A DNA stretch of 59,077 nt from contig JAMCUI010000020.1 of assembly GCA_023379265.1 (NCBI GenBank), forward strand, positions 1 to 59,077. The letters are read 5' to 3'. The stretch is from Patescibacteria group bacterium (lineage in GTDB: Bacteria > Patescibacteriota > Microgenomatia > 2-02-FULL-39-11). Positions 1 through 59,077 of the stretch are shown piece after piece. The position numbers and the translations under genes are program-made. A model generated the notes under the pieces. The model saw only the letters and a list, made by a program, of their open reading frames with translations, did not search any database and had not been told where the DNA came from. Numbering within the stretch: the first letter of the stretch is position 1; the number at the start of each line of letters is the position of its first letter.

Positions 1-1
1 T

Positions 2-859
2 TTCCACAAGAAGGTTAAGGCAGGGAAGGATGAAATAACTGCCGGAAGCCAAAAAATAAGCGTTTTCAGCTCGGATAATCCATCCGATATACCCTGGGAA
101 AAAGAGAAGATTGATATTGTTATAGACGCAACAGGAAAATTCAGGACAAGCCATGAGCTTGAAGGGCATTTGAAAGGGAGCGTAAAATATGCAGTTTTGT
201 CTGCTCCAGCAAAAGATGATACTAAGACACTAGTCATGGGCGTAAACCAGCAATTGTTTAATCCTACGACAGATAAAGTAATTTCCAATTCGTCTTGCAC
301 GACAAACTGCCTTTCAAATACGCTGAAAGTCATTGACGACAATTTTGCCGTAACTAGGGGTTTTATGACTACTGTCCACGCTATCACTGATTCGCAAAAT
401 CTTCTGGATAATTCCCACAAAAAAGAAGTAAGGCTGAGAAGATCAGCATTTGCATCGATGATACCCGCTTCCACAGGCTCAGCCAAAGATATTGGTAAAC
501 TTTTCCCTAGTCTGAAAGGTAAAATTATATGCCAAGCCATAAGATTACCACTTCTTACGGTCTCAATCATAAACCTGACTGTCCAGACAGAAAAGTCTTG
601 CGATATAGAGATGGTAAACAAAGCCTTTAGAGAAGCTTCCCAGAACGATTTGAAGGGGGTAGTTGAAGTTGCCGAAGAAGAATTGGTGTCAAGGGATTTT
701 ACAGGCAACAGCCATTCAGCCATAATTGACCCTTTTTTGACCAAAGTAAATGGAGGAAACCTGGTAAACGTATATGCCTGGTATGACAATGAATGGGGCT
801 ACACTACCCGATTAGTTGATATGGTGACATATGTCGGAAGAAAGGCCGGAATTATTTAG
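2..859 (+). CDS. gap: Type I glyceraldehyde-3-phosphate dehydrogenase (5' end outside window)
   Basis: Frame is open from position 2; catalytic SCTTNCL motif, STGSAK, and WYDNEWGY near the C-terminus; followed by pgk. Confidence 0.95.
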   Translation, partial: FHKKVKAGKDEITAGSQKISVFSSDNPSDIPWEKEKIDIVIDATGKFRTSHELEGHLKGSVKYAVLSAPAKDDTKTLVMGVNQQLFNPTTDKVISNSSCTTNCLSNTLKVIDDNFAVTRGFMTTVHAITDSQNLLDNSHKKEVRLRRSAFASMIPASTGSAKDIGKLFPSLKGKIICQAIRLPLLTVSIINLTVQTEKSCDIEMVNKAFREASQNDLKGVVEVAEEELVSRDFTGNSHSAIIDPFLTKVNGGNLVNVYAWYDNEWGYTTRLVDMVTYVGRKAGII

Positions 860-865
860 GAATAT

Positions 866-2044
866 ATGAGAAAAAAGACAGTCAGAGATATACCGCATCT
901 TGAAGGTAAAAGGGTCTTTATGACCGTGGATTTTAATATTTCCCTTGAAGACGGCAAGATCGCCAATGATACAAGAATTGTAGAAACTATCCCTACCATT
1001 AAATATCTTTTGGAACATAAGGCAAAAATTATTTTGGCATCTCATCTTGGCAGACCTCACGGTCCAGACCCTCACTTATCCCTTAGACCGGTAGCTAAAA
1101 GACTTCAGGATTTGACAGGGAAAAAAGTCCACCTTATAGACAGGTTCTGGGAAGAATCTTCACTACCGCGCATCCAAAAGATCAACTCCAACGATCTGAC
1201 CCTTCTTGAGAATATTAGGTTCTTTAAGGGTGAAGAGGATAATGATAAAGAGTTTGCCAAGCATCTTTCCAAAATGGCTGATTATTTTGTCAACGATGCT
1301 TTTGGCACATCTCACAGGGTACATGCTTCAATAGTGGGTATCACCCAATACCTGCCCTCCTATGCCGGTTTTCTGATGGATAAAGAAATCTGTAAGATTT
1401 CAAAAGCGCTTGACAACCCAAAAAGGCCATTTCTCCTCCTTATAGGCGGCGCCAAAACACCAGAGAAAATTTCCGTTATCGAAAAACTTCTTGACAAAGC
1501 CGATACTGTAGCTCTTGGTGGAGCAATTGCCAATACATTTTTGGCGGCATGGGGATTTGGCATGGGCAGATCCCTTGTAGACTATGAGATGGTGGAAATG
1601 GCTAGGGTAGTATTTTGGAAAACAACCCATAAACATTCTGCCCTCATTTTGCCTGCAGACGTAGTCGTATCAGACAATGAAAGGAAAAAGAGACCGATGG
1701 TCGTGGAATACAATAAGGTACCGCATAATGTTGTCATTTACGACATTGGCCCTAAAGCGCAAAAATATTACCAGAAACTGATAAATCAGGCAAAAACCAT
1801 TATATGGAACGGTCCCATGGGACTCTATGAGGACCCCAGGTTTATGAAAGGGACCGATTTGGTTTTACAGACAATTAGCCGCAGCAAAGCTTTTTCCATA
1901 GTGGGAGGAGGAGACACGCTCACTAGTATTAAAAACCGTAAATACCTCAAAGGCATATCCCACATATCTTCAGGGGGGAGTGCCATGTTGGCTTTTCTGG
2001 AAAAAGGAACATTACCTGGAATAGAAGTGCTGAAAGATGCTTGA
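866..2044 (+). CDS. pgk: Phosphoglycerate kinase
   Basis: VDFN, SHLGRP, LLENIRF, VNDAFGTSHR, WNGPMG, GGGDT and SGGSAMLAFLE motifs. Confidence 0.97.
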   Translation: MRKKTVRDIPHLEGKRVFMTVDFNISLEDGKIANDTRIVETIPTIKYLLEHKAKIILASHLGRPHGPDPHLSLRPVAKRLQDLTGKKVHLIDRFWEESSLPRIQKINSNDLTLLENIRFFKGEEDNDKEFAKHLSKMADYFVNDAFGTSHRVHASIVGITQYLPSYAGFLMDKEICKISKALDNPKRPFLLLIGGAKTPEKISVIEKLLDKADTVALGGAIANTFLAAWGFGMGRSLVDYEMVEMARVVFWKTTHKHSALILPADVVVSDNERKKRPMVVEYNKVPHNVVIYDIGPKAQKYYQKLINQAKTIIWNGPMGLYEDPRFMKGTDLVLQTISRSKAFSIVGGGDTLTSIKNRKYLKGISHISSGGSAMLAFLEKGTLPGIEVLKDA

Positions 2045-2062
2045 AATTTAGCTTTGAATGCA

Positions 2063-2686
2063 TCAGGAATATTTTCTATAGACAGCTATCACTCTTCCCT
2101 GAATCTTGACGTGAGTAGTGAAAATGGGAGACATTGTGGAATTTGCCGGTTCCAGTCTTATCCTGTCTTTTTCAAACTTGATTCTTTTCAAAGTTGCCAG
2201 ACCGTTTGGCAAAACCGCAACTACTATATCACCGCTTTGGGCCTCCTGTTGATGCTGAACTACAACAAAATCCCCATCAAGTATGCCTTCCTCAATCATA
2301 GAGCTTCCTTTTACCTGTAATATATAGCCTGGTTTTTTTCCATTTAGCATATTGGCCGGTACCGGCATATAAAAATTGGGGTCGGTATGCGGTTCAAGAG
2401 GAGCCCCTGCGGCGATGTATCCCAATACAGGAAGTTCCACCGCTGTTTCGTTTTCATTCGCGTGGACCTTATTCTCAACAAGTTCTATTCCCCTTTCAAA
2501 ACCGGCAGTCTTTTTTATATACCCTTTTTGGACAAGCCTCTCCAAATGCTCGTGTACTGTAGATACCGCACTAACTCCCATACTCTCTGCTATCTCTATA
2601 AGGGTCGGTGCATAGCCGTGCCTTTGTATATATTGTGTAATAAATTCTAGTACTTGCCTTTCTTTGCTATATAGTACGGGTGCCAT
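2063..2686 (-). CDS. lexA: SOS repressor LexA
   Basis: N-terminal winged HTH (GYAPTLIEIAE), IAAG cleavage site, catalytic Ser (GSSM) and Lys (ATLKR); divergent from uvrB. Confidence 0.95.
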   Translation of the reverse strand: MAPVLYSKERQVLEFITQYIQRHGYAPTLIEIAESMGVSAVSTVHEHLERLVQKGYIKKTAGFERGIELVENKVHANENETAVELPVLGYIAAGAPLEPHTDPNFYMPVPANMLNGKKPGYILQVKGSSMIEEGILDGDFVVVQHQQEAQSGDIVVAVLPNGLATLKRIKFEKDRIRLEPANSTMSPIFTTHVKIQGRVIAVYRKYS

Positions 2687-2843
2687 AATGATTTATGATA
2701 AATAACCGAATTTTGATGTCTTGAAAATAATTATATAAGCCTGATATACTTAAAATAATCCAAAAAAAACCGAATGTCAATACATCGAAACTGTGTTAAA
2801 ATATGTCACTATTGAAAATAGAACCATAAGCAGTTTGAAAGAT

Positions 2844-2968
2844 TTACTATGGAATTTAAGCTGCATTCGTCATTCAGACCGACAGGGGACCAACCAGCAC
2901 GTTAGTTTTACTAAATTACTATGGAATTTAAGCTGCATTCGTCATTCAGACCGACAGGGGACCAACCA
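2844..2968 (+). repeat. Direct duplication (53 bp, 72-bp period) of the uvrB start region
   Basis: ttactATGgaattt...caacca occurs at 2844-2896 and 2916-2968; the first copy reads [18 protein letters not shown] (2849-2905). Confidence 0.9.
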
Positions 2969-5038
2969 AGTGCCATTGAAAAACTTACCAAAGGAATTGG
3001 TTCCGGTTTGAAAAATCAGGTACTTCTCGGAGTCACGGGAAGCGGGAAAACGTACACCATGGCAAATATCATAAAGCGCCTCCAAAGGCCCGCCCTTATT
3101 ATTTCTCATAATAAGACCCTTGCGGCCCAGCTCTATCAGGAATTCCGTGATTTTTTCCCTGAGAATGCAGTCAGCTACTTTGTTTCCTATTACGACTTTT
3201 ATCAGCCGGAGGCGTATATTCCCCAATCCGATACTTATATCGAGAAGGAGACTGAGATAAACGAGGAAATAGACAAGCTTCGTCTTGCTGCTACAACCAA
3301 CCTTCTTACCCGCCGTGATACCATAATAGTAGCCTCGGTTTCATGTATCTACAATATTGGATCTCCGGCTCAGTACCGCAATTTTGTGCTGAAACTCGCT
3401 GTCGGCATGAAAATAGACAGAAAATCACTTTATGACAATCTGGTTGATTTGCAATATGAGAAATCAAATTTTGATTTCAAAAGGGGAACTTTTCGTACAC
3501 GAGGCGATAATATCGATATCTATCCTGCCTATGAGGATACTGCAGTCAGGATAACTGCCAGCGGTGACATAATAGACACTATTTCCGTAATTGACGCGTT
3601 AAACGGAAAAATGATTTCCTCAAAAAAGGAGGAATTTATCTATCCCGCCAAACATTACATCACTGACACACATAAGTATACTGATATATTTGCACAAATC
3701 CGTGACGAGCTAGACAAAAGAGTCAATGAGCTTAAAAAGCACAATAAAATTATAGAAGCCTATAGACTGGCCAAAAGAGTAAATTTCGACCTGGAGATGA
3801 TAAATGAGGTCGGCTATATAAACGGTATTGAAAATTATTCCCGTTATTTTGACGGTAGGAAAGCCGGAGATCCGCCATACAGCCTTCTTGACTACTTCAG
3901 TGAACCATACGGAAAAGATTGGCTGCTGTTTATTGATGAGTCACATATGACGCTTCCCCAGATAAGGGGTATGTATAACGGAGACCGGTCCAGGAAACAG
4001 ACACTTATTGACTTTGGTTTCAGGTTGCCGTCAGCACTTGACAACAGGCCTCTTACTTATGAGGAGTTCTACAGGAGAATAAGCCAAGCCGTATATGTAT
4101 CGGCTACCCCGAATGAATATGAGCTATCCCTGGCAAGAGAGGATGCAAAAAGTCACAACTTTACTCCTCAGGAAGGCATCACAGAACAACTTATAAGGCC
4201 TACTGGTATTTGTGACCCGCAAATTATTATCCGCCCCACAAATGGCCAAATAAAAGATTTGGTCAAAGAGATCCTTTCGCGTAAACAAAGGAAAGAAAGG
4301 GTTCTTGTAACCACATTGACCAAGAGGATGGCGGAGGATTTGTCTTCTTACCTGCAGGATAAGTCATACATCGATAAATTATTGGGAGGCTCAATTTCTT
4401 CAAATCTTCTTCCAAATGTACATTATCTTCATTCTGATATACAGACTTTAGAAAGAAGCGACATACTCGATGAGCTCAGGAGTGGAAAATATGACGTACT
4501 TGTCGGTATAAATCTGCTCCGCGAGGGTCTGGATTTGCCTGAAGTATCTCTTGTAGCCATACTAGATGCAGACAAAGAAGGCTTTTTACGCAGTGATACG
4601 TCACTTGTCCAGACTATGGGTAGAGCCGCCAGACACATTGCGGGAACTGTTATCATGTATGCCGACAATAAAACAGGTTCCATGGCAAGGGCAATCTCAG
4701 AAATTGACAGGAGGAGGCAGGTTCAATTTGATTACAATAAGAGGTATAATATAACACCCCGTAATGTAGAAAAACCCATTAGGGAAAAACTTATTGAGAA
4801 GGAAGAGCTTGACGAAACTCTGGAACTTGTGAGATCACTTGATAGCCGGAAAAGGATGCAATACAGGGAGCTTATGAACATGGATTTTGATGATTTGACT
4901 CCACGTGATCGCACAAAGCTTATTAGGAAAATGGAAACGGAAATGAAACAGGCGGCAGGCGAACTGAATTTTGAATTGGCAGCAGAGATCCGCGATAAAA
5001 TCAAAGAATACAAATATGATTCAAAAGACTCAGGATAA
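2921..5038 (+). CDS. uvrB: Excinuclease ABC subunit B
   Basis: [38 protein letters not shown] and a C-terminal UVR domain. Confidence 0.98.
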
Positions 5039-7946
5039 AATTATTATTAGAGGAGCACGTGAACACAACCTTAAAAATATCAGTCTGGAACTTCCCAAAT
5101 ACAAACTGATTGTTTTTACTGGAGTATCCGGTAGCGGAAAATCCTCACTTGCTTTTGATACAATTTATGCTGAAGGACAAAGAAGATATGTGGAAAGTCT
5201 GTCTTCTTATGCCAGGCAGTTCTTGGGCGTAATGGATAAACCGGATGTGGATGCCATAGACGGTTTGTCACCAGCCATTTCCATAGACCAGAAATCCACT
5301 TCCCATAACCCCAGGTCTACAGTGGGGACGGTTACGGAAATTTATGATTATCTTAGGCTACTTTTTGCAAGAGTAGGCCGTCCACACTGTCCAAACTGCG
5401 GCAGGGAAATAGTACGGCAAACATCAGACCAAATAGTTGAAAAATTATTTCAGATTTCAGAAAATAGTGGAAAATTGGGAAAGAGGCCTGAGCGTTTTCT
5501 TATACTTTCTCCAGTAGTTAGGGATAGAAAAGGGGAATTTTCCCATCTTTTAGACAATCTCAAATCTAAAGGTTTTACAAAAGTACGTATAGATGGAACT
5601 ATCTTCTCCCTTGACGAAGACCTAGTTCTTATTAAAACAAACAAACATTCCATAGATGTTGTAGTTGATAGAATAACTTTTGATAAAAATAAATTAAAGA
5701 ATAAGGAAGATAAGCAAAGTTTGCGTTCAAGACTTATTGAATCCACTGAGACGGCTACATCACTTTCTGAAGGATTAGTCATATATTCGGCTGTCAATGA
5801 TGCAGACTTCACATTTCCCGACAAGCCCAAAAAACTTTCAGACCAGCTTTATTCCGAAAAGTTTTCCTGTCCGGTATGCAATATCTCCCTGCCTGAAATT
5901 GAACCGCGTATCTTCTCGTTTAATTCTCCCCACGGCGCTTGTCCTAAATGTAGCGGACTGGGTAATCTACTCAGGATTGACCCGAAACTGGTCATAAACC
6001 CCAATCTTTCCATAAGCGAAGGGGGAATCTTACCCTTTGCCAGAATGATCTTGGGCGATACCTGGTTTGGCAGAATTTTGACTACTGTGGCCCAAAAAAT
6101 AGGCATTAAAATAGATCGGCCACTAAAGGAAGCCACAGACAAAAAACTGGAACTGCTTCTTTTTGGCACTGGAGAAGAAATACATGAAATCCAGGGAGAA
6201 AACCGGTACGGTCGGGAAGTGACCATATATGAAGAATTTGCAGGAGTGGTGCCGGAATTGGAAAAGAGATTCTCATCTACTGAATCAGAGTATGTCAGAA
6301 ATGAAATCGGAAAATACCTCAGGGAAGAGATTTGCCCACTTTGTGCCGGGAAAAGACTGAAAAAGGAAGCCTTATCGGTGACAATAGACGAAAAATCAAT
6401 TGTTGACGTTACAACCCTCTCCATAAAGCAGATGAGTGACTGGATACACAAAATTCAGCTTTCGTTGTCCAACCGGGAGAAAACAATAGGTTCTCTCATA
6501 ATAAAGGAAATACAAAACAGGTTATCTTTTCTCATTTCTGTCGGGTTGGACTACCTGACTCTTGAACGAAGCGCCAATACGCTTGCAGGCGGTGAAGCGC
6601 AAAGGATAAGGCTTGCCTCTCAGATCGGCTCAGGGCTTTCCGGAGTGCTTTATGTTTTGGATGAACCGTCCATAGGGCTCCATCCCCGCGATAATTTTCG
6701 TCTTATCACCACGCTTAAAAAATTGAGAGATTTGGGAAATACCGTCATCGTAGTCGAACACGATAGGGAAATGATGCACAATGCAGACCTTATAGTGGAT
6801 TTTGGCCCGGCAGCCGGTAAGCATGGCGGCAACGTAATCGCCAGCGGGACAACCGAACAGATAATAAAGGACAAAAATTCACTGACAGGACTATATTTAT
6901 CCGGCAAAAGGAAAATTGTCCAATCTTCAAGTGAAAACGGCAATATTGTCAGTGCAAAACATCTTACAATAAGAAAATGCCAGGAAAACAACCTGAAAGA
7001 TATAGACGTCACTTTTCCCTTAGGCAAACTGATATGCATCACTGGGGTTTCAGGAAGCGGGAAATCGACTCTTATAGTTGATACACTTTATCATGCTTTA
7101 GCAAGCCGGTTCAATCCTTATCACAAGGAAAAAGGAGGCCTTTATTATTCACTGGAAGGTGAGAATCAGCTAAAAAGAGTCATCCTTATTGATCAATCAC
7201 CCATCGGCAGGACTCCGCGCAGCAATCCCGCTACTTATACAGGCGCTTTTACGTTTATTAGGGATCTTTTTTCCCAGACTCCGGATGCCAAGGCGCGCGG
7301 TTTTAAGGCAGGAAGGTTTTCCTTTAATGTCAAAGGCGGCAGGTGTGAGGCATGTGAGGGTGAAGGCCAAACAAAAATAGAAATGCAGTTTCTACCAGAT
7401 GTCTATGTCAGTTGTGAAGTTTGCCGCGGTACGCGCTTTAACTCGGAGACTCTTGAAGTTCTTTTTAAGAATAAGAGCATATCTGACGTGTTAAACATGA
7501 CAGTTGAAGAAGCTGCAAACTTTTTTGCCAATATACCGGGCCTATCGGGAAAACTTGAGACACTAAAGGATGTAGGTTTGTCCTATATACAGCTTGGTCA
7601 ACCCGCACCCCAACTTTCAGGTGGGGAGGCGCAAAGAGTCAAACTGGCAACAGAGCTGTCCAAAAAAGGCTCAAACGACATATTATACATATTGGATGAA
7701 CCCACCACAGGCCTGCACTTTGCGGACCTGGAAAAACTTCTTTATGTGCTGCGTCAACTTGTGAAAATGGGCAACACCGTGATTGTCATAGAACACAATC
7801 TCGATATTATAAAAAATGCTGATTGGATAATAGATCTGGGGCCGGAAGGAGGAGAAGCTGGAGGAAAGGTTATTGGTACTGGATCAGTAAAAGATATTAT
7901 AAATAATCCGGCTTCATATACGGGAAAATCCCTTCAGCATGAATAA
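5016..7946 (+). CDS. uvrA: Excinuclease ABC subunit A
   Basis: GAREHNLK, two GVSGSGKS Walker A motifs, CxxC zinc fingers, LSGGEAQR; ATG at 5016 preferred over TTG at 4971. Confidence 0.97.
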
Positions 7947-9324
7947 AAATAATACCGGGAACGCTCAGACCTCTCCACCTCATATAAAGGAATTATCCTA
8001 TATCACAGTAAAAGCCGTTTCTTTTATCCCGAAAAATATAAACAAACTGCCGGAAATACCCGGTGTCTACCGGTATTTGGATACCAATGGTGGAATAATT
8101 TATATCGGTAAGGCTATAAATTTGAAAAGAAGGGTCTCTTCTTATTTCCAGAAGCAAACCAAAGACGCCAAAACGGAAAATCTGGTCAGGAACATACATA
8201 AAATAGAGATTATTCCCGTCAGGTATGAATTTGAGGCTCTTCTTCTTGAGGCAAATCTCATCAGAATTTATAAACCGAAATACAACGTCATCTGGAAGGA
8301 TGACAAACACTATATCTATATCCAGATCACAATGGAAGAGTTCCCGCGATTGATTTTGACAAGGAGAAAAGAAGACGGAAGATCTTTTTTTTCTGGTCCT
8401 TTTCCCTCATCCCGCATTGCCAGGGAAATTCTCGCAAATATCAGAAGGATCATACCATATTGCACACAGAGCCCGAACCGAAAAAGATCTTGTTTTTACA
8501 CGTATCTTGGTTTATGCAATCCATGCCCAGCTGTCATCAAAAAACTCGAACAAAAGGAGTACGCAAGACAAAAAAAAATTTACCTCCGAAACATCAGTCG
8601 TATCAAAAATCTCCTGTCGGGTGACTTTGAACCTTTATCCCGCTATTTATTGGCAAAAATGCAGCATCTCTCCAGTGAAAATAAGTTTGAAGAAGCGGCC
8701 ACGTATCGTGACAAATTAAAGCATCTCAACTATCTCTTGAATATAAATATTACCAATGAATATATGGCTGATCCCAGATATATAAGCCATGTCTTCAAAT
8801 TGGAGAAGGATGAGCTACTGTGGATACTAAAAGAACACTATCCGTCTTTGACCCGTATCGAAAGAATCGAATGTTATGACATAAGTAATACTTCAGGTAC
8901 ATTTGCCACCGGCTCAATGATATCTTTTAAGCATAATTTACCGGACAAGTCCTACTACAGACGTTTCCGCATAAGAATTCACAATAAAATAGACGATTTT
9001 GGTATGTTAAAGGAGATGCTTGAGAGGAGACTGAAACATAGGGAATGGAAGTTGCCTGATCTTATGGTTGTAGACGGCGGAAAACCACAACTTAGAATTT
9101 TTAACAAAGTCCTAGCAAATTTTACTCTCAATGTCCCTGCGATCGGGTTAGCCAAGCAAAATGAGGAAATCGTCGTCTGCGCAAACGGCAATTATTTTAA
9201 GGTTATTCTGCCCAGACGGTCAAATGCCCTGCACCTGGTCCAAAGAGTCAGGGATGAAGCTCACAGGTTTGCGCACAAATACCACGAACTTTTGCGACTT
9301 AAAAACATGGTATCAAACGAATAA
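7939..9324 (+). CDS. uvrC: Excinuclease ABC subunit C (short form, no obvious C-terminal HhH)
   Basis: GIY-YIG domain (PGVY...YIGKA), UVR motif, RIECYDISN, VDGGKPQL, RDEAHRFA. Confidence 0.93.
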   Translation: MNKNNTGNAQTSPPHIKELSYITVKAVSFIPKNINKLPEIPGVYRYLDTNGGIIYIGKAINLKRRVSSYFQKQTKDAKTENLVRNIHKIEIIPVRYEFEALLLEANLIRIYKPKYNVIWKDDKHYIYIQITMEEFPRLILTRRKEDGRSFFSGPFPSSRIAREILANIRRIIPYCTQSPNRKRSCFYTYLGLCNPCPAVIKKLEQKEYARQKKIYLRNISRIKNLLSGDFEPLSRYLLAKMQHLSSENKFEEAATYRDKLKHLNYLLNINITNEYMADPRYISHVFKLEKDELLWILKEHYPSLTRIERIECYDISNTSGTFATGSMISFKHNLPDKSYYRRFRIRIHNKIDDFGMLKEMLERRLKHREWKLPDLMVVDGGKPQLRIFNKVLANFTLNVPAIGLAKQNEEIVVCANGNYFKVILPRRSNALHLVQRVRDEAHRFAHKYHELLRLKNMVSNE

Positions 9325-9382
9325 ATTGCATTGAAAAAGAAGAAATGTTACTCTGAATAAACTGCAAAATAAGACGGTTGAT

Positions 9383-9784
9383 ATGAAATTTATATTAAGA
9401 AAGTATTTTACTATCACTCTCTCAGTTTTTAGCCTTACTCAGATAATCTATTCTATTTCAATTTCGGGAGGCTGGAAAAGTTTTCTTTATTCCTGCCTTA
9501 TACTCACGATACTTGTCTATATAGGAAAACCGGTTGCCAACCTTATCATGTTACCAATCAATATTTTGACTTTGAACCTTTTTTCATGGATAATAAACAT
9601 CCTGATATTTTATATCTGGACTCTATTAGAAACAAATGTTCGGATATCATCATTTCAATCATCAGGATTTTTAGTCGGTCCGTTGCGGATTTCCGCCTTT
9701 GGGTTGGCAAACTGGCAGGTGATAATTGTGGGAGGGATACTTCTGACATTTCTTACCCAATTTTTCAATTGGATTATGAAATAA
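9383..9784 (+). CDS. Four-TM membrane protein, YvlD / phage-holin superfamily IV-like
   Basis: Hydrophobic protein with KP...LPINILTLNLFSWIIN, typical of that family; position next to uvrC/yvcK. Confidence 0.7.
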   Translation: MKFILRKYFTITLSVFSLTQIIYSISISGGWKSFLYSCLILTILVYIGKPVANLIMLPINILTLNLFSWIINILIFYIWTLLETNVRISSFQSSGFLVGPLRISAFGLANWQVIIVGGILLTFLTQFFNWIMK

Positions 9785-9809
9785 ACTGTAGTTGTTCTGT
9801 TTCATACAC

Positions 9810-10823
9810 ATGAAGAAAGAAAACGCTATAAGTAACAAAAAATTTGTCGTCATCGGAGGGGGAACCGGAACTTTTAGCGTGCTATCAGGACTGAAGAAAT
9901 ATACAGATCACATTACCGCCATAGTTACCATGGCGGATTCAGGCGGAAGCGCAAAGAAAGAGAGGGATGAATGGGGTCTTTTACCAAGCAGCGATGTGAG
10001 AAAGTCGCTTATTGCCTTGAGTAACGGATCCTCAGGCGATTCACTTCTTTTAAGAAAACTTTTCCAGTACCGTTATAGTGAGGGAAGAGGCATACGAGGT
10101 ATGAGCTTTGGTAATCTTTTTCTGGTCGCGCTAACCAAACTTTTGGGTTCGCAGGAAAAAGCAATTGAAAAGGCAGGAGACATTTTGAAAATTAGGGGCA
10201 GGGTGCTGCCAGTTTCTTTTGACAAAGTGGATTTGGTAGCCAAATATGAAAACGGGTCCACAGTTGTCGGCGAACACTTCATAGATGATCCCAAGGACAA
10301 CGGTAAAGTAAAAATTACGCAGTTGGCTACTAAGCCGCGTACCAAAATTACAAATGAGGCAAAAAAGGCAATTCTGGAAAGCGATGTGATAATTATTGGA
10401 CCGGGAGGTTTTTACACTACAATCTTGGCTAATTTTGCCGTTTCAGGGGTAAAAGAGGCTATCATGCAAAGCAGGTCCCAAAAAATATTCATACTGAACC
10501 TTATGACTGAATACGGACAGACATATGAGTTTTCTGCTTCCACTTTTATTAAGGAACTGGATAAATATTTACCTGTTACGTCATTGGACTTTGTATTTGC
10601 CAACAATGCGCATATTCCCGACGACGTACTGAAGAAATACAGAAAATATCACGCAATTCCTGTATTAAATGACCTCCCCAAAAAAATCCCTTTTAAGCTT
10701 GTGAGCGCCGATCTCCTTTCTTCGCAAAAAATTGCTATGGAAAAAGGTGACACTCTCAAAAGAAGCCTCATACGCCACGACCCCGAAAAAATAGTCTCGT
10801 TATGTATAAAACTCTTAACTTAA
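9810..10823 (+). CDS. yvcK: YvcK/GlmR (CofD/UPF0052 family) UDP-GlcNAc-binding protein
   Basis: VVIGGGTG, IVTMADSGGS, IIIGPG and C-terminal IRHDPEK motifs. Confidence 0.88.
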   Translation: MKKENAISNKKFVVIGGGTGTFSVLSGLKKYTDHITAIVTMADSGGSAKKERDEWGLLPSSDVRKSLIALSNGSSGDSLLLRKLFQYRYSEGRGIRGMSFGNLFLVALTKLLGSQEKAIEKAGDILKIRGRVLPVSFDKVDLVAKYENGSTVVGEHFIDDPKDNGKVKITQLATKPRTKITNEAKKAILESDVIIIGPGGFYTTILANFAVSGVKEAIMQSRSQKIFILNLMTEYGQTYEFSASTFIKELDKYLPVTSLDFVFANNAHIPDDVLKKYRKYHAIPVLNDLPKKIPFKLVSADLLSSQKIAMEKGDTLKRSLIRHDPEKIVSLCIKLLT

Positions 10824-10836
10824 AATGTGTTAAAAT

Positions 10837-11061
10837 ATGCAAATGAGTAACGTCATTATCATACTTCAGATAATAATCTCGGTATCGCTTAGCACCCTTA
10901 TCATTTTGCAGTCAAAAGGAGTCGGGTTGGGAAGAGCCTGGGGTGGCGGTGGAGGCTTTTACAAAAGCAGGCGTGGAGTAGAAAAAATTATTTTTAATCT
11001 CACGATAGTACTGGCTGCGTTATTTCTTATCACTTCAATTTTATCGCTACTTTATACCTGA
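10837..11061 (+). CDS. secG: Preprotein translocase subunit SecG
   Basis: Two TM helices, LQSKGVGLGRAWGGG loop, RRGVEK. Confidence 0.9.
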   Translation: MQMSNVIIILQIIISVSLSTLIILQSKGVGLGRAWGGGGGFYKSRRGVEKIIFNLTIVLAALFLITSILSLLYT

Positions 11062-11070
11062 GTATAAAAA

Positions 11071-12405
11071 ATGGGCAAACGGATTCAGTTTGTCTTCCTA
11101 GTAGTAAAAACTTTTATTAGCCGCCACATAAAATTCCTGGCCTTGGGATTTCTTGGCGGATTTTTCTTCATCCTTCTCCTTCTTCAAATTTATCCTCTTT
11201 ATATCCAGATTGCAGGACAAAAAGAGCAAATCATCGGCATGGTAGGAAGATATGATGAGTCCAATTTACCCGTATCTATCAGAAATAAAATATCGTTGGG
11301 CTTGACGGCTCTTACTGCATCCGGTTCAGCCACTTCTTCTCTGGCCCTGTCATGGAAAGTGGAAAACAATGGCAAGGACTATATTTTTAGCCTTCCCCAC
11401 AATGTTTATTGGCAAGACGGTACCCAATTTTCTTCTTCAGATGTCAACTACCATCTCAGCGATGTAAAATTTATGCCTATCGATAAATATCTCCTCAAGG
11501 TCAGTCTGAAGGAACCGTATACACCATTACCTATTCTTTTGTCCGAACCGCTTTTTAAGCCTAACCTGGTAGGTCTGGGAGTCTATAAAGTCGCAAAGAT
11601 AGAATACAATGGTGATTACATCACTTCTTTATCTCTTGAACCAATAAAAAGCGGATTGCCGGACATCACTTATAAATTCTATCTTAGTACGGATGACGCT
11701 ATTCTTGCCTTTAAGATTGGGGAAGTAAACACTCTTGAAAATTTAGGCAGGATCGATGATCTTGCCAACTGGAAGAATGTAAAAATCACGCCAGAAACCG
11801 AATTCAATAAATTTGTGGGCATATTCCTGAATCTGAATAATTCCTTTTTCAAGGAAAAGGATATCCGCCAAGCGCTTTACTACGCTACTCCAAACTTTGA
11901 CGATTTTGAAAAAGTGTACACTCCCGTCTCCCCATTGTCCTGGGCATACAGCCAGAAAGTAAGGTTATATAAATTTGATCCTGCAACGGCACAAAAAATC
12001 CTGGCAAAAAGCCCTCTCAGTTCATCTTCAGCACAATTGACCATATCCACTTTCGTAAACCTTCTGGATACAGCACAGACCGTCTCAGATGCCTGGAATA
12101 ATATAGGACTACACACCAAAGTCAAAGTGCAATCCACAGTTCCTTCAGATTACCAAGTGTTTGTCCTGACGTTTAGCATTCCTCCTGACCCTGACCAATA
12201 TCAGTTCTGGCAATCAACACAGGATGCTACCAATATTTCCCACTATAGCTCGTTAAAAGTGGATAAGCTGCTTGAAGACGGGAGAAGAACTCTGAATATG
12301 GATGACAGGAAGAAAATTTACGCAGATTTCCAAAGATACCTTGTCGAGGATGCTCCCGTTATATTCCTTTATCATCCTAAAGTTTATATTGTGGAGAGAA
12401 AATAA
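11071..12405 (+). CDS. Membrane-anchored ABC transporter solute-binding protein, family 5 (OppA/DppA-like)
   Basis: N-terminal TM, LALSWKV...WQDG...DV, and C-terminal VDKLLEDGR...EDAPVIFLY. Confidence 0.85.
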   Translation: MGKRIQFVFLVVKTFISRHIKFLALGFLGGFFFILLLLQIYPLYIQIAGQKEQIIGMVGRYDESNLPVSIRNKISLGLTALTASGSATSSLALSWKVENNGKDYIFSLPHNVYWQDGTQFSSSDVNYHLSDVKFMPIDKYLLKVSLKEPYTPLPILLSEPLFKPNLVGLGVYKVAKIEYNGDYITSLSLEPIKSGLPDITYKFYLSTDDAILAFKIGEVNTLENLGRIDDLANWKNVKITPETEFNKFVGIFLNLNNSFFKEKDIRQALYYATPNFDDFEKVYTPVSPLSWAYSQKVRLYKFDPATAQKILAKSPLSSSSAQLTISTFVNLLDTAQTVSDAWNNIGLHTKVKVQSTVPSDYQVFVLTFSIPPDPDQYQFWQSTQDATNISHYSSLKVDKLLEDGRRTLNMDDRKKIYADFQRYLVEDAPVIFLYHPKVYIVERK

Positions 12406-12407
12406 GT

Positions 12408-12445
12408 GTTTACCCAGTAAATTTATGATCACAAATTTAACTGGG
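12408..12445 (+). repeat. GTTTA-tagged hairpin, copy A, abutting a duplicated tRNA-Leu 3' end
   Basis: gttta-cccagtaaattt-atgatcac-aaatttaactggg, followed by tgccgcgggtgggaatctaacc (12446-12467, one mismatch to the tRNA 3' end). Confidence 0.75.
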
Positions 12446-12518
12446 TGCCGCGGGTGGGAATCTAACCGGATGCGTCTAAATCAGGCCTACCTTTGTTTTA
12501 GGTTTATATGCTTAACTG

Positions 12519-12606
12519 TGCCGCGGGTGGGAATCGAACCCACACAACCGGATTGACGGTTACAGGATTTTAAGTCCTGCGCGTATACCTGTTTCGCCAC
12601 CGCGGC
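12519..12606 (-). tRNA. tRNA-Leu(TAA)
   Basis: GCCGCGG/CCGCGGC-A acceptor, anticodon arm CAGGA-CTTAAAA-TCCTG, long variable arm, GGTTCGATTCC. Confidence 0.93.
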
Positions 12607-12661
12607 ATTCTTTGATATATTATATCAATATTAACACACTTATCGTTAGCTTCAGCTCCCA

Positions 12662-13093
12662 ATGACTAAAAAAACAAATGTCATCAGCATAAGATTCTAT
12701 AAACCAGCTGATTATAAAGAATTATCTGAAAACTTAAAATCAGCAAGGATGCTGCACCTTCCTACTGATTCAGAAATAAATTTCAACAAGAAAATAAAAA
12801 GAAACCCAGATTCAATCCTTATTGGGCAAATCGATGGAAAATTCGCCGGAAATATAGTAATAAGCGAAGACGGCTGGAATGCAGTCCTTTTCAGGTTGGC
12901 AGTGAGTCAAAAATACAGAAAGCAGGGGATAGGTACAAAATTGCTGGAAAAAGCAGTCAATATATTAAAAAGGAAAAGATATGACAATGTACTCCTTATG
13001 GCAGACCCAAACGACAAGGCTCTTATAAAATTCTACAAACACCGCGGATTTCATCCTCTTGTTGAAAGGCTTTTGATGGTAAAGAAACTATAA
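12662..13093 (+). CDS. GNAT-family N-acetyltransferase
   Basis: LAVSQKYRKQGIGTKLL acetyl-CoA motif A and FYKHRGF motif B. Confidence 0.88.
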   Translation: MTKKTNVISIRFYKPADYKELSENLKSARMLHLPTDSEINFNKKIKRNPDSILIGQIDGKFAGNIVISEDGWNAVLFRLAVSQKYRKQGIGTKLLEKAVNILKRKRYDNVLLMADPNDKALIKFYKHRGFHPLVERLLMVKKL

Positions 13094-13098
13094 GTTTC

Positions 13099-13320
13099 CT
13101 ACTTTTTAACAAAATTCTTTGAAAAATATTCTTTGAGCATCGTCATTAAAGTAGTTCTCCTCTTATTTGATTTCAAATATTTTTCTCTTCTTTTTGCATC
13201 TCTCATGTTTTTATATGCCTCATAGTGGATTATCTCTAACGGAATATACAGCTTTGTGGAAATATTTTCGCCCTTATTGTGAGAAATAATCCGTTGTTTT
13301 AAGTCTTCTGAGTAACCGAT
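13099..13320 (-). pseudogene. 5'-truncated small GIY-YIG nuclease (YhbQ/UPF0213 type)
   Basis: Manual translation IGYSEDLKQRIISHNKGENISTKLYIPLEIIHYEAYKNMRDAKRREKYLKS...; no start codon or GIY half, in-frame TGA just upstream. Confidence 0.8.
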
Positions 13321-13543
13321 CTGTACCCGCCCCAGTCACATTCGTATCTGGTTTCTTGCGAAGCCAAGCTCCGAATGGTGCCTGGCTGAGATCTACGGTC
13401 TGGAACCTTCAGATTATTATAGCATTCGCTTCCGGCTATGCTGCCCCTAAAGAACTTATTCTGTAACCGACAGTTAGAGTTTAGTATAACCCTAAGCGAT
13501 CTCGAAATCCTCTTTGAAAACTTGGGGTTGAAACAGCCCGGCC

Positions 13544-13864
13544 TTGCTTACTTACCAATACGACAGCCCTAAAAAGTTCTTTGCTGGCTTTTTAACCACA
13601 AATCCCAAAGTTAAACTAACGCCCGCCCTGAAAATGCTAGGCATGAGGGTATTGCTTGATGAGACAGGCTTAAGAGAGTTTAGGAAAATAACTAAGCGAT
13701 ATGGCAACTCTGTTTGGTACAGCCTGAACAAAGAAATGAAAAGGCTAGACAGAACAGACGAGATTAGCGTGTTCTCACTGCTTAGAAAGCAGATAACCAA
13801 GTTTGAACCGTTAAAACTACTTGCGTTTCAGAATAAAATGTTAAATAATGTTAAATATAACTAA
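13544..13864 (+). CDS. Hypothetical protein, probably a C-terminal gene fragment
   Basis: 106-aa ORF with TTG start, co-oriented and adjacent to the HTH gene; no recognised motif. Confidence 0.4.
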   Translation: MLTYQYDSPKKFFAGFLTTNPKVKLTPALKMLGMRVLLDETGLREFRKITKRYGNSVWYSLNKEMKRLDRTDEISVFSLLRKQITKFEPLKLLAFQNKMLNNVKYN

Positions 13865-13865
13865 T

Positions 13866-14048
13866 ATGACAGAAGAACAATACTACTCCATAGAAGAAGT
13901 GGCAAAGATGTTAAAAGTTGTCTATCTCACGGTTTATCGCTGGATACAGGCAAGCAAACTAAATGCTTGTAAAGCTGGCAAACAATACAGAATAAAAAAG
14001 AAAGATTTAGATGTTTTTTTAACAAACAAAAACAAAATATATGGATAA
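13866..14048 (+). CDS. Excisionase/MerR-like helix-turn-helix protein (HTH_17 type), possible R-M controller
   Basis: YSIEEVAKMLKVVYLTVYRWIQASKLNACKAGKQYRIKKKDL; overlaps the REase start. Confidence 0.85.
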   Translation: MTEEQYYSIEEVAKMLKVVYLTVYRWIQASKLNACKAGKQYRIKKKDLDVFLTNKNKIYG

Positions 14049-14856
14049 AAAAATATCATCAAGCGAAACTATTAAAGCACTTGTTAAAACAGCTGTAGAA
14101 TCTTACGCTGTTGGTTTTAAGGGAAGACATGAGGGTGAAGTAGATAATCCCGATGGAACTCTCAATATGAAAATACACAATGTTTTTATTGCTGCTTTAG
14201 GTCCAGAAATTCAATATTTTACTGCGTTAGTTCGTTCATTGGATAGCTCTCTTGGTAACATGCTCGAGAAGTTAGCAATAAGCATTGCTGAACTTTTTTA
14301 CGAGGTCGATAGAAAAGTAGAGGGCCCTTTAACCGTTAACCAAACCAGAGCTATTGCCGAATTATTAGAGAAATACAAAAGCCACGAAAGAAAACCATCA
14401 GTGGGAGATTACAAAGTCCTAAGAGAAAAACCTCAGGAAAAAATATTAGTTACAAAAAGACACGATAGTGATTACTATTTAATTGATAAGGAAACAGGAC
14501 ATCATTACTTAATTGAATTAAAAATAGGAGGAGATTTAGATAATAAAAAGGCTCGCTCGGAAAAAGAAGCAATCTTAGAGCAATTTGCTATTTTGTCTAA
14601 TACGCTAGACAAGAATACAGAAATTACTATACATTTTGCTACTGCATATAACAGATTTGGAGAAGATAAAGAATGGCAGCAAGAAAGAGTTAAACAATTC
14701 TTCGCAAAAGAGGAGCTTCTTATTGGGAGAGATTTTTGGAATTTTATTTGCAAATCTGATGAAGGCTACAATCTTGTTTTGGGAGCATATAAAGAAAATG
14801 CTTATCTTATTAAAAATGTACTTGGTGAAATTAAAAAATTATACCTAAAACAATGA
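14041..14856 (+). CDS. Type II restriction endonuclease (TdeIII-family-like, PD-(D/E)xK)
   Basis: RSLDSSLGN, D...IELK, FATAYN, LIGRDFWNFIC; coupled to a DNA MTase. Confidence 0.75.
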   Translation: MDKKISSSETIKALVKTAVESYAVGFKGRHEGEVDNPDGTLNMKIHNVFIAALGPEIQYFTALVRSLDSSLGNMLEKLAISIAELFYEVDRKVEGPLTVNQTRAIAELLEKYKSHERKPSVGDYKVLREKPQEKILVTKRHDSDYYLIDKETGHHYLIELKIGGDLDNKKARSEKEAILEQFAILSNTLDKNTEITIHFATAYNRFGEDKEWQQERVKQFFAKEELLIGRDFWNFICKSDEGYNLVLGAYKENAYLIKNVLGEIKKLYLKQ

Positions 14857-15668
14857 GCAAATATAAAATATACTTGGAAGATAGTAGAAAATTCATAAAA
14901 ACAGTCCCAGATAAATCAATAGATTTAATTTTTACAGACCCTCCTTACAACCTAAGTCCCTATTCTACCGGAAATATGAAGTTTAAATGGAGAAAGGAAA
15001 TAAATAATGATTTAGCTCATTGGGATAATATAGATTTCAATCCAAAAGAATGGATTCATGAGTTTAAGAGAATACTAAAACCCACGGGAAACATTTTTGC
15101 GTTCACAAGTTATAACTTATTAGGAAAATGGCATGAAATTTTTGATCCTGAATTTGATACTTTTCAATTCGTAGTTTGGCACAAAACCAATCCAGCTCCA
15201 AAAATAAGAAGAGCAGGTTTTTTAAATAGCTGTGAACTAATTGTTTGTGTTTGGAATAAAGGACATACATGGAATTTTGGAAAACAAAGTGAAATGCACA
15301 ATTTTGTTGAAACTCCTATATGCATGGGTAATGAAAGAGTAAAAAATCCTGTTCATCCAACCCAAAAACCACTCAAGGTACTGAGACATATAATCAAACT
15401 CGCAAGTAATAAAAATGATTTAGTTTTTGACCCATTTATGGGGGTTGGTTCTACTGGTGTTGCGGCCTTAGAACTGGAGAGAAAATTTATAGGTGTTGAT
15501 ATAGATAAAAGTTATTACAATGCGGCAGAAAAACGATTAAAGAATGCATCAAATCCTAATCTCTTTGAGGACTTATCTAACGGAAATGGAATAAAAGAAA
15601 ATGGGAAAACGAAAAGCAAACCCCAACTGATATATCAAAACGATATATTTCAAAAAGAATTTATATGA
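14853..15668 (+). CDS. Beta-class N6/N4 DNA methyltransferase (M.HinfI/CcrM-like)
   Basis: DPPY precedes FxGxG (DPFMGVGSTG); WHKTNP, PICMGNER, HPTQKP. Confidence 0.9.
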   Translation: MSKYKIYLEDSRKFIKTVPDKSIDLIFTDPPYNLSPYSTGNMKFKWRKEINNDLAHWDNIDFNPKEWIHEFKRILKPTGNIFAFTSYNLLGKWHEIFDPEFDTFQFVVWHKTNPAPKIRRAGFLNSCELIVCVWNKGHTWNFGKQSEMHNFVETPICMGNERVKNPVHPTQKPLKVLRHIIKLASNKNDLVFDPFMGVGSTGVAALELERKFIGVDIDKSYYNAAEKRLKNASNPNLFEDLSNGNGIKENGKTKSKPQLIYQNDIFQKEFI

Positions 15669-17153
15669 AAGCAGTTATTTTAACCAGAGTATCAACGCTC
15701 AAACAGGAAAAAGAAGGTCTTTCACTTAAAGATATTCAACTTCCTGAACTTGGGGATTACGCAACCAAAAGAGACTTTGAAGTGGTCAAAGAATTTGTTT
15801 TTAGCGAAAGTGCCGATTACAAGATTAGAAAAAAGTTTAACACGATGATTGATTTTGTCAAAGGGAATGAGGATATAAAAGCTATTATCTCTTACCGAGT
15901 TGACCGCATAACCAGAAACTACTGAGGCGCAGTTAAAATTGACGAGCTGAGGCTTGATTATGGCAAAGAAATTCACTTCGTTTACGACCATTTAACCATC
16001 AATAAGGACAGTGTAGTTAGGGATATACAGGACTGGGACTTAAAGGTCTTTTTAGCCAAGTAATATCTTAACCGATTAAAAGAAGGTGCAATAAATACAG
16101 TCAAATTCAAAATTAGCAGAAACGAGTGGACTGGTAAAGCCCCTTAAGGCTAAAGAAACATAACAAAAGAGGACAGCACTAAGTGGATTGAGATTGAAAA
16201 ATCTGAGGCTCAAGTAATTGAGAAAATGTATGAGTGGTATTCAACTGGCAGTTTTTCAATGCTTGAAGTGAGAAACAGACTAAAAGATGTATTTAACCTC
16301 ACTTTTTCCGAAGGTAAAATTGACTTCATCCTTAAAAATCCTTTCCCTTGTGGGACGATGATTTACGATGGGCAAGAATACCCGCATAACTACGATAGGA
16401 TAATCAGCCCAGATTTATTTGATAAAGCCCAAGAGGTCAAGGCTGGTTACAATAAAAAGCACTACAAATTCGCAGGTTTGCCCTTCCCATATAGGGGGTT
16501 GATTAGGTGTGGCGACTGCGGTTGCATCATTACCCTGGAAAGGAAAACCAAGAAAAGCGGTAAGACCTATCACTACTACCACTGCACTCAATATAACGGC
16601 AAGCACGGGGCAGAATGGCTCACAGAAGACGACCTGACCAAGCTGTTCTCAGAAGCCTTTAGTAAGCTCCAAATGCCAAAAAATGTGTTAATGACATAAC
16701 CACTACTCTCAAAAGTTCACATAAAGACAAATCAGAATTTCATAGAAATCTATTCAATAGTTATCAAGCCGAGTATAAGAAATATGAAAACAGCATTGAG
16801 AAAGCTTGGGAAGACAAAATAGACGGCAGTATTACTAGAGCTACTATGAGGAAAAACGAAAAGAGTAACGGGCAAAACAGAAGGAAATTGAAACTAAGAT
16901 GTCCAAGCTACGATTTGCCTATGAGGAATACTATATAACCTCAGAATACCTCCTAAAACTGGCTTCTAACGCAGGAAAATTGTTTGAGAGTTCTGAAGCC
17001 TACGAAAAAAAGCTACTTTTGAAGATGACACTTCAGAACTTGGAGTTGAAAGGCAAAAAAGCCCGATTTGATTGGATAAAACCGTTTGACAAGATAGCTT
17101 TTTACGCCTCTCGTCTATCTTGGCTGCGGGGCTTGGATTCGAACCAAGAATAA
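15665..17153 (+). pseudogene. Large serine recombinase, fragmented
   Basis: ILTRVSTLKQ and YRVDRITRN catalytic domain, ILKNPF recombinase domain and CxxC zinc ribbon, split by several stops and frameshifts. Confidence 0.88.
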
Positions 17154-17195
17154 ACAGCTCCAAAGGCTGCTGTCCTACCATTAGACGACCCCGCA
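17121..17195 (-). tRNA. tRNA-Gln(TTG), CCA encoded
   Basis: TGCGGGG/CCCCGCA-GCCA acceptor; anticodon arm GCAGC-CTTTGGA-GCTGT. Confidence 0.93.
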
Positions 17196-17294
17196 ATTTA
17201 TTGTCAAAATAAGTGCTATAAAGTGAACGTATATAAACTGATGTTTTACCAATGGACAACCTTGCAATTCACTTTATAAGAAATCGTGCAGTGT

Positions 17295-17329
17295 GTTTAC
17301 ACAGTAAATTTCCTCAGAAATTTACTGTG
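17295..17329 (+). repeat. GTTTA-tagged hairpin, copy B
   Basis: gttta-cacagtaaatttc-ctca-gaaatttactgtg; compensatory CAC/GTG replaces CCC/GGG; overlaps the 3' end of the outer tRNA-like scaffold. Confidence 0.8.
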
Positions 17330-17511
17330 CCGAAGGTGGGAGTTGAACCCACATCCAATTTCTTGAACCAAGTACAAAATTTTGTGTGGGCTGGAGAGGA
17401 GTTGAACCTCCACGGGTTGCCCCATACGCCCCTGAAGCGTACGCGTCTTCCAGTTCCGCCACCAGCCCAAAATTTTTACGGGGCTTCGTCTGCCAATTCC
17501 GCCACTTCGGC
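17328..17511 (-). ncRNA. Outer class-II (Leu-like) tRNA scaffold whose anticodon region is replaced by an insert containing tRNA-Leu(CAG)
   Basis: GCCGAAG/CTTCGGC-A acceptor, TGGCGGAATTGGCAGACG D-arm, CAA-GAAA-TTG variable arm, GTGGG-TTCAACT-CCCAC T-arm; inner tRNA flanked by GTAAAAATTTT / AAAATTTTGTAC. Confidence 0.75.
17387..17468 (-). tRNA. tRNA-Leu(CAG), nested
   Basis: GGGCTGG/CCAGCCC-A acceptor, TACGC-TTCAGGG-GCGTA anticodon arm, GGG-GCAA-CCC variable arm, GGAGG-TTCAACT-CCTCT T-arm. Confidence 0.9.
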
Positions 17512-17710
17512 TTTTAATAAAATTAATCAACTTTTAAGACATTACAGTCTATCTTGTATTTTCTACACTTCGGCAAAAAAAAGTTGTAAGTTGTAGTCAT
17601 ATAACTTTGGTATAGTAACTAACAACTTATAACTGTTTTGAGCGGGCGAATATACAAACCCAAATGACATTCTTTTTTTGCAAATTCCGCATTTTCAAAG
17701 ACAATTTATG

Positions 17711-17782
17711 AGCGGGCGAGGGGACTTGAACCCCTGACCTTCTCCTTGGAAGGGAGACATTCTACCGCTGAACTACGCCCGC
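17711..17782 (-). tRNA. tRNA-Gly(TCC)
   Basis: GCGGGCG/CGCCCGC-T acceptor; TCTCC-CTTCCAA-GGAGA anticodon arm. Confidence 0.93.
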
Positions 17783-17852
17783 AGTAAATGAGGCTATTTT
17801 TCCCTAGCATATCTCCCTTATAAGAATATGCTACTGATAGAAGGAGGGAAAG

Positions 17853-18092
17853 ATGGACCTCAAAACTACTTTAATTTCCTATGTTAATGACGGGATTCTC
17901 GCTGAAAAGTCACCCGCAACGCTAAAAGAATACCATTATAGTCTTAATCAGCTGTTTGAGTATATCAAATGTAAGTTTTTACCTCAAGACACATATACTT
18001 TACCACAAGAACAATCAGTGGATTTACAAACAAATTTCTATATACAGGAATCCTTTTTAACCAAATTTTTATCATTTGAAGTATCTCTATGA
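17853..18092 (+). pseudogene. Probable tyrosine-integrase N-terminal (SAM-like) remnant
   Basis: Strong RBS (aggaggg); EKSPATLKEYHYSLNQLFEYI resembles the SxxTxxxY...L..F..Y pattern; no catalytic domain; adjacent to the att/tRNA. Confidence 0.55.
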
Positions 18093-18724
18093 TAATCTGA
18101 TAATCTAATCTGTGGATAATAGACTAAAAACTTTATACCAAGAATATCTTGAGAATCAACAAATCCTGTGATTAGCGAATCAGCCGCTCCTTGCTCACGA
18201 TTATCCGGTAGAACAAAATACATTCCATCTGGTACATCTATTTCTTGACAATTTTTACCTAATACAGCGGTCTTAGGAACAATGGTTTTCTCAGGATTTA
18301 AGGTATAGGGCTCCACAAGTAATTTTCCATTAAGATGAACAAATCCTCCTTTTATCACAATTTTATCTCCATCTACTCCAATAATTCTACCAATATTAAC
18401 TTTATCTTGATTTTGATTTACTCTATAAACGATGATATCTCCTCTTTGAGGATGTTGAGTTATTTGAAAAAGTAACGGTTTAATCATATAGAAATAATCT
18501 CCCTTGTGTAAAGTTGGACTCATAGAGTCATCTACAATATTATTAGGTTGAATTACAAAAAGGTTACTTAAAATGAGTAAGCCAACAAATATTCCGATTA
18601 CCTTGAATATATCTAAGCCAAGATTTTTAATCGGAGAATTCTTTTTAACTTTTTTTAACAAAATTAAGATTAAAATTGCTAATAAAAGAAGGGAAAGGGG
18701 ATATATGAAAGCAAATATATACAT
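18038..18724 (-). CDS. Signal peptidase I-like protein (S26), catalytic Lys apparently replaced
   Basis: Two N-terminal TMs, SMSPTL..GD, RGDIIVY, IGRIIGVDGD (canonical IKRVIG), DNR....DS. Confidence 0.8.
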   Translation of the reverse strand: MYIFAFIYPLSLLLLAILILILLKKVKKNSPIKNLGLDIFKVIGIFVGLLILSNLFVIQPNNIVDDSMSPTLHKGDYFYMIKPLLFQITQHPQRGDIIVYRVNQNQDKVNIGRIIGVDGDKIVIKGGFVHLNGKLLVEPYTLNPEKTIVPKTAVLGKNCQEIDVPDGMYFVLPDNREQGAADSLITGFVDSQDILGIKFLVYYPQIRLSDYHRDTSNDKNLVKKDSCI

Positions 18725-18945
18725 ATCAACCTTTGAGTTACTTCATCATGACTACCCTGTCAATTAATATGCAAAGAATAACCGTTAGATGAGTATTAAG
18801 AATTTATCTTAGAAACTCACCTATTGGTGTTATTATAAAACTAAGTTAAATAACTTTATCATACAAAATAGTATAGAATGTCTGGAGGCTGTTTTTACGA
18901 GTCATTAAATAATTAAATATCCATACAAGGTAGAAATATACGACG

Positions 18946-19584
18946 TTATCTAATTGTTGCTTTTGGGTCACCAAAACAAACCTGGTGATTATAGTTCCAA
19001 ATCATAAGTGGAAGCATAGACAAATCTTGATCTGGATCAGTACCTGCAACTATTTGTAGTATGTTCTTTCTTATCATATTTTTAGATCTTCTATTCGCTT
19101 CTTCAGCAGTCAGACCTTTAAGAAGCCAAATAGCAACATAGTTTGAAGGTTCTAAAAATTTCTCAGCTGTTTTATCGGTTAAAGGACGGAACAGCTTCTC
19201 TAAATCAAACATAAAATAATAATCTCCGGTATAACCTATGTATGTAGTATTTACATTTTTTGAACATGATAATCCTAAACCATTAGCCGAGCTACACGAT
19301 CTGGCAAAGACAATGGTATTCTTAAAAACATTTTCATTCTCGCCCTTTTTTACCAGAACTTCATTATCATGCCCGGTAACACAATCATCATTACCATGAC
19401 CATTAATCATAATAAAAGTTGGTTGAATTTTTCTTACATAACTTGATAAATTTTTTTTGGTTACTTTTTCACCTGAAATATCAATCATTTTTACTTTTGC
19501 TTCAGCAGCGAATTGGAGGATGTGTTGAGACCACGTATAGAGATAATTTGTGGTGTTATCGTGGTAAGGACGGGTGATGATCAT
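18946..19584 (-). CDS. Putative clan CD (caspase/gingipain-like) cysteine peptidase
   Basis: Hydrophobic strand followed by NGHG (FIMINGHG), hydrophobic strand followed by SC (IVFARSCSSA), then YIGY; matches the His-Cys dyad layout. Confidence 0.6.
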   Translation of the reverse strand: MIITRPYHDNTTNYLYTWSQHILQFAAEAKVKMIDISGEKVTKKNLSSYVRKIQPTFIMINGHGNDDCVTGHDNEVLVKKGENENVFKNTIVFARSCSSANGLGLSCSKNVNTTYIGYTGDYYFMFDLEKLFRPLTDKTAEKFLEPSNYVAIWLLKGLTAEEANRRSKNMIRKNILQIVAGTDPDQDLSMLPLMIWNYNHQVCFGDPKATIR

Positions 19585-19831
19585 TTAAATCTTCATTTAA
19601 CAGATCTTTAAGCGACCTTAGATAGTCAAGTTGCATTTCAATAATTTTCCCGCCAATATTTTTATCTGTCTCTACTAATTTAATTAATTCTTCACCTGTA
19701 AAATCACCTTCCGATCCAATAGATATTTTTTTTCCAGGAGGAATTCTTCTTAATCTTTCAATTACTAACTGTTTTATTTCTTCACTGGTTATTTTTGGTG
19801 TTTTTATATTTATATCCATATGTATAAACAA
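19556..19831 (-). CDS. Small hypothetical protein, operonic with the putative peptidase
   Basis: 91-aa ORF overlapping the peptidase start; amphipathic helices around ISIGSEGDFT. Confidence 0.7.
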   Translation of the reverse strand: MFIHMDINIKTPKITSEEIKQLVIERLRRIPPGKKISIGSEGDFTGEELIKLVETDKNIGGKIIEMQLDYLRSLKDLLNEDLNDHHPSLPR

Positions 19832-19841
19832 TTAATTTACT

Positions 19842-20024
19842 TTAGATGATTTTAAGTGCATCCAATTTATCAAGAATTTCCTGTGAAATAGAAGAATTTT
19901 GATCAATATAAAGTTTGGCTACTTTCCACGATATTCCTTCACCATTTATAGTTAATATTATTTCATCTCGTGTTGCTAGAGGCAGGTTTCCGTATATTTT
20001 GTAAAATTTTTCTTTTGGGGACAT
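19842..20024 (-). CDS. Small hypothetical protein (60 aa), first gene of the three-gene module
   Basis: ATG start, 10-bp gap to the next gene; residue pattern loosely resembles the 91-aa neighbour. Confidence 0.65.
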   Translation of the reverse strand: MSPKEKFYKIYGNLPLATRDEIILTINGEGISWKVAKLYIDQNSSISQEILDKLDALKII

Positions 20025-20283
20025 GTAGTCTATAAATACTGTATCCTGTATTTATATAAATAGCAATATTCAATCTTTACCTGTATTATACCAATAATAA
20101 TCAATACTATACTATTTATAATATACACTTTTACTACCATGACAATATAAATAATATTAATTTATCTTTTAATAAAGATAAATTAATATGATATGATTAA
20201 ATTATTATTTTTATTATGTAGTTACGAAGGGAATAAAGGGGAATAATAATCATCAATTAGACTATTTTAAGGCTCTTTTGGCG

Positions 20284-20320
20284 TTGGCAAGGAGACATTC
20301 TACCGCTGAACTACGCCCGC
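20284..20320 (-). repeat. att-like 5' half of tRNA-Gly, carrying a GCC anticodon
   Basis: GCGGGCGTAGTTCAGCGGTAGAATGTCTCC-TTGCCAA, then unrelated sequence. Confidence 0.85.
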
Positions 20321-20510
20321 ACTGTATTTTCCAAACTAACTTATTTTAATTCCGACTTACTCAAACTCTCAATAAAACATCTTTTAACAACTCAAAATAA
20401 GCTTTCCACACCTTTGTAAGTATAATATAAGATGATAAATGGTGCAATAAAACTTATATAGTACTCTTTATCCTGTCTCCCATGGCAAATCAGTTGACCC
20501 ATTTTCCCTA

Positions 20511-20864
20511 TTGAATTTGAACCGGACGTTTACATCTGATAGTATTTGCCCTATGTCCTTAAAAGAAGACGCCCCTGAAATTGAAAGAATATTGGAACAA
20601 TATTCACCGTCCAAAAGAAGTTGTAATTTTCCCGGAACGGGTGGAAATACGGGATGTTTATTTTATTACATGCCTCCAGGTCAACAATTAGAGAATGCCC
20701 TAGACGCTTTTTTAGGTAGTTTGAAGGGAAGTACGTCCACGGTTGAAGTTCAAATACCAAAAGTATTTTGCAAGGTGACTGGGGTAACAATTCCACCAGG
20801 AAGTAAATGCAAAATAAGCCAGGATCTTTTCAGGAGAGTTGTGATGGATAAATACGAAAAATAG
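20511..20864 (+). CDS. Hypothetical Cys-containing protein
   Basis: 117-aa ORF, uncertain start, no recognised motif. Confidence 0.4.
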   Translation: MNLNRTFTSDSICPMSLKEDAPEIERILEQYSPSKRSCNFPGTGGNTGCLFYYMPPGQQLENALDAFLGSLKGSTSTVEVQIPKVFCKVTGVTIPPGSKCKISQDLFRRVVMDKYEK

Positions 20865-21046
20865 AAACTTTAATGCTTTTCTTATCCACTCTTCTTTATG
20901 CTTAGAGACGTTTCCGTTTTACTCTTAAGGACAAACTCCTATCGACTCTACTATATCTGCGGTTGTTTTTGAATTTCTTGCTGCCAATACCTGAAAATTG
21001 TCTATATCTCTTCTTAATATAAAAATTCAATTTATGAATAAGTTTG

Positions 21047-21119
21047 TGCCGAGGGTCAGAGTCGAACTGACATAACGTGTTTTTCAGACACGCACCGTGA
21101 CCACCTTGGATACCTCGGC
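21047..21119 (-). tRNA. tRNA-Phe(GAA)
   Basis: GCCGAGG/CCTCGGC-A acceptor; CGTGT-CTGAAAA-ACACG anticodon arm; GTCAG-TTCGACT-CTGAC T-arm. Confidence 0.9.
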
Positions 21120-21243
21120 AAGGTTGAATTGACCTGCAACGAATTATTATAACAAGCTTATTTCCTAATATTGTAAATTAGATCATATAATGTTTCAAGA
21201 ATCAATGAAAAAGTATAAATGATTATTATGGTAAAATATTCAT

Positions 21244-22077
21244 ATGTCAGTCCCTAAATATGATGAAATGTTCAATGTACTTCTTCAGGCTCTTCATGAA
21301 CTAGGAGGATCTGCTTCTGTACAGGAAATGTTGGATAAAGTTGCTGAAATCCTGAAACTTACTGATAGGGATATAAATGAGGTACATCGTGGAAACAGAA
21401 CTAAACTTGATTACCGTCTGGCGTGGACAAGAAATTACCTGAAAAGATATGGTCTGCTTGAGAACTCATCAAGAGGTGTATGGGCTCTTACTGCCAAAGG
21501 TCTTCAAGTGAAAACTGTTGATAAGGATGAAGTAAACAGAACTGTAAAGAAGTATGATATCAATCATGATACAGCAGAATTATCCGATGATAGTGATCAT
21601 GATCTAAAAGTATCGGAGTCATGGAGAGAGGAAATGCTTGACATGATTAAAAAGCTTCCTCCTGATGTATTTGAAAGATTATGCCAGCGTATCCTTCGTG
21701 AAGCCGGATTCATTGAAGTAAAAGTGGAAGGAAGGTCAGGAGATGGAGGTATTGATGGAAGAGGAATTGTCAGGCTTGGTGGGTTTGTATCATTCAGAAT
21801 AATTTTCCAGTGTAAAAGATATCAGGGATCAGTTACATCACAAGAGATAAGAGAGTTCAAAGGAACCATGTCAGGAAGGGCTGATAAAGGCTTATTTATA
21901 ACAACTGGCAATTTCACTAGGGATGCTAAGCAGGAAGCTAACAGAGATGGTTCAACACCTATTGATCTAATTGATGGAAGGGATCTCACTGAGAAAATGA
22001 AAGAACTTCGACTAGGTATTAAATTAAAAACAGAAGAAGTAGTTACAGTTGATCAGGAATGGTTCAGCAATTTCTAG
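21244..22077 (+). CDS. mrr: Mrr-family type IV restriction endonuclease
   Basis: Mrr_N wHTH (RLAWTRNYLKRYGLLENSSRGVWALT) plus Mrr_cat (FERLC, SGDGGIDG, QCKRY, KGLFITTGNFT, IDLIDG). Confidence 0.92.
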   Translation: MSVPKYDEMFNVLLQALHELGGSASVQEMLDKVAEILKLTDRDINEVHRGNRTKLDYRLAWTRNYLKRYGLLENSSRGVWALTAKGLQVKTVDKDEVNRTVKKYDINHDTAELSDDSDHDLKVSESWREEMLDMIKKLPPDVFERLCQRILREAGFIEVKVEGRSGDGGIDGRGIVRLGGFVSFRIIFQCKRYQGSVTSQEIREFKGTMSGRADKGLFITTGNFTRDAKQEANRDGSTPIDLIDGRDLTEKMKELRLGIKLKTEEVVTVDQEWFSNF

Positions 22078-22086
22078 TTCTTCTCA

Positions 22087-22788
22087 TCATTTCCTTTTTC
22101 GTCTTTTACGATATTCTAATATCTGTTTTGGTAAGTTATATAAATAGGTCATTGTAAAATCCATAAACTCAACAATATCTTTAGCGTCATTATCAGTAGT
22201 TGGATCTTGGTTAGGCTTTGGATGTGCAGAATCGTTTCCTAATTCGCGTATTTCGTGAGACCATTCTTTCATAAGAGGAGGAAGAATCCCTTTTAATGCT
22301 AGATCGTTAATTTCTTCCTTTAAGTTATCTCCTACAGCTTTAGAATGTCTTAATGCTACTTGTAAGGCGCTCCTTGCCATTACTGCAGCAGCGTCCCAGT
22401 TTTCATCTTCTAAAGAGCGTTGTGCTTGAAGCCAGAACCTCTGTACATCAGAAGGCCAATGTTCGGGTGCTTGTGTTGTTCTTTGTGGCCATGGTAAGAC
22501 TCGATATGCGTGTAAACCACCACTGTAACTACTTGCTGACCAAAGGACCATTATAAATCCTGCACAACTACCGCATTTATATGTATCAAAGTTTAATACT
22601 TTTTGACCGTTTGGTTTTTTCTTCTCTTCATGATGAACAAGGGTAAAATTGCCTTCTTCTTCACAAAAAGGACATTCTATACGGTGTAAAGCTAATTCAT
22701 TACCATCAAAACCATATCCTTCCCCTAAATCCCACCAGCTTTTCATACAACCGCATTCTACCATATTATGACTATAATTAAGATTCAA
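22087..22788 (-). CDS. DUF4145 (HEPN-like) protein with N-terminal zinc ribbon
   Basis: CPFC/CGSC pairs, AAAVMARSALQ, IRELGNDSAHP (R-x-x-x-N-x-x-x-H). Confidence 0.8.
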   Translation of the reverse strand: MNLNYSHNMVECGCMKSWWDLGEGYGFDGNELALHRIECPFCEEEGNFTLVHHEEKKKPNGQKVLNFDTYKCGSCAGFIMVLWSASSYSGGLHAYRVLPWPQRTTQAPEHWPSDVQRFWLQAQRSLEDENWDAAAVMARSALQVALRHSKAVGDNLKEEINDLALKGILPPLMKEWSHEIRELGNDSAHPKPNQDPTTDNDAKDIVEFMDFTMTYLYNLPKQILEYRKRRKRK

Positions 22789-23226
22789 TTACTCGACTTT
22801 TAGATAAGGCAAAAGTAGTTGGTAGGGACCGCTTTTTTTAATTATATATTTGCTTTCAGAATCACCTAAAATGATTGCAGGCAATTTATCAAATCCCTTT
22901 TGAAGATATAAATTGAACGATACGTAATCATCACTTAGACGGAACTTTTGTTCACTGATTGGATAGAGGTAAAGAGGCAGCAACTCACCCTTTCTTATAT
23001 GAGATTCAAAATAGTTTCTGAAAGAATCTGGAATATCCGGTTTGTAATCGGAAAATGGAACAATTGCCTCTTTTTTAATTTCAGCTATCCAGCAGAACAG
23101 TAGGCCATTATAAGCGCATCGTAATCTTCTGATAAGCTCATCATCTCTAGGAGAAGTTTTCCCATCCCAATCAATTATCAGTTTACTTGTTTCAACAAGA
23201 TCCATAATACATTCCTTTCTTAACAT
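22789..23226 (-). CDS. Hypothetical protein (possible degenerate ParB/Srx-like fold)
   Basis: 145-aa ORF abutting the DUF4145 gene; PLYLYP...LSDDY...GFDKLPAIILG loosely follows the ParB/Srx pattern. Confidence 0.5.
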   Translation of the reverse strand: MLRKECIMDLVETSKLIIDWDGKTSPRDDELIRRLRCAYNGLLFCWIAEIKKEAIVPFSDYKPDIPDSFRNYFESHIRKGELLPLYLYPISEQKFRLSDDYVSFNLYLQKGFDKLPAIILGDSESKYIIKKSGPYQLLLPYLKVE

Positions 23227-23376
23227 TTAATAATCGTATTCTTAGCAAGTTCAGTCCTTCCTACTGGCATAAGATCAGCCATCTCAAGCTCTGGTACCTG
23301 TAACAGGTAGATACTTGATACTGCTGCACCCTCTGCGCCAGATGATCCGGCTGTTACTTCTAAGAATCATTTAATT

Positions 23377-24129
23377 TTATTCCACTAGAAAGGGTATAAA
23401 TGGAAGAATCTGATCAATCACTGATATATAGGGGAGATAATTGTATTCGTACTCCCTTTTTAGTATATTCATCAGCCTAGCCTGAAATAATCTATAGTTC
23501 GGACCTTTCATCTTTTTGTGGCACGATTCACAGAGTGTAATAAGATTCCACAGGGCATTTGCTTCCTCAGGCATCAATTTATACATAATCCTACGATCAA
23601 TGATATGATTTACAATCAAATGCTCCTTACTTCCGCATTTCATACATTTGCATTCATCTCTAATTAGTGCCAGTCGCTTTTGTTCTGCTTCCTCCTTCAA
23701 TCTGTAATTGAACGAAGGATAATTTTCCATATCTTCTTTTGATTCATATCCGAAAGATTTTGCAATACCATCTATTATGTTCAAATGGGCTATTCCGGAT
23801 CTTTTCTTACCGATTAGGGCTTTTCTTCGTCTCTCAATTTCGTCTTGTGGCTGTATCCTTCCCCGTACTCCAATCATCCTTCGTTCAATAAGTTCAGGAG
23901 ATTGTTTTACTCCTCTTTTACTGGCTGCCATTTTTTCAATATGTTCAGGAGACAGTTTTTTCCCTTTGAAAGTTATTCTGTAAACTTCTTTATGTTCTTT
24001 TGATTTCTGCCAGCATATTGGTGAACAATATAGCCCTTTAGTATCTCTTTTCCACGGGAATGATTTTTTACAGTTCAGACAAAATCTTGTTAACGGTGTA
24101 CCATTAAGGGTCATATATCCTTTTGGCAT
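23377..24129 (-). CDS. HNH endonuclease with NUMOD3-like DNA-binding repeats
   Basis: KGKKLSPEHIEKM...GVKQSPE repeats; CMKC...NHI...NLITLCESCH HNH core; RBS aggag. Confidence 0.82.
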   Translation of the reverse strand: MPKGYMTLNGTPLTRFCLNCKKSFPWKRDTKGLYCSPICWQKSKEHKEVYRITFKGKKLSPEHIEKMAASKRGVKQSPELIERRMIGVRGRIQPQDEIERRRKALIGKKRSGIAHLNIIDGIAKSFGYESKEDMENYPSFNYRLKEEAEQKRLALIRDECKCMKCGSKEHLIVNHIIDRRIMYKLMPEEANALWNLITLCESCHKKMKGPNYRLFQARLMNILKREYEYNYLPYISVIDQILPFIPFLVE

Positions 24130-24162
24130 ATTTTCTCCTTATAAAATGTTAATAATAATTGA

Positions 24163-25143
24163 TTACTTTGTAACTTTAATTAGCAGACTGTTACTGTTTT
24201 CTTCAACTGTAAGATTGAAATGTTGTGTATCTACATTCTGATTGATATTAGTTTTGATTTTCTGACACAACATTTCCCAGCTTATGTTGTGTTTCAGTAG
24301 GGGATGAGCAAGAACAATCTGAGAATAAAACTTTAACGAGGAATTAAGATACCGCATGGTTGTTCGGGGATCACGATGACCGACAATTTTAGCCACATAC
24401 ATCAGATCAACACCATTCTGACCCATTATGTCTATGTAACTGTAGCGAAAAAGATGATTCCAGATTTTTTTATTCAGTCCTATGGCTTTAGCCCTTCTTT
24501 TCAGATCAAGTAGTATCTGTTGAGAGTTTAATGTCCCGTTTCTGGCTGAACTGAAAATGTATTCTCCTTTATGGGGAAGCTGGAAAAGTAGATTAAAAAT
24601 ATCCGGTCCGATACATACAGTACGATCTTCACCATTCTTTGTGTCTCTGAAAATAACTCTTTCTGGACCACTGTGAAGGTCCTTCCAAGTCAGATTTAGC
24701 ACTTCCCCTATTCTTGCACCTGTTGTACCAAGTAGTAAAATCATAGCTTTCTGACGCTGATTGATATAACACTGAAACTTTTTGTATTGAATAATTACTT
24801 CTGCCAGTTTTTTTATATCTTCCGGGGTCAAATTATCCACCTCTGACAGTCTTTTTTCACGAAAATATGTATAATCATCAAAGTCGTGGATCTTGAAGTA
24901 TTTTCCAAGCAATTTGACAGTTTTTATAAAATTGTTGATATAGGAGATTGCATAGCCTTTATTCCGCATTTCAGCGATAAAAATGTTGAAATTATCACGG
25001 GTGAAGTCTCTAGTGGAAAAGTAGTCAAGCAGCTTGTTGAATCGGGACTTCTCGGCCATAAAAGCCGATGGTTTATCAGACAGTTTCCTGTCTACAAACA
25101 AAAAAACTTGTAGTTTCGGCCACAAAGATCTGTTCAGCAACAT
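24163..25143 (-). CDS. Tyrosine recombinase/integrase
   Basis: TGARIGE (R), TKNG (K), HLFR (HxxR), VGH...TTMRY (H, Y): catalytic set complete. Confidence 0.92.
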   Translation of the reverse strand: MLLNRSLWPKLQVFLFVDRKLSDKPSAFMAEKSRFNKLLDYFSTRDFTRDNFNIFIAEMRNKGYAISYINNFIKTVKLLGKYFKIHDFDDYTYFREKRLSEVDNLTPEDIKKLAEVIIQYKKFQCYINQRQKAMILLLGTTGARIGEVLNLTWKDLHSGPERVIFRDTKNGEDRTVCIGPDIFNLLFQLPHKGEYIFSSARNGTLNSQQILLDLKRRAKAIGLNKKIWNHLFRYSYIDIMGQNGVDLMYVAKIVGHRDPRTTMRYLNSSLKFYSQIVLAHPLLKHNISWEMLCQKIKTNINQNVDTQHFNLTVEENSNSLLIKVTK

Positions 25144-25361
25144 AAGCTGTTCAGATCATTTGAACTTATGCCACAAGCTAACAGATCGTCCGTCTGATCT
25201 CTAAATCTGTAATTACCTTATATTAAAAATATCATTTTCAATATGCCTACCTCGGCATCTTACTATTTAATTTTAAGTTTAAGATTTCTAATTTGCAATG
25301 ACTATAGTATCTGCATCAAGCGAAGTGCTTTCGCTAAGTACCTCATCTATTCGGTACGAAG

Positions 25362-25435
25362 TGGACGCTGAGGGATTCGAACCCCCGACATTTGCGATGT
25401 AAACGCAACGCTCTAACCAGCTGAGCTAAGCGTCC
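25362..25435 (-). tRNA. tRNA-Val(TAC)
   Basis: GGACGCT/AGCGTCC-A acceptor; TTGCG-TTTACAT-CGCAA anticodon arm. Confidence 0.93.
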
Positions 25436-25611
25436 AAATAAATCTTCTTCATATCCAGTCTACTTGAGTACTGGTATTTTATCCAATAGTACAATCTGTT
25501 GCAAGAATTTTGTGGGATTGGTACAATTAACTGCACTATTTATGGCGAGGTGGTGAAATTGGAATACTCAGTTATAGCAGTCAAAATCGAGAAAAAAACA
25601 CACTAAATATT

Positions 25612-25693
25612 GCCGAGGTGGTGAAATTGGTATACACGCAGTCTTGAGGAGGCTGTGCCGTAAGGCGTGGAGGTTCAAGTCCTCTCCTCGGCA
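25612..25693 (+). tRNA. tRNA-Leu(GAG)
   Basis: GCCGAGG/CCTCGGC-A acceptor; CAGTC-TTGAGGA-GGCTG anticodon arm; variable arm present. Confidence 0.93.
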
Positions 25694-25723
25694 CTGAAGA
25701 ATTTCTTTCAGAAATTCTGAAGT

Positions 25724-25796
25724 GCGCCTGTAGCTCAATGGATAGAGCAACTCCCTTCTAAGGAGTAGGTTGTGGGTTCGACTCCCGCCAGGCGCG
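25724..25796 (+). tRNA. tRNA-Arg(TCT)
   Basis: GCGCCTG/CAGGCGC-G acceptor; ACTCC-CTTCTAA-GGAGT anticodon arm. Confidence 0.93.
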
Positions 25797-25899
25797 CAAA
25801 TAGGATTTATTAACTTCGACTCCCGAGAGGTGCTCTTCGTCGCTTTGAAGAAATTGAAAAGCTCCACAGCGCAAGCGCATTTTTTTTCTATTTCTGATG

Positions 25900-25971
25900 A
25901 GCGGGCGATGGGATTCGCACCCACGGCCTCTTCCTTGGCAAGGAAGCATTCTACTGCTGAACTACGCCCGC
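25900..25971 (-). tRNA. tRNA-Gly(GCC), atypical D and T loops
   Basis: GCGGGCG/CGCCCGC-T acceptor; CTTCC-TTGCCAA-GGAAG; D-loop AGCAGTA; T-loop TGCGAAT. Confidence 0.88.
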
Positions 25972-26101
25972 AATTTTAAAACTATTTTCAATTTTATTTC
26001 TTAAAACTTCTCTACCGTATCCGGATTTGTAAAAGAATTCCTGTTGCCATTATTGCCTTTTCGGAATGTAAGAAATAAAGTCCAAACATTATATCAATTT
26101 A

Positions 26102-26263
26102 TCACCTACGCCACAATCCGCTAAGTGTATCAATGATGAAATGGATCGTACCAAAAAAAAGGTCATTTATTGTCCTATACACTGAAGGCCATATACCCTG
26201 TATAAAATGTAAAAGCCTTGTCGAAAAAGGCTCATTCTGGTAGGAACCGTAACTTTCATCCAT
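26102..26263 (-). CDS. Small amphipathic hypothetical protein (53 aa, below the ORF-track cutoff)
   Basis: Manual translation MDESYGSYQNEPFSTRLLHFIQGIWPSVYRTINDLFFGTIHFIIDTLSGLWRR*; starts 19 bp after the DUF192 stop on the same strand. Confidence 0.5.
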   Translation of the reverse strand: MDESYGSYQNEPFSTRLLHFIQGIWPSVYRTINDLFFGTIHFIIDTLSGLWRR

Positions 26264-26282
26264 AATTTATCATTATATCAAA

Positions 26283-26762
26283 TCAATAACTTATCTTTTC
26301 TCCAATTTTGATACCTTCTTTTGTTACGACACCCGAATTTACCTCCAAAACTTTATCAGCAGGTGACTGTGGCGCATAAGTAGGCAAATCAGTTGTGTTG
26401 GGATCTTGTGGATTGGGCACATTTTGCGTCAGATCGACAATTTTATTGCCATTTATCCAGATGAAGTCAAGAGGAAAATTCATTCCTTTCATCCAAAATC
26501 GATAATACTCCGGATGATCGAAAATAAACAGCATACCACATCCAGAACACAAGCTTTTCCTATAAGATAAACCAAGAGTCCTTAGAGTATCAGTATCTGC
26601 TATTTGCACTTGGAAGTTATTGTTGCCTATATGAAGTGTCGTATTTTTGTATTCGTTTTTGTCTTTCTCTCTAGAAAAAAAAAGATAACTACCGGCAAAT
26701 AGTATTATACAAAAGATAATAACCAATAAAACGATCTGTGACTGAAGACTTGTAGATTTCAT
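26283..26762 (-). CDS. DUF192 family exported protein
   Basis: N-terminal TM; IADT...R..GLSYR...GMLFIF...FWMKGMNFPLDFIWI...VLEVNSG. Confidence 0.88.
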   Translation of the reverse strand: MKSTSLQSQIVLLVIIFCIILFAGSYLFFSREKDKNEYKNTTLHIGNNNFQVQIADTDTLRTLGLSYRKSLCSGCGMLFIFDHPEYYRFWMKGMNFPLDFIWINGNKIVDLTQNVPNPQDPNTTDLPTYAPQSPADKVLEVNSGVVTKEGIKIGEKISY

Positions 26763-26802
26763 GTACCCTGTGTTAGGCTATAAACGACGTTGCAAATATA
26801 TG

Positions 26803-26877
26803 TCGGGGATACCCGACTTGAACGGGTGGCCTCGCGCTCCCAAAGCGCGCGCTCTGAGCCAACTGAGCTAATCCCCG
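26803..26877 (-). tRNA. tRNA-Pro(TGG)
   Basis: CGGGGAT/ATCCCCG-A acceptor; CGCGC-TTTGGGA-GCGCG anticodon arm. Confidence 0.92.
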
Positions 26878-26995
26878 AAATGGCACAAATTACCAAAAGC
26901 GCTGATAGATATTGTAAGTGAAGCCCAAAAACATTGCAACATCGTATACATACTGATACAATATATATCCTTTCTTTAACCAAATTTCTCAAAAA

Positions 26996-28207
26996 ATGAA
27001 ACTGAAATCTTTGTTTATATTTTCAGCACTCTTTTTCTTTTCCGTGGTACTTCCTGGTAGACAGATTTATGCTATTTATGATCCACTATCTTTACCCAAC
27101 AATAAATACGGCATACATATTATAGATGAGAACGACATGGACAATGCAGCCAAACTGGTCAATTCGGCAGGAGGGGATTGGGGATATGTGACCATGGTCA
27201 TCACTCAAAATGACCGTGACACTGACAAATGGAATAAAATTTTTGATCAGCTAAGAAATCTGCATCTTATACCAATCATCAGACTTGCCACTTTCCTAAA
27301 CGGCTATTATTGGGAAAAACCTACTCTGGACCAGGTTTTACCCTGGGCTCAATTTCTAAATAGATTACACTGGGTTGTCAAAAACCGCTATATCGTGGTT
27401 TTCAACGAACCCAACCATGCCAAGGAATGGGGTGGTGAGATAAATCCGGCTTCATACTCAGACATACTTAGCTCTATGTCTGCCTCACTTAAAACTGAAT
27501 CACCCGACTTTTTCATACTCCCTGCAGGTTTGGATGCATCAGCGCCCAATGCCAAAGATACTATGGATGAAAAACTTTTTATACAGGAAATGCTCCGCTA
27601 CAATCATGACATTTACAACTTTGTCGACGGATGGACATCCCATTCATATCCCAATCCAGGATACGTTGGCGGGAGTGATGCAGTTGGCCGTGGCACAGTA
27701 CGGACTTTCCAATGGGAAGAGACTCTTCTGAAATCGCTGGGAATAGAAAGACAACTACCCGTATTTATTACAGAGACCGGCTGGCCGCATCAGGATGGCA
27801 ATCCCTATAATCCGTGGTATTTTTCGCCTGATGAGGTATCGGATCTTATACTGCAGGCGTCAAAAACAGTCTGGACTGACAAAAACATTGTCGCTATCAC
27901 TCCCTTTGTCCTAAACTATCAATCATATCCATTTTCCAATTTCTCCTGGCAAAAAGAGGCGACAAGCTCTTTTTATCCCCAATATGATTCATACCAGAAA
28001 CTGGTAAAAACAGCAGGAAAACCGGTACTTGATATGAGCTACAAGAAGATATTGGGAGAAGAAACCACAGCCAAATCTACAAATTCCAGTATGCGCAGGC
28101 TACCGGTTAAAACATCCAAACATACCTTTTCTGACAATTTTTTACCCATGATGGATTTCCTTTCACATCTACCTTTTATCGGCCCTTTCATTTCTAAAAT
28201 ATTCTAA
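26996..28207 (+). CDS. Secreted clan GH-A glycoside hydrolase (TIM barrel)
   Basis: Signal peptide; acid/base FNEPN, SHSYP and nucleophile FITETGW motifs. Confidence 0.75.
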   Translation: MKLKSLFIFSALFFFSVVLPGRQIYAIYDPLSLPNNKYGIHIIDENDMDNAAKLVNSAGGDWGYVTMVITQNDRDTDKWNKIFDQLRNLHLIPIIRLATFLNGYYWEKPTLDQVLPWAQFLNRLHWVVKNRYIVVFNEPNHAKEWGGEINPASYSDILSSMSASLKTESPDFFILPAGLDASAPNAKDTMDEKLFIQEMLRYNHDIYNFVDGWTSHSYPNPGYVGGSDAVGRGTVRTFQWEETLLKSLGIERQLPVFITETGWPHQDGNPYNPWYFSPDEVSDLILQASKTVWTDKNIVAITPFVLNYQSYPFSNFSWQKEATSSFYPQYDSYQKLVKTAGKPVLDMSYKKILGEETTAKSTNSSMRRLPVKTSKHTFSDNFLPMMDFLSHLPFIGPFISKIF

Positions 28208-28428
28208 TTTATAATATAAATTACATTCCTCAAAGGAAAATAGGAAATTAAGCCCAATCGTGATAAAATTGGACGGTGCCACGAAAGAATAGAATGGTGG
28301 CATAATCTTGGTGTAAATCAATTGCACCGTATAAGTTAAAAAGATATAGAAATCGCAACTATGGCGGCATGAGCTCTGAAGTAAACTAATAACAAGATTT
28401 TAGTAAAGTACAGAGGAACAGTAATTAC

Positions 28429-28501
28429 GGTGGCATTAGCTCAATGGCAGAGCGCTGCCCTGTGGAGGCAGATGTTGCCGGTTCAAATCCGGTATGCCAC
28501 C
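28429..28501 (+). tRNA. tRNA-His(GTG), G-1 encoded
   Basis: G-GTGGCAT/ATGCCAC-C acceptor; CTGCC-CTGTGGA-GGCAG anticodon arm. Confidence 0.93.
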
Positions 28502-28586
28502 CAAAAGGTTGGTACTGCTGGTTCAAATCCGGTATGCCACCCAAAAGGTTGGTACTGCTGGTTCAAATCCGGTATGCCACCCAAAA
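28480..28586 (+). repeat. 40-bp tandem repeat of the tRNA-His T-arm and acceptor 3' end (three copies of a 27-bp core)
   Basis: ggttcaaatccggtatgccacccaaaa at 28480, 28520 and 28560, with identical 13-bp linkers. Confidence 0.9.
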
Positions 28587-28616
28587 AAATCTAACAACCT
28601 AAAGTTTGTCAAATTT

Positions 28617-30320
28617 ATGGAACACCCGACAGAAGAACACGGACATTCAAATGCGCCACAGCTGGATACACATGCTGCCGGCGGCGGCGAACATGTTTCT
28701 TCCCATGAAGAAGAAAGTGGAGAAGTCATTGAGTTATCAAAATACTCCAAAGCTTTACTAAAAAGCTGGGAGGAGGGTCATACCAAGCCTTCCCTCTCCT
28801 CCACTAAAATTTCCGTCTCGCAGACAGTTTCTTTTCTTGCATTTCTGTATGAAAAGATGAGGAACGCCATAGAATTCCAGGAAGATAACCTCATCAGGAA
28901 AGCAGCAATAGAGCGAATCATAAAGCGTCGTATGCTTTTGAATGAAAACGGTAGAAATATTGCCGAGCTTCTGATAAAAGAACTTCTTTGGGCACGCTAT
29001 TATGAAAACAATACATTGGGAGAGGAAAAAATTCCCGAAATTCAAGCCATAATAGACAAATATTTCTTCCTGAGAAACGAAATTGCTTCCGGACGCTCTG
29101 GAAAAGAGCAGGAAAAAATAGGTCAATTTATGATAGAAGTCCTTTCCTGTGAAATAGAGGAAAATTTATCACCGAACCCTAGGCTTGAAGCTCTGACTGA
29201 TTACACCTACCAGATTTTACGGCCCTCCGTAGCTCCATTTGACGATGACAGTCTGACACGTGACATACAGGTATATATTGCTGTTGAGCGAACATTCGCA
29301 CATAGTGATGATTCTCTTATCCGCTATCATCTATTAAAACTCATGCTTCCGGAAATCACCCAAATCAGCTGGAAAGAAGGCGAGAAAATATTGCCTAGGT
29401 TGTTTGACATCTATGAAGACATAGAAAAGAACCTTCGTTTTCCTTTTGCAGATAAAATCAGGAATTTCATACGGAAACAAATCCCTCCGTTTATGATCCT
29501 GCAGGACTTGTTTAACCAGAACCCGCGGACAATGTCCAAGATACTATCTGACGAGACCAAATTGAAAAGCAAAGTGGATGAAGCCTGCCGTAAACGTTAT
29601 GAGGAAACAAAGGATAGACTGCGCCGAACTGGCATCCGATCCTTTATTTATATTATTCTCACCAAAGTAGTCTTTGCCTTCATACTGGAAATACCTTATG
29701 ACCTTTATATAGAAAAATCAATCTCCTACATTCCCATCATCATAAACGTCATATTTCCACCGGCTCTTATGGCGGTAATTATCCTTTCAGTCACCGTTCC
29801 CGGAGACGAAAATACAAGAAAGATATTTAATCTACTGAAGGGTATCATTACAGTCGACCCGGAGGACCCTGATATGATCAAAAAAGGCATAGTACTGGGT
29901 AAAAAACTGAAACCAAGAAGTTTTGCCTTTACTGCCATGTTCTCACTGATTTACCTTCTGACTTACCTTCTTTCATTCGGCACTATCATTTATATACTGA
30001 CCAAACTCCACTTCAACCCGGTCAGCCAGACAATATTCATATTCTTTGTCACGCTCGTAACATTCTTTGCATTTAAGGTTACCAGTATTACTGGAGAATA
30101 TCTGGTGGTAGACAAAGATGGACCTATGGCTCCGATCGTAGATATATTTTTCCTGCCTGTCATGCGCGTCGGACAATGGCTGTCCGGGGAGGTGCTGACA
30201 AAATTTAATGTATTCAAATTCTTTTTTGACTTTATCATAGAGATGCCTCTCAAAGCCATAGTTGAGGTGATAGATGAATGGGCCCATTTCGTTAAGCTGA
30301 AGAAAGAAGAGATAGTATAA
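28617..30320 (+). CDS. Large hypothetical membrane protein (cytoplasmic N-domain, multi-TM C-domain)
   Basis: 567-aa ORF from ATG 28617; YEKMRNAIEFQEDNLIRKAAIERIIKRR; C-terminal TM helices. Confidence 0.8.
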   Translation: MEHPTEEHGHSNAPQLDTHAAGGGEHVSSHEEESGEVIELSKYSKALLKSWEEGHTKPSLSSTKISVSQTVSFLAFLYEKMRNAIEFQEDNLIRKAAIERIIKRRMLLNENGRNIAELLIKELLWARYYENNTLGEEKIPEIQAIIDKYFFLRNEIASGRSGKEQEKIGQFMIEVLSCEIEENLSPNPRLEALTDYTYQILRPSVAPFDDDSLTRDIQVYIAVERTFAHSDDSLIRYHLLKLMLPEITQISWKEGEKILPRLFDIYEDIEKNLRFPFADKIRNFIRKQIPPFMILQDLFNQNPRTMSKILSDETKLKSKVDEACRKRYEETKDRLRRTGIRSFIYIILTKVVFAFILEIPYDLYIEKSISYIPIIINVIFPPALMAVIILSVTVPGDENTRKIFNLLKGIITVDPEDPDMIKKGIVLGKKLKPRSFAFTAMFSLIYLLTYLLSFGTIIYILTKLHFNPVSQTIFIFFVTLVTFFAFKVTSITGEYLVVDKDGPMAPIVDIFFLPVMRVGQWLSGEVLTKFNVFKFFFDFIIEMPLKAIVEVIDEWAHFVKLKKEEIV

Positions 30321-30466
30321 AAGTTTTATCAGCTGAATCTTAGAAGTATAGTACGGGCCCATTTCGTTAAGCTGAAGAAAGAAGAGATAGTATAAAAGTT
30401 TTATCAGCTGAATCTTAGAAGTATAGTACGGGCCCATTTCGTTAAGCTGAAGAAAGAAGAGATAGT
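30280..30466 (+). repeat. 75-bp tandem repeat (2.5 copies) of a gene 3' end, between convergent genes
   Basis: gggcccatttcgttaagctgaagaaagaagagatagt at 30280, 30355 and 30430, with identical 38-bp linkers. Confidence 0.9.
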
Positions 30467-32266
30467 CTAAGTATTTTTATATAAATCAAAAAAAATTTCC
30501 TGAGGCAAATCCACGTTCCCCACAGACCTCATCTTTTTCTTTCCTTTTTTTTGTGCTTCAAGAAGCTTATCTTTCCTCGTCCTGTCTCCTCCATAAAGTT
30601 TTTGGGTGACGTCCTTCCTGAATGACTTTACATCCGATCTTGCTACAACTTTACCGCCTATAGCAGCTTGGATAGGTATCTGAAACTGATGGCGGGGAAT
30701 AAGCTCCTTTAATCGGGATACCATTTTTTCCGCGACATTCTGCACTTTTTCCCGGACTACAATTTGTGCAAATGCGTCAACCTTTTTATGGTTTATGAGA
30801 ATATCAACTTTTACTGCATCCACTTTCCTCATCTCATAAAATTCATAGTCCAGGCTGGCATAACCGGAGGTTTGTGATTTGAGACCGTCAAAAAAATCAA
30901 CTATCATCTCTGAAAGCGGAATAAGGTATGTAAATTTCGCCTGGCTTCCGATATATTCCAAATTGACATATTCTGCTCTCTTTGTTTCGCAAAGTTGCAT
31001 GACATTCCCCACATATTCAGAAGGTGAGTAGATGGTAGTATACATGAGCGGCTCTTTTATCTCCTTTATCTGGGATGGGTCGGGAAAATCATCAGGCGTA
31101 TGCACATTTTTTATTTCTCCAGTAACTATCACGATTCCATACTCTACAGTGGGAGCGGTAGCAATTACATTCAAAAGGAATTCCTTTTCCAGCCTTTCCC
31201 TTATGATATCGGCATGCAATAACCCCAAAAAGCCACAAAGATATCCTTTCCCCAAAGCCAGGGATGAATGCAATTTATAGGTGAATGAGCTGTCTGACAA
31301 ATGTAATTTCTCAAGTGACTCCCTCAAGATGAGGAAATCATTGCTGTCGGTTGGGTAAAGTGAGAGATACACCATTGGCTTTGGCTCTTTGTAACCGGGC
31401 AAAGGCTCCGTATTTTGGTTCACAGCCGATACCGTATCACCGACTCTAGCCAAAGATAGATCTTTGAGACCGGTTGATATATATCCCACTTCCCCGGTAG
31501 ACAGTTTACCGGTTGTTTTCATTTCAGGAGTAAAAACACCTATGTCCACAGGGTGAAAAACTGCTTTGGAAGCCATAAACCGAAATTGTGCCTGCTCGAC
31601 TATCCCATCGACTATTTTTACAAATATCACCACTCCCTTATGGATGTCATAAACCGAGGAAAATACCAACGCTTTGACCGGATCGGTTTCACTTCCGCCC
31701 GGAGCAGGAATCCTTTCTATTACTGCACCCAACACTTTGTCTATATTGGTACCGCTTTTTGCCGATATTTCGATCATTTCCTCCTTATCAAATCCGAAGA
31801 GTTGTGAAAGCGCGGATTTTGTCTCTTCAATCTTTGCAGTCGGAAGGTCAATCTTGTTTATGACAGGTATCACTTTTAGGTTTTTATCCTTTATCAGCGC
31901 CATATGAGCTACAGTTTGGGCTTGTATACCCTGTGTGGCGTCTACTACAAGGATGATCCCTTCACAAGCTGCCAGAGACCTCGATACTTCATAGGAAAAA
32001 TCCACATGTCCCGGTGTATCGATAAGGTTTAGTATGTATTCCTCTCCGTTTGACATATATTTCATTCTGACCGGAGCAAGCTTTATAGTGATACCCCTCT
32101 CCCTCTCGATAGGATTGCTGTCTAGCACCTGCTCTTTCATAAGACGGGGTTCAATAGTTCCCGTGGCTTCAAGCAATCTGTCTGCCAGGGTGCTTTTACC
32201 GTGGTCAATATGTGCTACGATGGCAAAATTTCTGGTATATTTCTGGTTGTCCATAGAATAATCCAT
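30467..32266 (-). CDS. lepA: Elongation factor 4 (LepA)
   Basis: AHIDHGKSTLADR, ERERGITIK, DTPGHVDF, GFLGLLH, KLYGGDRTRKDKLLE. Confidence 0.97.
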   Translation of the reverse strand: MDYSMDNQKYTRNFAIVAHIDHGKSTLADRLLEATGTIEPRLMKEQVLDSNPIERERGITIKLAPVRMKYMSNGEEYILNLIDTPGHVDFSYEVSRSLAACEGIILVVDATQGIQAQTVAHMALIKDKNLKVIPVINKIDLPTAKIEETKSALSQLFGFDKEEMIEISAKSGTNIDKVLGAVIERIPAPGGSETDPVKALVFSSVYDIHKGVVIFVKIVDGIVEQAQFRFMASKAVFHPVDIGVFTPEMKTTGKLSTGEVGYISTGLKDLSLARVGDTVSAVNQNTEPLPGYKEPKPMVYLSLYPTDSNDFLILRESLEKLHLSDSSFTYKLHSSLALGKGYLCGFLGLLHADIIRERLEKEFLLNVIATAPTVEYGIVIVTGEIKNVHTPDDFPDPSQIKEIKEPLMYTTIYSPSEYVGNVMQLCETKRAEYVNLEYIGSQAKFTYLIPLSEMIVDFFDGLKSQTSGYASLDYEFYEMRKVDAVKVDILINHKKVDAFAQIVVREKVQNVAEKMVSRLKELIPRHQFQIPIQAAIGGKVVARSDVKSFRKDVTQKLYGGDRTRKDKLLEAQKKGKKKMRSVGNVDLPQEIFFDLYKNT

Positions 32267-32340
32267 ATTATATAGTAAAAATGCTATAATCGGAGATGGT
32301 CAAATGCGTCGCGTCTAACGCGACAGCCACGTTTGACGTG

Positions 32341-32413
32341 GCGCTCGTAGCTTAACGGATAAAGCACTTGTCTTCGGAACAAGGGATTGGGTGTTCGAAT
32401 CACCCCGAGCGCG
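32341..32413 (+). tRNA. tRNA-Arg(TCG)
   Basis: GCGCTCG/CGAGCGC-G acceptor; CTTGT-CTTCGGA-ACAAG anticodon arm. Confidence 0.9.
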
Positions 32414-32448
32414 CCCAGTAAATTTCTGAAGAAATTTACTGGGTAAAC
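32414..32448 (-). repeat. GTTTA-tagged hairpin, copy C (left flank of the GIY-YIG gene)
   Basis: cccagtaaatttc-tgaa-gaaatttactggg-taaac: perfect 13-bp stem starting at the base after the tRNA discriminator. Confidence 0.85.
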
Positions 32449-32458
32449 AGTTTAATAT

Positions 32459-32710
32459 ATGTGGTATTTGTATATTGTAAAATGCAATGATAACTCTTTA
32501 TACACAGGTATAACTACTGATCTAAAAAGAAGGGAAATTGAACACAACACAGATAACAAACGGGGAGCCAAATCTCTTCGTGGAAAACGTCCTGTAACAA
32601 TGGTATATTATGAAACATACTTTTCCCAGTCTGAAGCAAGAAAACGTGAAGCTCAAATTAAGAAATGGAGTACAAGTTATAAGTGGAAATTGATAAGTCC
32701 TAAATACTAA
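32459..32710 (+). CDS. Stand-alone GIY-YIG nuclease (YhbQ/YazA, UPF0213)
   Basis: WYLYIVKCNDNSLYTGITTDLKRREIEHN...GAK..R..RPV...E......A.KRE..IKK. Confidence 0.92.
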   Translation: MWYLYIVKCNDNSLYTGITTDLKRREIEHNTDNKRGAKSLRGKRPVTMVYYETYFSQSEARKREAQIKKWSTSYKWKLISPKY

Positions 32711-32727
32711 AAAGTTAATATTACTGG

Positions 32728-32762
32728 GTTTACCCAGTAAAATTGGTCGCAATTTTACTGGG
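32728..32762 (+). repeat. GTTTA-tagged hairpin, copy D (right flank of the GIY-YIG gene)
   Basis: gttta-cccagtaaaattg-gtcg-caattttactggg; the final GGG is the 5' end of tRNA-Lys; preceded by a residual half site ttactgg. Confidence 0.85.
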
Positions 32763-32832
32763 CCGCTAGCTCAATTGGCAGAGCAATTCCCTCTTAAGGA
32801 ATCGGTTCCGAGTTCGACTCTCGGGCGGCTCA
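32760..32832 (+). tRNA. tRNA-Lys(CTT)
   Basis: GGGCCGC/GCGGCTC-A acceptor; ATTCC-CTCTTAA-GGAAT anticodon arm. Confidence 0.92.
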
Positions 32833-32968
32833 CAAACTGGTAACGAAACTGGTAAAAATCATCACTTAGCCGATACATGGCTCCATTTTATGGGTTCCAA
32901 AAACGATACAGTTAGCTCTCACAAACTGTCATACAGTTACAAGTAAGGCTTGATACTTAAAGGGAAAA

Positions 32969-33736
32969 CTAAAGAAGATCCAATTTCAGATTTCTGATCA
33001 TATCCTGAGTAACTTTAGTTAAAACCAAGCCGTCCTTAAAATTGGTCAAAATCTGGTCTGGAGTTATATCTGCATAGAGTACAGCAACACCTCTCTCTTC
33101 TAAATACTTTAACCGCTCGAGATTCAGTCTGGTTCGAATATCTTGATAGGAAGCTTTTCCAAGAAATCTTTTTACTAACTTGCCGTATGCTTTGTTTAAA
33201 TAGCGGAGGATTAGATTCTCTGTGACCAAAGGTATGGTTGGAGTATCAATTTCATATTTAGTTCTAAATAGTGCCACTACTCGTTTTGGGGATGCCATTG
33301 CTTCTATCAAATCGGTGTTTGAATTTCCCAACGCAACTGCCAAATCACCTTCAGACAATGTATCTCTACCTTGAGGATGGGTATGGAATGATAAAAAAGC
33401 TCTCTCTCCGATTGCTGCCCTCAGTCTCCGTTTTAATTCTCCGGTTTTGCTAGTACCAGATTCCGAGCCTATTGATATATCAGATTTTACAAAGTTGCCT
33501 TTTTGAAAAAAGACATTTTGATCTCGTTCACGATGCTTCGGATCCTCAGAAGTTAACTTAACTACATATCCCAAATCGCCAATTACCTCCCGCGGCAGTC
33601 TCACATGATGAGGTACTTCACTAGGACTTCGAGGAAATTCCCTTAAACCCAAAATTGAAGTATATTGACTAAATACATCTTTGGGTTTAGCTGAATCTAT
33701 ACGCGGTATATAAGGGAGTTCCCGTGCATCAAGCAT
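32969..33736 (-). CDS. Hypothetical protein with a JAB/MPN+-like metallopeptidase motif
   Basis: FHTHPQGRDTLSEGD fits HxHP-x-S-x2-D, with an upstream Glu candidate (HRER). Confidence 0.55.
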   Translation of the reverse strand: MLDARELPYIPRIDSAKPKDVFSQYTSILGLREFPRSPSEVPHHVRLPREVIGDLGYVVKLTSEDPKHRERDQNVFFQKGNFVKSDISIGSESGTSKTGELKRRLRAAIGERAFLSFHTHPQGRDTLSEGDLAVALGNSNTDLIEAMASPKRVVALFRTKYEIDTPTIPLVTENLILRYLNKAYGKLVKRFLGKASYQDIRTRLNLERLKYLEERGVAVLYADITPDQILTNFKDGLVLTKVTQDMIRNLKLDLL

Positions 33737-33958
33737 AACTTTTCAGTGAAAACTAAAAAGTGATAATTTTCTTATCTTATACGTATCATTTATAGGTTAC
33801 AACTTTTTTACATAGTTTTCAGTCAAATCGGAAAAGAATTTTATAGGGAGAATATCAATCAAAGGGTTAAGGGGTAAGCCTTCCCTGGTACAATGGGTTT
33901 TGGACAACCTTTCTCCAGGCGTTTAAGGAATTTTGAGAAGAGTCAACAGCCCAGTTTA

Positions 33959-34377
33959 TTATTGCTTTACCCGGTTTTTGCGGATTTGTATCGCTTGGAC
34001 CATTGAACCAGTTAACAGTTTAACACCAGGAAACTGCTGGGGAATTGCGGTCAAAAACCCTTGAGTTATCCAATTGGCCTTAGTCATGGAATTATTCGGG
34101 TCTTCCGTAGCTCCCACTTCATAAAAAGCTATCGGTTTATGGGAGATAGACTTAAGGAAATTATAGCTGGGTCCAAAAACATCCTGTAAAGATCTATTGG
34201 GCGTTGCCGCCAAATTGCTATAACCATCCAGAGCAACCCGGTCAACATAGCCGTCTCCGGGATAAAGTTGTTTAAGAGTATCTCCATATTGGTTAATTCT
34301 GCCATTTTGGAATTATGTCTAAACAGTATGAAAAATCCCCCTAAAACCGCTATTACTGTCAATAAATATTTAGTCAT
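33959..34377 (-). pseudogene. Fragmented GH26 (beta-mannanase-like) gene
   Basis: Signal-like N-terminus in one frame; YPGDGYVDRVALDGY...KPIAFYEVGA...KANWI...FPGVK in another frame; most of the barrel is missing. Confidence 0.7.
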
Positions 34378-34422
34378 GTCTTTTTAGCTATTATTGTAAT
34401 ATAAATTACAATTATATACCTA

Positions 34423-35772
34423 TCAAAACTTGACATCAATCAGGCCGGGAAACCTGTTGTATAAATTAAGTATCAATTCCCCAAAAAGTGAGTTTGCCCA
34501 TGAAAACCAGTGCCTGGTAAATTTATGGGGATCGTCAATATCTATTGCCTCATGTATAAAAAAAGTGTTTGCGTGAGTATTTTTCAGAATTGAGAGACAA
34601 TGCCTTATCTCCTCCTCATTGTTTGATGTTATGGCCTGAATGATTGTCGACATAGGCCAAAACTTATCAACTACCCCCACGTGAGGCGATGTTATACCCG
34701 TTGCTATATTTCCTTTGGCAAAAAAAGGGTTGTGTTTACCTAATAAAAATTTTCTGGTATTTTGATAGACTACATTGTCTTCCCTCACGTACCCTATGTA
34801 CGGCAGGCTTAACAAACTGGGTACATTTGGGTCATCCATCAGGCAATATGATCCGAATCCGTCAACTTCATAGGCAAAAATTTCGCCAAATTGCCTGTGT
34901 TTTATGACTGAATACTCTTTTATCCCGCGGTCTATACTATGTGCCAGGCTTAAAGCCTTTTGTGACTCTTCATACGCCAAAACTTTCTCAAGAATTATAG
35001 AAATTTTCTTCAGGAAAACTGAAACCATAGCATTTGAGGAGGTGATATATGGGAAAACCGTCTCATCATCAGATGGCCTGAAAACCGAGCGCACCAACCC
35101 GCAATGTCTACCAGGATAGCCAAAACCGCTGAGTCTGACCGCGGGATGATGATGGCCCGATTTAGTCCTATATCCAAATAATAGGCTCAAATTTTCCTTT
35201 CTGAGAGTACTGCGCTCAAGCGTCAACACCTGGAGGCTTTTTTGGACTGCCTGTATCCAGTTTTCCCCAAATGGGTATAAATCACCAGTTTTCTCAAAAT
35301 ATCCGGCAGATAACCTGTAAAAAGAGCCAAGACTATCAAGTTCATACTTTTTTTCCCACACCGAACAATCTTTTTCGAAAGCATTGGCATAAGGGTCTTT
35401 CAGGACACACTTCACCTGGCGGTTAATCAGGCCAATAAAAAGGTTCCTCAACTCCTCATCACTTTTTATGAACGGTAAATACGGCCAGATTTGGTTGGTC
35501 GCGTCACGGAGCCACATCGCTGGTATATCCCCGGTGATTACAAATGAATCCTTATTTTTACCGTCACTATCCTCTGAGTAATATACTGTAGTATCCAGAG
35601 CGTTGGGAAAGCACTGCGAAAACATTCTTCTCAGATCCGGATCTTTTATCTCTCCTTCCAATTTTGCTGTTATGTCATCAATCGTCTTACTGCAAAACAA
35701 TCTTTCGTGTGGAGAAGGCCTCTCATGCAGATGTGAAAAGTTTATTATCTGGTCGCATTTCCGATAGGGCAT
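34423..35772 (-). CDS. GH125 exo-alpha-1,6-mannosidase
   Basis: [56 protein letters not shown]. Confidence 0.9.
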
Positions 35773-36123
35773 ATATTTATTATACTTTTTATTGTACTCA
35801 AGCCCAAGGCTATTTGACAGGGAAAGAGTACTTCTATTACAATTCTCCCCTGAAAGGAGAAATACTCCTGCTACTTGCGGCAGGTATGTCGTTTTCCTTT
35901 TAATTTTATTCTTGCACTTTGATATCTTGCAGAAAAATTAATTTTCTTTCGTAGTAATGGGGAGAAATATGTATATACCAATTAAAAATATCGATTACAT
36001 TTTTCTCCCCATTCCCTTCCCGGTGAAAACATATCTGGCTTAAAGAGGAAAGTTGGACATGGACTAACCTTTATCTGCTCACCGCAGAAGAAAAGGAAGG
36101 AGAGGAGACTAGAAGGGATATAA

Positions 36124-36342
36124 ATGGATGTTTACGTTGACTGGAACGATGGAAATGGAAAACATATCCTTCCAGTTCCAGCTGGAACTACGGTTTTCCG
36201 GTTGTACCAGCTTGCCGGTGGACATGATGGTCAAGCAATGCATTACCATGCCGACGTTGACCGCGAATCAATCACCAACTGGTCCAAAAAAGTTTTGAGG
36301 GCAGGGCAAACCGTCAGTTTCAAAAAACAACTTTCGGACTAA
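36124..36342 (+). CDS. Small protein with possible ubiquitin-like (MoaD/ThiS) beta-grasp pattern
   Basis: Purine-rich RBS region; VPAGTTVFRLY...VLRAGQTVSF spacing; no terminal GG. Confidence 0.5.
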   Translation: MDVYVDWNDGNGKHILPVPAGTTVFRLYQLAGGHDGQAMHYHADVDRESITNWSKKVLRAGQTVSFKKQLSD

Positions 36343-36496
36343 AATTCAACCGGCAGGTCCGATATTCTTTCATTCGGAGAAATGAAAGAAAGATAAACGA
36401 GCATTGGGATACTTAAAAGGTATTCTTTCCTCAACAACTCGTTGAAAATCCTGCCATATCTGTTTCGAAAAAATACCCTAACGAAAGGCGGACAAA

Positions 36497-36682
36497 ATGA
36501 ACGTAACAATTGAACCCGTAGTAAACGGGTTTGTCATCAAAGCTCTGGATGGTGAACACGCAAATGAATACGTCGCTCAAAAAGACGGCAAGTTCACATC
36601 AGATGTACTTTGGGCAAAATTGTTCACCCGCAAGTCGGATGCGGAAACGCATGCTCACGGTCATAACTGGACGATTAAGTAA
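36497..36682 (+). CDS. Small hypothetical protein (61 aa)
   Basis: RBS-like gaaaggcgg before the ATG; plausible globular composition. Confidence 0.5.
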   Translation: MNVTIEPVVNGFVIKALDGEHANEYVAQKDGKFTSDVLWAKLFTRKSDAETHAHGHNWTIK

Positions 36683-36864
36683 TCTACCTCCGACCTGCAA
36701 GTTACACAATGTTGCAAGAGCCCCACCCGCACTACCTGGGTGATTTCTACCGGAAGGTAGTTTTGCTTGGTTAGTGTGTGGGTTCTTGTTTTCAAAGATC
36801 TTTTTCCACCAAACTCCCATTTTCTTCTTGATAAAACCTATAACTTAAATTATAATTTCCTTTC

Positions 36865-38370
36865 ATGGCAAAAAGACTTTTCCAAAAACCCATTATGAAG
36901 CGCTCAGTAAGAAACTTAAAAAAAGTGCAAGTTCACGTACTATCACACAGTAGGGAAACCTATAAAAAAATACGGACGGAAATCAAGACAAGACTGAAAA
37001 CAAATCCTCTCCCGACATTTTTTACCATACTAGCTGCCATATTCATCCTTATTGTTGCCAGCAACTTTTTCACATCCCCAAAAACCACAGGAAACACTTC
37101 TTTGTCCACTGCAAAAGCGGTAACGGTTTATACCATCGGTTCTGCTCCTACAGTCACCTTAGAGGGACAGGTGGAGAAAAGCGGCGTAGTCACGATTGTT
37201 GCCCAATCTTCAGGCATTATACAAAAAATTTATAAAACAGAAGGGCAGGAAGTGGACAAGGGAAACTGGATTGCGTATCTCTCTACCAATTACCAGGGAG
37301 GCAATTTAGCTTCTTCACAAAGACAGCTTGCCCAAGTCCAGTACCAGAACATACTTGATACATACGACATGCAAAAAGGCCTTATTGGTAAGCAACGCGA
37401 TCTGGCAAGTAAAAATGCAGACAATTCTGATCAGTTGAGGGATATAGCATCACAATCAGTAAATGATACACAGAATCTTATAAACCTTGACCAGGATATA
37501 CTAAACTCACTAAATGGCACCATAAATAGCCTGTCACAGTCACCCAGTGCTTCAAACGACGCCATGATTGTCTCAACCAAGGAAATCGAAGCTCAGGTGA
37601 TGGCCGGACTCAACCAGGCTCAAAATCAGATAAAAACAGTCCAGTATCAGACGGACATTTCAAAATCAGCAGCCCAGATACCCGATTTACAAAAGGATAT
37701 CACCTTAAAACAACTCGATCTGCAGGAAAAAATGCTTGACCTGAATAGGGAAACGGCACGTATTCAACTTTCTCTTGCTCAAATATCAGAAGGAATGATG
37801 TACCCTTCTGCACCCTTCGCCGGAGTAATCCAAAAAATTTTTGTCAGAACTGGACAAATGGTAAATCCGGGGACTCCTATTGCCGTACTGTCCGCCAAAA
37901 ACCAACAATCAGCCAAAATCACTCTATACATGACCAAAGAATTATCAGTTCAAATTTCAAAGCTCCAGGATAGTAATATCCGTATCGGAAACGAAAATAT
38001 TCCAGCCAAACCTTTCTATATATCATCCGATCCTGTACAGGGGACTCTTTACGCCGTCACTTATCTTATTCCGCAGGAATATGTCAACAAAGTCACTGAT
38101 AAAGGTTATCTGGCAGTTGATGTCCCAATAGGTTATACCGACACGACATCCTCAGACCCCTTTATACCTATTGATGCTGTTTACCAGACATCGGATTCTT
38201 CCTATGTCTACATTGATAAAGACGGGAAAGCCGTAAGCCAACAGGTAAACCTCGGTATTATTTACGGCCGCTTCATAGAAGTGACAAAAGGATTATCCGA
38301 TAAAGATAAGATAATCCTGGACCGGACAGTCATCGATGGTGACCCGGTTACATTGGGTCGCAATCCTTAA
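36865..38370 (+). CDS. RND efflux membrane-fusion (adaptor) subunit, HlyD family
   Basis: TM anchor, lipoyl half-motifs (SGIIQKI...GQEV; APFAGVI...GQMV), long coiled coil, FIEVTKGL. Confidence 0.88.
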   Translation: MAKRLFQKPIMKRSVRNLKKVQVHVLSHSRETYKKIRTEIKTRLKTNPLPTFFTILAAIFILIVASNFFTSPKTTGNTSLSTAKAVTVYTIGSAPTVTLEGQVEKSGVVTIVAQSSGIIQKIYKTEGQEVDKGNWIAYLSTNYQGGNLASSQRQLAQVQYQNILDTYDMQKGLIGKQRDLASKNADNSDQLRDIASQSVNDTQNLINLDQDILNSLNGTINSLSQSPSASNDAMIVSTKEIEAQVMAGLNQAQNQIKTVQYQTDISKSAAQIPDLQKDITLKQLDLQEKMLDLNRETARIQLSLAQISEGMMYPSAPFAGVIQKIFVRTGQMVNPGTPIAVLSAKNQQSAKITLYMTKELSVQISKLQDSNIRIGNENIPAKPFYISSDPVQGTLYAVTYLIPQEYVNKVTDKGYLAVDVPIGYTDTTSSDPFIPIDAVYQTSDSSYVYIDKDGKAVSQQVNLGIIYGRFIEVTKGLSDKDKIILDRTVIDGDPVTLGRNP

Positions 38371-38431
38371 AAGAATTTTTTCTTCCTGCCTAAACCGTTT
38401 TTTCTATATTCTCACAACCCTGATTTACAAC

Positions 38432-41400
38432 ATGAAGAAGTTTCGCAGTTACATTGACCAGCTGAAATTCGATAAAAACTTATGGAATAGCCTACCGGCA
38501 AAGTGGATATTCAATATCAGGCTGGTAGTCCTTCTTGTCACAAGCGTCTTTATTCTGGGTATTTTCAGTATGTTTTCTCTTCCCAGAAGGCTGAACCCTC
38601 AAGTCCAGATACCGATCGTGGTGGTTTCGACAATACTTCCGGGAGCAGGACCTTCCGACATCGAACAACTTGTCACTAAACCCCTTGAGGAACAGCTAGT
38701 AGGGATGGACCAGTTGGACACAATTACTTCCACTTCAAAGGATGATGTTTCCATAATTACCCTCCAGTTTTTTTCTTCTGCCAATAGGGATAAGGTCAGA
38801 AACGACGTACAGTCACAGGTAAACAATGTGGCTATACCAGAGGACGCGCAGACACCGCAAGTAATCGCCATAGATTTTGAAAACCAGCCGGTTTGGACAT
38901 TTGCTCTTTCTACCACCAAAGACATCGGTAGCCTTATGCGTTTTTCCAAGCGCCTTAAAGATGATATAAAAAATCTGCCGTCGGTGAAGGAAGTGGACCT
39001 TGGAGGATATGACCAGCAGGAAGTCTCAATTTTTATTGATCCGGAAAAAGCGTCCCAATATGGCTTAAATCCACTACAATTATCGCAAATCATTAAAACT
39101 CTTTCCGCTTCTTATCCTGCGGGGACTATTGACACTGCCAATTCTTCTTTCTCACTCACAATTGATTCTTCTGTCAACACGATTGATGATTTAAGAAACA
39201 TAGTCATAAACCCGTTAGGACCGCAACAGACACTTGTACATTTAGGCGATATTGCCCAAATATCAGAAAAGCCACCCACAAAAATTGATAAATCTTATAT
39301 CGCCACCAAAAACACACCCGCCAGGCAAGCGGTGACGTTTAGTGTTTATAAAACTTCAAGCGGCAATATCGACCAGACCGCCTCGGAAGTGGAAAAACTC
39401 GTTAACGATACGATCACAAAACAAAAAGGCTTGTTTCAGGTGACATCAGAAGTAAATCTGGGCAATCAAATAAAAAAGCAGTACACCGATCTTCTTGGGG
39501 ATTTTATTACTACTTTGGCTCTGGTGTTTGTTGACCTTTTCATCTTTTTAGGATTAAAAGAAGCGGCGCTGGCCACATTTGCCACCCCTCTTACTTTTCT
39601 CTCTGGATTGATATTCATGTACATTTTTGGCCTGTCAATTAACTTTATCTCTCTTTTTGCCTTTCTATTGGCGCTGGGTACATCAATTGATGATACCATC
39701 GTTACTGTCTCTGCCATGACCAGTTATTACCGTTCAGGCAAATTCTCTCCGGCTGAGACAGGGCTTCTTGTCTGGAGGGACTTTATCGTTCCTATCTGGT
39801 CGACTACCATCACCACAGTATGGGCTTATGTGCCTCTTCTTATAACTTCAGGGATAATAGGGGAATTCATCAAACCAATTCCAATTGTCGTAACAGCCAC
39901 CATGTACTCCTCGACTTTTTTTGCCGTTATGGTTACGCTTCCTCTTCTTATCGTCATCCTAAAACCAAAACTGCCAAAAAGAGTCTTTACTTTTGCCAGG
40001 ATAACATCTTTTATACTCTTAGATATCCTCCTCTTCTTCATTCTTCCCAAAACAATTTTGTTACCGCTTTTGATTATCCTTTCTGACATCCTTCTTTATA
40101 TGCTCATAAAGGACCATAAACAGATCTTTTCTTTCTCAAAACTCAAACTTGAAAAAAACTCCTGGGTAAACCCGTTTAGGGAAAAAGTTAAAAATATGCT
40201 TTCCCATGGACTGGTAAGCACCAGAAAAATCCGCTTTCTTTATCAAAGAAGTATCATGCATGTTTTGGAATCCAAAAACGGACGTCGCGACACACTCATC
40301 GTCGTCAGCTGTTTTGCCATTTTTTCCTATCTTCTGGTTCCTCTGGGCCTGGTAAAAAACGAATTTTTCCCCAAAACTGACGCAGATACGCTACATGTCA
40401 CCCTTGAAATGCCCCCAGGCACAAACACTTCCACTCTTGAAAATCATGCGCAACACCTTATAAACGAGTTGAGAAATGTACCTTATGTAAATTCTGTGGT
40501 TGAAGATACCGGAAAAGGTGCCCCTGGATTTGGATCTGTAGGAGGCTCAAATGAAGCTTTATTGACTTTGGATCTTTCTCCCAAGGAGAATCGTAGCGTA
40601 ACATCCATCACCATTGCCCAAAACCTGAGAGACAAGTATAAAAATTATGCTTCAGGAATAATCACGGTACAGGAGGAATCAGGCGGTCCTCCTGTAGGCG
40701 CCGACATACAAATCAAACTTCTTGGAGATGACCTTTCTACATTGAATTCTTATGCGGATAAAATTGTGGATTATCTCAAAAGCCAAAAGGGTGTCACAGA
40801 CGTTTCAAAATCCGTTAAACCTGGCATCAGCAAAATGGTATTTTTACCGGATAAGGAAAAACTGGCCTCTAGTGGAATCAGCCAGGATCAACTTGGGCTT
40901 CTCTTGCGCTCTTATGCTTCAGGTTTCACTTTGGATAAAATCAGATTTAATGAGAGCCAGGATATCAAAACTGAGGTAAATTTCCGTTTTTCCAATACCG
41001 TATCTTCTCCGGAAAAGCTTGACAGCTTATCAGTACTCACCCCACTAGGACCGGTGCCTCTCCTATCGCTTGGAAAATTCACCTTGCGTAATAATCCGAC
41101 TGTCATAAACCATGAAGCCGGCAAAAGAACGCTGTCAGTATCAGCAACTGTTAAGAGTGGTTTTGTGGTTTCCGATATAAACACAAGGCTGGAAAGATAT
41201 GCTTCAGAAAAACTGAAACTTCCAGAAGGCTATACTTGGAAAACCGGAGGGGTGAATGAGGAAAACAACAAATCAGTGATGTCCATATTTCAGGCAATGC
41301 TTTTGTCATTTATTCTTATTCTGGTGACAATGGTAGTGCAATTCCGCTCCTTTCGCCAGGCAGTCATCGTCCTACTTCTTATCCCTTTGGCCATATCAGG

Positions 41401-41761
41401 AGTTTTTATAATTTTTGGACTTACTGCTACACCGTTATCTTTTCCTGCTCTAATTGGAGTACTGGCTCTTTTCGGAATTGTGGTAACCAATGCCATGTTT
41501 ATTGTCGATAAAATCAACCGCAACCGGTCTATGGGAATGAAACTAAAGGAAGCATTAGCAGATGCAGCCGAAAGCAGACTGGAACCCATAATGCTTACTT
41601 CACTTACTACAATCCTTGGACTAATACCGATTTCCATTTCAAATCCTCTATGGCGAGGACTTGGGGGCGCAATCATCGCCGGCTTGACTTTCTCAGGTTT
41701 AATCATGCTTTTCTTTGTCCCGGTTATGTATTACCTTCTATACAAAAAAGAGTCTAAATAA
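38432..41761 (+). CDS. AcrB/AcrD/AcrF-family RND efflux permease
   Basis: PGAGPSDIEQLVTKPLEE, GTSIDDTIV, GIIGEF, GIVVTNA, RLEPIMLTSLTTILGLIP; ATG at 38432. Confidence 0.93.
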   Translation: MKKFRSYIDQLKFDKNLWNSLPAKWIFNIRLVVLLVTSVFILGIFSMFSLPRRLNPQVQIPIVVVSTILPGAGPSDIEQLVTKPLEEQLVGMDQLDTITSTSKDDVSIITLQFFSSANRDKVRNDVQSQVNNVAIPEDAQTPQVIAIDFENQPVWTFALSTTKDIGSLMRFSKRLKDDIKNLPSVKEVDLGGYDQQEVSIFIDPEKASQYGLNPLQLSQIIKTLSASYPAGTIDTANSSFSLTIDSSVNTIDDLRNIVINPLGPQQTLVHLGDIAQISEKPPTKIDKSYIATKNTPARQAVTFSVYKTSSGNIDQTASEVEKLVNDTITKQKGLFQVTSEVNLGNQIKKQYTDLLGDFITTLALVFVDLFIFLGLKEAALATFATPLTFLSGLIFMYIFGLSINFISLFAFLLALGTSIDDTIVTVSAMTSYYRSGKFSPAETGLLVWRDFIVPIWSTTITTVWAYVPLLITSGIIGEFIKPIPIVVTATMYSSTFFAVMVTLPLLIVILKPKLPKRVFTFARITSFILLDILLFFILPKTILLPLLIILSDILLYMLIKDHKQIFSFSKLKLEKNSWVNPFREKVKNMLSHGLVSTRKIRFLYQRSIMHVLESKNGRRDTLIVVSCFAIFSYLLVPLGLVKNEFFPKTDADTLHVTLEMPPGTNTSTLENHAQHLINELRNVPYVNSVVEDTGKGAPGFGSVGGSNEALLTLDLSPKENRSVTSITIAQNLRDKYKNYASGIITVQEESGGPPVGADIQIKLLGDDLSTLNSYADKIVDYLKSQKGVTDVSKSVKPGISKMVFLPDKEKLASSGISQDQLGLLLRSYASGFTLDKIRFNESQDIKTEVNFRFSNTVSSPEKLDSLSVLTPLGPVPLLSLGKFTLRNNPTVINHEAGKRTLSVSATVKSGFVVSDINTRLERYASEKLKLPEGYTWKTGGVNEENNKSVMSIFQAMLLSFILILVTMVVQFRSFRQAVIVLLLIPLAISGVFIIFGLTATPLSFPALIGVLALFGIVVTNAMFIVDKINRNRSMGMKLKEALADAAESRLEPIMLTSLTTILGLIPISISNPLWRGLGGAIIAGLTFSGLIMLFFVPVMYYLLYKKESK

Positions 41762-41839
41762 CCTCTCATACAACCAATCCCAACAAAATCAGTCAAAATT
41801 TATATGCTATAATCTTTTCATAAATTTATCCTAAATTAT

Positions 41840-42820
41840 ATGAAGTATCAGACTTTGGGCAAGACATTGCTAAATGTCTCCAGGATCGGATTTGGCGGAT
41901 GGGGGATTGGGGGAGGTGCTCCGGTTTTGAGATGGAAGGACATGTGGAGGGCAGATGATAAATCCTCCAAACAATCCCTACTTAATGCTTATAATAACGG
42001 TGTCAATTTCTTTGATACGGCTCTCGTTTATGGTGACGGGCATAGTGAAAAGCTTATAGCTGATGTTTTAGGAGACAAAGAAATTGTCGTTGCGACTAAA
42101 GTACCTCCCATGGACTGGCATTGGCCTGCAAGAAATAAAGACATAGAAGAGGTTTTTCCAAAAGAATGGATTATAGAAAAGGCAAAAGAAAGTTATAAAA
42201 ACCTAGGCAACCGCACTATTGACATACTTTTCCTTCACACCTGGCTTGACGATTGGATAAATTCAGCAAGCTGGAGGGAAGCTTTCCGAACCTTAAAAAA
42301 GGAAGGCATAGCCAAATACTTCGGTATTTCCATAAATGACAATGACCCCAACTCCGCATTAAAACTGGTTGACACCGGAGAAATAGACGTGACTGAGGTC
42401 GTATACAACATATTTGACCAGTCTCCTAAAGATAAACTATTTCCCCTTGCCAAAAAGAGAAATATAGGCATTATCGCAAGAGTACCGCTTGATGAAGGAT
42501 CGCTTAGTGCAACTTTTAACTATGAAACTACATTTGATGATTGGCGAAAAGATTATTTCACTCCCGACAGGCTAAAAACCACAGTCGATAAGGTAAATTC
42601 AATCAAAAATCTTCTCACAGACGGTAAACGAACTATGACTCAAATCGCACTGAGATTTTGCCTTCTTCCCGAAGCTGCTGATACGACCATAGTAGGCATG
42701 AGAAACCCCAACCATGTCGAGGAAAACATAAAAAGCCTGGATATCACACTCACCAGTGAAGAAATTGTGTATCTCAATAAGCAAAAATGGTTGAGAAGCT
42801 TTTACCCCGAAGACGTATAA
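41840..42820 (+). CDS. Aldo/keto reductase
   Basis: VSRIGFGGWGIGG, FFDTALVYGDGHSE, ATK, IIARVPL. Confidence 0.9.
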   Translation: MKYQTLGKTLLNVSRIGFGGWGIGGGAPVLRWKDMWRADDKSSKQSLLNAYNNGVNFFDTALVYGDGHSEKLIADVLGDKEIVVATKVPPMDWHWPARNKDIEEVFPKEWIIEKAKESYKNLGNRTIDILFLHTWLDDWINSASWREAFRTLKKEGIAKYFGISINDNDPNSALKLVDTGEIDVTEVVYNIFDQSPKDKLFPLAKKRNIGIIARVPLDEGSLSATFNYETTFDDWRKDYFTPDRLKTTVDKVNSIKNLLTDGKRTMTQIALRFCLLPEAADTTIVGMRNPNHVEENIKSLDITLTSEEIVYLNKQKWLRSFYPEDV

Positions 42821-42915
42821 AACAATAAAACTGATTAGAGTGGTATATGCTGGCTTAAACCCGAGTTTGAGAAGTATATTGCACAAGATAGCCCTATATG
42901 GCATAATTACCTTTT

Positions 42916-43488
42916 ATGTCAAAAATCACTACAAGCGATTTTGTCAAAGGAATCTTTATAGAATTCAAAGGTGAACCGCATCAGATTATAGAGTTCCAAC
43001 ATGTAAATCCCGGAAAAGGCTCTGCCTTTATACGCACCAGGCTGAAAAGCCTGAAAACAGACCGGGTACAGGAATTCACTTATAAATCCGGTGAGACTGT
43101 TGACGAAGTCCCTATAAATGTCCGGGAAATGCAATATCTTTATAAAACCGACGAACAGTTTTTTTTCATGGATCCAGGAAGCTATGAACAGTATACTCTT
43201 GGAAAAGATATTGTCGGGTCTTTTCAAAACTTCATCAAGGAAGGCGAGACCTACCAAATCCTTATTCATAATGAATCAGCAGTCGGCATGCGATATCCCA
43301 AAAAAGTCCGCATGCAGGTCACAGAAGCTGAAGAAGGATCAAAAGGCAATACGGTTACGGGTGCAAAAAAACTAGTCACAATAGAAACAGGTGTCCAAAT
43401 AGCAGTCCCTCTTTTCATAAAAAAGGGAGATATTATAGGAGTTGACCCTGAAACCGGTGAGTATCTTGAGAGAGTAAGTCAGAAATAA
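42916..43488 (+). CDS. efp: Elongation factor P
   Basis: HVNPGKGSAFIR, MQYLY, ETG...VPLFI..GD...VD..TGEYLER. Confidence 0.95.
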   Translation: MSKITTSDFVKGIFIEFKGEPHQIIEFQHVNPGKGSAFIRTRLKSLKTDRVQEFTYKSGETVDEVPINVREMQYLYKTDEQFFFMDPGSYEQYTLGKDIVGSFQNFIKEGETYQILIHNESAVGMRYPKKVRMQVTEAEEGSKGNTVTGAKKLVTIETGVQIAVPLFIKKGDIIGVDPETGEYLERVSQK

Positions 43489-43640
43489 ATTCTTCAAATA
43501 CTCTATTTCGCTGATTTTTAACCTTTTTTCAAAGACGGTCCGGGTGTCAAAATTAACGGAACTAACTACTAGCGTCCCAACCGATAGACTTTGTACATTA
43601 CTTGACTTTACCACTAATATATGGCATTCTATGCAATATC

Positions 43641-44246
43641 ATGAAAATGGTTGTCCTGAAGTTCATTTTCTGGACATTTTCCACAAGCGCGCTTCTTGTC
43701 TTCTCATTTTCTCTTTTGAAATCCTACGAGAGGCCGGTTGTTGGTACTTTACTAAACCCTCTGGTTGAAGCAAAAAGTTACCAACTGATAAACGATACTC
43801 AGCAACCGACTGTTGATCCAAATATTACTCCAACCCAGGACTACAGAGTAGCAGTATTAAAAAAATTCTTCCATGATTACAATTTACCCCTGACTGGACA
43901 GGAGGAATATATTGTCCAGCAGGCAGACCTAAACGGTATCGATTATGCATTGATACCGGCAATATCCATGCAGGAATCGGGAGGTTGCAAAAATATTCCT
44001 TCAGATTCTTTCAACTGCTGGGGATTTGGCATATACGGAAAAACCGTAACCAGATTCAAATCGTTCAAAGAATCTATCGCTGCCGTTTCTAAATCGATAA
44101 AAGAGGCCTATATTAAAAATGGGTTGACAAATGCAACTTTGGTTGAAGACCGCTGGACTCCATCAAGCAAAGGCACATGGTCATATGCTGTAAACTATTA
44201 CATCGGTAAAATTAGAGATTACGAGAAAAAAATTACTGCTTCATAA
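43641..44246 (+). CDS. Secreted lysozyme-like (glucosaminidase-type) cell-wall hydrolase
   Basis: Signal/TM; LIPAISMQESG...NCWGFG...Y pattern; paralogue of 44710-45285. Confidence 0.65.
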   Translation: MKMVVLKFIFWTFSTSALLVFSFSLLKSYERPVVGTLLNPLVEAKSYQLINDTQQPTVDPNITPTQDYRVAVLKKFFHDYNLPLTGQEEYIVQQADLNGIDYALIPAISMQESGGCKNIPSDSFNCWGFGIYGKTVTRFKSFKESIAAVSKSIKEAYIKNGLTNATLVEDRWTPSSKGTWSYAVNYYIGKIRDYEKKITAS

Positions 44247-44287
44247 CGCAACTGACCCTCCGGAAATGCCCCCGGAACATAAAAGAC

Positions 44288-44316
44288 TTGACAAGCCTAT
44301 AATATTCTGATATAAT
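44288..44316 (+). promoter_or_regulatory. Consensus sigma70 promoter
   Basis: TTGACA-N17-TATAAT, with TG upstream of the -10 box. Confidence 0.75.
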
Positions 44317-44352
44317 CCCTACCCAGATCCTAAAGTTGTTCTGATTTTTATC

Positions 44353-44710
44353 GGAGCTGGCTTTAGGGTTTTTTTATTCTCTAGAAATTAAAGCCTTAAT
44401 AATCTGCTTTACAGATGAGCCGGAGCTGGCTTTAGGGTTTTTTTATTCTCTAGAAATTAAAGCCTTAATAATCTGCTTTACAGATGAGCCGGAGCTGGCT
44501 TTAGGGTTTTTTTATTCTCTAGAAATTAAAGCCTTAATAATCTGCTTTACAGATGAGCCGGAGCTGGCTTTAGGGTTTTTTTATTCTCTAGAAATTAAAG
44601 CCTTAATAATCTGCTTTACAGATGAGCCGGAGCTGGCTTTAGGGTTTTTTTATTCTCTAGAAATTAAAGCCTTAATAATCTGCTTTACAGATGAGCCGGA
44701 GCTGGCTTTA
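44353..44710 (+). repeat. Five identical 69-bp units plus a 13-bp partial; hairpin and T7 run at each junction
   Basis: ggagctggcttta starts at 44353, 44422, 44491, 44560, 44629 and 44698. Confidence 0.92.
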
Positions 44711-45285
44711 TGAACAAGCGTAAATCGAATATGAGTCAAAAAATAAAATATTTGATGTATTTTCTTTTCTTTATAGGGAACCTATTTTTACCAGCTAGAA
44801 TATATGCCGAGGTGAAAATCGCGGCAGAATCGGGAAGACTGAAAGAAGTAACGCCCGTTGAAAACCCAAAGACGGATTACAGGGTTGACCTTCTAAAGGA
44901 TTACTTGAATAAAAATAATTCTATTTTGTCTTCATACGCTCAGGATTTTATTTCCGCGGCGGATGAAAACGGAATCCCGTGGTCACTTGTTCCAGCCATA
45001 GCCGGCGTAGAATCTACTTTTTGCAATGCAGTTCCATCATACTCAACCAACTGTTGGGGCTGGAACAACGGAGCATATCAGTTCGTAAACTATAAGGAAG
45101 CAATATCAACAGTTTCCCAAACATTAAAAAGAAATTATTTCGATAGGGGATTAGACACGCCAGAGAAAATCGCTCACGTTTATGCTCCTCCCTCAAAAAC
45201 TTGGGCCGGAAAGGTACGGTTTTTTATGGGTAAAATAGAAAACCACCAGACTTCAATATTTCCCCAACCACTAATTTCTGGATAA
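44710..45285 (+). CDS. Secreted lysozyme-like (glucosaminidase-type) cell-wall hydrolase
   Basis: Signal peptide; LVPAIAGVEST...NCWGW...YAPPS..WAGKV. Confidence 0.65.
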   Translation: MNKRKSNMSQKIKYLMYFLFFIGNLFLPARIYAEVKIAAESGRLKEVTPVENPKTDYRVDLLKDYLNKNNSILSSYAQDFISAADENGIPWSLVPAIAGVESTFCNAVPSYSTNCWGWNNGAYQFVNYKEAISTVSQTLKRNYFDRGLDTPEKIAHVYAPPSKTWAGKVRFFMGKIENHQTSIFPQPLISG

Positions 45286-45378
45286 CCTACACCGTAATAT
45301 TTTTCCTTCCCATAAAATAATATATAATACTCCAAAAGCCCTTACTGATGAGAGTTTATTAAGGAAATAGACAAATAA

Positions 45379-45462
45379 GCCGAGGTGGCGAAATTGGCAG
45401 ACGCGATAGGTTTAGGACCTATTGACCGCAAGGTCTTGGAGGTTCAAGTCCTCTCCTCGGCA
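45379..45462 (+). tRNA. tRNA-Leu(TAG)
   Basis: GCCGAGG/CCTCGGC-A acceptor; ATAGG-TTTAGGA-CCTAT; GACC-GCAA-GGTC variable arm. Confidence 0.93.
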
Positions 45463-45506
45463 CTTCGTCCTGATGAAAGAAGGACTCATTGCAGGCACAA
45501 AAAGGA

Positions 45507-46205
45507 TTAAACTCTTGATGAGGCACAAATTTTGTTTAGAGGACATTCAGCACAGTTGGGATTTTGAGCTTTGCACAAAGACCTTCCATGGTCAATTATC
45601 CTGTATGTGATACTAAACCATTCATCTTTCTGCAAATTATTCATCAGTTCCTTTTCAATTTTTTGAGGGTCTGCATCTTTTATAAAATCCACTATTTCCT
45701 CTCCCTCCCTGTTAAAGGTTATTTTCCTTTTTCCCCCGATTTTCTCCATATCTACCAGTCTTAATCGCTGGCTGATACGATGGACATGCGTGTCCACGGC
45801 TATACCTTCAACTTTATTATGTGCATTTCCCAAAATAATATTTGCAGTCTTCCTTGCCACTCCGGGTAAGGTAAGCAATTCCTCCATAGTATCAGGAATC
45901 TTTCCCTTAAACTTTTCCTTGACGATTTTTGCCGTAGCGAGTATATTTTTGGCTTTGTTTCGGAAAAATCCTGTGGATTTTATATCCTTTTCGAACTCTT
46001 CTGGTTTGGCGTTTACGTAATCATCAATATTTTTATATTTTAAGAAAAGCTTTCCAGTAACCTGATTGACCATTTTGTCAGTGCACTGTGCGGAAAGAAT
46101 TACGGATACCAAAAGTTCCCAATTATTGCAGTAATTTAAGGCTATTTTAGCCTTCGGATAATATTTTTTCAGTATCGCCAGGATTTTTTCTTTATTTTCT
46201 GTCAT
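45507..46205 (-). CDS. nth: Endonuclease III
   Basis: LSAQCTD, HhH LPGVARKTA, VDTHV, C-x6-C-x2-C-x5-C FeS motif; approximately 25-aa insertion. Confidence 0.93.
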   Translation of the reverse strand: MTENKEKILAILKKYYPKAKIALNYCNNWELLVSVILSAQCTDKMVNQVTGKLFLKYKNIDDYVNAKPEEFEKDIKSTGFFRNKAKNILATAKIVKEKFKGKIPDTMEELLTLPGVARKTANIILGNAHNKVEGIAVDTHVHRISQRLRLVDMEKIGGKRKITFNREGEEIVDFIKDADPQKIEKELMNNLQKDEWFSITYRIIDHGRSLCKAQNPNCAECPLNKICASSRV

Positions 46206-46675
46206 ATATAAGTGGAGCTCTTTCTTAGAAAATCAGAAATAATCTTTTTATGATCAAAAGCCAACTTGTCCGGCAATAAATTGATGTCGAAATATTTTAA
46301 GGATAAGGCATCGCTTCCAGCTATAGCTTTCCCCCCGGCTACTTTGACTGAATATGCCAACGCAACAGACTGTTGCGGGTGTCTATGAGGATCACTATAT
46401 ACTCCGATAAAACTGAGTTTTGTACACTCCAATCCCGTCTCTTCCGTGACCTCGCGTTTTACCGCTTCTTCAACAGTCTCATCGAAGCTCACATGCCCTC
46501 CCGGTAAAGCCCAATAATTTATGTAGGGATCCACTTTCCTTTTAATAAGAAGAACCTTATCCCCTTTGAGGATAACACCATCGATTGTCACATCACGATT
46601 CAGGTAACGGTGACAGAAAAAACAGGCTTTGTCTTTGTCGATTTTAACCATCTTTGACAATAGGGAAGTAAACAT
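46202..46675 (-). CDS. NUDIX hydrolase
   Basis: GGHVSFDETVEEAVKREVTEETGL Nudix box; LAFDH. Confidence 0.9.
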   Translation of the reverse strand: MFTSLLSKMVKIDKDKACFFCHRYLNRDVTIDGVILKGDKVLLIKRKVDPYINYWALPGGHVSFDETVEEAVKREVTEETGLECTKLSFIGVYSDPHRHPQQSVALAYSVKVAGGKAIAGSDALSLKYFDINLLPDKLAFDHKKIISDFLRKSSTYI

Positions 46676-46737
46676 TGAAATTATTTTAACATATCAGCTA
46701 TATTACATTAGTCAAATGTTATGATATAATCCCTACC

Positions 46738-47589
46738 ATGATTACATCAGAAGTCAAAAACTTACCAAAAGCTACTGCCGAAATCCAAATCACCATTTCC
46801 TGGGATGAAATAAAGGAAACTTATGGAAAAATCCTGGAAAAATACACCAGAGAAGTGGAACTACCCGGCTTCAGAAAGGGAAAAGCACCAAAAGATCTTG
46901 TCGAAAAGAACATAGATAAATCAAAAGTCTATGAAGAGGTGGTCAGGGAAATTATTCCCAAAGCGTACGCCAAAGCTTTACAGGAGAATAAATTGACACC
47001 GGTTACCGCGCCCAAAGTAGAAGTGGTAAAAGCAAAAGAAGGGGAAGAGTGGATTGTAAAGGCTACTTTGGCCCTCAAACCTAAAATCGTCTTGAAAAAT
47101 TATAAGGAGAAAATAAGAGAACTAAAAAACGGTAAAACAAAAATCTGGACACCTGGTAGCCCAAATGAAAAGAATAAAACAGAAAATAAGCCAAATCTGG
47201 AAGAAATCCTGTCGGCAGTTGTTTCAGAGATCGAAATAGAGCTTTCTGATTTGCTAATTACCGAAGAAGCAAACAGGCTTTTATCAAATCTTGTAGACCA
47301 GACTCAAAAGCTTGGATTGACTGTTGAACAATATCTTATATCAAAAGGAAAAACTTCGGAGCAGTTGCGTGCTGAATATGCCCAACAAGCCTCCAAAAAT
47401 CTAACTGTAGAATTCGCCCTGGCTGAGATAGCCGATAAAGAGAATATTACTGTTAGCCAATCCGATATAGACAAAATACTGGAAAAAGTCGAAGATGTTA
47501 AAGAGAAAGAAAGGTTGAAACAGGATTCTTATTACCTGGCTCACCTTATTAGACAACAAAAAACATTAGACTTCCTTAGTAGCCTATAG
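46738..47589 (+). CDS. tig: Trigger factor, short form lacking the PPIase domain
   Basis: PGFRKGKAP ribosome-binding motif followed directly by a C-terminal SurA-like domain; 283 aa. Confidence 0.85.
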   Translation: MITSEVKNLPKATAEIQITISWDEIKETYGKILEKYTREVELPGFRKGKAPKDLVEKNIDKSKVYEEVVREIIPKAYAKALQENKLTPVTAPKVEVVKAKEGEEWIVKATLALKPKIVLKNYKEKIRELKNGKTKIWTPGSPNEKNKTENKPNLEEILSAVVSEIEIELSDLLITEEANRLLSNLVDQTQKLGLTVEQYLISKGKTSEQLRAEYAQQASKNLTVEFALAEIADKENITVSQSDIDKILEKVEDVKEKERLKQDSYYLAHLIRQQKTLDFLSSL

Positions 47590-47632
47590 GATTATTTGAC
47601 AGTGCTTATGAAATATGGTATAACGCCACCGT

Positions 47633-48223
47633 ATGTTCAGTAAGCCAACACACAAAATAAATCCGAATCCATGGGGAAACGATAATCCAGAGAAGGATAA
47701 ACAAAGTTCCCCGCCGCTAAAAACTATCGGATTCAAAGACCAGATTAAAGGGCTTACCAATACAGATTCAATCTGGAAACAATTTTTTGGCGAAAAAACT
47801 CAGGTAGAAAAACCTCAACCAATTTCGGAAAAAAAGCCATCCAAGCACACAGAAACACTTGTTTTTTCCTATTCCAAAAATACAGAACAAAAAAAGATGG
47901 TCCAAGAATCACAAATTATCCTTCAAAAACTTCAGGAACAAATAACTCTCCTTGAGAAATCCGAAAAAAGCCTGGCTCATGAAGTGTCAAAAGTCAAAAT
48001 CGATACCCTTCCGGCCAAATCAGGTATTTATTACATACGTTTTCTTGAGTGGTTGTTGACTGTAGTAAGACAATTGAGGCTAAAAGTAGAAGATGGAAGA
48101 GCCTGGCTTTCTACTTTTTCCCAAAGAAAAAAGAAAAGAATGGGTTACTGGAAAATGTACAAAAAACACGGCACCACATTCGGCCTCTCACAGGAAAGAA
48201 CACTCGCTACCCAAACAGGTTAA
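47633..48223 (+). CDS. Hypothetical protein (DUF5660-like)
   Basis: Coiled coil then GIYYIRFLEWL...WL...KKK..YW.MYKKHGT.F.LS.ER....Q.G; family recalled, not searched. Confidence 0.6.
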   Translation: MFSKPTHKINPNPWGNDNPEKDKQSSPPLKTIGFKDQIKGLTNTDSIWKQFFGEKTQVEKPQPISEKKPSKHTETLVFSYSKNTEQKKMVQESQIILQKLQEQITLLEKSEKSLAHEVSKVKIDTLPAKSGIYYIRFLEWLLTVVRQLRLKVEDGRAWLSTFSQRKKKRMGYWKMYKKHGTTFGLSQERTLATQTG

Positions 48224-48247
48224 TCCCCTTATTCATCAATAAATATG

Positions 48248-48321
48248 TGACCGCTAAAGGATTTGAACCTTTGACCTTCACGATGTCAACGTGACGCTCT
48301 AGCCAACTGAGCTAAGCGGTC
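48248..48321 (-). tRNA. tRNA-Val(GAC)
   Basis: GACCGCT/AGCGGTC-A acceptor; TCACG-TTGACAT-CGTGA anticodon arm. Confidence 0.93.
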
Positions 48322-48446
48322 TTTTATGATGTATACTTTAGAACTGTTAAGGGCTAAAATCAATTCCGTACCGGATATATTGTCTCAAAAACGTATTCCG
48401 GTTGACATATTATAAATAATGATATATTCTATATCAAGTTATATTT

Positions 48447-48572
48447 CAGCGCCTGATAGAGACTCACCAACTCTAGAGCTGGACGAAGCTATTGCGTAAA
48501 ATAATAAATTAAGCCACCAAGCCGGATGGAACCCTCCGATAAAACCGGGGTCCGGCAGAAGGTGGTTTTTTT
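48447..48572 (+). promoter_or_regulatory. Putative compact T-box leader of thrS
   Basis: Antiterminator GCCGGA-[TGGAACC]-CTCCG-loop-CGGGG-TCCGGC (48521-48556); upstream hairpin with Thr codon ACC in its loop; T-run downstream. Confidence 0.6.
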
Positions 48573-48581
48573 GTAACTTTC

Positions 48582-50354
48582 ATGAGTAAAAATCAAAACG
48601 ACTATCTGAATAATCTCAGGCATACAGCTGCTCATCTTTTGGCAAAATCAGTAAAGGAGCTCTATCCTGGGGCTAAAAATGCCATCGGACCAGCGATTGA
48701 ACACGGATTTTACCAGGATTTCGATATGGGGAAATATAAAATATCAGATGAGGATTTACCAAAGATTGAGCAAAGAATGAGAGAGAATCTCCCGTCCTGG
48801 ACACATTTTGTCTTTAATGAAATCACTCTTTCTGAAGCCAGAAAATTATTTAAGGACAATCCTTATAAAGTAGAAATGGCCGAAGAATTCGCAAAAGGCG
48901 GTAAAAAACTTTTGACAAATGATCCCGGTAATTTTTTGGACTTATGTAAAATGGGCCACGTGGAAAATCCGTCTAAAGAACTCAATCATTTTAGACTTCT
49001 TAAAGTTGCTGGTGCATATTGGCGCGGAAATGAAAAAAATAAGATGCTAACAAGAATTTACGGAACGGCTTTCCCAACTAAGGAAGCACTCGATAAATAT
49101 GTCTGGCAACAAGAGGAAGCTTTGAAACGCGACCACAAAAAAATCGGTCATGAGCAGGAACTTTTTATAATTTCTGATGAAGTGGGGCCAGGTCTTCCTA
49201 TATTTTTGCCGCAAGGAGCAATTTTAAGACATATTATTGAAGAGTATATCAGAAGGGAAAAAGAGAAACGCAATTATCAGTTTGTCTGGACTCCCCATAT
49301 CGCAAGAAGCAAGCTATATATGAAATCAGGACATTGGAAAAAGTATGACGCCATGTTTAACCCTATGAAACTTGATGATGAGGAATATGTGCCAAAAGCC
49401 ATGAACTGTCCGCATCATTTTCAGGTCTATCTTTCCAAACCGAGAAGTTATAGAGACCTCCCGCTTCGAGTTGCGGAGAATGGAACTGTCTACAGATATG
49501 AAAAAAGCGGTGTGTTAAACGGCCTTTTCCGAGTCCGCTGTTTGACAATCGATGATACGCACACATTTGTACGTCACGACCAAATCGGAGAAGAATATGA
49601 AAATGTCCTTGTGCTTATTAAAGATATAATGTCTGATTTCGGCTTTAATAAATATAAAATGAGAGTCTCCCTCCGCGACGAAAAGCACAAAGGAAAATAT
49701 ATGGGTAATGAAAAACTTTGGAATAAAGCCGAGGACGCCATAAAAACAGTGGCCGAAAATAGCGGTATTGAGTGGTACGAAGGTCCAGGAGAAGCGGCTT
49801 TCTACGGTCCCAAGCTTGATCTGATGTTTGAGGATGCGTTGGGAAGAGAGTGGCAATGTGCCACTGCACAACTGGATTTTGTCCAACCGGAAAATTTTGA
49901 TATGCATTATACTGATGAAAATGGAAAACTTGTCCGGCCGGCGATACTGCATATAGCAATTCTAGGATCTGTGGAAAGATTTATGGGGATCATTATTGAA
50001 CAATTCGGCGGAAAATTCCCCGTCTGGCTTGCCCCTACCCAGCTGAAAATCATCCCAATTGCCGACAGGCACAAGGAATTTGCTGCAAAAATATATAAAA
50101 TTACGTCTCAAAATAGTATCAGGACAGAACTTGACGACAGAAATGAGACAATGCAGGCAAAGATACGCGATGCAACTTTACAAAAGGTACCTTATATGGG
50201 TATAATAGGGGATAAGGAAATGGAAAAATCCGGAATTGATAAGCCGGAAGGTATGTTTTTATCAGTAAGATCAAGAGACGGTAAAAATTTAGGCCAGATT
50301 GACGTGGCCCAACTAATAAATAAACTTAAAGTTGAGATTGAAAAGAAAATTTAA
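48582..50354 (+). CDS. thrS: Threonyl-tRNA synthetase (no N-terminal TGS domain)
   Basis: RHTAAH, AGAYWRG, RDHKKIG, AMNCPHH, YRYEKSG, FYGPK, GSVERF. Confidence 0.97.
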   Translation: MSKNQNDYLNNLRHTAAHLLAKSVKELYPGAKNAIGPAIEHGFYQDFDMGKYKISDEDLPKIEQRMRENLPSWTHFVFNEITLSEARKLFKDNPYKVEMAEEFAKGGKKLLTNDPGNFLDLCKMGHVENPSKELNHFRLLKVAGAYWRGNEKNKMLTRIYGTAFPTKEALDKYVWQQEEALKRDHKKIGHEQELFIISDEVGPGLPIFLPQGAILRHIIEEYIRREKEKRNYQFVWTPHIARSKLYMKSGHWKKYDAMFNPMKLDDEEYVPKAMNCPHHFQVYLSKPRSYRDLPLRVAENGTVYRYEKSGVLNGLFRVRCLTIDDTHTFVRHDQIGEEYENVLVLIKDIMSDFGFNKYKMRVSLRDEKHKGKYMGNEKLWNKAEDAIKTVAENSGIEWYEGPGEAAFYGPKLDLMFEDALGREWQCATAQLDFVQPENFDMHYTDENGKLVRPAILHIAILGSVERFMGIIIEQFGGKFPVWLAPTQLKIIPIADRHKEFAAKIYKITSQNSIRTELDDRNETMQAKIRDATLQKVPYMGIIGDKEMEKSGIDKPEGMFLSVRSRDGKNLGQIDVAQLINKLKVEIEKKI

Positions 50355-50895
50355 ATATTATCGGTTAAACTATCAGATTACTGCACCCCAGTTGAGACTT
50401 CTTGATGAAACTGGTAAACAGATTGGGATTGTCGATAAGAACGAAGCTTTAAGGCGTGCTCAGGCGGAAGAAAAAGATTTGGTAGAAATAGCGCCAAACT
50501 CCAAACCTCCGGTGGTAAAGCTCATTGATTTCAAGAAGTTTAAGTATTTGGAGGCGAAAAAGGAAAGGGAGTCGAGGAAAAACATAAAACACGTAGGTGT
50601 GAAAGAAATCAGGCTTTCACCTTTTATGGGTGAACATGATTTAAATATCCGCTTGGAACAGGCACAAGGATTCCTAAAAGACGGAAACCAGCTTAAAATT
50701 TCATTACCCTTTAAGGGACGTGAGATTGCACATCAGGAATTCGGCAGGGAAATAATGGGGAAAGCGATACAACATTTGCAGGAAATATCAAAAGTGGTAA
50801 AAAGTCCATACATGGAGGGAAGGGTACTAGTAGCTATCCTGACACCGGCAAAAGCGGTAGGCGGGAATGATAAAAAAGAGAAGAGCACTGATTGA
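50332..50895 (+). CDS. infC: Translation initiation factor IF-3 (non-ATG start)
   Basis: N..I.A..LRL...G...G, DLVEIAPNSKPPV, KEIRL, FKGRE; thrS-infC-rpmI-rplT synteny. Confidence 0.93.
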   Translation: MRLKRKFKYYRLNYQITAPQLRLLDETGKQIGIVDKNEALRRAQAEEKDLVEIAPNSKPPVVKLIDFKKFKYLEAKKERESRKNIKHVGVKEIRLSPFMGEHDLNIRLEQAQGFLKDGNQLKISLPFKGREIAHQEFGREIMGKAIQHLQEISKVVKSPYMEGRVLVAILTPAKAVGGNDKKEKSTD

Positions 50896-50930
50896 TAAAG
50901 TTATTAAACGTAAATTCATAGTGAACAAAA

Positions 50931-51125
50931 ATGCCAAAACTCAAAACTAAAAAAACAATTGCGAAAAGATTTAAGATTACGTCTACCGGGAAGGTAATAA
51001 GAGGTCATTTGGCTGCTCGCCACCGTATGTTTCATAAGGACACTAGAAGAAGACGCCGGTTCTCAGAACCGATTGTAGTCGGAGAAAAAATGGCGAAAGC
51101 TATCAAATCAGTTGTTCAAAATTAA
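50931..51125 (+). CDS. rpmI: 50S ribosomal protein L35
   Basis: MPKLKTKKTIAKRFKITSTGKV; synteny. Confidence 0.92.
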   Translation: MPKLKTKKTIAKRFKITSTGKVIRGHLAARHRMFHKDTRRRRRFSEPIVVGEKMAKAIKSVVQN

Positions 51126-51137
51126 GTAAGTAAATAT

Positions 51138-51485
51138 ATGAGAATAAAAAGAGGAATTGTCAGCCATAGGAAACATAAGAAACTTTTAGAATCCACATCA
51201 GGGTACAGGATGACCAAAAGGAGGCTGGTAAAAGTTGCCAAGGAAGCCTCCCTTCATGCAGGCCAATATGCCTATGCCGGCAGAAGGTTGAAAAAATCAG
51301 ACTTTCGGAAGCTTTGGATCACAAGAATATCTTCAGCTGTCAAGGAACAAGGAATATCATATAGCTCTTTCATCAATAAATTGAAGAAAGCCAATATTCA
51401 ACTTGACCGTAAAATACTAAGTGATATTCTCTTAAACGACGGTAAAACTTTCAAAGCAATAGTTGACAAAGCAAAATCAGTTTGA
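51138..51485 (+). CDS. rplT: 50S ribosomal protein L20
   Basis: MRIKRG, YAYAGRR.KK.DFR.LWI.RI, LDRKILS. Confidence 0.95.
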   Translation: MRIKRGIVSHRKHKKLLESTSGYRMTKRRLVKVAKEASLHAGQYAYAGRRLKKSDFRKLWITRISSAVKEQGISYSSFINKLKKANIQLDRKILSDILLNDGKTFKAIVDKAKSV

Positions 51486-51491
51486 TATATT
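51463..51491 (+). promoter_or_regulatory. sigma70 promoter of the aromatic operon leader, overlapping the rplT 3' end
   Basis: TTGACA-N17-TATATT with extended -10 TG. Confidence 0.6.
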
Positions 51492-51504
51492 CCGATATAA
51501 CAAC

Positions 51505-51558
51505 ATGAATTCACTCACACCAACCTGGTCAAAGTATTACTTTTACTTTACCTCCTAA
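51505..51558 (+). CDS. Attenuator leader peptide MNSLTPTWSKYYFYFTS
   Basis: 17 codons, six aromatic (W, Y, Y, F, Y, F), directly upstream of the aro/phe/tyr operon; alternative pairings and a terminator follow. Confidence 0.85.
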   Translation: MNSLTPTWSKYYFYFTS

Positions 51559-51613
51559 AAAGGGGGTTGGTGTTTGTGTGAAATAAACGAAGTTTAATAA
51601 AATTTATATAACC

Positions 51614-51638
51614 AACCTCCTTAAAAAGGAGGTTTTTT
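51614..51638 (+). terminator. Attenuator terminator hairpin
   Basis: aacctcctt-aa-aaggaggtt region followed by a T-run; the left arm also pairs with gggggttgg (51562-51570). Confidence 0.8.
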
Positions 51639-51645
51639 GTGTTTT

Positions 51646-52659
51646 ATGATCATTTTCTTAAAACCGCATCTCACACTCGACAAGGAAAAAGAATTCAGGA
51701 AGTTCCTTGTTGATCGCAATGTTAACGTAATTCCTGTAAGGCGCCGTGATCAAACTCTTCTGGTGGTAGCCGGACGATTTGGCGAATTGGCCAAAAGAGA
51801 GGTAGAAAATCACCACTACGTCGAAAAAATTCTTGAAACTGACAAACCATATAAACTTGCTGGAATGAGTTTCAATAAATCAGGCACCAAGATAAAACTA
51901 CCCAAAGGCACAGTAATCGGAAATAAACATATCGTAATTATGGCAGGACCGTGCTCGGTCGAAACAAAGGAACAAATCATGACAAGCGCCAAGGAAGTCA
52001 AAGATTCAGGTTCACAGATTTTGCGCGGAGGCGCCTTTAAGCCTCGTACCGGGCCTTATGACTTCCAGGGTCTGGGTAAAATAGGGCTTCATTTTCTGCG
52101 TGAAGCGGCAGACAGGATGAACTTATCAGTGATTACCGAAGTTTTGGATGTGCGCGATATCGAAATGATAGAAAAGTATACCGATATTTTCCAAGTCGGA
52201 ACACGCAATATGCAGAATTATCCGCTTCTTAAAGAATTAGGCCACTCTAGAAAACCGGTACTCCTCAAGCGCGGCATGTGGGCAACCTACAAGGAGCTTC
52301 TTTTGGCAGCTGAATATATTCTTTTGGGTGGAAACGAAAATGTCATACTTTGTGAAAGGGGTATCCGCACTCATGTGCCGGAAACCAGATTCACTCTTGA
52401 CCTGAATGCCGTTGCCTACCTGAAACATGAAACCCATCTGCCTGTAATTGTTGATCCCAGCCACGGTACTGGCCGGGCCAATATGGTTCGCGCAATGAGC
52501 AAGGCTGCAATAGCAGCAGGTGCTGACGGGTTACTGATAGAAGCACACACCAATCCGTTGAAATCTGTATCTGACGCCGACCAGGCTATTTCGATGCAGG
52601 AATTGAAAAAATTAGTTAAAGAGGTGAAAAGAGTGGCTGAGGCTGTAGACAGAAAATAG
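51646..52659 (+). CDS. aroF: DAHP synthase type I-beta with N-terminal regulatory domain
   Basis: AGPCSVE, RGGAFKPRT, GTRNMQN, KPVLLKRG, CERGIRT, VDPSH, EAH...SDA.Q. Confidence 0.93.
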   Translation: MIIFLKPHLTLDKEKEFRKFLVDRNVNVIPVRRRDQTLLVVAGRFGELAKREVENHHYVEKILETDKPYKLAGMSFNKSGTKIKLPKGTVIGNKHIVIMAGPCSVETKEQIMTSAKEVKDSGSQILRGGAFKPRTGPYDFQGLGKIGLHFLREAADRMNLSVITEVLDVRDIEMIEKYTDIFQVGTRNMQNYPLLKELGHSRKPVLLKRGMWATYKELLLAAEYILLGGNENVILCERGIRTHVPETRFTLDLNAVAYLKHETHLPVIVDPSHGTGRANMVRAMSKAAIAAGADGLLIEAHTNPLKSVSDADQAISMQELKKLVKEVKRVAEAVDRK

Positions 52660-52670
52660 ACTAAAAACAT

Positions 52671-53534
52671 ATGTCAAACCCTGACGGCTATAATTATCAA
52701 AAGATTGCATATCTGGGAATTCCCGGATCTTATTCATATGTCGCAGTACATAAATACATGAAAAATAAAAAAAACATGACAGGAGCAAAATCTATAAAGG
52801 AAGTTTTTGGACTAGTAGACTCCGGTAAATGCACAGCCGGAATAGTACCTTTGGAAAATACCACTACCGGAAGTATTTATGAATCATACGACGCTCTTAT
52901 TGATACGGGTCTGAGGATAACAGCGGAGATAATTCTATCTATCCACCACCATGTATTAGGGGTTGATAAAGGAATATCTGAAGATAACTTCAGGAAGGTA
53001 CAAAAGTGTCTGTCCCATCCCCAAGCAATCTCCCAGTGCGGAGATTTTCTGTCTGCTCACCCTTGGATAAAACCCGTCTTTACTACGGACACTGCGTCTG
53101 CCGCCAAAGAGGTGGCGCGGTGCGGAAAATCAGACATTATAGCCATAGCTGGAAAAGAAGCAGCCGATATTTACAACCTTACAATTCTTGGTAAAAATAT
53201 CGAGACTGTTTCACACAACTACACTAGGTTTATAAAAGTGCAGAAAAATATGAACAAGTCAGAAGGGAATAAAATCTCGCTGGCTTTCTCTGTCCGTCAC
53301 GTACCTGGTAGCCTTTCTAAGGTTTTAGACTCATATGCACATGCTGGTCTAAACCTAACCAAGATTGAATCAAGGCCGGTCTTTGGGCGCCCGTGGGAAT
53401 ATATTTTTTTTCTGGAATTTGATATCGGTAACAAGGGTGAATCTGTGGAAAATGTCCTTACCGAAATGAAGGAAAACACAAACTTTCTGACAGTTTTAGG
53501 AAGGTTTCCGAAGGGGAAAATATATGAGACTTAA
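52671..53534 (+). CDS. pheA: Prephenate dehydratase (PDT plus ACT domain)
   Basis: LGIPGSYS, PLENTTTG, SHPQAISQC, NYTRF, NLTKIESRP. Confidence 0.93.
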   Translation: MSNPDGYNYQKIAYLGIPGSYSYVAVHKYMKNKKNMTGAKSIKEVFGLVDSGKCTAGIVPLENTTTGSIYESYDALIDTGLRITAEIILSIHHHVLGVDKGISEDNFRKVQKCLSHPQAISQCGDFLSAHPWIKPVFTTDTASAAKEVARCGKSDIIAIAGKEAADIYNLTILGKNIETVSHNYTRFIKVQKNMNKSEGNKISLAFSVRHVPGSLSKVLDSYAHAGLNLTKIESRPVFGRPWEYIFFLEFDIGNKGESVENVLTEMKENTNFLTVLGRFPKGKIYET

Positions 53535-53787
53535 TAAATTCAGGAAAGAAATAAACAAAATTGACGCCAAGATTCTGAAACTTTTGGCAAGACGTTTTCT
53601 GATTGCCAATAAAATCAAAGATATTAAGAAAAAAGAAAAATTGCCAATTCGGGACCAAAAAAGAGAAGAGGAAATTTTCCTTGAGATAAATATTCTTTCC
53701 AAGCAACTGAATCTCAATCCAGTTTTTACTAAGGAAATGTTTAAGAAAATTATTAAAGAGTCACGTAGACTTCAAAATGAAAAATAA
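53524..53787 (+). CDS. Chorismate mutase, type II (AroQ class)
   Basis: L..FR.EI..ID..IL.LL..R...A..I...K......RD..RE...SR..Q. Confidence 0.88.
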   Translation: MRLNKFRKEINKIDAKILKLLARRFLIANKIKDIKKKEKLPIRDQKREEEIFLEINILSKQLNLNPVFTKEMFKKIIKESRRLQNEK

Positions 53788-54670
53788 TTTCCCCGAGAAA
53801 ATTGCCATAATCGGTGTAGGCCTTATAGGAGGATCCATCTCTTTGGGTCTAAAAAGACAATTAGGCTCTAAAATAACCGTTTACGGTATTTGCAGTTCGC
53901 CCAATAGGACTACGCAGGCACAAAAGTCCGGAATCATTGACCGGAAGATTGACGCAATCCATAAGTTACCCAAAGATATATCGCTTATTATCCTTTCGAC
54001 ACCGATAAACAAAATCGTAGACTTCATAGGAAAAATAAACCTAAGTCTTTTACCAAAAGACTGCCTGATTATCGATACGGGAAGCACGAAGGAAATCATA
54101 TGCAGTAAAGCAAAAAAGCGTTTTGCTGGACTTCAAAGGTTTATAGGAAACCATCCTATGGCGGGAAAGGAACAAAACGGATTTGAAAATGCCGATCCGT
54201 ACCTTTTCCGCAACAAACCATGGATTATTTGTCCGGATGAAAAAAGCCGGAAAGCGGATATTTTATTATGCCGGAAAATAGCACTCCATTTGGGAGCACA
54301 TACACTAATAATGAAACCTGAAACACATGACAGGGTTGCAGCTTTAGTTAGCCACTTGCCTTCTGCGGTAGCAAGTATACTGACAATAAGCATTACAGAC
54401 AATTCAGCCTGGAATAAAGAGACAAAAAATATCGCCTCAACTGGTTTTCGTGATACTTCAAGACTTGCCAGTTTAAGCCCGGAAATCAAATGTGACATAT
54501 TGTTTTCCAACAGAAAAAATGTGGTTAGTTCTCTAGAAAATTTTGGACGCCATATCAATATATTTACAATGCTTCTTAAAATGGGTAAAAGAAAACAACT
54601 GTCAGATTTGTTAGCAAATGCAAAATTAGAAAGGGACAGATGGTTATCTGACTATTTTGAAAAAATATGA
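53777..54670 (+). CDS. tyrA: Prephenate/arogenate dehydrogenase
   Basis: GVGLIGGS, DTGSTK, HPMAGKE, HD...A.VSHLP, GFRDTSRLA. Confidence 0.92.
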   Translation: MKNNFPEKIAIIGVGLIGGSISLGLKRQLGSKITVYGICSSPNRTTQAQKSGIIDRKIDAIHKLPKDISLIILSTPINKIVDFIGKINLSLLPKDCLIIDTGSTKEIICSKAKKRFAGLQRFIGNHPMAGKEQNGFENADPYLFRNKPWIICPDEKSRKADILLCRKIALHLGAHTLIMKPETHDRVAALVSHLPSAVASILTISITDNSAWNKETKNIASTGFRDTSRLASLSPEIKCDILFSNRKNVVSSLENFGRHINIFTMLLKMGKRKQLSDLLANAKLERDRWLSDYFEKI

Positions 54671-55782
54671 AAATATCAAGGAGGTTTTATCAAACCGTCC
54701 ATTCAGTAAAAAATGAAGAAACCACGCTTCTTATGGGCTCTGATATTCTGGGTAATTTGCATCAATTACCTGATATAAACAGTCCCGAATATTCGTCTTT
54801 CCTACTTTTTGCCGATAAAAATGTTTTTGATATTTACGGAAGAAAGTTAGTCTCGTCACTCAAAAAAACAGGGAAAAAAGTGTTTGTCTCTCTTTTCGAT
54901 CACGGCGAAAAGGATAAAAACCTAATATCCGTCACTAAAATGATAAAACCTTTTATATCAGCAGGTATAGACAGGAAGGCATGTCTCATCTCTTTCGGCG
55001 GCGGAGTGGCTTCTGACATTGGCGGGTTTATTGCCTCTATACTTTTGCGTGGGATTTCCTCAATAAATCTTCCCACTTCACTTTTGGCCCAGACCGATGC
55101 TGCAATAGGTGGAAAATCCGGTGTCGATTTATGGCTTCCTGACGGTACTATGGCAAAAAACATGATTGGTAGTTTCCGCCAGCCACGTGAAGTTATTACC
55201 GATATAGACACTCTTTCCACACTACCCCGGAAAGAATTATTAAACGGTTTAGGTGAAATGGCCAAATACGCTATCGGATGGGATATTCCCGCTAAAAATC
55301 AGCTTCAAAAATTGGCAAAAGGAAACTTTACTGATAAATCTTTGTTGATGGAGATAGTATTTAGTTGCCAGAAGTTGAAAGCAGAAATCATCCGAAAAGA
55401 CCCTCTTGATATTTTGGGAGAGCGGGAAAAACTGAATTTCGGTCATACTGTAGGCCATGGCGTAGAAGGCGCCAGCAAAGGTAGATTATCACACGGTGAA
55501 GCTGTATCAATCGGTATTGCGGCAGCTGCAAAAGTCAGTCTTCTTCTTGGGCTTTTAGATAATAAAGACTATCTCTTTTTAATAGACTTCCTGAAAAAAC
55601 TAAATCTTCCCGTGAGGATAAACGGTCTAGTAGAAGGAGATATACTTAAGCTTATTGGTCTTGATAAAAAGGCCGGCAGATTTGTACTTATTAAAAACCC
55701 ATTCAGGAAAAATTGTCTAGTTATTAAAGACTCCGTCGAAAAAAAATTACTAGAAAAAGCACTTGAGTATATTCTAATATAA
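54667..55782 (+). CDS. aroB: 3-dehydroquinate synthase
   Basis: GEKDK, GGGVASD, PTSLLAQTDAAIGGK, KNMIG, LNFGHTVGH, HGEAV. Confidence 0.93.
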   Translation: MKISRRFYQTVHSVKNEETTLLMGSDILGNLHQLPDINSPEYSSFLLFADKNVFDIYGRKLVSSLKKTGKKVFVSLFDHGEKDKNLISVTKMIKPFISAGIDRKACLISFGGGVASDIGGFIASILLRGISSINLPTSLLAQTDAAIGGKSGVDLWLPDGTMAKNMIGSFRQPREVITDIDTLSTLPRKELLNGLGEMAKYAIGWDIPAKNQLQKLAKGNFTDKSLLMEIVFSCQKLKAEIIRKDPLDILGEREKLNFGHTVGHGVEGASKGRLSHGEAVSIGIAAAAKVSLLLGLLDNKDYLFLIDFLKKLNLPVRINGLVEGDILKLIGLDKKAGRFVLIKNPFRKNCLVIKDSVEKKLLEKALEYILI

Positions 55783-55786
55783 CAAT

Positions 55787-56239
55787 ATGAAAATACTTAT
55801 CTTAAACGGACCGAATCTGAACCTGCTTGGAAAACGTGACCCGTCAAAATACGGCAATCAGACACTTGACAAAATAAATAATAAGCTGCGGGCACTAGCC
55901 GCACAAAAGGATGTATCTCTTGTTTTCTTCCAATCCAACTGCGAAGGTGCTTTGATTGATCTCATCCAGAATGATACTACTAGAAATGACATCTCTGGAG
56001 TAATCATAAACCCAGGAGCGCTTGTACGGTATGGCTATTCGCTTCGCCAGGCACTTATAGATTTGGGTAAACCGGTAATGGAAGTCCACATGTCCGACAT
56101 TGATAAAACGGGTATCAGTAAATCCGTAAATGTCCTTGAGGATATCAGGATTGGCCAGGTGAAAGGGATGAAGGAAGACAGCTATTTTGTAGGATTGCAA
56201 AAACTAATTGAGCATATCAGGTTAAAAGGACAAAAGTAA
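55787..56239 (+). CDS. aroQ: Type II 3-dehydroquinate dehydratase (divergent)
   Basis: LNGPNLNLLGKRDPSKYG, QSN.EG, INPG, EVHMS. Confidence 0.85.
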   Translation: MKILILNGPNLNLLGKRDPSKYGNQTLDKINNKLRALAAQKDVSLVFFQSNCEGALIDLIQNDTTRNDISGVIINPGALVRYGYSLRQALIDLGKPVMEVHMSDIDKTGISKSVNVLEDIRIGQVKGMKEDSYFVGLQKLIEHIRLKGQK

Positions 56240-56243
56240 AAAT

Positions 56244-57551
56244 ATGATACTAAAAGTTGAAAAAAGCAATAATCTGCAGGGAGAAATCAGTATGCCGGCG
56301 TCAAAAACCCATTCATTCAGAGCACTTGTTCTTGCATCTCTTGCCAAAGGAACATCAGTAATCAGGAATCCCAAAGTAGGAAATGATTGGGATGAGGCGC
56401 TCAGGACAATGACTATGTACGGTGCAAAAATTGAAAAAGAATCTGATAAAAATATATATCAAGTAAAAGGAGTGGCAGGACAACCTCAGACGCCTGAAAA
56501 TACCATAAATGTCGGCAATTCAGGAACAATGCTTTTTTTTGCAGCAGGAGTAGCAGGAGCATGTCCCGGCTGGTCAGTCATAACGGGAGATGAATCTATA
56601 AGGAAATTACGCAAAATCTCCAAAAATCTTTTTGCTCCATATAAAGAATTAGGTGTAAGCATTATCTCCACAAAGGATGATGGCATGGCGCCTCTTTTAA
56701 TAAAAGGCAGGGTAAACGGCGGGAAAGCACATATGGACGGGGTCGGCTGCCAACCAGTCTTTAGTATTTTAATCGCCTCAGCCCTTTCGCAAGAACCGGT
56801 GGAAATTTTTACCAAAAATCCTGGTGAATGTGCCTACATCGATTTACTTCTTTACTGGTTCGATAAAGTAGGACTGAAATACGAAAATGAGGACAATAAA
56901 CATATGCATTATATTTTCCCTGGAAATGAGTCTCCAAAACCGTTTGACGTAACCATCCCATTTGAATGGTCTTCGCCTCCCTATCCTCTGATTGCGGCTT
57001 TACTTACTCAAAATTCAGAAATCAGTATTAGAGGGATGGATCTAAGTGACCCTTATGGTGATAGGGAAGTGATCTATCTATTGAGGCAAATGGGAGCAGA
57101 TCTGACTATTTCTCCAAATGTTTTAACTGCAAGATCAAGTAACTTGCATGCCATCGAAACGGATATGAATAATCTTCCTGACCAAGTACCCTCAATAGCG
57201 GTAGCAGCTTGTTTTGCCCGGGGAAAAACAGTTATAAAAAATGCAAAAACAGCAAGATGGAAAGAATGCGACAGGATAACTGCCATCTGTAAGGAACTCA
57301 AAAAAATGGGCGCAAAAATTTATGAAAAAGAAGACGGATTAGTCATAAACCAGGATGGCAGTTGGAAATTAAAAGGTACTTCTGTTTCTGGCTACAAGGA
57401 CCACCGCATGGTACTATCCCTTGCTGTTGCCGGCCTGGCAGCTGGTGGAGCACCTACACTCATTAGTGATGCTGAAACTTTAGAAAAATCTTTTGAAACA
57501 TTCATTCCGGAAATGGAAACAGCCGGGGCAAGACTCAGTTTAATAAATTGA
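56244..57551 (+). CDS. aroA: EPSP synthase
   Basis: PASK, GNSGT, DQVP, RWKECDRI, DHRM. Confidence 0.9.
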   Translation: MILKVEKSNNLQGEISMPASKTHSFRALVLASLAKGTSVIRNPKVGNDWDEALRTMTMYGAKIEKESDKNIYQVKGVAGQPQTPENTINVGNSGTMLFFAAGVAGACPGWSVITGDESIRKLRKISKNLFAPYKELGVSIISTKDDGMAPLLIKGRVNGGKAHMDGVGCQPVFSILIASALSQEPVEIFTKNPGECAYIDLLLYWFDKVGLKYENEDNKHMHYIFPGNESPKPFDVTIPFEWSSPPYPLIAALLTQNSEISIRGMDLSDPYGDREVIYLLRQMGADLTISPNVLTARSSNLHAIETDMNNLPDQVPSIAVAACFARGKTVIKNAKTARWKECDRITAICKELKKMGAKIYEKEDGLVINQDGSWKLKGTSVSGYKDHRMVLSLAVAGLAAGGAPTLISDAETLEKSFETFIPEMETAGARLSLIN

Positions 57552-57552
57552 T

Positions 57553-58089
57553 ATGTCAATAGTCCTTATCGGCATGAAGGCCAGTGGAAAAACTACTGTA
57601 GGAAAAATATTGGCCAAGAAGTTAAACATGCGTTTTGTCGACATGGATAATATTATTGAAAAAAAATACAAAATCAAATCAGGACAAAGTTTGTCGTTTA
57701 GGGAAATATTTAAAAAATACGGAGAGAAGTATTTTACTAATTTAGAGAGTGAATGTTTAAGTGAAGTATGCAAAGAAACAAACGGAAATATCATTCTGGC
57801 ATGCGGAGGAAGAACGCCGTTGACAAAAAGAAACCAAAATCTTTTGAAAAAAATTGGCCCAGCGGTTTATCTTGATGTAGATAAAAAGGAATTGCTTTCC
57901 AGGATATTGAAAAATGGATTGCCTGCTTTCCTAAAATATACCAATAATCCCGGAAAATCGCTTGATATGTTACTAAAAGTACGAAATCCTATCTATGAGG
58001 AAATTGCGGATATAAAAATTAGTTGCTCTGACAAAAAGCCGGACAAAATAGCGGGTTTGATAATAAAAAAATATTATGACCAGAATTGA
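57553..58089 (+). CDS. aroK: Shikimate kinase
   Basis: IGMKASGKTTVG P-loop, DMD, GE.YF..LE, ACGG, R.P.Y. Confidence 0.9.
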   Translation: MSIVLIGMKASGKTTVGKILAKKLNMRFVDMDNIIEKKYKIKSGQSLSFREIFKKYGEKYFTNLESECLSEVCKETNGNIILACGGRTPLTKRNQNLLKKIGPAVYLDVDKKELLSRILKNGLPAFLKYTNNPGKSLDMLLKVRNPIYEEIADIKISCSDKKPDKIAGLIIKKYYDQN

Positions 58090-58891
58090 TGGCAATACCA
58101 AAATAGTCTGCTTCTTCGGTACGACTTACAAAACTAGTAAAATGTACGCTGTATATAACGCAGCCTTTGCTGCTTTGGATTTGAATTATATCTATATTCC
58201 GGTAGAAGTGACAGATCTTAAAGCAGCCCTAGAGGGAATTCGCACTCTGGGAATAAAAGCTGTTGGCGTAACTATACCTTATAAAGTTGAAACTGTTCAG
58301 TTTCTTGATGAATTGTCACCGGAAGCTAAACTTATCGGCGCCGTCAATACTGTGATAAATAGTGATGGCGTACTCACTGGATACAACACTGATGGACAGG
58401 GAGCTGTAAAAGCGTTAAAAGAGGTGACCACTCTTAAAAACAAAAATGCGCTATTAATAGGAGCTGGAGGCGCAGGAAGGGCAATTGTTTTTGCCCTTGT
58501 CCGCGAAGGAACCAATCTTACTGTTTTAAACAGGAATAAGGAAAAAGCAGCTAATCTGGCAAAAGCAGCCGGATGCCAATCAGGCGGACTTAATGATTTG
58601 GCAAAAACAATCAAAACAACCGATATTATTATCAATGCCACAACACTCGGCATGTTTCCCAATGTCAACAATTCAGCCATACCTAAAAAACTGTTGAGAC
58701 CTGGTATGATAATACAGGAACTTGTTTCCAATCCTGAAGAAACAAAATTGATAAAAGACGCAAAAGAATCAGGATGCAAAATAGTTACGGCAAAAAGTAT
58801 GCTCTTATGGCAAGCAGTTTTTAAGTTCAAACTTTATACCGGAGAGGAACCTCCAGTAAAAATTATGGAGGAAGCGATAAAAAAAGCTTAA
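58076..58891 (+). CDS. aroE: Shikimate dehydrogenase
   Basis: VTIPYK, GAVNT, GYNTDG, GAGGAGRA, NRN, INAT..GM. Confidence 0.92.
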   Translation: MTRIDGNTKIVCFFGTTYKTSKMYAVYNAAFAALDLNYIYIPVEVTDLKAALEGIRTLGIKAVGVTIPYKVETVQFLDELSPEAKLIGAVNTVINSDGVLTGYNTDGQGAVKALKEVTTLKNKNALLIGAGGAGRAIVFALVREGTNLTVLNRNKEKAANLAKAAGCQSGGLNDLAKTIKTTDIIINATTLGMFPNVNNSAIPKKLLRPGMIIQELVSNPEETKLIKDAKESGCKIVTAKSMLLWQAVFKFKLYTGEEPPVKIMEEAIKKA

Positions 58892-58964
58892 GAGTATACT
58901 TAGATTCTTGTCTGCGGATAGATCACATAGGCAAACAGTTACATAATTTAATAAAAATATAAAG

Positions 58965-59077
58965 ACTATGCTTAGGTTTCTGACTGCAGGTGAATCACAC
59001 GGACCATTAATGTAAATATAATAAGATTTATTAACGATACTATGCTTAGGTTTCTGACTGCAGGTGAATCACACGGA
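58965..59077 (+). repeat. Direct duplication (74-bp period) of the aroC start
   Basis: actATGcttaggtttctgactgcaggtgaatcacacgga at 58965 and 59039; the first copy reads MLRFLTAGESHGPLM*. Confidence 0.9.
59042..59077 (+). CDS. aroC: Chorismate synthase, N-terminus only (continues beyond window)
   Basis: MLRFLTAGESHG is the canonical AroC N-terminal signature; it may be yet another repeat copy. Confidence 0.75.
   Translation, partial: MLRFLTAGESHG

Follow-up and report, generated by a model that had tools for sequence, protein, structure and literature searches.

An intact tRNA-Leu(CAG) gene between the halves of an older one: probable in-situ replacement by small tRNA-carrying cassettes in Patescibacteria

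The window, i.e., the whole stretch of 59,077 nucleotides analysed here, belongs to a Patescibacteria genome (G000) which is 93.7 % complete and whose sister species is represented by genome G001; genomes G004 and G018 stand for two other genera of the host's family. On the minus strand, between genes for tRNAGly and tRNAGln which are both identical in the sister species, lies an element of 184 nt composed of the two ends of a Leu-type cloverleaf bracketing an intact tRNA-Leu(CAG) (Table 1). The inner tRNA is called by ARAGORN as well as by Rfam and the outer arms are present as described in the initial annotation, with all seven pairs of the outer acceptor stem (7/7), all five of the T stem (5/5) and the discriminator A. 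The outer gene is devoid of an anticodon arm. In its place, an insert of ~125 bp carries a different, complete tRNA-Leu(CAG), the acceptor stem of which (GGGCTGG/CCAGCCC) differs from that of the outer gene (GCCGAAG/CTTCGGC), together with about 15–19 bp of flank per side. The insert contains no ORF, and only ~42 nt remain when the inner tRNA is subtracted.

Table 1. Features of the nested tRNA-Leu locus and its surroundings (positions in the window)
Feature	Position	Strand	Basis or remark
tRNA-Gly(TCC), upstream neighbour	17710..17782	(-)	ARAGORN
Direct repeat GCCGAAGTG, equal to the first 9 nt of the outer gene, upstream	17566..17574	(-)	
Outer (old) tRNA-Leu(CAG), 5' piece GCCGAAGTGGCGGAATTGGCAGACG	17487..17511	(-)	direct reading of the sequence
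Contents of outer 5' piece: acceptor 5' strand GCCGAAG, U8/G9, D stem and loop GCGGAATTGGCAGACG		(-)	
Left junction: AAG and left flank CCCCGTAAAAATTTT, abutting the inner tRNA	17469..17486	(-)	probable left arm, decayed family-1 inverted repeat
Inner intact tRNA-Leu(CAG)	17387..17468	(-)	Rfam RF00005, 46 bits, E 5.9e-8
Inner tRNA-Leu(CAG), ARAGORN limits	17468-17386	(-)	ARAGORN
Right junction: CAC and right flank AAAATTTTGTACTTGG	17368..17386	(-)	probable decayed right arm of inverted repeat
Outer (old) tRNA-Leu(CAG), 3' piece	17328..17367	(-)	direct reading and orphan T arm
Variable-arm remnant TCAAGAAATTGG	within 17328..17367	(-)	part of outer 3' piece
T arm GTGGGTTCAACTCCCAC of outer gene	17352-17336	(-)	
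Acceptor 3' strand CTTCGGC of outer gene	17335-17329	(-)	
Discriminator A of outer gene	17328	(-)	
Hairpin CAGTAAATTTCTGAGGAAATTTACTG, directly after outer 3' end	17302..17327	(-)	
tRNA-Gln(TTG), downstream neighbour	17121..17195	(-)	ARAGORN

The 9-nt direct repeat upstream of the nest, with a 54-nt insert between it and the outer 5' end, looks like the footprint of a target-site duplication. The same repeat is found upstream of the intact gene of G004, there with a 16-nt insert, and G001 retains just the distal copy, beside a T-run. Hairpins resembling the one downstream of the nest adjoin the tRNA-Arg, tRNA-Lys and tRNA-Asp genes of G000, with a match at 32413–32441 of the window. A promoter consensus scan yielded 2 promoter-like sites against 1.6 expected, none adjoining the nest; CCCGTAAAAAT may be a -10 box. 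In three RNA runs, a fraction of 0.05–0.06 of the sampled words was present.

The nest is covered by Logan contigs from 4 of 4 runs, all belonging to one study, which argues for a real arrangement rather than a misassembly. One contig (X1, 606 nt, positions 17160–17765) shows no difference, its run possibly being the source sample itself. Two others (X2, 694 nt; X3, 977 nt) span the nest with 6–7 differences, and a fourth (X4, 428 nt) covers positions 17086–17513.

Uninterrupted tRNA-Leu(CAG) genes of the GCCGAAG type are present in G004 (L024, 1453–1537) and G018 (L027, 1516–1598). The outer 5' piece matches the intact gene of G004 in 26 of 26 nt (E 9.7e-7) and the outer 3' piece matches it with 89 % identity over 45 nt (E 2.9e-10); downstream of the latter, the flank CACA(G/A)TAAAT is common to G000 and G004. 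The outer pieces are, therefore, homologous to real genes and not chance look-alikes. The inner gene shares 85–89 % identity with the tRNA-Leu(CAG) genes standing alone in G011, G016, G015 and G010.

Group I introns of bacterial tRNA genes and archaeal bulge-helix-bulge introns are located in or near the anticodon loop, and the intervening sequence of the nest occupies a like position. Reading the locus as an intron-containing tRNA gene (of group I/II or bulge-helix-bulge type), the intron of which holds a tRNA, would accommodate this position as well as flanks that can pair. Unlike tRNA introns, however, the nests have no ribozyme core or splicing enzymes and leave no functional tRNA after removal. 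ARAGORN, with introns of 0–3000 nt allowed, called the inner tRNA only and not the outer gene, and an Rfam cmscan (E<=1) of positions 16000–19000 matched no intron family, its hits being three tRNAs, a 17-nt match to a tmRNA T arm and a chance plastid hit. Excision of the insert rebuilds no anticodon stem-loop, as already stated in the initial annotation, which had likewise seen no room for a group I/II intron core. Neither the tRNA splicing endonuclease EndA (PF01974) nor the RtcB ligase (PF01139) had any match in the 93.7 % complete genome, while the two controls responded in 4 and 10 of 14 reference genomes, respectively. Taken together, an intron is extremely improbable. Mimicry of tmRNA was rejected as well: the third acceptor pair is C:G and the tmRNA model reaches only 14.8 bits, via the T arm alone, against a threshold of 47 bits. 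The proposal that the outer gene is a missing tRNA-Leu(CAA) was also discarded. Absence of tRNA-Leu(CAA) holds for the window but not for the genome, where this gene is present on C4 (59361–59446) and all five Leu isoacceptors are found without counting the outer gene.

The tRNA-Leu(CAA) on C4 is itself nested, lying inside a dead Leu(CAA) gene and bracketed by GCCGAGGTGGCGGAATTGGCA and TCAAAAACCTG...CCTCGGCA. The outer gene of this nest is intact in G001, G018 and G006, and the upstream DNA is ~97 % identical between G000 and G001; in G000, 13 nt, the tRNA and 14 nt stand in place of 12 nt. On C6 of G000, a tRNA-Trp of type B resides inside a dead type-A gene; G001 retains the type-A gene uninterrupted, and the upstream DNA of the two genomes is 99 % identical. 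The reciprocal arrangement, type A inside a dead type B, occurs in G011, bounded by the same repeat (TCCCGTAAAGAT/ATCTTTACGGGA) and with the same junctions as in G000, so neither Trp allele can be considered the "better" one. The identity of both junctions and deletion in these reciprocal nests is not explained by simple independent insertion. A three-deep nest is found in G004 (C5), with an intact tRNA-Pro(CGG) inside a dead tRNA-Pro (Pro-2) inside another dead one (Pro-1). In G200, a member of another family of the class, a tRNA-Asp located between the same family-1 repeats is followed by the 3' piece of an old Asp gene starting at the anticodon, and in the metagenome contig L088 an older Leu(CAG) gene is interrupted at its D loop by a tRNA-Leu(CAG). 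Overall, at least 9 separate nests were detected in 6 genomes of one family, in addition to G200 and L088, all of them at the cognate gene. The inserts comprise ~100–200 bp without any protein-coding remnant (window, C4, C6, G001, G011, G004 Trp, G004 Pro and L088), inverted repeats are situated 0–22 nt from the tRNA, and the junctions cluster in tRNA loops. A whole-genome scan for nests and fragments, performed for the window's own genome, revealed many tRNA end fragments adjoining their genes. The same nesting that the initial annotation had proposed to look for in relatives thus exists at further loci and in further genomes, with outer parts ranging from nearly whole to almost gone, and its first reading, disruption of a tRNA gene by a hairpin element that carries a tRNA, is the one supported by the uninterrupted orthologues in G004 and G018 and by the recurrence of nests, several of which have clear terminal inverted repeats.

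The outer parts form a decay series, from whole halves (G000) via a single acceptor mismatch (G004 Trp) and at least 2 mismatches plus a scrambled 5' piece (G017) to 8 nt remaining (G013), loss of the 5' piece (G200) and almost nothing left (Leu(CAG) locus of G011). Comparison of G000 with G001 at the window locus shows 100 % conservation of the outer pieces and unalignable spacers, the latter reflecting separate insertions and not accumulated point changes. The perfect acceptor and T arm, the Leu-type D loop and this conservation could speak for a functional outer cloverleaf, serving as tRNA-like scaffold in the processing or stabilization of the inner tRNA, or as second RNA, its halves held or ligated together, that is perhaps charged by LeuRS and used outside translation; bacterial LeuRS does not read the anticodon. 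The strain variants (X2–X4) point in the same direction, with 0 substitutions in the 63 nt that make up the D, T and acceptor pieces of the outer gene compared to 6 in ~368 nt of other non-tRNA sequence, albeit ~1 substitution would be expected in 63 nt and the difference is not significant. Such a function is nevertheless very improbable. The outer gene has no anticodon arm, the outer part in G001 is without the 3' strand of the D stem, the variable arm and two pairs of the T stem and has acquired an insert of ~32 nt after the acceptor strand, and the outer Trp gene of G000 lacks half its T arm, with 2 changes in the 18 nt of its 3' piece beside 99 % identical flanks. Furthermore, the reciprocal Trp nests imply that the outer role falls to whichever gene was resident. 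Since G000 and G001 share 97–99 % of flanking identity at two other loci (C4 and C6), flawless preservation of the outer pieces is no sign of constraint; purifying selection was accordingly rejected and the conservation is attributed to low divergence. Judged from two genomes, weak selection on the outer pieces may exist. Of the alternatives offered in the initial annotation, a processing scaffold or two-RNA precursor is not supported, given the missing anticodon arm, the silence of the intron searches, the lack of EndA and RtcB matches and the decay of the outer parts; recent origin fits, and the selection named alongside it is not needed.

Inverted repeats, for instance CCCGTAAA(A/G)AT...AT(C/T)TTTACGGG (family 1), enclose several of the inserts, and the window possesses a probable decayed copy of this repeat. 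Its left-flank motif recurs in the Trp cassettes of G000 and G011 (TCCCGTAAAGAT), the Pro cassette of G004 (CCCCGTAAAAAATTT) and the Asp cassette of G200 (CCCCGTAAAATTT), and the right flank is comparable to AAATTTTTACGGGG in the latter two, to which the variant at position 17370 (T>G, minus strand) in X2–X4 is nearer by one base. One repeat sequence, hence, bounds cassettes with Trp, Pro and Asp cargo and, in a decayed state, also the Leu cassette, i.e., four cargoes. A further family of repeats (CCGCCTGC.../...GCGGGCAGG) bounds the Trp cassettes of G004 and G017 and was found without cargo, too, forming a 34-nt hairpin within a dead Leu(GAG) fragment. Pairing of the flanks surpassed that of shuffled sequences in 5 of 12 nests (0–1 of 300 shuffles as good), was borderline for G017 (18/300) and G200 (13/300) and did not differ from chance on C4 (37/300) and in G001 (140/300), G013 (62/300) and the Leu-CAA nest of G004 (182/300). 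The same applies to the window: the long imperfect stem described in the initial annotation exists, but at -8.0 kcal/mol it is no better than chance, 124 of 300 shuffles being as good. With 5 of 12 nests indistinguishable from their shuffled flanks in this respect, inverted repeats are not a feature of all nests. The fold of the whole element has a z-score of -2.6, to which the intact inner tRNA contributes.

Across 21 family genomes, the family-1 11-mer CCCGTAAARAT proved not to be multicopy (69 occurrences versus 53 control hits), was present as inverted pair around the Trp genes of G000 and G011 only, and formed no inverted pair at gene-sized distance; a gene-bearing (autonomous) element with these repeats was not found. 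The class-wide scan for the repeat pattern matched 9 of 401 genomes (control: 4 genomes), 4 of these 9 holding a tRNA; three further matches at 2 mismatches (G016, G005 and G002) are not trusted. In viral contigs, the family-1 pattern had 0 matches and the family-2 pattern 118, none of the latter (0/118) with a tRNA, and phages as carriers of the cassettes were consequently rejected, as viral contigs contained no cassette. Genes for Y1 transposases (Y1_Tnp) are present in 16 of 21 family genomes, one of them ~360 bp from the Trp nest of G013. They are flanked by inverted repeats of their own, differing from those of the nests, and were not detected in G000 and G011. Target-site duplications are absent from the nest junctions, where target sequence was deleted instead.

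Homology of the outer pieces, states before and after insertion, recurrence, layering and the decay series are direct observations. On their basis, the 184-nt element most probably represents two generations of one gene, arisen by recurrent in-situ replacement through small tRNA-carrying cassettes. In the window, the anticodon arm of an older tRNA-Leu(CAG) would have been replaced by an insert carrying a different tRNA-Leu(CAG), the inner gene of which would supply the essential function. The outer halves would then constitute a pseudogene providing leader and trailer of the transcript of the inner tRNA, and RNase P together with 3' processing enzymes is presumed to free the inner tRNA only. 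Cassettes consisting of nothing but a tRNA would land mostly in or next to the D, anticodon and T loops of the gene already serving the same anticodon, destroying and at the same time replacing it, and could not be lost once in place. Because these genomes possess one gene per anticodon, only cognate hits could survive.

How the replacement came about can be read in different ways. The nest could be the remnant of a larger element (prophage, island or plasmid) that, in the manner of tRNA-dependent lysogeny, integrated into tRNA-Leu(CAG) without restoring it and brought a tRNA-Leu(CAG) of its own, all else being deleted later, a reading that concerns the mechanism only and leaves the outer gene dead. 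Integrative elements are active in the vicinity of tRNA genes: beside tRNA-Gln, the window harbours a large serine recombinase in split form together with a restriction-modification pair (14041–16699), and of the four tyrosine integrases encoded by the genome, two (at C7:18616 and at 24337 of the window) are no more than ~2 kb away from tRNA genes. The frequent end fragments adjoining tRNA genes would be in line with such integrations. In contigs L155, L101 and L045, moreover, a gene for a LAGLIDADG endonuclease separates a complete tRNA-Leu from an orphan 3' piece; a homing-endonuclease cassette was rejected for G000, where no LAGLIDADG_3 was found, although contigs of the L155 type have one elsewhere. 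The principle is established, as described for mycobacteriophages (PMC10865867) and an archaeal recombinase element of 1.8 kb (PMC3293823). Against this stand the small size of the inserts, their lack of protein-coding remnants and the repeats placed so close to the tRNA. In addition, the events on C4 and C6 are younger than the split of G000 and G001, yet already minimal, and it is improbable that deletions should have stopped right beside the tRNA so many times. The nearest recombinase pieces (15665–15925 and 16226–16699) are located outside the nest, beyond tRNA-Gln. A larger element is therefore regarded as unlikely.

Alternatively, no mobile element would be involved at all: imported DNA of a related strain, bearing a diverged tRNA-Leu(CAG) gene, could have been patched into a broken resident gene by illegitimate or microhomology-mediated repair, with selection retaining those products that yield a working tRNA. 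Consistent with this, the inner genes are ordinary alleles which stand alone in other genera (besides the four Leu(CAG) genes mentioned above, Trp type B in G019 and G007), the left flank accompanies the Leu(CAG) gene also in G011 and G008, and several nests are devoid of significant inverted repeats. The nests, all cognate, are too many and too well aimed for such accidents, and repair explains neither one repeat sequence around four cargoes nor the clustering of junctions in tRNA loops; it is given only a small probability.

Returning to replacement by cassettes, the junctions clustered in loops and the inserts closed by stems suggest a reaction taking place on single-stranded nucleic acid in folded form. 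The proposal that it is the cassette itself that moves is credible, if tentative. Slightly more tentatively, the cassettes could constitute an undescribed class of selfish elements: a tRNA gene of ~100–200 bp, closed by a short stem and without any protein gene, which hits exposed loops of the cognate gene, destroys it, borrows its promoter and becomes irreplaceable. If so, successive waves would generate tRNA genes of two or three layers in the manner of "Russian dolls" and a rapid horizontal turnover of tRNA alleles in bacteria with such small genomes, amounting to addiction by gene replacement. Movement via folded single-stranded DNA and a hairpin-recognizing enzyme, such as Y1 transposases of the IS200/RAYT type, is a more doubtful assumption. 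REP/REPIN elements are short hairpin-forming inverted repeats mobilized by RAYT (Y1 HUH) transposases; REPINs are multicopy, free of genes and tied to their cognate RAYT. The 5 of 12 nests with clear inverted repeats resemble them in these short hairpin-forming structures, and Y1-transposase genes with own inverted repeats are frequent within the host's family. In contrast to REPINs, however, the repeats of the nests are not multicopy, the nests carry a tRNA as cargo and a cognate transposase was not found, and the RAYT/REPIN model was for the reasons of copy number and transposase retained only as a low-confidence mechanism. From MITEs, the nests differ by the missing target-site duplication at the junctions.

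A tRNA gene nested in its own predecessor was not found described in the literature, as far as covered chiefly by open-access main texts. The closest known parallel is the tRNA-dependent lysogeny of mycobacteriophages, for which insertion into an essential host tRNA gene without rebuilding it has been described (Guerrero-Bustamante & Hatfull, mBio 2024, PMC10865867). In both cases, the host tRNA gene is disrupted and not reconstructed at the junctions, and here the inner gene as well as the intact orthologues of the outer gene are tRNA-Leu(CAG). The lysogeny system as described involves a whole prophage with tyrosine integrase, an attP/attB core of ~10 bp and a tRNA inside (PMC10865867), whereas the nests measure ~100–200 bp, have no integrase between the halves, feature inverted repeats in some cases, attain up to three layers and occur in an uncultured bacterium with a small genome. 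Fragments of tRNA genes left behind by integrating elements have been reported (van der Gulik et al., RNA Biol 2023, PMC9897764), as has, for Caldiarchaeum, a newer tRNA-Thr with the 5' fragment of an older one lying upstream (Sugahara et al., PLoS One 2012, PMC3293823). These share with the nests the partial genes beside complete ones as scars of integration, but in the cases described an element of kilobase scale encoding a recombinase lies between fragment and gene and usually one fragment exists (PMC9897764, PMC3293823); in the nests, the new gene is closely bracketed by both old halves. The Dada DNA transposons of fish insert specifically into tRNA genes, chiefly at positions around the anticodon and the D-arm (A box) (Kojima, Biology 2022, PMC8869645), the two regions also hit in the nests. 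According to the same account, these are eukaryotic elements that encode a transposase and avoid harm by multicopy targets, in contrast to the single-copy target of the nests, where the insert carries the replacement.

Replacement of this kind would provide a concrete and recurrent route for the exchange of essential single-copy tRNA genes between lineages, the newcomer landing in the very gene that it replaces, and may explain why closely related species have very different acceptor stems for the same anticodon. Were the cassettes mobile, they would rank among the smallest addictive elements known and the "disrupt and complement" logic, known from whole phages, would apply to a bare RNA gene as well. 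For genome annotation, the nests are relevant inasmuch as tRNA finders report the inner gene alone, and outer halves and tRNA end fragments may easily be taken for introns, for split tRNAs or for novel RNAs.

The 3' pattern of the outer gene corresponds to a common tRNA-Leu 3' end occurring across many phyla. In a collection scan, 223 of the 239 matches listed end an ordinary tRNA-Leu; of the remaining 16, a contig end truncates 6, and masked bases affect 1. A related arrangement is present in the public contig L163, which is labelled Candidatus Gottesmanbacteria.

The nested architecture described for the minus strand in the initial annotation was accurate according to sequence reading, ARAGORN and Rfam. 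An intact inner tRNA gene lies within the halves of a dead, older cognate tRNA gene, an arrangement termed nest in the following. The enclosing stem is present as described, but is AT-rich, and its predicted energy was equalled by 124 of 300 shuffled flank pairs. Likewise, tRNA-Leu(CAA) is indeed absent from the window, but its gene is located on contig C4 of the same genome (G000); thus, the full Leu isoacceptor set is independent of the outer gene. Overall, ARAGORN identified 46 tRNA genes in G000, covering all five Leu isoacceptors without counting the outer gene, and no tmRNA in its 20 contigs (93.7 % complete).

Locations of the nests, tRNA-fragment arrays and neighbouring genes in the window and on other contigs (C) of G000
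Feature	Location	Strand	Basis or remark
Outer acceptor 5' strand and Leu-type D arm, GCCGAAG-TG-GCGGAATTGGCAGACG	Window, starts at 17511	-	Read from sequence
AAG + CCCCGTAAAAATTTT	Window, between outer D arm and inner tRNA	-	Read from sequence
Inner complete tRNA-Leu(CAG)	Window, 17468-17386; 17468-17387	-	ARAGORN; Rfam tRNA, 46 bits
CAC-AAAATTTT-G-TAC-TTGG	Window, directly 3' of inner tRNA	-	Read from sequence
Outer variable-arm remnant TCAAGAAATTGG	Window, between TTGG and T arm	-	Read from sequence
Outer T arm GTGGG-TTCAACT-CCCAC, perfect	Window, 17352-17336	-	Read from sequence
CTTCGGC + discriminator A	Window, 3' end of element, to 17328	-	Read from sequence
Second nest, tRNA-Leu(CAA) inside dead Leu(CAA)	C4:59327-59512; inner gene 59361-59446
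Third nest, tRNA-Trp type B inside dead type A	C6:30790-30975
TdeIII-type restriction endonuclease, N6/N4 DNA methylase, large serine recombinase	Window, 14041-16699	+	Adjoin tRNA-Gln
Serine recombinase, split into two ORFs	Window, 15665-15925 (Resolvase N-terminal domain); 16226-16699 (Recombinase + zinc ribbon)	+
Tyrosine integrase	Window, 24337-24831	-	PF00589, 90.8 bits; ~0.5 kb from tRNA-Val(TAC) and Leu(GAG)/Arg/Gly tRNA cluster
Tandem tRNA-end-fragment arrays, perfect	Window, 28517-28582; C7:16548-16859; C19:37895-38119; C11:54898-54968; C10:141-384		Beside their genes

The nest is not an assembly artefact, because Logan per-run contigs cover it in all four sequencing runs examined (X1-X4, a single mine-tailings study). 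A 606-nt contig of X1, which may be the source sample, matches 17160-17765 with 0 differences. In X2 and X3, a strain variant is present that shows 6-7 differences and, upstream, an indel of 14 nt; the 428-nt contig of X4 ends at 17513. The remaining apparent joints in the contig mapping correspond to normal tRNA-Leu genes that have the same ends and belong to other members of the community.

Uninterrupted tRNA-Leu(CAG) genes, the 5' 26 nt of which are identical to the outer 5' piece, were detected in two genomes of the family (G004, G018); over its 3' 45 nt, this gene type shares 89 % identity with the outer 3' piece, and the first downstream bases match as well. By this match, the outer cloverleaf is identified from sequence comparison as the orthologue of the normal tRNA-Leu(CAG), with the anticodon arm lost to the insertion. 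The inner allele (acceptor GGGCTGG) is a stand-alone gene in G011, G015, G010, G016 and G008, its left flank resembling that of the window in G011 (...CCCGTACAATTTT) and G008 (...CATAAAAATTTT). Where the outer gene begins (5' end), a 54-nt insert is enclosed by a 9-bp direct repeat (GCCGAAGTG; window 17566-17574 and 17503-17511, minus strand), and the same 9-mer repeat occurs with a 16-nt insert upstream of the intact gene in G004; judged from sequence, the pair looks like a transposon footprint with 9-bp target duplication.

In the sister species (G001), the gene order Gly(TCC)-Leu(CAG)-Gln(TTG) is shared and Leu(CAG) is likewise nested, with another inner allele (GCAGGTG), other flanks and, behind the outer acceptor strand, an insert of ~32 nt; of the outer gene, the D-stem 3' strand, the variable arm and some of the T stem are lost. 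A hairpin (CTCAGG...CCCTGAG) carries the inner Leu(CAG) of G001 in its loop; in G016, this hairpin is empty. The right arm of this hairpin belongs to a repeated motif (6 versus 0 control matches in G000, 13 versus 1 in G011), and one copy of the motif, GGTTTACCCTGAG ... GCGAAGGG, encloses the inner tRNA of G001. Further copies are located at C19:318, C4:98358, C9:29673 and C10:52469 of G000 and in relatives; the motif resembles a REP-like hairpin family.

Two further nests in G000 were found by searching the tRNA-masked genome with the 46 tRNAs (blastn-short) and by scanning for orphan T arms and for flank complementarity. The C4 nest has a 5' piece (GCCGAGGTGGCGGAATTGGCA), and its 3' piece extends from the anticodon loop (TCAAAAACCTG...) up to CCTCGGCA; the outer gene of this nest is intact in G001, G018 and G006, and in G000 12 nt of it were exchanged for 13 nt + tRNA + 14 nt. 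In G004, the allele that is inner at C4 forms the outer 5' fragment around a third allele. In the C6 nest, the 5' piece reaches the anticodon loop (CTCCAA), the 3' piece begins in the T loop and differs at 2 of 18 positions, and the insert ends form a perfect 12-bp inverted repeat (TCCCGTAAAGAT...ATCTTTACGGGA). This outer Trp is unable to fold as a tRNA; type A is intact in G001, where the upstream DNA is 99 % identical.

In G011, the C6 nest has its reciprocal: dead type B surrounds type A, and repeats and junctions are the same. In G004 and G017, the anticodon of dead type B is the clean insertion site of another Trp allele, which is flanked by a second repeat family (CCGCCTGC.../...GCGGGCAGG). 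A dead Leu(GAG) fragment of G004 contains an empty version of this family, a hairpin of 34 nt, and in metagenome contig L088 the form CCCCGCA...TGCGGGG encloses the inner Leu(CAG). Three layers were observed in G004:C5 (L311, 1-520, minus strand): an intact tRNA-Pro(CGG), bounded by CCCCGTAAAAAATTT...AAATTTTTACGGG, in dead Pro-2 in dead Pro-1, with extra hairpins between the layers. Beyond the family, in G200 (same class), the same repeats bound a tRNA-Asp, behind which lies the 3' piece of an old Asp gene, beginning at the anticodon. In the window, the sequences on either side of the inner gene (CCCCGTAAAAATTTT, AAAATTTTGTACTTGG) look like a decayed version of these Pro/Asp cassette repeats, and the variant at 17370 in X2-X4 is one base nearer to them.

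The nests show that a complete foreign allele with the same anticodon and short flanks takes the place of an internal segment of the resident gene, and this replacement is repeated, recent, in both directions between alleles, and in layers. Intact orthologues and recurrent nests support one of the readings proposed in the initial annotation, that a tRNA gene was disrupted by a tRNA-carrying element, which is probable for the outer gene.

Two functional RNAs, or an outer part serving as scaffold, had also been considered there. The three outer pieces are identical between G000 and G001 and the spacers unalignable; purifying selection on the pieces need not be assumed given the 97-99 % identity of non-coding flanks at two other loci, which reflects low point divergence, so that the unalignable spacers represent separate insertions. 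The X2-X4 variant has 6 substitutions in ~368 nt of non-tRNA sequence, two of them (17366, 17370) within the remnant stem, versus 0 in 63 nt of outer D/T/acceptor pieces, where with ~1 expected this is uninformative on constraint. Across relatives, the outer parts decay randomly, from complete halves in G000 via one acceptor mismatch in the G004 Trp nest and at least two mismatches plus a scrambled 5' piece in G017 to 8 nt in G013 and loss of the 5' piece in G200; at the Leu(CAG) locus of G011, only upstream ...GACG-CCCGTA... and downstream ...TTCGG-TGTAAACACAC recall the window arrangement. Random decay in relatives had been named in the initial annotation as counting against a functional outer RNA. 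With introns allowed, ARAGORN called only the inner tRNA and no spliced outer tRNA, Rfam (E<=1) revealed no intron family at the locus, and neither PF01974 nor PF01139 had a match in G000, which is 93.7 % complete. Given this decay and the lack of a splicing route, a functional outer RNA, be it scaffold or second product, is very improbable, and disruption remains the preferred reading.

Most nest junctions map to the D, anticodon or T loops or to positions next to them; no target-site duplication was detected at nests, and the stretch between two loops is often lost. Only cognate insertions would survive, because there is one gene per anticodon, and the insert would be transcribed from the promoter of the old gene; at C4, TTGACT...TATAAT is conserved upstream of the outer gene in G000, G001, G018, G006 and G004. 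Tentatively, the stem-closed cassette itself may be the mobile unit. Its movement as folded single-stranded DNA via a Y1 (IS200/RAYT-like) transposase is rather unlikely. Y1 transposase genes occur in 16 of 21 family genomes, each with its own flanking inverted repeat, and the Trp nest of G013 has one of them at a distance of ~360 bp. Several observations count against a transposase: the family-1 repeat is no multicopy element (69 versus 53 control matches), no transposase gene bounded by this repeat was found, Y1_Tnp was not detected in G000 or G011, and a clear flank repeat is missing in 7 of 12 nests (five no better than shuffled flanks, two borderline: G017, 18/300; G200, 13/300). The identical junctions of the reciprocal Trp nests (G000, G011) are left unaccounted for by the proposed mechanism.

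In tRNA-dependent lysogeny (PMC10865867), an essential tRNA gene is disrupted, a same-isotype copy is carried and the element becomes indispensable; nests share this logic of disruption and complementation. Fragments of tRNAs are well-known integration scars (PMC9897764), and in an archaeal population a new tRNA-Thr occurs together with a 1.8-kb recombinase element and the 5' fragment of an old gene (PMC3293823). In contrast to these systems, nests consist of a bare tRNA gene of 100-200 bp without protein gene, both halves of the old gene tightly bracket the insert, the ends are stem-closed, and alleles are nested reciprocally and in multiple layers. No description of such nesting was found in the literature searched, the searchable coverage of which is limited. 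Recurrence and layering constitute the main interest for tRNA and mobile-element specialists.

The restriction-modification and recombinase genes adjoining tRNA-Gln look like a decayed integrated element. The tandem arrays consist of 3' ends of tRNA-His (two units, 40-nt period), tRNA-Met (eight, 39-nt), tRNA-Ala(GGC) (six, 38-nt) and tRNA-Thr(CGU) (two), or of 5' ends of tRNA-Thr(GGU) (six), with unit borders at stem junctions. Three orphan pieces lie in the window: the 3' end of tRNA-Leu(TAA), downstream of its own gene (12445-12467), the isolated 5' half (37 nt) of a tRNA-Gly that belongs to no adjoining gene (20284-20320), and a tRNA-Leu(GAG) 5' fragment that precedes the corresponding gene by 45 nt (25544-25567). 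Additionally, three Patescibacteria-labelled and metagenome contigs (L155, L101, L045) contain, in this order, a complete tRNA-Leu, a gene for a 201-aa LAGLIDADG_3 endonuclease and an orphan older tRNA-Leu 3' piece (variable arm, T arm, acceptor), an arrangement representing a homing-endonuclease cassette by which a substitute 3' part is supplied.

Follow-up and report, generated by a model that had tools for sequence, protein, structure and literature searches.

The genes for tRNA-Arg(TCG) and tRNA-Lys(CTT) of a CPR bacterium are separated by a gene for an 83-residue GIY-YIG nuclease, which is itself bracketed by two short hairpins. The locus (32247-32832) lies within a stretch of 59,077 nucleotides that was analyzed as a whole (the window). 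Its layout raises the question of whether the nuclease recognizes and spreads the hairpins, as was originally predicted, or whether the gene and the hairpins are separate residents of the same spacer. The genome under study (G000; 1.53 Mb, 93.7% complete) was compared with that of its congener, a sister species (G001), and with those of other relatives. The locus contains the following features.

32247 to 32276, plus strand: promoter-like site that precedes tRNA-Arg (9 of 12 matches in a consensus scan; a pattern match only)
32341 to 32413, plus strand: tRNA-Arg(TCG) (Rfam tRNA, 67.8 bits; ARAGORN, 32341-32415)
32414 to 32443, plus strand: left hairpin copy, trailer type (match to covariance model R1, 48 bits)
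32444 to 32450, plus strand: tag TAAACAG, on the hairpin side facing away from tRNA-Arg (from the sequence)
32459 to 32710, plus strand: gene for the 83-residue GIY-YIG nuclease, type A (Pfam PF01541, 70 bits)
32721 to 32740, plus strand: small alternative hairpin TTACTGGG-TTTA-CCCAGTAA (from the sequence)
32728 to 32732, plus strand: tag GTTTA, on the hairpin side facing away from tRNA-Lys (from the sequence)
32733 to 32762, plus strand: right hairpin copy, leader type (R1 match, 47.4 bits)
32760 to 32832, plus strand: tRNA-Lys(CTT) (Rfam tRNA, 63 bits; ARAGORN, 32760-32833)

The predicted geometry is accurate. The gene is bracketed by hairpin-plus-tag units at 32414-32448 and 32728-32762 with both tags pointing inward, the left hairpin begins one base past the tRNA-Arg discriminator (the Rfam tRNA match ends at 32413), and the last GGG of the right hairpin is also the first GGG of tRNA-Lys, which starts at 32760. 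The left hairpin consists of a 13-bp stem and a 4-nt loop, followed by TAAAC at 32444-32448. Its folding energy of -17.4 kcal/mol (z -6.4) was equalled by none of 200 shuffled sequences, and that of the right hairpin is -18.2 kcal/mol (z -6.9). A TAAACAC or TAAACGC box also follows trailer hairpins in G001, G003, G004, G019 and a metagenome locus (L121), and GTTTA likewise precedes the leader copies at tRNA-Lys(TTT), tRNA-Asp and tRNA-Ala(GGC). The right copy and the tRNA-Lys(TTT) leader on contig C13 have a 49-nt block in common, with 95.9% identity. In the small alternative hairpin, a partial third arm and the tag pair with the 5' arm of the right copy. A terminator scan marks this element as an 8-pair stem on the minus strand, and in G003 and G019 the homologous GGGTTTACCCTGA closes the GIY-YIG reading frame (KGLP, then stop).

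The promoter-like site at 32247-32276 is a candidate start, by its sequence, for a transcript that would contain tRNA-Arg, the GIY-YIG gene and tRNA-Lys. A search for sequencing runs that contain the locus yielded no RNA run. A second promoter-like match in the right copy (32715-32743, 9 of 12) was rejected because its start would fall within the hairpin. The tag was also considered as a promoter element and as an integron attC site: TTTACC is just 3 nt from the closest -10-like word, and the tag does not fit the consensus GTTRRRY/RYYYAAC of the attC core sites. Both were discarded.

The Pfam match spans residues 1-73 of the 83 residues of the nuclease. Among proteins of known structure it matches 1ywl (E = 7.6e-12) and 1zg2 (E = 1.5e-10), and no NCBIfam family was matched at E <= 0.01. 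Judged by these matches, the protein is a bare catalytic domain of the UPF0213, or bacterial Slx1-like, family with no auxiliary domain. It is 63% identical to the products of the Arg-Lys spacer genes in G003 and G004 and 49% identical to that in G001. The spacer holds a GIY-YIG gene in 10 of 21 genomes (G000 and nine relatives), with varied flanking hairpins; two paralogue types alternate at this site and are found in tandem in G004. Empty sites, the search for which had been proposed, do exist: in G005 the spacer is only 19 nt long, and in metagenome contigs of other organisms tRNA-Arg is joined straight to tRNA-Lys. Small GIY-YIG genes are present in 19 of the 21 genomes. Eighteen of the 30 loci of this order lie within 130 nt of a tRNA gene, and one gene follows a 17-nt duplicate of the 5' end of tRNA-Cys. 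Thus these genes behave like tRNA-associated mobile cassettes. We propose that the one considered here is a separate, older resident of the spacer.

The hairpins belong to a family with the core sequence CAGTAAAWTT, loop, AAWTTTACTG, which forms a 30-base palindrome. A covariance model (R1), built from the same 16 sequences that it recovers, matches the 1.53-Mb genome 34 times at E <= 1; 32 of these matches are 16 sites seen on both strands and two are marginal, so that the genome contains 16 copies. The stem cells of the alignment are paired in 96% of cases, 17 cells are changed on both sides, and the covariation score was not reached by any of 500 shuffles, so that the family is far above chance. 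The loops vary freely from copy to copy. The word GTTTAC[AC]CAGTAAA is found at six of the 16 copies, and a GTTTA or TTTA tag accompanies the hairpin at 11. The repeated, tagged, REP-like palindromes that had been predicted at tRNA ends, with compensatory changes that keep the pairing, are therefore borne out by the full set of copies.

However, tRNA ends are not the only sites: five copies in rRNA and RNase P RNA genes and one in a protein gene had escaped notice. In all, 15 of the 16 copies are inside annotated stable-RNA genes or no more than 110 nt from one. Such genes make up 1.23% of the genome, which gives a binomial P of 3e-28, or of 2e-14 if just 12% of the genome is taken as permissive. 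Ten copies are at tRNA ends or tRNA fragments, two are in 16S rRNA, one is in 23S rRNA, and RNase P RNA contains the other two, of which one aligns as P3. Each of the rRNA and RNase P RNA copies is an exact swap of a hairpin tip with nothing added on, and those at the variable hairpin slots of 16S and 23S rRNA are 30 nt long and carry no gene. The sixteenth copy is positioned in frame within a 581-residue open reading frame on contig C19, at the center of a 90-nt block. The orthologue in G001 has no such block, with 80-88% identity around it, and a match in G013 skips the same stretch. No Pfam family was matched by the 581-residue frame.

The tag has a fixed polarity. It points away from the tRNA in the nine G000 copies that adjoin an intact tRNA or a tRNA fragment, equally at 5' and 3' ends, and the copy at tRNA-Leu(TAG) in G001 agrees. 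The copy at tRNA-Ile(GAT), which is 22 nt downstream of the tRNA, has the shorter TTTA on its tRNA side. Because the tag points away from the tRNA at 5' and 3' ends alike, the symmetry holds on the DNA and not on the RNA. When each copy was compared by BLAST together with 60 nt of flank on both sides, flanks were shared only at the two tRNA-Lys leaders, the tRNA-Leu duplicate and the tRNA bodies, and no target-site duplications were found.

Three other hairpins in the window had been assigned to the same family. Together with their neighbors they are as follows.

12408 to 12445, minus strand: solo tagged copy, trailer type (R1 match, 37.6 bits)
12446 to 12468, minus strand: 23-nt duplicate of the 3' end of tRNA-Leu(TAA) (BLAST, 95.7% identity to 12518-12540)
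17295 to 17329, minus strand: solo tagged copy with CAC/GTG outer pairs (R1 match, 46.2 bits)
17330 to 17360, minus strand: tRNA 3' fragment, consisting of the T arm and the acceptor strand (read from the sequence)
25692 to 25724, plus strand: hairpin filling the spacer between tRNA-Leu(GAG) and tRNA-Arg(TCT) (folding energy -12.6 kcal/mol)

The first is a genuine copy next to a duplicated tRNA-Leu end, as had been claimed. Its stem has one extra base (-12.9 kcal/mol, z -3.9), and the duplicate sits between it and the intact tRNA-Leu(TAA) at 12518-12606. The second (-15.1 kcal/mol, z -6.1) is also a family member, with the predicted exchange of CCC/GGG for CAC/GTG, and near-identical tagged copies follow tRNA-Leu(TAG) in G001 and tRNA-Arg(TCT) in the metagenome locus L121. 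However, its neighbor, downstream of tRNA-Leu(CAG), is a T-arm and acceptor fragment and not a whole nested tRNA; neither ARAGORN nor Rfam called a whole tRNA at 17330-17360. The third hairpin exists, but it is not a diverged copy, since only its apical AATTTC...GAAATT part is in common with the family. It has a CUGA...GAAG base, two non-Watson-Crick pairs and a 2x2 internal loop, and was not matched by R1 at E <= 1.

The multiplication of the palindrome is lineage-specific. Among 60 other related genomes, R1 at E <= 0.001 matched only the congener G001, where it found one copy; a second copy in G001 is decayed. A scan for the exact pattern in 185,579 species, each represented by a single genome, gave seven single matches in unrelated taxa, and a metagenome scan gave 13 loci, one of which, L121, is the tagged copy after tRNA-Arg(TCT). 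In G001 other hairpins occupy the V1 and V2 slots of 16S rRNA, P3 and a second hairpin of RNase P RNA, the tRNA-Arg trailer and the tRNA-Lys leader. Four of these slots (16S V2, P3, the Arg trailer and the Lys leader) have a different motif in common, YCUGAR...YGAAGRG. The tRNA-Lys(TTT) leader of G001 is the decayed copy, with broken pairs. The intact tagged copy of G001 is at tRNA-Leu(TAG), where G000 has none, and at tRNA-Leu(TAA) the congener retains the TAAACAC box behind a different hairpin. The 23S rRNA was not found in the G001 assembly, and a DNA search of G001 did not find the tRNA-Asp locus. Tagged hairpins of the same build are found throughout the bacterial family, and in other genera they are present at tRNA-Gly(GCC) in G016, tRNA-Ser(GCT) in G003 and tRNA-Ala(CGC) in G004, and in G002 at a tRNA-like 3' end. 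In G000 one sequence variant has multiplied to 16 near-identical copies.

We hold with moderate confidence that these are REP-like tagged palindromes that were copied as DNA onto stem-loop slots of stable-RNA genes, and that the GIY-YIG gene is a separate element. The palindrome would have been copied onto sites that already form stem-loops. Three kinds of landing site may be distinguished. Beside tRNA genes, at the 5' or the 3' end, the palindrome would land at the foot of the acceptor stem, and its tag invariably points away from the tRNA. In 16S rRNA, 23S rRNA and RNase P RNA it would take the place of the former tip of a variable hairpin. The third kind, seen once, is an in-frame site in a protein gene. 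A structure-specific nick could start the copying, which would proceed on folded single strands through repair synthesis or template switching. The GIY-YIG gene is one of a family of tiny Slx1-like nuclease genes that occur in multiple copies and are nested in tRNA clusters. On the putative common transcript, tRNA-Arg would have the left copy as its 3' trailer and tRNA-Lys the right copy as its 5' leader, and cuts by RNase Z and RNase P would release a nuclease mRNA with a hairpin at each end.

Several findings count against copying at the DNA level. Target-site duplications are lacking, and exact replacement of a hairpin tip is unlike classical transposition. The bias towards stable-RNA genes, the kept pairing and the outer pairs formed on terminal tRNA nucleotides also fit a selected RNA function, and the other motif common to four of the same slots in G001 could mean a common purpose at the RNA level. 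The compensatory changes favor neither view, since template switching also lets a palindrome restore its own pairing. An IS200/IS605 or RAYT enzyme as the mobilizing activity was rejected: the Y1_Tnp family (PF01797) was unmatched at E <= 0.01 in the whole 93.7%-complete genome, in a search that was positive in six of 14 known genomes used as a control.

Could the nuclease itself be that activity? The gene and its flanks would then be an autonomous unit similar to a REP/RAYT pair, with the other copies as its non-autonomous offspring. We consider this unlikely, even though the layout, with inverted copies bracketing a gene and their tags inward, is what such a unit would look like. Six of the 92 tRNA ends directly adjoin a copy, and two of the six face the GIY-YIG gene, which on random dealing over the 92 ends has a chance of (6/92)(5/91) = 0.004. 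Because two of the six tRNA-abutting copies flank the gene, the link is suggestive, but it is unproven. The gene is beside only two of the 16 copies and no GIY-YIG gene is near the other 14, and a check of co-occurrence found copies at only one of the four small GIY-YIG genes or remnants of the genome, the other three having no flanking copy. The claim that the nuclease recognizes and spreads the hairpins is therefore not supported. Lys-type leader and Arg-type trailer copies, with their tags, also occur at tRNA-Lys(TTT) and tRNA-Arg(CCG) without a GIY-YIG gene.

The comparison with relatives is divided in the same way. A TAAAC(A/G)C box is retained upstream of the type-A genes in the Arg-Lys spacer of G003 and G019, as is GGGTTTACCC at their 3' end, where it lies within the reading frame. 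In G001 a type-A pseudogene away from any tRNA has a TAAACAC box 24 nt upstream. Furthermore, an intact type-A gene goes with 16 copies in G000, and an in-frame TGA goes with one intact and at least one decayed copy in G001. However, synteny confounds the association of tag and type A: every instance involves one and the same tRNA-Arg trailer and tRNA-Lys leader. A type-A gene elsewhere (in the Phe-Gly spacer of G007) is untagged, and tagged hairpins are also found where the Arg-Lys gene is of type B (G002 and G011). The GIY-YIG genes in the same spacer of G001, G002, G013 and G017 are flanked by unrelated, untagged hairpins, and none of the tagged hairpins that have this build in G002, G003, G004, G016 and a metagenome contig is next to a GIY-YIG gene. 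Since 19 of 21 genomes contain small nuclease genes, their presence or absence cannot be correlated with that of the hairpins.

The biochemistry of the family lends the nuclease some credit. Enzymes of the Slx1 family are described as cleaving branched and stem-loop DNA in the available text of PMC6902002 and PMC8287910, and the strong tRNA association of GIY-YIG genes in this order, including the gene behind the tRNA-Cys duplicate, points the same way. Against this, the bare catalytic domain has no recognizable DNA-binding part. A role of the nuclease in spreading the hairpin is possible. In its broadest and rather doubtful form, the proposal would be that the minimal Slx1-like nucleases that are nested in tRNA clusters of CPR bacteria are trans-acting enzymes of an undescribed REP-like system. 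They would nick tagged hairpins in single-stranded DNA; copying of the hairpin onto other DNA able to form stem-loops would then rewrite tRNA flanks, together with peripheral helices of 16S rRNA, 23S rRNA and RNase P RNA, in the lifetime of a single species.

Alternatively, the hairpin could be an RNA module for binding or processing of tRNA, rRNA and RNase P precursors. Selection for a single partner, or gene conversion, would keep it uniform within a genome, and the copies on either side of the GIY-YIG gene would be no more than a tRNA-Arg trailer and a tRNA-Lys leader. We think this improbable. Stable-RNA transcripts do contain 15 of the 16 copies, the pairing is maintained with double changes, and the outer pairs recruit the last or first tRNA nucleotides. 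The same is done by unrelated hairpins, such as the CAC-UUCG...CUCA-GUG trailers and the CCUGA...GAAGG tRNA-Lys leaders of G001, G002 and G017. The orthologous trailer hairpins of tRNA-Arg(CCG) in G000 and G001 both pair although their sequences differ, the occupied surface slots vary among genera, and G001 has its own common motif in 16S V2, P3, the Arg trailer and the Lys leader. However, even the congener does not conserve the sequence, its sole orthologous copy having lost pairs, and a swap of a sequence-specific partner between two congeners is unlikely. Furthermore, the loops are free of constraint, one copy is hosted by a protein-coding gene, and the tag polarity is symmetric for DNA and not for RNA.

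That the hairpins are ordinary tRNA terminators or processing stems, alike through tRNA-gene duplication and AT-rich composition with no copying process, is contradicted by near-identical 26-nt stems in 16S, 23S and RNase P RNA and in a protein gene, which are beyond tRNA duplication, and is scarcely credible. Hairpins are indeed found directly at the ends of many tRNA genes in G000 and G001, and the two tRNA-Lys leaders with their common 49 nt may descend from one duplication. Nevertheless, 14 of the 16 copies share the hairpin alone without flanks, and the orthologous slots of relatives lack these stems. The stems are AT-rich and have no U-tract, being followed by TAAAC or a tRNA, and the terminator scan called neither flanking copy on the plus strand. 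It is also unlikely that the rRNA, RNase P and reading-frame copies are assembly artefacts, because metagenome contigs from another study carry the left copy with two differences in 266 nt. No insertion polymorphism within the species was seen in contigs of four runs from three studies, which counts against DNA-level copying; contigs whose joints bypass 32415-32759 come from more distant organisms, with six differences in 74 nt of tRNA-Arg.

DNA-level copying of a tagged palindrome has parallels in known systems. REP elements and RAYT genes of proteobacteria comprise short palindromes tagged on one side, present in many lineage-specific copies, of which an inverted pair flanks a small nuclease-type gene. 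The G000 family similarly consists of short imperfect palindromes with a conserved one-sided tag, repeated 16 times, and inverted repeats bracket an enzyme gene. The predicted REP/RAYT-like layout thus stands as regards the inverted tagged flanks. The enzyme is not a RAYT: G000 has no HUH/Y1 transposase match to PF01797, and the flanked gene encodes a GIY-YIG domain. Furthermore, the tag is GTTTA in G000 and GTAG in REP elements, there are only 16 copies, and these are at tRNA ends and in rRNA and RNase P RNA genes, whereas REP elements are in extragenic 3' regions of mRNAs.

Rickettsia palindromic elements are about 100-150 bp long, have no transposase of their own and are inserted in frame in protein genes and also in RNA genes. 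The G000 palindrome, which likewise lacks its own transposase, resembles them in its in-frame copy in a protein gene and its copies in RNA genes, at permissive surface positions. It differs in that the shared unit is 30 nt long (the reading-frame block being 90 nt), that most copies are in stable-RNA genes and only one in a protein gene, and that the tag has a fixed polarity relative to tRNA genes. The small dispersed repeats of cyanobacteria are palindromic and are copied at the DNA level into existing hairpins with no known enzyme. They are similarly tiny hairpin-invading palindromes, but in another phylum and with other sequences. Intervening sequences are extra stretches in variable helices of 16S or 23S rRNA that RNase III removes, which leaves the rRNA fragmented. 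The rRNA copies of G000 are at variable hairpin slots, but they are only 30 nt long and replace the tip instead of being added to it.

SegB of phage T4 is larger than the 83-residue protein and carries a DNA-binding part. According to PMC2330249 it is a GIY-YIG homing endonuclease of the free-standing kind, encoded amid the tRNA genes of T4, and its inheritance is tied to the tRNA region; the gene considered here is likewise nested between tRNA genes. However, SegB is site-specific, whereas the 83-residue protein is of the Slx1-like branch and its gene is in the same spacer in 10 of 21 genomes. A Seg-type homing endonuclease combines a GIY-YIG domain with a DNA-binding domain, and here residues 1-73 of 83 are catalytic. 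By sequence the protein is a member of the bacterial Slx1-like, or UPF0213, group (1ywl, 1zg2), as a catalytic domain alone. In that group a fusion to a TrmH-like tRNA methyltransferase was taken as a hint of a role in RNA metabolism in the accessible parts of Dunin-Horkawicz et al. 2006 (PMC1564403), a suggestion that also favors an RNA module; nesting in tRNA clusters, seen here at 18 of 30 loci, is not mentioned in those parts.

In CPR rRNA, GIY-YIG genes are reported in non-intron insertions, and most insertions are placed at the top or base of a stem-loop, in the available sections of PMC11270868 (2024), which lends support to a part for the nuclease. The same sections report many short, unclassified insertions at known 23S intervening-sequence sites. 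A repeated tagged hairpin, sites in tRNA and RNase P genes and gene-less copies are not described in those sections; in comparison with the insertions reported there, the rRNA copies of G000 are gene-less and no longer than an ordinary hairpin tip. In our literature searches we found no account of CPR bacteria in which rRNA, RNase P RNA and the flanks of tRNA genes have tagged hairpins in common.

If DNA-level copying is correct, a 30-base palindrome can overwrite both the edges of tRNA genes and peripheral helices of RNase P and the ribosome in the time that two congeners take to diverge. This would bear on the evolution of rRNA variable regions and on the trust placed in 16S V1 and V2 as neutral markers in CPR bacteria, as well as on the survival of selfish DNA in very small, gene-dense genomes. 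It would also bear on the role of the widespread, uncharacterized bacterial nucleases of the Slx1/YhbQ type, for which the tagged hairpin is a concrete candidate substrate.

The genome studied (G000) comprises 1.53 Mb in 20 contigs, has about 40% G+C and carries 46 tRNA genes. The window corresponds to one complete contig, C20, of 59 kb. The interval between its tRNA-Arg(TCG) and tRNA-Lys(CTT) genes, the Arg-Lys spacer, holds a small GIY-YIG gene between two hairpins that carry the tag GTTTA/TAAAC. The positions assigned to hairpins, gene and tRNAs in the original prediction all proved correct when compared with the sequence and with the ORF and tRNA calls.

Features of the Arg-Lys spacer (window positions)
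32341-32413, + strand: tRNA-Arg(TCG), from the tRNA search
32414-32443, + strand: left hairpin, 30 nt, with a 13-bp stem and a 4-nt loop; its first base is the base after tRNA-Arg, and TAAAC follows it
32459-32710, + strand: 83-aa GIY-YIG ORF, starting after 10 bases beyond the left TAAAC
Between the ORF stop codon and GTTTA, + strand: partial arm
32728-32732, + strand: GTTTA tag, 5' of the right hairpin
32733-32762, + strand: right hairpin, 30 nt; its final GGG is the first three bases of tRNA-Lys(CTT)
Directly overlapping the GGG of the right hairpin, + strand: tRNA-Lys(CTT)

Both hairpins fold more stably than shuffled sequences (z of -6.4 for the left and -6.9 for the right; 0 of 200 shuffles equalled them). 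The upstream neighbour of the locus is lepA, on the opposite strand, and the downstream neighbour is a 255-aa ORF that matches no Pfam family. A candidate promoter-like site, which is a pattern match only, lies upstream of tRNA-Arg. On inspection of the sequence, no Shine-Dalgarno-like sequence is visible 5' of the ATG of the GIY-YIG ORF. In the proposed local model, a single transcript from the candidate promoter-like site would carry tRNA-Arg, the nuclease ORF and tRNA-Lys; cuts by RNase Z and RNase P would free the tRNAs, and the nuclease mRNA would then be bounded by a stable hairpin at both ends.

The two hairpins belong to a family of palindromes repeated in G000. The covariance model of this family, R1, was built from aligned clear copies and run over the whole genome. 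Of its 34 matches at E<=1, 32 represent 16 sites, the same sequences from which the model was made, each matched on both strands because the sequence is a palindrome; the other two are marginal. In the stem, 96% of the cells are paired and four pairs have two-sided changes (17 cells). The covariation score was reached by none of 500 shuffles, and slid controls fell to 27-61% paired.

Copies of the family hairpin in G000
12413, 17300, 32414 and 32733 in the window: four copies, found with R1
Directly 5' of tRNA-Lys(TTT), tRNA-Asp and tRNA-Ala(GGC): three copies, each overlapping the first GGG of its tRNA
Directly 3' of tRNA-Arg(CCG): one copy
22 nt 3' of tRNA-Ile(GAT): one copy
Contig C10: one copy, adjoining a 21-nt 5' piece of a tRNA, ~100 nt upstream of tRNA-Thr(TGT)
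rRNA genes: three copies, two within the 16S rRNA gene and one within the 23S rRNA gene
RNase P RNA gene: two copies, one aligned by Infernal as helix P3
C19:55022-55051: one copy, within a 581-aa ORF

The genome-wide count supports the part of the original prediction that has a repeated hairpin tied to tRNA ends. Annotated stable-RNA genes, extended by 110 nt on either side, make up 1.23% of the genome, yet hold 15 of the 16 copies (P=3e-28, or P=2e-14 when 12% of the genome is counted as permissive). When 60 nt on each side were compared by BLAST, only the two tRNA-Lys leaders shared flanks; otherwise the hairpin alone is common. The RNase P RNA gene (C9:29474-29935; 975-1436 of locus L003) is 462 nt long, compared to 367 positions in the model. 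Insertions bring its Infernal match down to 87 bits (E=3e-26), below the Rfam gathering score of 100, and standard annotation would therefore miss the gene. At three sites, tRNA fragments separate family copies from intact tRNA genes: the tRNA-Leu(TAA) 3' end duplicated over 23 nt (12446-12468), a T-arm and acceptor fragment (17330-17360) and the 21-nt 5' fragment on C10 (~6413-6433). These fragments suggest that insertions or recombination have occurred at tRNA ends more than once.

At E<=0.001, R1 was positive in one of 60 other related genomes, the sister species G001, with one copy. When one genome per species was scanned for the exact pattern, seven single matches, in unrelated taxa, came up among 185,579 species. 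Of 13 loci from a metagenome scan, one (L121) is a tagged copy that directly follows tRNA-Arg(TCT), without a nearby GIY-YIG gene. In orthologue alignments, the tips of the 16S V1 and V2 hairpins, which we take to be helices 6 and 10, are the family hairpin in G000 and unrelated, mostly shorter hairpins in G001 and eight other genera. The 23S hairpin just 5' of the conserved GGUAGGAGAGCG (model positions ~1206-1227) is a family copy in G000 and is different in 9 of 9 other aligned genomes. Helix P3 and a second peripheral hairpin of RNase P RNA, both family copies in G000, are different in G001 and in four further genomes; the second of these sites is taken in G001 by a short hairpin that has the CCCAG/CTGGG base in common with G000.

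The 581-aa ORF (C19:54082-55824, minus strand; 80-1825 of locus L004) encodes a predicted membrane protein with many paralogues and without a Pfam family. It contains a 90-nt in-frame block, an extended imperfect palindrome with the family hairpin at its centre. The G001 orthologue, 80-88% identical around this position, is without the block, and the match in G013 also skips the stretch. At the tRNA genes, G001 has a decayed copy in the tRNA-Lys(TTT) leader, with pairs broken and the tag kept, a homologue in the tRNA-Arg(CCG) trailer that is diverged yet paired, and an intact tagged copy at tRNA-Leu(TAG), where G000 has none. At tRNA-Leu(TAA), the hairpin of G001 is a different one, but the TAAACAC box behind it is retained. 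Gains, losses and swaps of copies have thus taken place inside a single genus, and the tip of the hairpin is exchangeable without loss of the tag.

A lenient R1 search of ten relatives, with matches inspected by eye, indicates that the tagged build is older than the burst in G000. GTTTA and a hairpin stand 5' of tRNA-Gly(GCC) in G016, and GGTTTAC and a hairpin stand 5' of tRNA-Ser(GCT) in G003, which has further copies away from tRNAs. A hairpin followed by TAAACAC is found 3' of tRNA-Ala(CGC) in G004 and 3' of a tRNA-like 3' end in G002; G011 has the same hairpin with CAAGCAC. On contig C29 of G003, two tagged hairpins (12055-12083 and 18917-18945; loci L179 and L182) are inverted and 6.8 kb apart. 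Their inverted flanks reach beyond 50 nt, and the homologue search at E<=1e-8 gave no GIY-YIG match on this contig. The pair could form a composite element.

The tag points away from the tRNA in the nine G000 copies that adjoin an intact tRNA or a fragment and in the tRNA-Leu(TAG) copy of G001. The copy 22 nt downstream of tRNA-Ile(GAT) has a shorter TTTA, on the tRNA side. The rule is the same at 5' and 3' tRNA ends. In RNA the order would be GUUUA-hairpin-tRNA in one case and tRNA-hairpin-UAAAC in the other, so the symmetry of the tag is on DNA, not RNA. Viewed from its flanks, a tRNA gene looks the same at either end on DNA, since its acceptor stem is self-complementary.

Another build recurs in trailers, where the final bases of the tRNA are paired to a more distant segment, with a UC/UC or GA/GA internal loop in between (CAC-UUCG...CUCA-GUG). 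It is found at C11:57988-58005, on C19 after tRNA-Ala(TGC), in many other tRNA 3' flanks of G000 and its relatives, and after tRNA-Arg(TCG) in G001, G002 and G017. An AAGCAC/AAGCGC box, which appears to be a variant of the TAAACAC tag, often follows. In G001 a second tRNA-Lys(CTT) (C25 1-140; L140) is directly preceded by GGGTTTACCC, TG and TAAACA, i.e. both tag forms back to back with no hairpin between.

The 83-aa ORF is a complete GIY-YIG catalytic domain alone (Pfam, 70 bits, residues 1-73). Among solved structures, the UPF0213 proteins 1ywl and 1zg2 are closest to it; Dunin-Horkawicz et al. 2006 (PMC1564403) place these in the bacterial Slx1-like branch, as the minimal domain form. The whole genome has six GIY-YIG matches, two in long frames (556 and 473 aa) and four small: the window gene, an 80-aa gene on C7, a remnant at 13156-13320 of the window and one on C6 with an internal stop. 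Family copies adjoin only the first of these four. The remnant (region 12662-13320) and the C7 gene (L010 1297-2067) each adjoin an acetyltransferase-like ORF (the two are 143 and 167 aa long), the likeness to GNAT acetyltransferases being judged by eye.

Of 21 genomes of the order, 19 gave homologues at E<=1e-8 (between 1 and 5 matches per genome), and at 18 of 30 fetched GIY-YIG loci a tRNA gene is no more than 130 nt away. The Arg-Lys spacer holds a GIY-YIG gene in ten genomes, G000 and nine relatives, counting G013, whose upstream tRNA ARAGORN names otherwise although its sequence reads like tRNA-Arg. The empty site that relatives had been expected to provide is found in G005, with a spacer of 19 nt; in G007 the spacer is taken up by a different ORF and a second copy of the tRNA-Arg 3' end. 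The spacer genes are of two types. The G000 gene (type A) is 63% identical to those of G003 and G004 and 49% to that of its congener G001, whose gene is 71% identical to that of G013. In G004 (L078, C76 4532-5007) one gene of each type stands in tandem, which suggests old paralogues with differential loss; there may also have been exchange between lineages. Elsewhere in G007 (C13 ~10000-10350; L098), the tRNA-Cys 5' end is duplicated over 17 nt, and an 82-aa GIY-YIG gene separates this duplicate from the intact tRNA-Cys, which begins one base past the stop codon. The gene has the look of an insertion by which the target was rebuilt. The proximity to tRNAs, the states of the spacer and this duplicate therefore indicate that small GIY-YIG genes behave as tRNA-associated cassettes. 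They recall T4 SegB, a GIY-YIG gene tied to tRNA genes (PMC2330249), and GIY-YIG-encoding non-intron insertions in CPR rRNA genes (PMC11270868).

In the original prediction, hairpins and gene formed a REP-like unit, a minimal selfish element whose nuclease recognises and spreads tRNA-adjacent tagged hairpins. Tagged hairpins do flank the gene at 32414 and 32733, and the repetition of the hairpins is borne out. Enrichment beside GIY-YIG genes and spreading by the nuclease are not, since 14 of the 16 copies are far from any such gene. That the spacer nuclease is the enzyme of the tagged hairpins is held to be unlikely. Two of the six copies directly adjoining intact tRNA genes face the GIY-YIG gene (chance ~0.004), and the type-A genes of G003 and G019 have TAAAC(A/G)C upstream and GGGTTTACCC at the 3' end, but the association with tags is confounded by synteny, and a type-A gene of G007 in a different spacer has no tags. 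A type-A pseudogene of G001 has TAAACAC 24 nt upstream and no tRNA nearby, and 16 copies in G000, where type A is intact, compare to few, decaying copies in G001. However, genomes with a type-B spacer gene also have tagged hairpins, and in G001, G002, G013 and G017 the spacer gene is flanked by other, untagged hairpins. Small GIY-YIG genes occur in nearly every genome, so there is no presence/absence contrast. In favour of the link, Slx1-type enzymes cut branched and stem-loop DNA (PMC6902002 and PMC8287910).

Alternatively, the hairpin slots could serve a common RNA-level role. The motif YCUGAR...YGAAGRG, with two G.A pairs, is shared in G001 by 16S V2, RNase P P3, the tRNA-Arg trailer and the tRNA-Lys leader (L013, L022, L037), the slots that hold the family hairpin in G000. 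Furthermore, generic tRNA-flank hairpins in G000 and its relatives also pair with terminal tRNA nucleotides. A hairpin of this second type, with a CUGA...GAAG base and two G.A pairs, fills the Leu-Arg spacer of the window at 25692-25724, a site previously mistaken for a diverged family copy, and is also present in the tRNA-Lys leaders of G002 and G017. Nevertheless, a common RNA role is doubtful. The hairpin sequence is not conserved between congeners, one copy is inside an ORF and the tag symmetry is at the DNA level, and for these reasons we prefer the reading that each species' prevailing tRNA-flank hairpin was copied into the same permissive slots.

DNA-level copying is the best reading of the family because of the insertion in the ORF, the free loops, the decay in G001 and the DNA-level symmetry of the tag. 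The element resembles REP elements, the palindromic elements of Rickettsia and the small dispersed repeats of cyanobacteria. DNA copying and an RNA role are compatible, as REP elements have effects on transcripts too.

In the literature searched, there was no description of a tagged hairpin common to tRNA flanks, rRNA and RNase P RNA in CPR bacteria, although the supplement of PMC11270868 may list such short insertions. The link between enzyme and repeat is improbable. The proposed overwriting of hairpin tips and the tRNA-targeted insertion of GIY-YIG genes, both read from sequence comparison, agree with the data from G000 and its relatives.
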